From a virus (lineage: Duplodnaviria > Caudoviricetes), in IMG/VR virus record IMGVR_UViG_3300028610_000547, positions 1 through 25,482 of that record: 25,482 bases of DNA, one strand, 5' to 3'. Below, piece after piece: positions 1 to 25,482 of the stretch (its first letter is position 1; each line of letters begins with the position of its first letter). A model generated the notes under the pieces. That model made no database searches. It was given only the letters and a program-made list of their open reading frames with translations, and was not told where the DNA came from. The position numbers and the translations under genes are program-made.

Positions 1-75
1 ATGGAAGATTTGCGACGTTGGTTAGGGTTGATCTTGGGAATCAGAATCAAGTTCATATAACTAAAAGGATTAAGT

Positions 76-1230
76 ATGTCCGTTTCTTATTGGCAGGATA
101 CCGCACAAGCGCGGTCTAAAACAACAGTTGATATAGTAATTATTGGCGCGGGTCTTGCTGGACTTTCTACCGCTTACTGGATTCGTAAACTAGAGCCCAC
201 TTGGAGTATAGCGGTTGTGGACAAAGGCCCTGTAGGAAGCGGAGCATCAGGAAGAAACGCGGGTTTTATTACCTGTGGTTCTACCGAACACTTTTCTGAT
301 ATGATAGATCAATATGGGGAAAGCAAGGCAGAAGAAGTTTGGAAGTTTAGTGAATACAATCATAATCTGATGATAGAGGAATTTGGTAAAAAACATTTAG
401 AAGAAAAATGTGAGTATCGGAGCCTTGGGAGTTGGACTCTCGCAGCATCCGAGCATGAGATTGAAGTCATTAAGTCTACCGTAGACGCACTTGGCAACAA
501 GGGCGCGAATGTAGAGTGGAGAGACCGTGCTTTTGAAGGGGCAGAAGGTTTTCACGGAGGAGCTTATTACAAAGACGATGGTGAGATTCATCCTATGAAA
601 TATCTCAATTTACTTCGGGATAAAACTCCGATCTTTGAGAATCAGGAAGTCTTTGAGATTGACACCTCTGGTGATTTGATTATCGTTAAAACCAACGTCC
701 TAGACTTTCAAACCAACGCAGTAGTCCTGTGTACTAATGCGTGGTCTGATCAACTCTTTTCATGGTTCAAGGATAAGATTAGTCCCATGCGAGGACAGAT
801 TATTGTTACAGAGCCTGTTGCTCAGTTTCTACAACCGTCCTACTGCAGCTTTGTATTAGATTACTTTCGGCAACTTGTAGATGGCCGCGTGCTTATTGGT
901 GGTTTCCGAAATGCCGATATAGAAAAGGAGGTTGGTTATTCAGATGAAATCAATCCTACTATTCACGAGAAACTTGAAGGTTTCCTTAATGAACATTTTC
1001 CCACTTTACGCGGGAAACGAATTGATTATCGCTGGTCTGGCGTTATGGGTTTTAGTAAGGATGGATACCCCATGACAGGCTCTTTACCAGAAGATCCCCG
1101 TATTTTTTATAGTGGAGGATTTACAGGAACTGGATTAGGGTATACCTTCGCTATGGGAAGATTAACAGCAAAGTTAATGATTGAGGGACAGGACCCTGGG
1201 ATCTTTTCAGGGAGAAGGTTCCAGTCCTAA
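76..1230 (+). CDS. FAD-dependent oxidoreductase, DAO/glycine oxidase family (PuuB-like)
   Basis: N-terminal Rossmann motif IIGAGLAGLSTA, GSGASGRNAGF motif, C-terminal GGFTGTGLG; AAGGA RBS upstream. Confidence 0.9.
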   Translation: MSVSYWQDTAQARSKTTVDIVIIGAGLAGLSTAYWIRKLEPTWSIAVVDKGPVGSGASGRNAGFITCGSTEHFSDMIDQYGESKAEEVWKFSEYNHNLMIEEFGKKHLEEKCEYRSLGSWTLAASEHEIEVIKSTVDALGNKGANVEWRDRAFEGAEGFHGGAYYKDDGEIHPMKYLNLLRDKTPIFENQEVFEIDTSGDLIIVKTNVLDFQTNAVVLCTNAWSDQLFSWFKDKISPMRGQIIVTEPVAQFLQPSYCSFVLDYFRQLVDGRVLIGGFRNADIEKEVGYSDEINPTIHEKLEGFLNEHFPTLRGKRIDYRWSGVMGFSKDGYPMTGSLPEDPRIFYSGGFTGTGLGYTFAMGRLTAKLMIEGQDPGIFSGRRFQS

Positions 1231-1307
1231 ATATAATCCCCGATACCAAAATGCCTACTCAAATAATAGCGGGTTCTTGTAGGCGTCCCGTATGTAAGGG
1301 AGGAAAT

Positions 1308-2123
1308 ATGATGGTTTATGATTCGCAGTTCGTGCTGTGCGTGCTGCACAAAGGTGCTCCTGTAAGGGAGATTGGTGGAAAAATACATCTACCATTTCAC
1401 AGCGAATATAAGGTGCGACTTAAGAACAAGAATAATGTAAGAGCAAAAGTTCGTGTATGGATTGATGGTCGACAGGTTTCTAACCTAGGTGATTTCATTC
1501 TTCAACCGAATGCGATTATGGATCTGGAAAGATTTGTAGATGAGTCTATGACCAGGGGAAATAAATTCAAGTTTGTTCCTCTTAGTGATGGAAAGGTTAA
1601 TGATCCTACAGATAGCAACAATGGTATTATCAAGGTAGAATTTTACAGCGAGATTCGACCTTATTATCCACCGTATGTTATGAAGGTAACGAACAGTGGT
1701 CCTAATTGGGTATACAACCAAAGCACAACCCTTGGTGATGGTGATCAGACTTTCACCGGAGGTGGTGGCGGAACAACTAATTGTTCTGTAAACTATGTGT
1801 CCAACAACATTGTACATGACTCCTACATTCCTGAGAACGCGGGAGCTACTGTAGAAGGTGGACATTCCGGACAGAGCTTCGTGTATGGATCTGATTTCCA
1901 AACCGAAACCTATCCCGTAACTCTAGAACTTCGTATTCGTGGAATTGATCGAAGCGAAATGGATTGGGAGGACCATCCTAACCCTTCTCATCAGCCAAAG
2001 AAGCGCATCAAGTTCTGTCCCAACTGTGGGGCAAAGAGACATGGCATGGCCAAGTTTTGTGCCAGTTGCGGTACTGCATATCACCCTCGTTACGAACGTG
2101 AACGGGGACGCATTGTAAGATAG
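1308..2123 (+). CDS. hypothetical phage protein with C-terminal zinc ribbon
   Basis: GGAGG RBS favours ATG 1308 over 1251; C-terminal CPNC...CASC. Confidence 0.75.
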   Translation: MMVYDSQFVLCVLHKGAPVREIGGKIHLPFHSEYKVRLKNKNNVRAKVRVWIDGRQVSNLGDFILQPNAIMDLERFVDESMTRGNKFKFVPLSDGKVNDPTDSNNGIIKVEFYSEIRPYYPPYVMKVTNSGPNWVYNQSTTLGDGDQTFTGGGGGTTNCSVNYVSNNIVHDSYIPENAGATVEGGHSGQSFVYGSDFQTETYPVTLELRIRGIDRSEMDWEDHPNPSHQPKKRIKFCPNCGAKRHGMAKFCASCGTAYHPRYERERGRIVR

Positions 2124-2129
2124 CAATTG

Positions 2130-2160
2130 GTCCTGGTGTCGAAAGGGCACCAGGACTTCT
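2130..2160 (+). terminator. 11-bp hairpin, possible weak terminator or processing site
   Basis: GTCCTGGTGTC-GAAAG-GGCACCAGGAC right after the 2123 stop; only TTCT follows, so the U-tract is short. Confidence 0.5.
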
Positions 2161-2170
2161 AGGAGAGTAA

Positions 2171-2419
2171 ATGCACGAGCCTTGGAAAACAATCGTCTGT
2201 GATGACCCTGCTTGTTTCTTTAAGTCCATAGATGAGAAGGGAAATATCCGGGAAGGGTTTAAAATCTATCCGGAGATAGATACTGCAGAGTTTACTCAGT
2301 TTAAGTGTCCTCTGTGTGGGAAGATAGAAACGTGGGGAGTGACCCGACGTCAAGTAGCTAAGACTTTATATGAGAAATTTTCTAATGTTGGAATGGATTC
2401 TACAATACCCCGTTCTTAG
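2171..2419 (+). CDS. small zinc-finger-like hypothetical protein
   Basis: AGGAG RBS; CDDPAC and CPLC motifs. Confidence 0.7.
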   Translation: MHEPWKTIVCDDPACFFKSIDEKGNIREGFKIYPEIDTAEFTQFKCPLCGKIETWGVTRRQVAKTLYEKFSNVGMDSTIPRS

Positions 2420-2630
2420 TGAAGTTTGGTTTGCGTATGTAACCTTTCATGATCTCATCCAGTGGGCTATCATGATTGTATTAGCCCACACTACGTGGGG
2501 ACAACGTAAGAAAAAGAAACAATTGGAAGAACTTATAGAACACATTCACGAAGAACTCCATACCCATATCGCTGAAGATTCCTCGTTTCACGAGGATCTT
2601 GGACAAAGCGGAATGACAAAGGGGGCATAG
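2385..2630 (+). CDS. small membrane protein with His-rich C-terminus
   Basis: hydrophobic N-half followed by RKKKK and EHIHEELHTH; start uncertain (2370 or 2385). Confidence 0.6.
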   Translation: MLEWILQYPVLSEVWFAYVTFHDLIQWAIMIVLAHTTWGQRKKKKQLEELIEHIHEELHTHIAEDSSFHEDLGQSGMTKGA

Positions 2631-2849
2631 ATGTCTCTAGTTAATAAAGAAAACGTGTTGGCTGCGCAGTATATGTATGTAAAGCGTATCGAATTCTTAC
2701 GCTCAGAGGTTTCCAGGATAATTAACCGAGGTAAACAGTTGGGTGGTGCATATGAGTCAGAAACCCTGGCTGCTCTGGATGAAATTGAAGAAGAATTAAA
2801 TGGTATAGATGAGTGTCTTGAATTACTAAAACACATGTTATGGAGTTAA
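2631..2849 (+). CDS. hypothetical coiled-coil protein
   Basis: abuts the upstream stop; helical heptad pattern. Confidence 0.6.
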   Translation: MSLVNKENVLAAQYMYVKRIEFLRSEVSRIINRGKQLGGAYESETLAALDEIEEELNGIDECLELLKHMLWS

Positions 2850-2851
2850 GT

Positions 2852-3436
2852 ATGGATACCGCATTCAAATTGTGTAAACTTACTGAAGAACACTTCGAGC
2901 CTGCTTTAGAGTTGTGTTACAAAGTTCATGGGGATAATTTCTATACTCACGAGGAACTACAAGAAGAAGTGGACCAAGGCACTATTGGAGAACTTTCCTG
3001 CAGTTATGTACTTTACGATATTCCAAAAAAGAAACTTGTAGGTTTGAGAATAACCTCTGCCCCAGGGCAGTGGGAAATAGGGAAGACCTGTTCCCCAGAC
3101 GATTGGGGAGTAGATCCAACAAAGATTTGTTACTTTCATACCGCAGCAGTTGATTCAGAATATAGAGGTTCTGGAATAGGATCTTTCCTATTACAAACAT
3201 CTATTGATGTTGCGAAAAAAATGGGAGCGCGCGCGGGATTGGCCCACATTTGGATGCAGAGTCCTAATAATAGTGCCTTCAAATACTTTACGCGTAATGG
3301 TGGAAAATTAATTACAGTATGGTCAGAAAAATTTATAGATTTTCATAGTGCAGAGAGGCCGTGTCCGAGATGTGGTTCGACATGTCATTGTGATGCAGCA
3401 GAAATGATAATACATTTTGGGGAGCTAGACAAATGA
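2852..3436 (+). CDS. GNAT family N-acetyltransferase with C-terminal Cys cluster
   Basis: acetyl-CoA motif A (AVDSEYRGSGIGSFL), motif B (NNSAFKYF), CPRCGSTCHC; GGAG RBS before ATG 2852. Confidence 0.88.
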   Translation: MDTAFKLCKLTEEHFEPALELCYKVHGDNFYTHEELQEEVDQGTIGELSCSYVLYDIPKKKLVGLRITSAPGQWEIGKTCSPDDWGVDPTKICYFHTAAVDSEYRGSGIGSFLLQTSIDVAKKMGARAGLAHIWMQSPNNSAFKYFTRNGGKLITVWSEKFIDFHSAERPCPRCGSTCHCDAAEMIIHFGELDK

Positions 3437-3723
3437 GTACACAACAAGTCGATGGGGTGTGGGTAGTAGTTTGTGATTGGGTAGATCCCGAAACAAACAG
3501 GCCCTGTAGTTTAGGTCACGAAGGCGAACCTAGGATGGCAGTAGACCCCGACGGGGGTAAAGACCCTAACACACATTTTCAGTGTGGTGCACATCATGGT
3601 ATTGTAAAACAAGAGTTTAGACCTGAGTTCCAATTACCTGAAGGCCACAAGTTGAGCGAAGAGGTACTTAGGCAAGGTAAACAAGGTGATGAGATTGTGG
3701 TGGAGGAGATAGATGATGACTGA
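3433..3723 (+). CDS. hypothetical protein with Cys/His motif
   Basis: GGAG RBS, ATGA overlap with upstream gene; C..C..CGAHH. Confidence 0.65.
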   Translation: MSTQQVDGVWVVVCDWVDPETNRPCSLGHEGEPRMAVDPDGGKDPNTHFQCGAHHGIVKQEFRPEFQLPEGHKLSEEVLRQGKQGDEIVVEEIDDD

Positions 3724-3976
3724 AAGTAATGGACCTACTCTTTCAGTTGGCAATTACAGTATTACTCAATCTGCGGGAGGTTTTGGAATCTTTCTATCTA
3801 ATGAGCTTACTGAGGATCAGTGGGTAGCCACAGCACCAGATCCCGAAATGGCTATGAAGATTGTTGAAGGATTAGTTATGGTAGAAATGAAAAGATTCTA
3901 TCATCCAGAGTCCGCCCCAATTTTAAAGGGTGCAGACAGCAAACCGCTTCCCCCCTTTATCAAGAAAGGGGACTGA
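3713..3976 (+). CDS. hypothetical protein
   Basis: GGAGGAG RBS; fits the tiling of the operon. Confidence 0.65.
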   Translation: MMTESNGPTLSVGNYSITQSAGGFGIFLSNELTEDQWVATAPDPEMAMKIVEGLVMVEMKRFYHPESAPILKGADSKPLPPFIKKGD

Positions 3977-4066
3977 GAAGCCTCAGATCGTCCTGTAAGC
4001 GACGATCGGAGGTAGGAATGACCGACGGGTCATCCTAAGCAAAGAAATCTATAAGGAGGAAAAACC

Positions 4067-4303
4067 ATGGGATTCTTCCTACGACCAAAAGATACGAATT
4101 TGGATCGAGCTAATGCCCATATCAACGCTGAATCAATCGAGCTGTCTGATACAGCGCAGGCACGATTCACGACCAGACATCCGTCAGAGGCAATCGAGGC
4201 CAAGCAGGATGCTCCGCTTCCGGGCGGTAGTTGGCGTGGAGCTGTATCACGCACGGTTCCTAGTGGATTTGGCCGCGGTACTCGGGCAGGAAGGAGTAAG
4301 TAA
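4067..4303 (+). CDS. small basic hypothetical protein
   Basis: perfect TAAGGAGG RBS at 4052-4059; Arg/Gly-rich tail. Confidence 0.7.
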   Translation: MGFFLRPKDTNLDRANAHINAESIELSDTAQARFTTRHPSEAIEAKQDAPLPGGSWRGAVSRTVPSGFGRGTRAGRSK

Positions 4304-4306
4304 ACA

Positions 4307-4582
4307 ATGGATCGAAGAATTGTACAATGCTTTGGCATTAAGAAGAAGCCTCATAAAGAGGATAAGGTTTGTATGAAAAAGTTTCTTTGGACGGCACGTG
4401 GTGCAGCCTCGGGTCACTTTGGTAGTAATGGAGCGCATGCTTGCCCAAACTGTGGCACCCTGCCTGATTTCCAGCACCCATATAATCAGTTCCTCGCAGG
4501 TCTGATAACTTATGAAAAGGCTGCGGAGATGATGCCAAACTTTAGGGAAGAGTTAAAGAAAAGAAATCTGGGAAAGAAGTAG
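4307..4582 (+). CDS. small zinc-ribbon-like protein
   Basis: AAGGAG RBS; two N-terminal Cys plus CPNC. Confidence 0.7.
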   Translation: MDRRIVQCFGIKKKPHKEDKVCMKKFLWTARGAASGHFGSNGAHACPNCGTLPDFQHPYNQFLAGLITYEKAAEMMPNFREELKKRNLGKK

Positions 4583-4601
4583 TGCGCATGTAAGTTTTTG
4601 C

Positions 4602-4630
4602 TTGACTTACAGGTAAATATACCTTATCTT
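4602..4630 (+). promoter_or_regulatory. sigma70-type promoter upstream of thyA
   Basis: TTGACT (4602-4607), 17-bp spacer, TATCTT (4625-4630). Confidence 0.6.
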
Positions 4631-4762
4631 AAGAAGGATGATCAAGAGGGGTCCATTATAGATCTGATAGGATATACTACGGGATCTTACGGAGTCAGCA
4701 GGAGCTTTCTTGTCTTTCATCTTTCAAAAATTAGACGCGCACGTACCAATGAGGAAACAGCT

Positions 4763-5563
4763 GTGAAACAGTATCAAGATTTACTTAAGGCTTGTCTCTA
4801 CGGAGACGAAAAGTCCGACAGGACTGGAACTGGTACCACCAGTGTATTTGGTCATCAAATGAGATTCAATCTTCAAGATGGGTTTCCTCTGATTACTACG
4901 AAGAAACTCCATCTCAAGTCAATTGTCCATGAACTTCTTTGGTTCATTTCCGGCGACACAAACATCAAGTATCTACAGGACAACGGTGTACGTATCTGGG
5001 ATGAGTGGGCAGATCGTAATGGAAACTTAGGCCCTGTGTACGGGCACCAGTGGAGAAAGTTTGGTTCTGATTGGTATTCAGGTACCACCGGAATCGACCA
5101 ATTGAGAGATGTGATTGAGCAAATTAAAATCAATCCCGACTCCCGTAGACTTATTGTAACGGCTTGGAATCCAAAAGAGGTAGGTGGTTGTGCTCTGCCT
5201 CCTTGCCATTGTATGTTTCAGTTTTATGTAAACGATGGGAAGCTTTCTTGTCAGATGTACCAAAGAAGTGCAGACGTATTCTTAGGTGTGCCATTTAACA
5301 TTGCGAGCTATGCACTGTTGACGATGATGGTAGCCCAAGTATGTGATCTACAACTCGGAGATTTCGTTCATTCATTTGGCGATGTCCACTTGTACAACAA
5401 CCACAAGAAACAGGCCGTTGAGCAGTTGATGCGAGACCCCCGAATGCTTCCGATAATGGTACTGAATGAAGAGGTCAAGAACATCAATGATTTTGTTTAC
5501 GAGGATTTCACACTGGTGGGGTACGATCCCCACCCGCATATTCCTGCAGAGGTATCTGTTTAA
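4763..5563 (+). CDS. thyA: thymidylate synthase
   Basis: DRTGTGT, ELLWF, SRR, LPPCH catalytic Cys, YQRSAD, PFNIASY; GTG 4763 with GAGG RBS gives an E. coli-like MKQY start, so the 4598 TTG start is over-extended. Confidence 0.97.
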
Positions 5564-5841
5564 TGGAGTTCCGTGGAGTAGTTAATATTAATGACAAAGG
5601 CCAAGTAGTTTGTTTTTGTTATCAGACAGAAGTCCTTCAAGGAAAATGCACTTGTCAGGATAGGGATGATTGCCCAGAGGCCGTAATTAGTATTGAGGTT
5701 ATTCCGGGCACCCGGCCTTCTGAAAGAGGAGTAAAGAAAGTAGTTAAGGCTGGAAAAGAAGTGGCCAAGGAAGTTATAAAAATTAAAGAAGGATTATCCC
5801 GTCTAGAGAAGGCGGTCCGAAATACTAAGTTTAGAATTTAG
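5563..5841 (+). CDS. hypothetical protein, Cys-rich N-terminus and basic C-terminus
   Basis: TAATG overlap with thyA; CFC and CTC...C. Confidence 0.65.
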   Translation: MEFRGVVNINDKGQVVCFCYQTEVLQGKCTCQDRDDCPEAVISIEVIPGTRPSERGVKKVVKAGKEVAKEVIKIKEGLSRLEKAVRNTKFRI

Positions 5842-5854
5842 GAAAGGATACTTC

Positions 5855-6445
5855 ATGCAAATTATTGGACTTGGTTGTACTGCTCAGGTGGGGAAAGATG
5901 CCGCAGCGGAATATCTCGAAAAGCTTTATCCTGGAAAGGTAAAGAGAGTAGCGTTCGCGGACAAGTTAAAGCAAGTAGCTATGGATGTTTTTGATTTGAG
6001 TTGGGAACAATGTTATGGTTCTCAAGAAGTTAAGGAAGCTGTGGATCCGCGGTATAACATGTCTCCAAGAGAGATTATGCAGGGTGTTGGTGAAAAGTTG
6101 CGTAAAGTCTACCCCGACGTTTGGATAGACGCTGTTTTTAACGTTACTATTCCTAAGTTTGCAGCGCGGGGTTTTGATTGTTTTGTGATCTCTGACGTAC
6201 GCTACCCTAATGAGGCAGACAGGATACATAAGATGGGAGGTACAGTAGTTAAGATTACTCGTGAGGGTAGTGGAGTTACTGTAGGTGCTTCTCATTCTAG
6301 CGAAACTGCAATGAATAATTATCAGGATTTCGATTTCGTCCTTGAAAATAATGGTGGCTTCGAAGAATATTATCGGAAGCTAGACCAGCTAATGGGAGAA
6401 CTCGAATATGTCGGAACACAGAGACAAAGTAGATACCGAAGGTAG
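5855..6445 (+). CDS. deoxynucleoside monophosphate kinase (T4 gp1-like)
   Basis: P-loop GCTAQVGKD, FADKLK, PREIMQ, SDVRYPNEA, HSSE. Confidence 0.9.
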   Translation: MQIIGLGCTAQVGKDAAAEYLEKLYPGKVKRVAFADKLKQVAMDVFDLSWEQCYGSQEVKEAVDPRYNMSPREIMQGVGEKLRKVYPDVWIDAVFNVTIPKFAARGFDCFVISDVRYPNEADRIHKMGGTVVKITREGSGVTVGASHSSETAMNNYQDFDFVLENNGGFEEYYRKLDQLMGELEYVGTQRQSRYRR

Positions 6446-7256
6446 TGGCCTGGGACACTCGTGGGCTGATGATAACGTGGCTCGCGGTGATCCAGATGTA
6501 GATTTCATTAAGCGACGTCCCCAGTTTCCTTTTGGAGATAATCCCCGGGGCAGAGAGATTGATTTTACAGATACTACAGGCGAAGAGGCGTACGGTTCTA
6601 CCAGAAACCAAGTCTTCCGGGCATTTAGAGGTAAGGCCCCTATCGAAGGGCAGCCTTTTGGTATGCCCAAGAGAAAGGGACAGATAGTTCAAAATATTAG
6701 AGGTCTCCGGCCTGAGCTTCCTGATAGAAGCACCGCTGACACCGTTAATGCAGCTTTACAGGCAGGCCAAATAGCGGTGCTTGAAGCCACTAATTTTACT
6801 GCACTGAGCCCCTCTCCTACAATTTCATCACCTGCACCGGGTGCTACGTTTTCTCCGGGCGGAGAGATCACAATTGTAGCACCTACTTCAGCTTTGCGAG
6901 ACATTCATTCTGCTGTTCTTGAAATTGATGGCCAAGCTGTAGACCGGAGAGTTCTTGATCGTAGAGATCAAGATTCTACAATACAGTTTGATTTTAGATT
7001 TATCTATCAAATTCCAGCCAGCCAAGCACTGGGGCCTATGACTATCACAGTTCGAGCGTTCAACATGGAAAGCTCTATGCGGGGTATTGTTGCAGACGAT
7101 GCGTTGAATACCACAGACAGGCAAGGGGCTTTGGGAACTCTGGACGGACGTCCTGGCTCTGCTACGTCTTCAGATGACTATCAGAAGCTCTTAAATAAGA
7201 CAGGGTTTCTCCGCTCCCCTGAGGGAGTAGTGAGTATCACTGTTAATATTGTGTAA
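6408..7256 (+). CDS. protein with bacterial Ig-like domain, possible virion protein
   Basis: GGAG RBS; ISSPAPGATF...ITI...LEIDG...GPMTITVRAFN pattern of Big-type Ig folds; low-complexity N-terminus. Confidence 0.6.
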   Translation: MSEHRDKVDTEGSGLGHSWADDNVARGDPDVDFIKRRPQFPFGDNPRGREIDFTDTTGEEAYGSTRNQVFRAFRGKAPIEGQPFGMPKRKGQIVQNIRGLRPELPDRSTADTVNAALQAGQIAVLEATNFTALSPSPTISSPAPGATFSPGGEITIVAPTSALRDIHSAVLEIDGQAVDRRVLDRRDQDSTIQFDFRFIYQIPASQALGPMTITVRAFNMESSMRGIVADDALNTTDRQGALGTLDGRPGSATSSDDYQKLLNKTGFLRSPEGVVSITVNIV

Positions 7257-7264
7257 GGATTATA

Positions 7265-7759
7265 ATGGCTAAAAACAAAAGACCCAAAACTACAGTAAAT
7301 GTGGATGCGGTAAGACGTGAGAGTAAAAGGCTTGCCAAGAGTATGGCTAAGGAGCAGGCTCCTGGTGATATGGGGACAGTTATTTCTCCTGGGACTGTAA
7401 AGCGACAATCTCCTCTTGAACAAGAAATGGGTTCATCTAAGTATAAGAAGATGATCCATGACCATAATGACAAGAATAAGCATATCTTAGACCGCCTCCC
7501 CTTTACTTTCCCTAAGAAGCGTATTGTGCGTTCTAACCGTACTGATGTCCTTGTGGAGTGCGTAGAGTGCCGCCACGAAAGCTATGGTTCGGAATATACA
7601 TATATGAAGTTCTGCGTGGTGTGTAAGAAATCTACCAAGGTTATTAACCCTGAAGCAGAGAAAAGGGGGGAGGATAGAGATTTTGCGCCGGGAATATTTG
7701 CTACCGCCTCCGACGTTCTGAAGATGCGGGAGGAACGAGAAAAGAAAAAAGGCCAATAG
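7265..7759 (+). CDS. basic hypothetical protein with zinc ribbon
   Basis: TAAGGA RBS; CVEC...CVVC. Confidence 0.7.
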   Translation: MAKNKRPKTTVNVDAVRRESKRLAKSMAKEQAPGDMGTVISPGTVKRQSPLEQEMGSSKYKKMIHDHNDKNKHILDRLPFTFPKKRIVRSNRTDVLVECVECRHESYGSEYTYMKFCVVCKKSTKVINPEAEKRGEDRDFAPGIFATASDVLKMREEREKKKGQ

Positions 7760-7761
7760 GC

Positions 7762-7790
7762 TTGCTAAATTAAGAAAAACCTGTTATAAT
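7762..7790 (+). promoter_or_regulatory. strong sigma70-type promoter with extended -10
   Basis: TTGCTA (7762-7767), 17-bp spacer, TGn-TATAAT (-10 at 7785-7790), intergenic. Confidence 0.8.
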
Positions 7791-7815
7791 TGAACTGGAT
7801 TTAGGGAGAAGTATA

Positions 7816-8352
7816 ATGGTTGACGGCAAGCAGTGGCATTCTTGGGTAATTAAACGCAACCGCTTGGACAACGTAGTGGAGTATATTAAGGAGAATTGCC
7901 CAGAAATAGACAAGTTTTTCTATCCATTTATTAAAAAGGAGTACCAAACTAAGAGGGGTAAGACTCGTATCAAGGATATGCCTCTTTACGAAGGTTATCT
8001 TTTCTTGCGATATCACGACCATCCTCAGGTATTCCACAAGCTTAGCCACTATCCTCAGGTTACCACCTACTGTGGTGCCGTTTCGGAACATGAAATCAAG
8101 CGGATGGAAGCTGCCCAGGGAAAACTTATCACTGAGCTAAAGGCCAGTAAGTATAAAAGAGGGGATGCGGTTATCCTCAAGGACGGGCCGTTTAAAGGCT
8201 TTGAAGGGAAAGTCTCTTCGGTCAGCCCTGATTTTGTAAAAGTCAGAATTACTGCCCAAATTCTTGGTTCCTCGGACCACGAGGTGGTTTATCCTGAGGA
8301 ACAACTAGAACGCAAGACTGTACTACAGAATACCAAAGTGCAAGACATCTAA
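7816..8352 (+). CDS. NusG/RfaH-family transcription antitermination factor
   Basis: NGN domain (PLYEGYLFL, VSEHEIKRM) plus KOW motif (GDAVILKDGPFKGFEGKV). Confidence 0.9.
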   Translation: MVDGKQWHSWVIKRNRLDNVVEYIKENCPEIDKFFYPFIKKEYQTKRGKTRIKDMPLYEGYLFLRYHDHPQVFHKLSHYPQVTTYCGAVSEHEIKRMEAAQGKLITELKASKYKRGDAVILKDGPFKGFEGKVSSVSPDFVKVRITAQILGSSDHEVVYPEEQLERKTVLQNTKVQDI

Positions 8353-8364
8353 TAGGATCTATCA

Positions 8365-8802
8365 ATGGTAGGAAAAACCGGAAGTGGAAGACGCCCTGGG
8401 TTTAAGCATTCTGAGGATGCAAAGCAGAAGATATCTGAGGGTATGCGTGCAAAGAAGTATGAGCCCACCTCGGAACATCGCGAAAATATCTCTAAAACCA
8501 AACTTATGTATGGTTTAGATGAGAAATGTGTTCAACGCTTTGAAGACTTGAAAGCTAACTACCCGGAACAAGAGGATTTTTTTCTAGATAACGAAGATGC
8601 CTTACTTATTGCTATGCGCGATGTGCGCACAGAGAAAGAACTGACCGACATTCGTCGCTATATTGAGACGGCAGCGCTCAGACCAGATGAACCGTATCTA
8701 TATAAAAGTACTTCTTGTTATGCAGCGGAAGACGCAATGATTGATCTTCTAGACTTTAAACGGTTATTACAAAAAAGACTATTAAATACCACACCATTTT
8801 AA
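8365..8802 (+). CDS. NUMOD3-motif putative DNA-binding protein
   Basis: GFKHSEDAKQKISEG and TSEHRENISKT repeats; no HNH or GIY-YIG motif seen. Confidence 0.65.
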   Translation: MVGKTGSGRRPGFKHSEDAKQKISEGMRAKKYEPTSEHRENISKTKLMYGLDEKCVQRFEDLKANYPEQEDFFLDNEDALLIAMRDVRTEKELTDIRRYIETAALRPDEPYLYKSTSCYAAEDAMIDLLDFKRLLQKRLLNTTPF

Positions 8803-8874
8803 CTAGGTTCCTTCTTTACAAGGAGACTGCGAGCTGCAGTTGTCCCCTTTTTGTGGTACATAAAAGGACATAGG

Positions 8875-9552
8875 ATGCCAGATAAGCCTGTAGATACCCC
8901 TCCTGTTGATAAGGAGGCTCTAGCCGAAAAAGTAAAAAAAGATCCTAAGTCTAAAAAATGGAATAACCCAAATAGCCGTAGAAACCTGCTACAGTACCAA
9001 GATAAGAACCCTGCGATAGTACCAGAAGTAGTTGGAGATGCCTTCGACGCCGAGGAAGTTGACGTTGATGCCATTGTAGTAGGCCGCAAACTTAACCCTG
9101 ATCGTATACGTAAATTGATGCCTCAGCGGGGAGTACTAACAGCCGCGGAGAATAAGCGGTATGTGGGGGTAGTACAACAGTTCTTAGGTGATTTCAAAAA
9201 TGAAGAGCCCACCGCAGCTGATATAGATGATATCTTTGAAATTGCGGAAGCTGATATCATGAAAACACGACTGCTCAAAGCTGCTAAAGATAGCCCGGAT
9301 GCTATCGTAAACATTCAACAGGCAATAGAACGAATTAATAAAAGAAAGCAGACTTCTAAAGAAAACCTATCCAACCGACGCGTTGACAGAAAAGACGCTA
9401 GGTCATCGCAGGACATCAACATCGTTGATCTTATTGTTCGCTATGATTTAGAGCAAAAGAGAAAGGACGAAGAGCGCGTTGCTGCCCTGCTCTCCGAAGA
9501 AGAAGCTGCCGATCGGCAACTTAAGGAGGTCCTGGAAAAGGACGGATACTAA
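8875..9552 (+). CDS. putative terminase small subunit
   Basis: helical charged protein directly upstream of TerL; ATG 8875 has AAGGA upstream; function from position only. Confidence 0.55.
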   Translation: MPDKPVDTPPVDKEALAEKVKKDPKSKKWNNPNSRRNLLQYQDKNPAIVPEVVGDAFDAEEVDVDAIVVGRKLNPDRIRKLMPQRGVLTAAENKRYVGVVQQFLGDFKNEEPTAADIDDIFEIAEADIMKTRLLKAAKDSPDAIVNIQQAIERINKRKQTSKENLSNRRVDRKDARSSQDINIVDLIVRYDLEQKRKDEERVAALLSEEEAADRQLKEVLEKDGY

Positions 9553-9554
9553 AC

Positions 9555-11411
9555 TTGCAGAGCCTGCTTGATGATCCTGATTTTATAAATAGATCCGAAG
9601 AACTCTTAGAGTTCTATCGACAATATCCTGAAATCGCAGCCTTCGACCTTTTGAGAGTAGAATTAAGTCCAATTCAAAAGGTAGTCTTGAGGTCTATGTG
9701 GTTTCGGGACTATGTTATTGCGATCATGTGCCGTGGTTCTGGTAAGACTTTTCTCAACGCGGTCTTTGCTTGCCTGAAAGCTATGTTATATCCAGGCCAT
9801 CGAGTGGGGCTTCTGGCGCCGACTTTTCGTCAGAGTAAGTTCGTATTTGACGAATGTAGTAGAATCTATCAGCGGTCTCCGATTATGCGCGACGCGTGCG
9901 AACGTAAGCCCACTAACCAGTCTGATAATTGCTATATCAAATTTAAGGCCACTGGAACTAAAAACCCCTCCATGATTCAAGCCATCCCACTCGGAGATGG
10001 TACCAAGATCAGAGGTTCGCGTTTCTACACCATCCTCTGCGACGAATTCCCGCACATTCCTGAAGAGATCTTCAATATGGTCATCCGTCCTATGGCAGCT
10101 ACTGTAGCTGAGCCCATGGAGAATGTTCGGAAACTGGCCCGGCAGAAGGAGATGTTATCTAAGGGACTTATCACCCAAGAAGAGATAGACAAAGATACAG
10201 TTACTAACCAAATTATTATCACCTCATCTGGTTACTTCACGTTTAACCACATGTACAAGTTATATTGTGCTTACAAAGACGAAATGGAAAAGGGTAATGA
10301 TAAATATGCGGTATATCGAGTTCCGTATAATTTGCTACCCGACGGTTTTTTGGATCAGAAATCTATCGAAGCTGCCCAGAGAGAAATGTCTAGTCTTGAG
10401 TTCCGAATGGAGTATGAGGCAGCATTCATTCCTGATACAGATGCGTTCTACAAAGCTTCACTTTTAGAGGCATGTTCTAACACCGGCTTCTCTACACGGG
10501 TTGCGGGAGAGTACGAAAAGTCTTATTGTTTAGGTATAGATCCTGCTAGAAGCGAAGATTCTTTTGCTATCTGCGTCGCAGAACTAGGTGTACCCTCTAA
10601 GATCGTTCATGCTGTCGAAATTCAAAAGATGCCTTTCCCTCAGATGTCAGAACTTATCGAAGACCTCTGTGATGCTTTTAACGTACAATCAATATACATG
10701 GATGCGGGGGGCGGCGGATTAGCTATCAAAGACATCTTGGCTGAAAACAATCGCGCTCACCGAGCCGGAGCAATCCTGGACCCCAATGATGAAGTCCACC
10801 AGGCTAAGTCTGGAAGGCACATTCTTACGATGTGTAATTTTGGAACTGACTTCATTTCAGAGTCTAATTTTGCTGCCTTACGCCTGCTTGAGCATCGAGA
10901 TCTGCTTTTTCCGAGCATCCCTCGGAACGAAGATCCAACCCCTGCCCAGGAACAAGGTTGGCAGACGATTCAGATAATGAAGCAGCAGATGCAGATGATT
11001 GAGTTGAGTGAAACCCCCACCGGAAAGCAGCACTTTGATGTGCCCAAAGGAGAGGGGCACGGAAAGCAGAAGAAGGATTTGTACACCGCTTTCATGCTCG
11101 CTGCACGTTGTGTATATGATCATTTGTGGGCGGAAATGCTTCCCGAAAGTGTTATTCACCATGGTGGAGTTATACAGTCCAGAAATGTACTGCCAGGGGT
11201 TATGTCCGATGGCATGCCTGTTGGGGATATTCCGGACGCCCTCCGTGATAAATTGGAAATGGCACAAGACCCGGAAGGGTATAGACAAAGAATGTTAGCT
11301 CAAACTTTCAAAGGCAGAAAAGTGATAACCAGTTCTGCCGCAGTATTAAAACCCAAGAACAAAGGTAAGGTGCCCGGAAGAACGTCCAACAGGCCTGTAA
11401 ACAAGCAATAG
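9555..11411 (+). CDS. terL: terminase large subunit
   Basis: Q motif (LSPIQ), Walker A CRGSGKT, Walker B ILCDEF, coupling motif ITSS, RNase H-like LGIDPAR, YMDAGGGG and KKDL; TTG start uncertain. Confidence 0.93.
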   Translation: MQSLLDDPDFINRSEELLEFYRQYPEIAAFDLLRVELSPIQKVVLRSMWFRDYVIAIMCRGSGKTFLNAVFACLKAMLYPGHRVGLLAPTFRQSKFVFDECSRIYQRSPIMRDACERKPTNQSDNCYIKFKATGTKNPSMIQAIPLGDGTKIRGSRFYTILCDEFPHIPEEIFNMVIRPMAATVAEPMENVRKLARQKEMLSKGLITQEEIDKDTVTNQIIITSSGYFTFNHMYKLYCAYKDEMEKGNDKYAVYRVPYNLLPDGFLDQKSIEAAQREMSSLEFRMEYEAAFIPDTDAFYKASLLEACSNTGFSTRVAGEYEKSYCLGIDPARSEDSFAICVAELGVPSKIVHAVEIQKMPFPQMSELIEDLCDAFNVQSIYMDAGGGGLAIKDILAENNRAHRAGAILDPNDEVHQAKSGRHILTMCNFGTDFISESNFAALRLLEHRDLLFPSIPRNEDPTPAQEQGWQTIQIMKQQMQMIELSETPTGKQHFDVPKGEGHGKQKKDLYTAFMLAARCVYDHLWAEMLPESVIHHGGVIQSRNVLPGVMSDGMPVGDIPDALRDKLEMAQDPEGYRQRMLAQTFKGRKVITSSAAVLKPKNKGKVPGRTSNRPVNKQ

Positions 11412-11420
11412 GAGAGACGA

Positions 11421-13292
11421 ATGTCTAAAGAAGTAAAGGACAATATTAATGAGAATTTGGACAACTCCAAAGTTCTCTCCCACCAGGAAGTAAAGCCTGG
11501 TGTACACGAAATGGAAATAGATGTTGGCCCAAAAGGCAGACCTGCAGTTGAACTGGCTTATTTAGACCCCCAACGTGGGGATCAGAACCCTCTAAGATTC
11601 CATGAGGGTGGTAGGGTTATTACCCGAGACTTTACCCGTCGGGTAGACCTCGACCTCTTAGTTGGTAAGCCCTCGGTTACCAGGGCCAAGCCTGCGCAGA
11701 TCTTTCAGAGTGCTATTGATTTTTATAAGGCTAAGGGCCCGTACGGTACCTGGGTTGATACCCTTTCTAATTTTGCAGCCAAGGGATACAAGAATGATAT
11801 TGATGACGAAGATATCAAGCTTTTTTATGATACCTGGACGTCCGAAATTGCTTTTCAAGAGACCGTTGAGAAGATTTTCTTTGACTTCTTTAGAGTCGGA
11901 ATGGTCCGTACCTTCAAGCTTGTAGGTAAGTTTGATCCCAAGTTGAAGCCAGAAAATTTTGATGGTGCTGTAAGACGTAAGGCCCAAGCAAATCGCTTTG
12001 ACACTTCTGATCAGATGAAGAAGTTAATAGCGTATAGAGATGTTGCCGCCGCCAAAAAGATTTGGTCTAAGTCTTTTGTACCTCTTAAGTATACCCTCCT
12101 AAATCCCACACTCGTGGATATTAAAGGTTCCCTACTCTTTGACCAGACAGAAACCTTCCTAAAGCCAGAGGCTTTTAAGGAGATAGCAGCGCTGTTAAAA
12201 AACCCAGCTAAGGCTAGCCCAGAACAAAGGAAGTTTATAACTAGTCTGCCCCGAGACCTAAAAGATGCGATCAAGAAAAATAAGCCTGTTAAACTACCTC
12301 CTGAGTTGGTAGGTAAATGTGACTATCGTCGAATGGATTATGAGAGATATCCTCAGCCTAAGGCCGCGCGCATGTTTGACGATATGAATTACAAGGATGA
12401 ACTCAAGAAGGCAGACTATTCTACCTTAGATGGTATTACCAATTACATTCTTAAGATCACTATTGGTAATGACGAACACCCTGTAACCAGTCAAGCGGAG
12501 TTAGAGACAGTAGCTAGGCTGTTTGATACTGCAAGTAAGAGTTTTGATATTGTATGGAACCATACTCTTCAGGTTGAAAAGATTACTTTCCCTGAGATTT
12601 CTCAAATTTTAGGTGTTGATAAGTTTGAGCAGGTTAACGATGATCTGAGTCAGGCTATGGGAGTTACCCGAGCATTGGTAGATGGAAAACTTCAGGCTAA
12701 TGCCAAGTCCGTAGAAGCATCTCTTAAAGGTTTTGCTGAGGAAGTGAATTATGCCCGGCGCTGCGTAAAGAGATGGATAGATCATGAATATGAAGAAGTG
12801 GCTTTGGCGATGGGATTTAGTCGTTATCCCCAGGTCCGCTTCGACGAGAACGCTCTCAAGGATGAGATTATGATGATGAGCGTTATTCAGGGAATGATAG
12901 ATCGACGTATTCTGTCTTATGAGACTGGTATTGAGAAGCTGGGTATGGACTTCAGCAATGAGCTTGCTAACTTCATCCAAGAGAAGCCCTTGGTTCAAGA
13001 CGGCACCCTTGGTATTATTGGTTCGCCTTACAATCCAAAGGCTCTTCCCCCGCAGGGGCCCGTACCTACTCAGGACACCACACCTGGAGGTAAGCCTACT
13101 ACGGTTACCCAGAAGGATCTTAAGGATTTCCAGAAGAACATTACTGATCTGGTTACAAAGCAAGTTCAGAAGATTCAGAGAACCCCAGTGGGTACTCCGA
13201 GCGAGGGCCGTCCCCGAACAGGGGGTAAAGGTAAGCCTCGTCAGAAGTCCACAAAACCAAACACTAAGCCACGCCAGCCTAACAATAGTTAG
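11421..13292 (+). CDS. portal protein
   Basis: 623 aa immediately after TerL; helical core, I..LSYETGIEKLG near the C-terminus, Pro/Lys-rich tail with GRP. Confidence 0.8.
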   Translation: MSKEVKDNINENLDNSKVLSHQEVKPGVHEMEIDVGPKGRPAVELAYLDPQRGDQNPLRFHEGGRVITRDFTRRVDLDLLVGKPSVTRAKPAQIFQSAIDFYKAKGPYGTWVDTLSNFAAKGYKNDIDDEDIKLFYDTWTSEIAFQETVEKIFFDFFRVGMVRTFKLVGKFDPKLKPENFDGAVRRKAQANRFDTSDQMKKLIAYRDVAAAKKIWSKSFVPLKYTLLNPTLVDIKGSLLFDQTETFLKPEAFKEIAALLKNPAKASPEQRKFITSLPRDLKDAIKKNKPVKLPPELVGKCDYRRMDYERYPQPKAARMFDDMNYKDELKKADYSTLDGITNYILKITIGNDEHPVTSQAELETVARLFDTASKSFDIVWNHTLQVEKITFPEISQILGVDKFEQVNDDLSQAMGVTRALVDGKLQANAKSVEASLKGFAEEVNYARRCVKRWIDHEYEEVALAMGFSRYPQVRFDENALKDEIMMMSVIQGMIDRRILSYETGIEKLGMDFSNELANFIQEKPLVQDGTLGIIGSPYNPKALPPQGPVPTQDTTPGGKPTTVTQKDLKDFQKNITDLVTKQVQKIQRTPVGTPSEGRPRTGGKGKPRQKSTKPNTKPRQPNNS

Positions 13293-13324
13293 GATAAAAT
13301 CTGCGTAGGAGGTATAGAAATACC

Positions 13325-15676
13325 ATGACTGAAAAGAACGTAGACAAGAACGTTGACGTCCAGAGCTTTCTCGAAGAGTTGAGAGGGTTAGCTGTGGTCG
13401 TAGGCGAAGATTGTCCAGAAGGGCATCGCAAAGATCCGGGCAGCGGACGATGCTTGCCGATTGGACCTACCGACCATACCGCATTTACACGAAGTCTAAA
13501 CGTTGACTATGGTCCGGAGTGGAGGGGTGAAGTTGATAAGACTAATACCACCTTTGCCAGTTCGCAAGAGACAGCGGTTGACGCAGACGATATGGATGAA
13601 CCAGAGAGTTGTGCTGAAGGCACAACTTTTTCTTTTATCCAGAGACGATGTGTTTCTCTGGAAGACGCAGACAAGGAGAATGATGACGAATTCGCCATGA
13701 CTGAAGAAGGTGAATATATTGAAGATGCGAAAAACGGCCACGAAGAGGTTATTGCCCTAGATCCAGAGGGACGTAAGGATACTGTTAACTTTGAGTGTCC
13801 TACCAATATGTTCTTTGATCGTAAGTTGAGAGAGTGTATTCCGCTGAACAAGGATACTGTATTAGCATCCACTGATTTCAGCGACGAGTTTAAGCAGGCG
13901 GTGGCTACCTTTGCTAGGCTCGCAATGACTTCTCCAGACCCAGTGGATGGCCACAAGCATGTGGCAACGCTAGATATGGAGGGTAATGGGGTTACGTCCG
14001 TAGCAGGGCACATGCACCCGCACAGTCATGAGGTCAAGAAGTTCAATGTTGTTCCCCGTACAGAGACAGCGGGAGATATCACATATACTTCCCAGCACCC
14101 TGGAGTTGCTGTACCTGAGGAACATCGTGTAGAAAAGCTTGATGATTTCGGAAGCGACGAGACCGCAGCACCGCTCAAGGGCGGTCAGAGATCTGCTCTT
14201 CCCGATAGCGCCTTTGGCGTCCCCGGAAAGAGGAAGTTTCCTCTAGACACCTGCGCCCGCGTACGCAACGCGATGGCCCGCTTTAACCAAGGTAAGGGAC
14301 TAACCTCTGGTGAGAAGGCAACTCTTCGCCGGAAGATTATGGCCCGAGCTAAGGCTTGTAGCATAGAAGTTCAAAACTTTGGCAAGGCAGACACTGTTGA
14401 AGAGTTTGCCGCCGTGGTACAGGAGCTAATCACAATGGATAATAAGACAACTGAAGATAGAATTGAGACCTACCGGGCAGAAGCTCAGGGTCAAGGCCCC
14501 TGCCCTCCCGGTATGAATTGGGATTCCGCAGCCCTACGCTGCACTAAGGTTTCCGGATTTGTCAAAGAGATCGCAGCAAATGGACATGAGGATATCGTTG
14601 CGTTGCAGCCAGATGGGCGCAGAGACACAGTTGGGTTCAATTGCCCTTCAGGTTGGTTCTTTGATTTTACCAACCGGCGCTGCCTTCCGCTAGACCCTTC
14701 CCAAAAGCCGGGGTCTACCACGGATAAGGCTGCTGAACGAGACCTAACCGCTCAGCCTGAAGGACGCCCTGTTCGACTTCCTATTGACTGTCCTGCGGGC
14801 ACGATTTGGAATAAGGACAGAAACGTGTGCATTCCTCTAGACAGCAGCAAGAAGACTAAGTCTGCTGAAGAAGAGGAAGCTGCCCTACCAGACTTCATCA
14901 AGAAGATTCAGGAGAAGAAGAAGAACGGTAAGGACGGCGACGACAAGAATGGTAAGAAGAAGAAGGGATTCGTACCGTTTACCAAGAAGAGCAAGTCTGA
15001 AGAAGAAGATGGCGCCGTGCACCCTGGCACGACCACCACAAATGGCCCTGGCAACAAGGGAGGCCCCGGCTGTCCTGAAGGCCAGTTCATGAATCCCGTC
15101 ACTAAGAAGTGCATGCCTGGAAAGGGTGCCTTTAAGGGTAAGAGTACGCAGGAAGATGCAGATGCCAAGCCTCAGAATAGAGAAGGATTAACTCCTCCTC
15201 CTGCAGGGAAGGTACAGCACCCTACGGACTGCCCGCCCAATACTGCTTGGGACGCTAAGAGTAAGGTTTGCCGACCAATTGACTCTATGGACAAGGATCG
15301 ACCTTCCGGCGCAAGCCCTCAGAATCCTAAGTCCGTAGCGGATGAGCTTACAACTGCTCAGATCATTCAGGTCCTCGATGATATCATCAAGGGACTCGGC
15401 GAGCAGGAGAAGAGCAAGGTTCTTGCAAAGGAACTACCTAACGCGGCTTTCCCGCCTTCTCTAGTAAGTGACAGTCACCGTAGCCTCATGCATCACAAGT
15501 CGGATGTTGTAGATCCGTACGACACTGCTTCTGTAGATGTAGCTAGACTACGAAATTCTCTGTTCCGCGCAACCGCAGTCAAGGAATTCTCTGACAAAGC
15601 GATTGAGGACGGCATCGACCATCTTCTATTCCACGCCCGCGAAATCGTGGCGGAGAGAATTGAAAAAAAATCCTAA
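13325..15676 (+). CDS. modular Cys-repeat head-associated protein (783 aa; about 943 aa if the -1 frameshift is used)
   Basis: AGGAGG RBS; eight C-x12-C repeats, a His-rich module, an LPDSAFGVPGKRKFPL module (DUF6582-like from memory); lies between portal and protease. Confidence 0.8.
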   Translation: MTEKNVDKNVDVQSFLEELRGLAVVVGEDCPEGHRKDPGSGRCLPIGPTDHTAFTRSLNVDYGPEWRGEVDKTNTTFASSQETAVDADDMDEPESCAEGTTFSFIQRRCVSLEDADKENDDEFAMTEEGEYIEDAKNGHEEVIALDPEGRKDTVNFECPTNMFFDRKLRECIPLNKDTVLASTDFSDEFKQAVATFARLAMTSPDPVDGHKHVATLDMEGNGVTSVAGHMHPHSHEVKKFNVVPRTETAGDITYTSQHPGVAVPEEHRVEKLDDFGSDETAAPLKGGQRSALPDSAFGVPGKRKFPLDTCARVRNAMARFNQGKGLTSGEKATLRRKIMARAKACSIEVQNFGKADTVEEFAAVVQELITMDNKTTEDRIETYRAEAQGQGPCPPGMNWDSAALRCTKVSGFVKEIAANGHEDIVALQPDGRRDTVGFNCPSGWFFDFTNRRCLPLDPSQKPGSTTDKAAERDLTAQPEGRPVRLPIDCPAGTIWNKDRNVCIPLDSSKKTKSAEEEEAALPDFIKKIQEKKKNGKDGDDKNGKKKKGFVPFTKKSKSEEEDGAVHPGTTTTNGPGNKGGPGCPEGQFMNPVTKKCMPGKGAFKGKSTQEDADAKPQNREGLTPPPAGKVQHPTDCPPNTAWDAKSKVCRPIDSMDKDRPSGASPQNPKSVADELTTAQIIQVLDDIIKGLGEQEKSKVLAKELPNAAFPPSLVSDSHRSLMHHKSDVVDPYDTASVDVARLRNSLFRATAVKEFSDKAIEDGIDHLLFHAREIVAERIEKKS

Positions 15677-15728
15677 GCGGATGGACTGAAGAAGGTCAGA
15701 TAACTAATCCAGAGGAGTTTCATCCGCT
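15652..15728 (+). other. candidate -1 programmed ribosomal frameshift signal 1
   Basis: GGAG 15652-15655, heptamer A AAA AAA 15664-15670, 5-nt spacer, stem AGCGGATG (15676-15683) / CATCCGCT (15721-15728). Confidence 0.75.
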
Positions 15729-16155
15729 GTGCCAACCCCAGGAAGTCTTTGATCCTAAGTCTGGATCATGTATTCCCCTCGTTAATGTTGAGGGGGCTGA
15801 CCCCGTTGGTACATTGGAATGCCCCGATGGGTGGGTATTAGATGAAGAACTCAATATGTGCGTCCCTGCGAGTGCTATAGACCAGGCCTCCCATAACGGC
15901 ACTGATTTTACAGGCAGATTATCAGATGTGCCTAAAGAGTTGAGGCCTAAGAAGCCAAAAAAGAAGAAGCGGATCACAGCCACCGATCTGCTCAGAGAGA
16001 TTAATGAGAATGCAGCACCATTCAAACCAACAGATAAGATGGAACGTTGTATTCAAGATGTTAAATCTCGTTTGAGAAAGAGTAAGAAAACCTTTAAAGA
16101 CCAAAGCATTAAGAGTGCCGCGATAGCTATATGTAGATCACGACTAAAGCAATAA
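15670..16155 (+). CDS. -1 frame extension of the Cys-repeat protein (includes listed ORF 15814..16155)
   Basis: open from the slippery site; encodes CQPQEVFDPKSGSCIPL and CPDGWVLDEELNMCVPA; no ATG/GTG/TTG before 15814. Confidence 0.78.
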   Translation: MLSGWTEEGQITNPEEFHPLCQPQEVFDPKSGSCIPLVNVEGADPVGTLECPDGWVLDEELNMCVPASAIDQASHNGTDFTGRLSDVPKELRPKKPKKKKRITATDLLREINENAAPFKPTDKMERCIQDVKSRLRKSKKTFKDQSIKSAAIAICRSRLKQ

Positions 16156-16171
16156 GGGGAGGCTAAGGCCA

Positions 16172-16420
16172 ATGTGGGATTTCCTACAGCTAGTGTTCAA
16201 AGATTATGGCCTGCTGGCTCTTATTGAAGTAGTAGAAGTGGTCGTTATCGTGTATCTGTTTCGTTTGAATCAAAAGAAGCAGGATGAAATAGTTAAGCTC
16301 TACGAAAAAAGAGTTGAAGATGTTTCTGAGAGTAAGGAAGATTATGAAGAATTGGCTCACAAGCTTGACCAATCAATTGATCTTCTCATCAAGGTTTTTA
16401 GAAAGAACAATGGGGGATAG
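16172..16420 (+). CDS. small single-TM membrane protein, BhlA/UviB holin-like architecture
   Basis: GGAGG RBS; N-terminal TM segment followed by a charged coiled coil. Confidence 0.55.
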   Translation: MWDFLQLVFKDYGLLALIEVVEVVVIVYLFRLNQKKQDEIVKLYEKRVEDVSESKEDYEELAHKLDQSIDLLIKVFRKNNGG

Positions 16421-16427
16421 AAATCCA

Positions 16428-16601
16428 ATGCAAAACATCGAAACGATGGAAGCCCAAGTAGTAGAGCTTAAGCAGGAACAGAAGGCCTGCAAAGTAAAAA
16501 CTTTGAAGAATTTAGATAAGTTGTATAAGTTACTAAACGACAGTGATAAAAACTCAGAAGAGAAAGCAGTGGCAGTACCAGAACCCACTGCTCTAGTTTA
16601 G
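16428..16601 (+). CDS. small coiled-coil hypothetical protein
   Basis: GGGGGA upstream of ATG 16428; fills the gap before the protease; start uncertain. Confidence 0.55.
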   Translation: MQNIETMEAQVVELKQEQKACKVKTLKNLDKLYKLLNDSDKNSEEKAVAVPEPTALV

Positions 16602-16611
16602 GAGGAGAATA

Positions 16612-18006
16612 ATGGTAGAAGATAATAAGGTTAGGGTATACGCGCCTATCCAGGTCCAGGAGGAAGTGGAATCAGCCGCTCTAGAGAAGGCGTCTGTCCT
16701 ATCTTTTCCCGAGGAAAAACAGGGAGATCTTCAGTATATTCGTTCTATTCTAGTTTCAGCAGGGACTAATAAGAACGGAGCCCATTTTCTCCCCTCCGAG
16801 ATGATGAGAGCCCATAATACCGTCGTCAATAAAGCCATTGACATTGAACATGCCGAAGATAAAGTAATTGGACACATTTATGAATGCGCCTTTCTGTTCA
16901 AGGATGGGGAGCAGTTTGACCCCACAAAGATTATGGCAGAGTTCGAGGAAACCGCTCGAGATCCAGACAGTTTGGATATAGATATCTTGGCCGCAGGTAT
17001 TATCCACAAGATGCGTTTCCCTGAATTAGCAGAAGAAATCTCAGGTGGGGATTGGAAGGTAAGCATGGAGTGTTACTTCAAGGATTTCGACATTAAGGTC
17101 GGAGAACAGATTATTACTAGAGATGAAGCCCAGTCGTTGGGCTACAATCCTGATGATCTTGTGGGCGGTTTTGTTAAAGTGATGGCGGGCCAGAAAGCCT
17201 TAGGTAAGCATTTTGTTTCTAGAGTTCTACGAAACATTACCTTCAGTGGGATGGGAATCGTAAAGAACCCTGCCAATCCTCACTCCATTATCATGGAGAC
17301 TGCGTCTCATCGAGAGCAAATGGAAAGGGGTGAGCAAGTTGTGGATCTAGAACAGATAGATAATTTACGAGGACATAAAGTTGAACTTTCTTCCAGCAAG
17401 GAAGAAATACCCCAGGAAGAAATTGCAGCCCAAGTTAAAGTGATATCCGAAGAGGGAGATATGGAAGTACAAGACCAGATCTATGTAGAGTTGGACAAGG
17501 AAACTGGTGGAATTAAAAGAGTCTTAACTGTTGGAGGCAAGGAGGATGCAGCTCTACGTTGGACAGGCCCCGGTATTGGTGGTCCTGGATCAATATCCTC
17601 CTTCCCAGACAGTGTTTGTAAGAGCTTCAAAAAGAGAGTTACTAAGTTTAATGCGCTTGACCAGTCAGAAGGTCAGGTCGTACATGAGCACTGGTGTGCT
17701 CTATTTGAAGAGGCTTGTCCCGTTATTGGTGCCACTTCAAAGGCACCTGAGTGTTTAAGGAATGCCAGGAATAGAACTACTCGGGATGAGGAAGACAATA
17801 CTCTTACCAAGACGGTGAGAGAACATGTTGATGATGCCCCGGGAAATACATTCGTAACTGTCCTGAACACCCCAGTCTTGTCCAAGGACGCAGCAAGCGT
17901 TCATTCTGAGAGACATGATCAGGTAACCAGGATCCGATCAGAAGCAGAGGAACTTAGAAATTCTCTTCGATCTTTTGTTGCGGCCGAAAAAAAAACTTCA
18001 GAATAA
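16612..18006 (+). CDS. prohead maturation protease (464 aa; about 570 aa if the -1 frameshift is used)
   Basis: NKNGAHF, DIEH...VIGHI (His), KVSMEC (Ser), FSGMGIVKNPA motifs of the HK97/assemblin-fold proteases; located between portal and scaffold. Confidence 0.8.
   Translation: MVEDNKVRVYAPIQVQEEVESAALEKASVLSFPEEKQGDLQYIRSILVSAGTNKNGAHFLPSEMMRAHNTVVNKAIDIEHAEDKVIGHIYECAFLFKDGEQFDPTKIMAEFEETARDPDSLDIDILAAGIIHKMRFPELAEEISGGDWKVSMECYFKDFDIKVGEQIITRDEAQSLGYNPDDLVGGFVKVMAGQKALGKHFVSRVLRNITFSGMGIVKNPANPHSIIMETASHREQMERGEQVVDLEQIDNLRGHKVELSSSKEEIPQEEIAAQVKVISEEGDMEVQDQIYVELDKETGGIKRVLTVGGKEDAALRWTGPGIGGPGSISSFPDSVCKSFKKRVTKFNALDQSEGQVVHEHWCALFEEACPVIGATSKAPECLRNARNRTTRDEEDNTLTKTVREHVDDAPGNTFVTVLNTPVLSKDAASVHSERHDQVTRIRSEAEELRNSLRSFVAAEKKTSE
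17986..17995 (+). other. candidate -1 frameshift or slippage site 2 (G followed by A9)
   Basis: GAA AAA AAA ACT three codons before the stop; -1 frame open through to 18323. Confidence 0.65.
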
Positions 18007-18323
18007 TTAGTGAGCCAATTGAGGCCTCCTCAGTCATAACTTCGAACAAGGTTATTAGATATAAGAAGAAGATGGATGCTTTTAAGACTGCACAGGCTTT
18101 AGAACCATCCTCACAACGAGAAAAGGTAGGAGGATTTGTACTTTTTGTGGGATCTGGTCCTGATGTAATTGAGGTAGGTTTAGATCGCGAGGTTGCGGTT
18201 GAGAAGGCTGTAGAAATTCTGAAGGAAAATGACACAGCTGTATTCTTATCCAAACTGCAATCCAAATTTGGAGAAGTTTACGTTACGAAAGATCAGCTGA
18301 TCCTTACAAGGAAATCAGACTAA
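17994..18323 (+). CDS. -1 frame extension of the protease (includes listed ORF 18072..18323)
   Basis: NFRIISEPIEASSVITSNKVIRYKKK precedes Met 18072 in frame; that ATG lacks the AGGAG-type RBS of its neighbours. Confidence 0.65.
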   Translation, partial: NFRIISEPIEASSVITSNKVIRYKKKMDAFKTAQALEPSSQREKVGGFVLFVGSGPDVIEVGLDREVAVEKAVEILKENDTAVFLSKLQSKFGEVYVTKDQLILTRKSD

Positions 18324-18335
18324 GGAGAATCTAAA

Positions 18336-18548
18336 ATGGCAAAGCCAGATATCCAAGCGACTTTCATCACTGCTTCTGGAACCTTATTTCGTCTCAAGGG
18401 AAAGCTAGGTCTGGACGACCTGGGCGCTGTTACCGGCCCCGATCTCGTAGAACGAAACTTTACTAGTGACGTAGCTGCAGGTAACGGGGGTGTGGAAGTT
18501 GGTGAGTTTTATCATCTCAATGGTGACCTACAGATTAAGTTTACTTAA
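18336..18548 (+). CDS. 70-aa putative virion protein, paralog A
   Basis: TAAGGAG RBS; MAKPDIQATFITASGTLFR; C-terminal GGVEVGEFYH motif. Confidence 0.8.
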   Translation: MAKPDIQATFITASGTLFRLKGKLGLDDLGAVTGPDLVERNFTSDVAAGNGGVEVGEFYHLNGDLQIKFT

Positions 18549-18549
18549 C

Positions 18550-18960
18550 ATGGTCTTGAGAATTTTAGTAGTTGAAGACATGAAAGTATCGTATGACTTT
18601 GTGATGAAAGAACTTGCAAAGATACTTTCAATGGAGAATTTTGAATTCATAAATGTGAAGACAATCCCTCCTGCTCTAGATGCTTTGGAGCAAGATTGGG
18701 ATGCAATTTTGATGGATTATTATTTAGGCATGCCAGGTGTGGAAAGAGGAGAGTCTTGTTTTGAACATGGGGCAGACCTTGTGGCTTATCGTCGAACACT
18801 TGAAAAAGCCGAACCAGAGAAAAAGAAAGCGCATATCATTGGATTCTCAGCGAGTGATCTTCGTAACAATGATATGATGAATGCGGGAGCTACTTGCTGC
18901 TTTCTGAAACATGATGAAATAGGCCTTGCCGGGGCTCTAGATGCCCTGGTAAAACGTTAG
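18550..18960 (+). CDS. stand-alone response regulator receiver (CheY-like) protein
   Basis: RILVVED acidic pocket, DAILMD phospho-acceptor Asp, IIGFSA Ser, AGA..FLK Lys; ATG 18550 follows the upstream stop. Confidence 0.88.
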   Translation: MVLRILVVEDMKVSYDFVMKELAKILSMENFEFINVKTIPPALDALEQDWDAILMDYYLGMPGVERGESCFEHGADLVAYRRTLEKAEPEKKKAHIIGFSASDLRNNDMMNAGATCCFLKHDEIGLAGALDALVKR

Positions 18961-19017
18961 TTATAAAGATCAGCTGATTTTTACAAGGAAAAATCAGAAT
19001 AAGGAGGAATGCTAATC

Positions 19018-19230
19018 ATGGCAAAGCCAGATATTCAGAGAACTTTCATCACCGCATCTGGAACCTTATTCCGTGATAAAGGTAAGTTGGGATTGGAAGA
19101 TAAGGGACCAATTACTGGTCTAGCGCTCACCGACCTAGATTTTTCTAACGATTCTAATGCCGCCAGTGGTGGTGTTGCCGTTGGAGAACTTTATCACAAT
19201 TCCGGTGATGTTAGAATTAGAATTGTATAA
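19018..19230 (+). CDS. 70-aa putative virion protein, paralog B
   Basis: TAAGGAGG RBS; MAKPDIQRTFITASGTLFR; GGVAVGELYH; start 19018 chosen by alignment to paralog A. Confidence 0.8.
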   Translation: MAKPDIQRTFITASGTLFRDKGKLGLEDKGPITGLALTDLDFSNDSNAASGGVAVGELYHNSGDVRIRIV

Positions 19231-19366
19231 TTAATGTGTTCACTACATTTAGTGAAGGAAACGGCTACGGAGTAGATGAGAGGAAGTGTGACGCAAAGAG
19301 CACACTCGTTTGAAATCGTCGGGGGACGACTATCAAACTAAAATCCTGATAAGGAGGAAAACCGAT

Positions 19367-20248
19367 ATGAGCGAATTCAACAAAGAAGAGTTCAATGCAG
19401 CTGTACAAGCTGAGGTCGAGAGACTTCTTTCCTCCAGAGAAGAGGCACAGGCTCGTGTAGAGGCTGAGTCCGCTCTCAAAGAGGCTAAGGAAACCTTCGA
19501 AACCCTACGCGCATCCCTAGAGGCAAAGGATGCTAAGCTTAAGGAATACGAAGATGCCCTTGCTAATCTCGACAGCTCTGAGGCAACTGATGCCGAGGTC
19601 GCCGCTAACGAGGCAATCGTGGAGCTAGAGAAAGAACTCGAAACATGGAAACAACGTGCTGAGGTGGCCCAAGCTGCCTTAGATACCCTCGCTCGCGAAG
19701 AGACCGCTGCTAGCCGAATGGCTGAGCTTGCTGAGTCCGGAGTATCTCTGGATGAGGAAGCCGCTGAGGCACAGTACTCAAAGGTCCGAGACATGTCGGA
19801 TGAGGACTTCGCGTCCTATAAGAGCGAGCTTGTTGCTCTAAAGAGCAAGTACGCCTCCGCTTCAGAAGAAGATGGAGATGAAGAGATCGAGGTTGCAGAA
19901 CTATCCGCTCAGGAAATCGCTGAGATTTCTAAGAGCCTTGGTTGTGACCCTGCCGACTCCAAATGTATTTCTCTCGTCAACGAGGTAGCACAAAAGGTAG
20001 CAGAAGTTAGCAATAACCGACGCACCGAAGCTACAAAGGAAGAGACCCCAGAGGATAACTCTGAGGAAGCTTCTAAGGAGACGACAGAAGAGCCAAAGAA
20101 GGAGACCGCTTCTCAGAAGATGTCTTTGGGAGAGGCTATTAGTCGATCTATGGATCAGGAAATTCGCCCCAGCGCGAGCCTGAAGGAAGAGATGACCCAA
20201 GCATGGGAGGATTACTACGCTGCCAAGCGCGGCGAAAACAAGTCCTAA
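19367..20248 (+). CDS. capsid scaffolding protein
   Basis: very acidic Glu/Ala coiled coil upstream of the decoration and capsid genes; TAAGGAGG RBS supports ATG 19367 over TTG 19310. Confidence 0.75.
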   Translation: MSEFNKEEFNAAVQAEVERLLSSREEAQARVEAESALKEAKETFETLRASLEAKDAKLKEYEDALANLDSSEATDAEVAANEAIVELEKELETWKQRAEVAQAALDTLAREETAASRMAELAESGVSLDEEAAEAQYSKVRDMSDEDFASYKSELVALKSKYASASEEDGDEEIEVAELSAQEIAEISKSLGCDPADSKCISLVNEVAQKVAEVSNNRRTEATKEETPEDNSEEASKETTEEPKKETASQKMSLGEAISRSMDQEIRPSASLKEEMTQAWEDYYAAKRGENKS

Positions 20249-20265
20249 TAAGGAGGTACTGACAC

Positions 20266-20748
20266 ATGGTGTTCATCCCACGTGATCCTGTTGTTCAGAA
20301 TCAGTTCCTGGTACATGATACGTCCCAGGGCAATGGTACTGAGACCGCAGGTTGTGTTGTTTGGTTGTCGGGTGACCAGCTAGTTGCATGTGTAAGTGGT
20401 TCAACGAGCGGCAATACTAATAAGCCGTATGGCTTCTTGATGCAAAACGTCAAGGCCGAGTCCTCCGCACACCCAACTGGGTTCCGACTTCCTGGTGATC
20501 TAGGAAGCTCCGACGCATTTACGGGAGACCCCGTAGCGGTTGCTCACCTTGGACTCTACGATACCACTTTCTATAACACTGCTACTACATTTGCTGCTGG
20601 TGACAACTTGACTGTTGCCGCCAACGGTGCAGTCACGCCGACAGGCGTAAATGAAGTTAATGCAACAGTTATTGCCGTTGCACAGAATACACTAAATGCA
20701 GCAGCTGTTGCTGCAGGTGATAAGCTTCGAATGAAGCTTCTCATATAA
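20266..20748 (+). CDS. capsid decoration/cement protein
   Basis: 160 aa, Gly/Ala/Thr/Val-rich, immediately before the MCP; FAAGDNLTVAANG pattern. Confidence 0.7.
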   Translation: MVFIPRDPVVQNQFLVHDTSQGNGTETAGCVVWLSGDQLVACVSGSTSGNTNKPYGFLMQNVKAESSAHPTGFRLPGDLGSSDAFTGDPVAVAHLGLYDTTFYNTATTFAAGDNLTVAANGAVTPTGVNEVNATVIAVAQNTLNAAAVAAGDKLRMKLLI

Positions 20749-20767
20749 CCCCTAAGGAGGAAAAGTC

Positions 20768-21835
20768 ATGGACAAGCAAAAGCTTGCTGAATTGTTTCAC
20801 GCAACTGCTGCATTCGACTCTCCTGAGGGCGTCGAAGCATATAAGGCCTTCGCACAGGCACTAACGGTGCCCATTCTCCAGGAAATTAGAGACGCATCTA
20901 TTATGCGGCAGCTCTTTGCTGTTGAGCGGCTCGCCCCTGGTGCTCAGGCCGTATATCCGGTTGCTGACGATTTCGAGGTCCCAGTATTCGTACTGCCCGG
21001 TCTCGGATATATCGCACAGAACTTCATCGAAGGCGTTGGTGAGGAAGTATATGTCCCTACCTTCTCCATTTCCGTATCTGCGGATTGGAAGGTAACTTAC
21101 GCCCGAGATTCGCGAATCGACATTCCCGAGAGGGCTGCTCGAAACGCTGCACGCGCAATTGCTGACTTCGAGGAAGAGTCGGGTTGGCGAGTAATCGTTC
21201 CTGGTGGAACGACCAACTTCGCTGGTCAGGGTCTAATCGGATCCCGTAACGCGCCTATTTTCCAGGTTCCTGCCGGTGCTACCGGTGAGAAGTTCCTTTC
21301 TAAGGAGCTAATCAACCTGATGATGGTCGGTATGAAGAGAGTTCGCCGATCCCTAACTGATCTCTATATTTCCCCTGAAGATGCCGCTGACGTACGTGAG
21401 TGGACTGACACTCAGGTTGACCCGGTCACTCGCCGAGAGATTTTCCAGGCTGCTGGTATGGGTCGAATTTGGAACATCAATCTACATGAAGTATTCCAGC
21501 TTGGTGCTACTGGTCGATTTAACATCAACCAGAACGGCGCTACTTTTGGTATCTTCCAGGTTGATGGCGGCGGAGATTTCAATGACTATACACCTACTAA
21601 CGTTAACACTGTTGACGCTAATGGTAACGTCACTACCGCTGGTGAGACTCAGGTATGGGGATTCGATCTTTCCGTTAACGACTCCCTCGTTATGCCTATT
21701 CGAAAGGAATATGAGGCACACGACGATCCAACATTACTCCGACAGCAGAAGCAAGGTTTCTTCGGCTGGGAGGAAGTTGGTTTCGCACTTCTCGATTCTC
21801 GAATGGTTCAACTGGGCGTTATCGACCGATCGTAA
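20768..21835 (+). CDS. major capsid protein (HK97-fold expected)
   Basis: 355 aa, perfect RBS, biased codon usage, C-terminal GFFGWEEVGFALLD strand, followed by terminators. Confidence 0.85.
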   Translation: MDKQKLAELFHATAAFDSPEGVEAYKAFAQALTVPILQEIRDASIMRQLFAVERLAPGAQAVYPVADDFEVPVFVLPGLGYIAQNFIEGVGEEVYVPTFSISVSADWKVTYARDSRIDIPERAARNAARAIADFEEESGWRVIVPGGTTNFAGQGLIGSRNAPIFQVPAGATGEKFLSKELINLMMVGMKRVRRSLTDLYISPEDAADVREWTDTQVDPVTRREIFQAAGMGRIWNINLHEVFQLGATGRFNINQNGATFGIFQVDGGGDFNDYTPTNVNTVDANGNVTTAGETQVWGFDLSVNDSLVMPIRKEYEAHDDPTLLRQQKQGFFGWEEVGFALLDSRMVQLGVIDRS

Positions 21836-21850
21836 TCTCATTACATCCCG

Positions 21851-21880
21851 AGGGAGGGGACGTAATGTCCTCTCCCTTTG
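21851..21880 (+). terminator. 11-bp hairpin after MCP
   Basis: AGGGAGGGGAC-GTAAT-GTCCTCTCCCT with a short T tail. Confidence 0.55.
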
Positions 21881-21905
21881 GGAACAAGTTTAAGGGGATC
21901 AAGTT

Positions 21906-21943
21906 GCCGGTATGGGTCTTGCTACCCCTTCCGGCTTTTTATT
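21906..21943 (+). terminator. intrinsic terminator
   Basis: GCCGG..GGGT-CTTGCT-ACCC..CCGGC followed by TTTTTATT. Confidence 0.7.
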
Positions 21944-22034
21944 ATGTCGGAACAATCAGCTGGGCTCCGGTTAGTCCGCGGCTAAACAAGGTCTCCCCGC
22001 CCTGTTTCCGGAGTCCAGCATCAAGGAGAAATAA

Positions 22035-22313
22035 ATGTCCCTCACAAATAATAGATATGAAGAAGGCACTCGTTATGCTCACATGACCACGGGCTCTGCT
22101 ATTAATCGAGATGGCGAAGCTAAGCTACATAGAGTAGTAGTTAATGACGTAACAGCCCAAACTCTTACCCTCTACGAGGGAGCTACAGCTGCAGGAGAGG
22201 TTATTGCTGTTATAGACTGTAATGTTGGTGGAACTTATGAGTATGGAGTAACTTTGACAGGTCTGACCGGGGATCTATCTGGTACAGCGGATGTGACAGT
22301 AATCTATCAGTAA
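22035..22313 (+). CDS. small beta-rich putative structural protein
   Basis: AAGGAG RBS; Thr/Gly/Val-rich. Confidence 0.7.
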   Translation: MSLTNNRYEEGTRYAHMTTGSAINRDGEAKLHRVVVNDVTAQTLTLYEGATAAGEVIAVIDCNVGGTYEYGVTLTGLTGDLSGTADVTVIYQ

Positions 22314-22322
22314 GGAGAAGTT

Positions 22323-22670
22323 ATGTTGTTTTATCTTTTGATTCAAGTATTGATGGCGGTCATCCTGACCGAGGGGTTGACAGAGTTAGTTATCAAGTCG
22401 GAAATTTTCAAGCCTGTGCGGAATGTGTTTTTTATGCTGGGCGATTGGTTTAGAAAGCTTTTCAGTTGCGGTTACTGTTTTTCCGTGTGGGCAGCCGCAA
22501 CCGTTGTGCTTTTGATCGATACATCTTACCCTTTGACTGGGAACCATTGGTTAGACCTAGGACTTATGGCCCTAGTGGTTCACCGCCTAGCCAACATACT
22601 TCATAATGTGATTGACAAGTATACGGACAAGTATTACGACCAACGGTATGCGAATACCATAAAGCAGTAA
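22323..22670 (+). CDS. membrane protein, DUF1360-like
   Basis: three hydrophobic segments with the LFSCGYCFSVW motif. Confidence 0.7.
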   Translation: MLFYLLIQVLMAVILTEGLTELVIKSEIFKPVRNVFFMLGDWFRKLFSCGYCFSVWAAATVVLLIDTSYPLTGNHWLDLGLMALVVHRLANILHNVIDKYTDKYYDQRYANTIKQ

Positions 22671-22680
22671 AGGAGTTATT

Positions 22681-23211
22681 ATGCGAGGATACGTAAAAAA
22701 CGAAGGAACCCAAGCTTACTTTATTTGCCAGCGTCAGATTACACCAGCAGGTAGGGTTATGCTTGATGATATTTACAAGAGTGTAGGCGAGAAGAGCGGT
22801 TTGGAAGAGGGTCCTGAGTTTATAGAGTGGATTAAGACCAACGTCTTTCGTCGCGGATCCTGGGGATATTATGAGGAAGAGGGAAAGCTTTTGGCTGCTC
22901 CCAATACTAAGAAAGCAGCATCTAAGAAGCGTACTAAGGCTCAGAATTCTGCTACTTCTTCCAAGAAAGAGAAGGATGCCCCCGGAGCAGGGCGTGCCCT
23001 GCGCCGAGACTCTGCAGAGACTTATGATGTAACGGGTAGAAATATTACTCCCTCAGCAATTATAGAGGCGCCGTATGATCAGGCGAGGGCCTTGATTGAA
23101 AAGACCAAGGACCGAGTAGTATTGAAGAAGGCTCTTAATCTTACCAAGCACTTTGCTAACAAAGAACAGCACATGAGGCATATAGTTAAGAGACTGGAGC
23201 AGGTATACTGA
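22681..23211 (+). CDS. hypothetical protein of the head-completion region
   Basis: AAGGAG RBS; Lys/Ala-rich linker. Confidence 0.7.
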   Translation: MRGYVKNEGTQAYFICQRQITPAGRVMLDDIYKSVGEKSGLEEGPEFIEWIKTNVFRRGSWGYYEEEGKLLAAPNTKKAASKKRTKAQNSATSSKKEKDAPGAGRALRRDSAETYDVTGRNITPSAIIEAPYDQARALIEKTKDRVVLKKALNLTKHFANKEQHMRHIVKRLEQVY

Positions 23212-23227
23212 GGAGGGGGCCTAATCG

Positions 23228-24193
23228 ATGACTTCCGTGCTCAAACCAGAAATAACATCGATCCTTAACGGTCTTCTTACAATAACAGTCAGGTCTGTTA
23301 CTGCGGTAGAGGCCGTGTTTGATCAACTCTTGATCTTTAAAGCGCCCTCGGCTAATGGTCCATTTACCACTCTAACCACTATTACGTTATCTGCTGCTGG
23401 GGGATATACCTTTCTAGATACCGCAACTTCTGCGGCAAAATACTACAAGGCCCAGTACTTCAATAGTACCAGTATGGTTAGTAGTGTCTTCTCTGAGTTG
23501 GGCCAAGAGACAGGTATCTTTTCTGAGTATACAGCTCCGACTACTACCGCATCTTATCCTCCAGAGATAGCTCTCTCTGAGCAAGACAGAGAGATTGTAG
23601 AGTCTATTAGAGTTACTCTCGGAGATTTTGGTATTATTGAGAGAGATTTTTATGATCCCACAGACTCTAATTCCCAATTTGCTTGTGCTTCTCAGGTTTC
23701 TTCTGATAAAAAGACTTGGGAGTTGTTAGAGTTCAAGGGTTGGCCTCAAAGGGTTGTCATTAACGGTGAAGAGAAAACTAGTATCACTGATCCCCAGGTG
23801 CTTGGCTACCGGTTTTTGACCTTTAGTGGTGTCCAAGCCTGTATCACAGGATCTCTAGATATATTTTACAATCATTTCCGTTTCTCCGACAGAGAAATTT
23901 TGCTGGCTTATGATAGGTCCGGGAACTTACTGGTATCCTGCGGCCTGGCCGCTGGCCAGATTACTACTGAGATGTTGATTATGCAGGCATCCATCCTTCT
24001 TTTAGAAGGAGAAGTTAGAGACTTTGCTACCGGTGCGGTAGAGATTAGGGATGGAGATACTTCTTTCAGCAATACTAGAGCCATCCAGGCCCGAACCGAA
24101 GATCTCTCAGATCTGAAGCAAAAGATTAAGGATCTAATTGAGTGCGCTCGCTTCAATGCGTCCTACGGTCTGGAGGGGGTTAGGTTAGACTAA
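23228..24193 (+). CDS. putative head-tail adaptor/neck protein with beta-sandwich N-terminus
   Basis: position after MCP; VRVTLGD-like IRVTLGD, FSDREI and EIRDGDTSFS motifs typical of adaptors; inference. Confidence 0.5.
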   Translation: MTSVLKPEITSILNGLLTITVRSVTAVEAVFDQLLIFKAPSANGPFTTLTTITLSAAGGYTFLDTATSAAKYYKAQYFNSTSMVSSVFSELGQETGIFSEYTAPTTTASYPPEIALSEQDREIVESIRVTLGDFGIIERDFYDPTDSNSQFACASQVSSDKKTWELLEFKGWPQRVVINGEEKTSITDPQVLGYRFLTFSGVQACITGSLDIFYNHFRFSDREILLAYDRSGNLLVSCGLAAGQITTEMLIMQASILLLEGEVRDFATGAVEIRDGDTSFSNTRAIQARTEDLSDLKQKIKDLIECARFNASYGLEGVRLD

Positions 24194-24873
24194 TGCCCAA
24201 GCAACTAATCCCTAACAGTGTGAAGAAGCAGTTCAAGAAGATTACCCAACGACTTGTGTTGGATTTGTCTCAACCTCTACGTATTCTTCAGGAGAGCCCC
24301 TTGTTTGTGGATTGTCCTAACTGTATATGGGATTCTATCAACAAGAAGTCTTCTAACGTATTTCAATCCTCCTTCACTGTACCCCTGACTATTTTCTCCA
24401 GCACAGATCAGGAAAGAGTGATTAGTCCAGTTTCATTTACCGAAGGCCGTTGCCCTGTTTGTATTGGAGAGGGGCAGCTATTCACAACGAAAGAAATATG
24501 TATCCCAGCTATGATCAACTTTATAGGTAGAGATGAACGAGGCGGACGTTTCTTAGATCTTCCAGCAGGAAAAGAGGGAGTCAACTTTCTTGTAGTAAAG
24601 ACTTTAGCCTGCAATTATGAATTGCTTTTAAATAATGAGGTTTTTATTGTTCACAATAATGTTAAGTGTGAGAAATTTACACCCCCGTTTGTTAGGGGTT
24701 TAGGAGGAGAAGAAGCAGTTACTGAAATGGTTCTTCAGACTACGGAAGTTGGACAAAGAACTTCCGCTAAATTTGGGGGCACCGATAAGCAGAGGAGAGA
24801 AGATAAGGTTAGACGTAGAATCAAGGGGCCGACTGAGGCTGATGTGCTAAGTGGTCGCTTACAAGGCAGATAA
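24193..24873 (+). CDS. putative head-closure/neck protein with zinc-finger insertion
   Basis: TAATG coupling; CPNC and CPVCIGEG motifs; positional call. Confidence 0.5.
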   Translation: MPKQLIPNSVKKQFKKITQRLVLDLSQPLRILQESPLFVDCPNCIWDSINKKSSNVFQSSFTVPLTIFSSTDQERVISPVSFTEGRCPVCIGEGQLFTTKEICIPAMINFIGRDERGGRFLDLPAGKEGVNFLVVKTLACNYELLLNNEVFIVHNNVKCEKFTPPFVRGLGGEEAVTEMVLQTTEVGQRTSAKFGGTDKQRREDKVRRRIKGPTEADVLSGRLQGR

Positions 24874-25482
24874 TGGTTGGATTCAAAATTAAAGCTAACA
24901 TAGATATCTCTAAGCTGAAGAGTGTTCTTCAAAAGAAACAGAATCTAATCCAAAAGAATATAGTTGGCGTCTTAAAAAAGGAAGCTGTTCCTTTTCTGAT
25001 AGAGAGAATTATGGTTGGTTTTGATAGTCTAGCAGAGAGAGCAGATATGCTTCCAGAAGATCCTACAAACCCTGGTAATTGGAGAGCAGAGTTTTTAAAC
25101 AAGCTGGAGGAAGATTTGGCACGAAATTTTGTCGTAGCGGGGGGTAGGATTACGATTAGATTAGGAGATAAAGACTTTCTTGGTTATGATCCTTCAGGAG
25201 AAGTGGATTCTAATGATACTGAACCTCTACACTGGATGGTCTTCTATATCGAAGGTCTTATTGGAGACTGGGCATTTGTTAGTCCTGAAAACTATACTCG
25301 TTTGAATAGAGGAAGCAAGTACAAGCCGGGTTGGGGCCGTTTTGATCAGGGATTTATGGTGAGCCGTCAAGATTATGAGGAACAGGGGTGGGGTAGAGTC
25401 CTCCCATTTTCTCAGTTGCGCCATCCCTTCTCTGGGTTTTCCCCCTTGGATATATTTGCAGAGGCCCTTAGAGAATTCAAAC
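24873..25482 (+). CDS. partial CDS running off the window, probable neck/tail-completion protein
   Basis: TAATG overlap; MVGFKIKANIDISKLK... open with no stop to the window end; absent from the ORF track. Confidence 0.75.
   Translation, partial: MVGFKIKANIDISKLKSVLQKKQNLIQKNIVGVLKKEAVPFLIERIMVGFDSLAERADMLPEDPTNPGNWRAEFLNKLEEDLARNFVVAGGRITIRLGDKDFLGYDPSGEVDSNDTEPLHWMVFYIEGLIGDWAFVSPENYTRLNRGSKYKPGWGRFDQGFMVSRQDYEEQGWGRVLPFSQLRHPFSGFSPLDIFAEALREFK

Follow-up and report, generated by a model that had tools for sequence, protein, structure and literature searches.

A conserved and probably programmed -1 frameshift site at the end of a cysteine-loop gene in the head module of uncultured jumbo phages

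Does the gene between the portal and the likely protease genes of an uncultured phage end at its stop codon, or does part of its translation run on in another frame? The question is raised by a window of 25,482 nucleotides (the whole stretch of DNA analysed, from a Caudoviricetes record in IMG/VR) that holds a phage head module with terminase, portal, ORF0, likely protease, scaffold-like and capsid genes (Table 1). ORF0 ends GAA AAA AAA TCC TAA, with a run of eight A residues at 15663–15670, and the -1 frame is open from there to 16155. Because the -1 frame has a TGA immediately upstream of this stretch, the crossover is confined to 10 nt, within which A_AAA_AAA lies. The original prediction of a programmed -1 frameshift was built on these features, and all of them match the sequence. 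A -1 slip at A_AAA_AAA is predicted to give a product of 782 + 161 = 943 amino acids. Programmed -1 ribosomal frameshifting at the end of ORF0 is very probably the correct reading, with a heptamer at all the homologous junctions, no A9 or indel, no fusion and no conserved start for the downstream part.

Table 1. Coordinates of the features of the ORF0 locus in the window.
Feature	Position	Strand	Remarks
ORF0, 783 aa	13325..15676	+	eight C-x12-C loops, DUF6582 domain (aa 292-350), conserved helical C-terminal domain ending EKKS
Slippery heptamer A_AAA_AAA	15664..15670	+	0-frame phase, one codon before stop
0-frame stop TAA	15674..15676	+	overlaps base of 3' stem
-1 frame TGA	15661..15663	+	limits crossover window
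Predicted 3' stimulatory stem	15676..15728	+	15676-15685 with 15719-15728, 5-nt spacer, inner hairpin near 15686-15699
SD-like GGAG	15652..15655	+	9 nt before P-site codon; possible local modulator
-1 frame extension, 161 aa added	15664..16155	+	two C-x12-C loops (15730, 15820), basic linker, conserved C-terminal two-Cys helical motif
Large terminase	9555..11411	+	phrog_2, E 8e-29
Portal gene	11421..13292	+	phrog_2739, E 7e-9
Likely prohead protease	16612..18006	+	position before scaffold-like and capsid genes; name inferred
Major capsid protein	20768..21835	+	phrog_2522, E 1.6e-12

The break in frame might also come from an assembly error, or from a recent mutation that shifted the frame of a formerly continuous gene. 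Homopolymer runs are typical error sites, and the data are contigs. Contigs (not raw reads) from four public runs were compared with positions 15000–16700. One contig piece across 15409–16339 is identical to the window and may be its own source. Two contig pieces from another study are also ungapped across the slip site and carry 53 and 79 substitutions. None of the contigs compared has a ninth A, and no indel in the A run was seen over 15600–15800 in the contigs that cover the site. In addition, the break is present at all of 50 homologous junctions with a median nucleotide identity of 59% upstream of the slip site. In-frame fusions in homologues, named in the original prediction as evidence against a shift, were found neither among the 50 loci nor among 103 homologous proteins, and a weak search for longer proteins carrying the extension in frame also found none. 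A sequencing artefact or a fresh mutation is already effectively refuted and can be given next to no probability.

The comparative evidence comes from 226 loci, 76 of which have the C-terminal domain and give 50 distinct junctions. A canonical heptamer occupies the last two codon positions, in phase, at all 50, as A_AAA_AAA in 37 and G_GGA_AAA in 13, and every junction runs on in the -1 frame into a homologous extension. Elsewhere in the same ORFs such heptamers occur at 74 of 37,879 codon positions (0.2%). Judged from these alignments the agreement is not due to chance, with counts that come from related sequences and are not independent events. The conserved A run and frame break expected of homologous phage loci have therefore been found. 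A 51st junction, in L228, has G_GGA_AAA, and the crossover window is 13 nt or less in 12 of the 50 junctions. At the protein level, 100 of the 103 homologues end in KK-x, GK-x or KK; the homologue P0019 ends ...KKRLRPR instead, which may reflect a change of frame before the slip site is reached. A quick tree, built from 48 of the 50 rows after two short ones were dropped, has well-supported branches that force at least three changes between A_AAA_AAA and G_GGA_AAA, which suggests that the slip site has been swapped between two re-pairable forms rather than decaying. Elsewhere in the window, the ORF at 4307–4582 ends G_GGA_AAG AAG TAG (4570–4582), a heptamer of the type used at the lambda G/GT slip site, G_GGA_AAG. 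It was rejected as a second shift site; its -1 frame closes after a few codons and the match is probably chance.

Codon usage around the site is also unusual for these genes. Lysine codons in the ORF bodies are AAG in 80% of cases (2616/3287), and the A-site codon is AAA, the last base of the heptamer being A, at all 50 junctions. Inside the ORFs, A_AAA_AAA is not seen at any KK pair (0 of 563), and G_GGA_AAA is seen at 4 of 355 GK pairs. All 19 exact A7 runs begin at codon position 3, the sole phase that yields the heptamer, and none of the A8 runs, present at 18 of 50 junctions, has its first A at codon position 1, where no heptamer would result. These phases bear on another explanation, in which slippage of RNA polymerase within the A run puts one extra A into some of the mRNAs, and standard translation of these gives the long protein. 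The A8 run of this genome and of the other A8 junctions would suit such slippage, and sections of PMC5009743 describe Thermus thermophilus, with two lysine tRNAs, as using it for dnaX; these phages also carry tRNA-Lys(CTT). No A run is longer than eight, however, and 13 of the 50 junctions have only 4–6 A after GGG. In addition, all the A7 and G3 runs lie in the codon phase required by tRNA re-pairing, which a polymerase would not require, and the predicted stem 3' of the site lies at ribosomal spacing. Polymerase slippage is improbable as the general explanation, and in genomes with A8, this one included, it could play a part. Tandem -1 slippage by the ribosome fits the data because of the phase lock, the interchange of GGG and AAA, and the 3' spacing.

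Downstream of the heptamer, the original prediction had placed an 8-bp extendable stem at a distance of 5 nt. The stem is present (AGCGGATG/CATCCGCT, 10 bp counting G-U), but against shuffled sequences it is ordinary on its own, with z of -1.0 for 15671–15740, -0.5 for 100 nt, and -2.4 only when the sequence scored is cut down to the stem itself; its support is comparative. A predicted stem of -8 kcal/mol or better starting 3–9 nt after the heptamer is found at 36 of 49 junctions versus 7.7% of 1658 control positions, and at -12 kcal/mol the figures are 21 of 49 versus 0.8%. In one subgroup GCGGRTGG pairs with His-Pro-Leu codons, and in another, which has a 15-nt deletion, GCACTGAGGG pairs with Pro-Gln-Cys codons; the two pairing registers in two subgroups suggest that the predicted helix is held at the same distance from the heptamer. 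Covariation is thin: the main helix has 1 two-sided change in A5 and 2 in A4, of which one comes from L019, a row that fits poorly. The near stem is absent from an 11-member subgroup (L026, L035, L100, L174–L179, L182 and L183), which has a charged insert of 20–50 codons directly after the slip site and a highly conserved 6-bp hairpin (GGGATC/GGTCYC) about 13 nt downstream that shows no compensatory change. The stem is also weak in L037 and L105. In the G_GGA_AAA subgroup (L010, L016, L023, L024, L162, L169 and L187) part of the loop could pair, over about 8 nt, with sequence lying 3' of the stem and so might form a pseudoknot. This candidate helix is paired in 68.5% of cells, mostly of that subgroup, and is not claimed here, having been picked after the data were viewed and pairing poorly in this genome.

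Upstream of the heptamer, the GGAG reported in the original prediction is present in this genome; it is not a conserved element, being missing in 27 of 50 junctions. SD-like elements of -5 kcal/mol or better occur at the other 23, against a background of 17%. The known spacing of SD-like stimulators of -1 frameshifting is given in parts of PMC5009743 as 9–14 nt upstream, a range into which the GGAG of this genome falls.

The events at the site may be pictured as follows. A minority of ribosomes would slip back one base at the heptamer, giving a 943-aa form beside the 783-aa form, as both tRNAs (Lys/Lys here, Gly/Lys in the G_GGA_AAA relatives) shift their pairing upstream by one base during a pause of the ribosome at the 3' stem 5–6 nt downstream. 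At sub-stoichiometric level, the longer product would bring in a further pair of Cys loops together with a C-terminal module that varies, being a basic helix in most relatives and a Dps-like domain in two. The A-site codon has likely been kept as AAA because a phage or host tRNA-Lys(CUU) would read AAG firmly. Both complete relatives have a tRNA-Lys(CTT), and one also has TTT in the regions covered; the retention of AAA is attributed here to the presence of this tRNA. According to the relevant sections of PMC5009743, A_AAA_AAG is the shifty form in Escherichia coli owing to its single lysine tRNA, a second lysine tRNA should pair tightly with AAG, and A_AAA_AAA is much less shifty than A_AAA_AAG in E. 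coli. By the last of these points, the efficiency of the shift here could be low.

The extension was said in the original prediction to hold a ninth copy of the C-x12-C repeat, at 15730. The repeat is there, but it is not a single copy, as a second loop follows at 15820, beside the eight of ORF0. Among 48 complete junctions the extension is 71–292 aa long, and the conserved two-Cys helical motif is found at the C-terminal end of 38. In the block of 26 codons upstream of the first standard start of this genome, 65% of the mismatches fall at third positions of the -1 frame, and none of 49 such blocks has a -1 frame stop. This pattern indicates that the extension is coding in the -1 frame before any standard start is reached. 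Profile searches of the extension gave only weak CBM_14 matches, with Ferritin in two relatives, and no match to an Ig-like domain. The Ferritin/Dps-like domain ends the extension in L016 (5096–5980) and L105 (6592–7347) and lies in frame within ORF0 of P0067 (aa 504–643), and the protein thus exchanges modules. The extension may be a slot for swapped cargo, including the Dps-like domain.

The downstream ORF could also be a separate gene, started by coupled re-initiation or at a non-standard start (ATC, ATA, CTG 15727 or TTG 15814), in which case the heptamer would be a by-product. An SD-like match of -7.9 kcal/mol goes with CTG 15727 in this genome, where an ATC also lies 4 nt before the 0-frame stop and TTG 15814 opens an ORF of 113 aa. 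Nevertheless, ATG, GTG and TTG are all missing ahead of the first Cys in 32 of the 50 junctions, and the remainder have no position for one in common, while a CTG with a strong SD-like match occurs in only 4 of 50. An independent start such as CTG 15727, which the original prediction had set out as evidence against a shift, is therefore not conserved. The codons upstream of CTG and TTG are under coding constraint, and a separate gene would leave unexplained why phase-locked AAA is kept against the AAG bias. Independent initiation is very improbable. Readthrough of the stop codon can be considered as well, since the stem comes directly after it. The next 0-frame stop follows after 8 codons in this genome, however, the conserved protein lies in the -1 frame, and the stop itself differs among the 50 junctions (TAA 36, TAG 12, TGA 2), which makes readthrough almost inconceivable. 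Programmed -1 frameshifting joins an in-phase heptamer to a conserved coding -1 frame without its own start, and on sequence grounds the ORF0 site is very probably a member of this class.

Less can be said of the protein itself. The Cys loops match CBM_14 at profile positions 27–48 of 53 only and have two Cys per unit, whereas the complete CBM_14 (peritrophin-A chitin-binding) domain has six Cys in about 53 aa. As this is a half-domain match and no single stretch passes alone, identity with CBM_14 has been rejected, and so has an Ntox11 Pfam match that fell below the cut-off on a Lys-rich stretch. The AlphaFold model of ORF0, made from a 34-row alignment, has low confidence (pLDDT 55, pTM 0.24), and fold searches with it in the PDB and BFVD gave nothing at E<=0.001. 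Look-ups in the ESM Atlas for two C-terminal domains gave no match at 0.9, and pairwise comparison of the DUF6582 domain with the C-terminal domain showed no significant likeness. ORFs that share just DUF6582 have matches to head-maturation-protease families in 12 of 28 cases by our count, company that supports a head role for ORF0.

The genomic setting is consistent with such a role. Among 80 loci selected by capsid and surveyed, the ORF0 gene with its extension was found in 15, with capsid identity of at least 86%, and it lies between the portal and likely protease genes in all 12 close-clade loci with both flanks in view. It is present in none of 22 sister-clade loci (capsid identity 61–70%, both flanks in view), and therefore appears to be a clade-specific accessory gene. 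The label "head protein" of the original prediction is to be softened to a likely one, drawn from gene position and the company of DUF6582, and the gene is accessory. As an accessory protein associated with the head, the ORF0 product likely serves as a scaffold or carries cargo. The likely protease is named from its position; in PHROG its ORF matches just two families, phrog_16389, of unknown function, and phrog_27806, which bears a methyltransferase label. A NusG/KOW antiterminator-like gene at 7816–8352 lies just upstream of the terminase-head operon. In the interval between the protease and scaffold-like genes, two short paralogous ORFs (18336–18548 and 19009–19230, with a MAKPDIQ-like start) flank an ORF of 156 aa.

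An E-x-A-(A/S) motif recurs in 16612–18006, in the scaffold-like ORF at 19310–20248 and in 13325–16155, and could be a protease cleavage site. Relative to what composition predicts, its frequency is about 3–4.5 times as high among ORF0 homologues and their extensions and about 9 times as high within the likely protease, compared with 1.5 times in background ORFs. Terminase has it at 2.2 times (one match), and the 160-aa gene that precedes the capsid gene lacks it. Three patterns were tried and the result is a lead only; the ORF0 product is possibly cut by the prohead protease.

The source is an uncultured jumbo phage. Two complete relatives are about 297 kb, with 29–32 tRNA matches and a sigma-70 domain in each, and so suggest a bacterial host. 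In GTDB, long matches to the ORF0 gene occur only in two archaeal MAG bins (L227 and L228), a placement that is likely misbinning. The runs with the gene are subsurface and marine sediment metagenomes, and no relative was matched among cultured phage records. A fuller scheme can be offered as a tentative and rather doubtful proposal: the frameshift would be a copy-number dial on a modular head-cargo polyprotein, whose Cys-loop units the protease would cut at E-x-A-(A/S), and whose minor form would load exchangeable cargo (basic helix or Dps/ferritin-like) into the heads of these ~300-kb sediment phages, the AAA signal having been retuned because phage tRNA-Lys(CUU) silences AAG slippage.

Several known systems resemble this locus in part. 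Extension of virion proteins at the C-terminus by -1 frameshifting is described, in the sections concerned of PMC5009743, for gene 10A/10B of T7 and T3 and for coat genes of Lactobacillus phage A2 and Listeria phages A118 and A500. As in these phages, the slip is near the end of a structural-module gene, a short major and a longer minor product are predicted, and the extension carries a portable domain. Unlike them, the gene here is neither capsid nor tail but encodes an unannotated Cys-loop/DUF6582 protein, and the added part, in contrast to Ig-like extensions, consists of further Cys loops together with a module that varies and is Dps-like in 2 of 48. With the capsid gene separate at 20768, ORF0 is not the major capsid, major tail or tail chaperone gene. 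The same source, in its sections on recoding in phages, also covers the G/GT tail-assembly chaperone frameshift of lambda (PMC5009743). Like that site, the ORF0 site is an X_XXY_YYZ heptamer conserved across diverged phages with interchangeable forms; unlike it, the site is in a head module and not upstream of a tape-measure gene, and its last base is always A, not G.

The original prediction had likened the layout to the dnaX/IS3 family, and E. coli dnaX and IS3/IS911 are presented as -1 frameshift cassettes in portions of PMC5009743. The resemblance holds for the Lys-Lys heptamer, the 3' stem or three-way junction (a predicted stem here) and, in this genome, an SD-like sequence 9–14 nt upstream. 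It does not extend to the A_AAA_AAG site, which is never seen in this family in place of A_AAA_AAA or G_GGA_AAA, nor to a conserved SD. The dnaX frameshift shortens its product, whereas here the predicted shift lengthens it. CsoS2A/2B of the carboxysome, reported in part of PMC5009743 as made by a truncating -1 frameshift, is likewise a long protein with two isoforms (predicted here) tied to an icosahedral shell and its cargo. The analogy is of logic only, no sequence relationship is claimed, and the shift truncates in CsoS2. Overall, ORF0 is not a dnaX-type cassette, not a capsid or tail gene and not an Ig extension.

The recoding mechanism is textbook and the gene family is undescribed. The surprise is moderate because the mechanism itself is textbook; literature searches, with most subscription papers outside their scope, found no paper on the family. 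Standard gene calling truncates it, as 100 of the 103 database proteins end at the slip site. The 50 natural variants make a ready panel on which it may be asked which heptamers work with a CUU lysine tRNA, the last codon being always AAA here, and how far the 3' structure can vary. In the phages themselves, the finding would extend -1 frameshifting to a family other than capsid, tail or chaperone.
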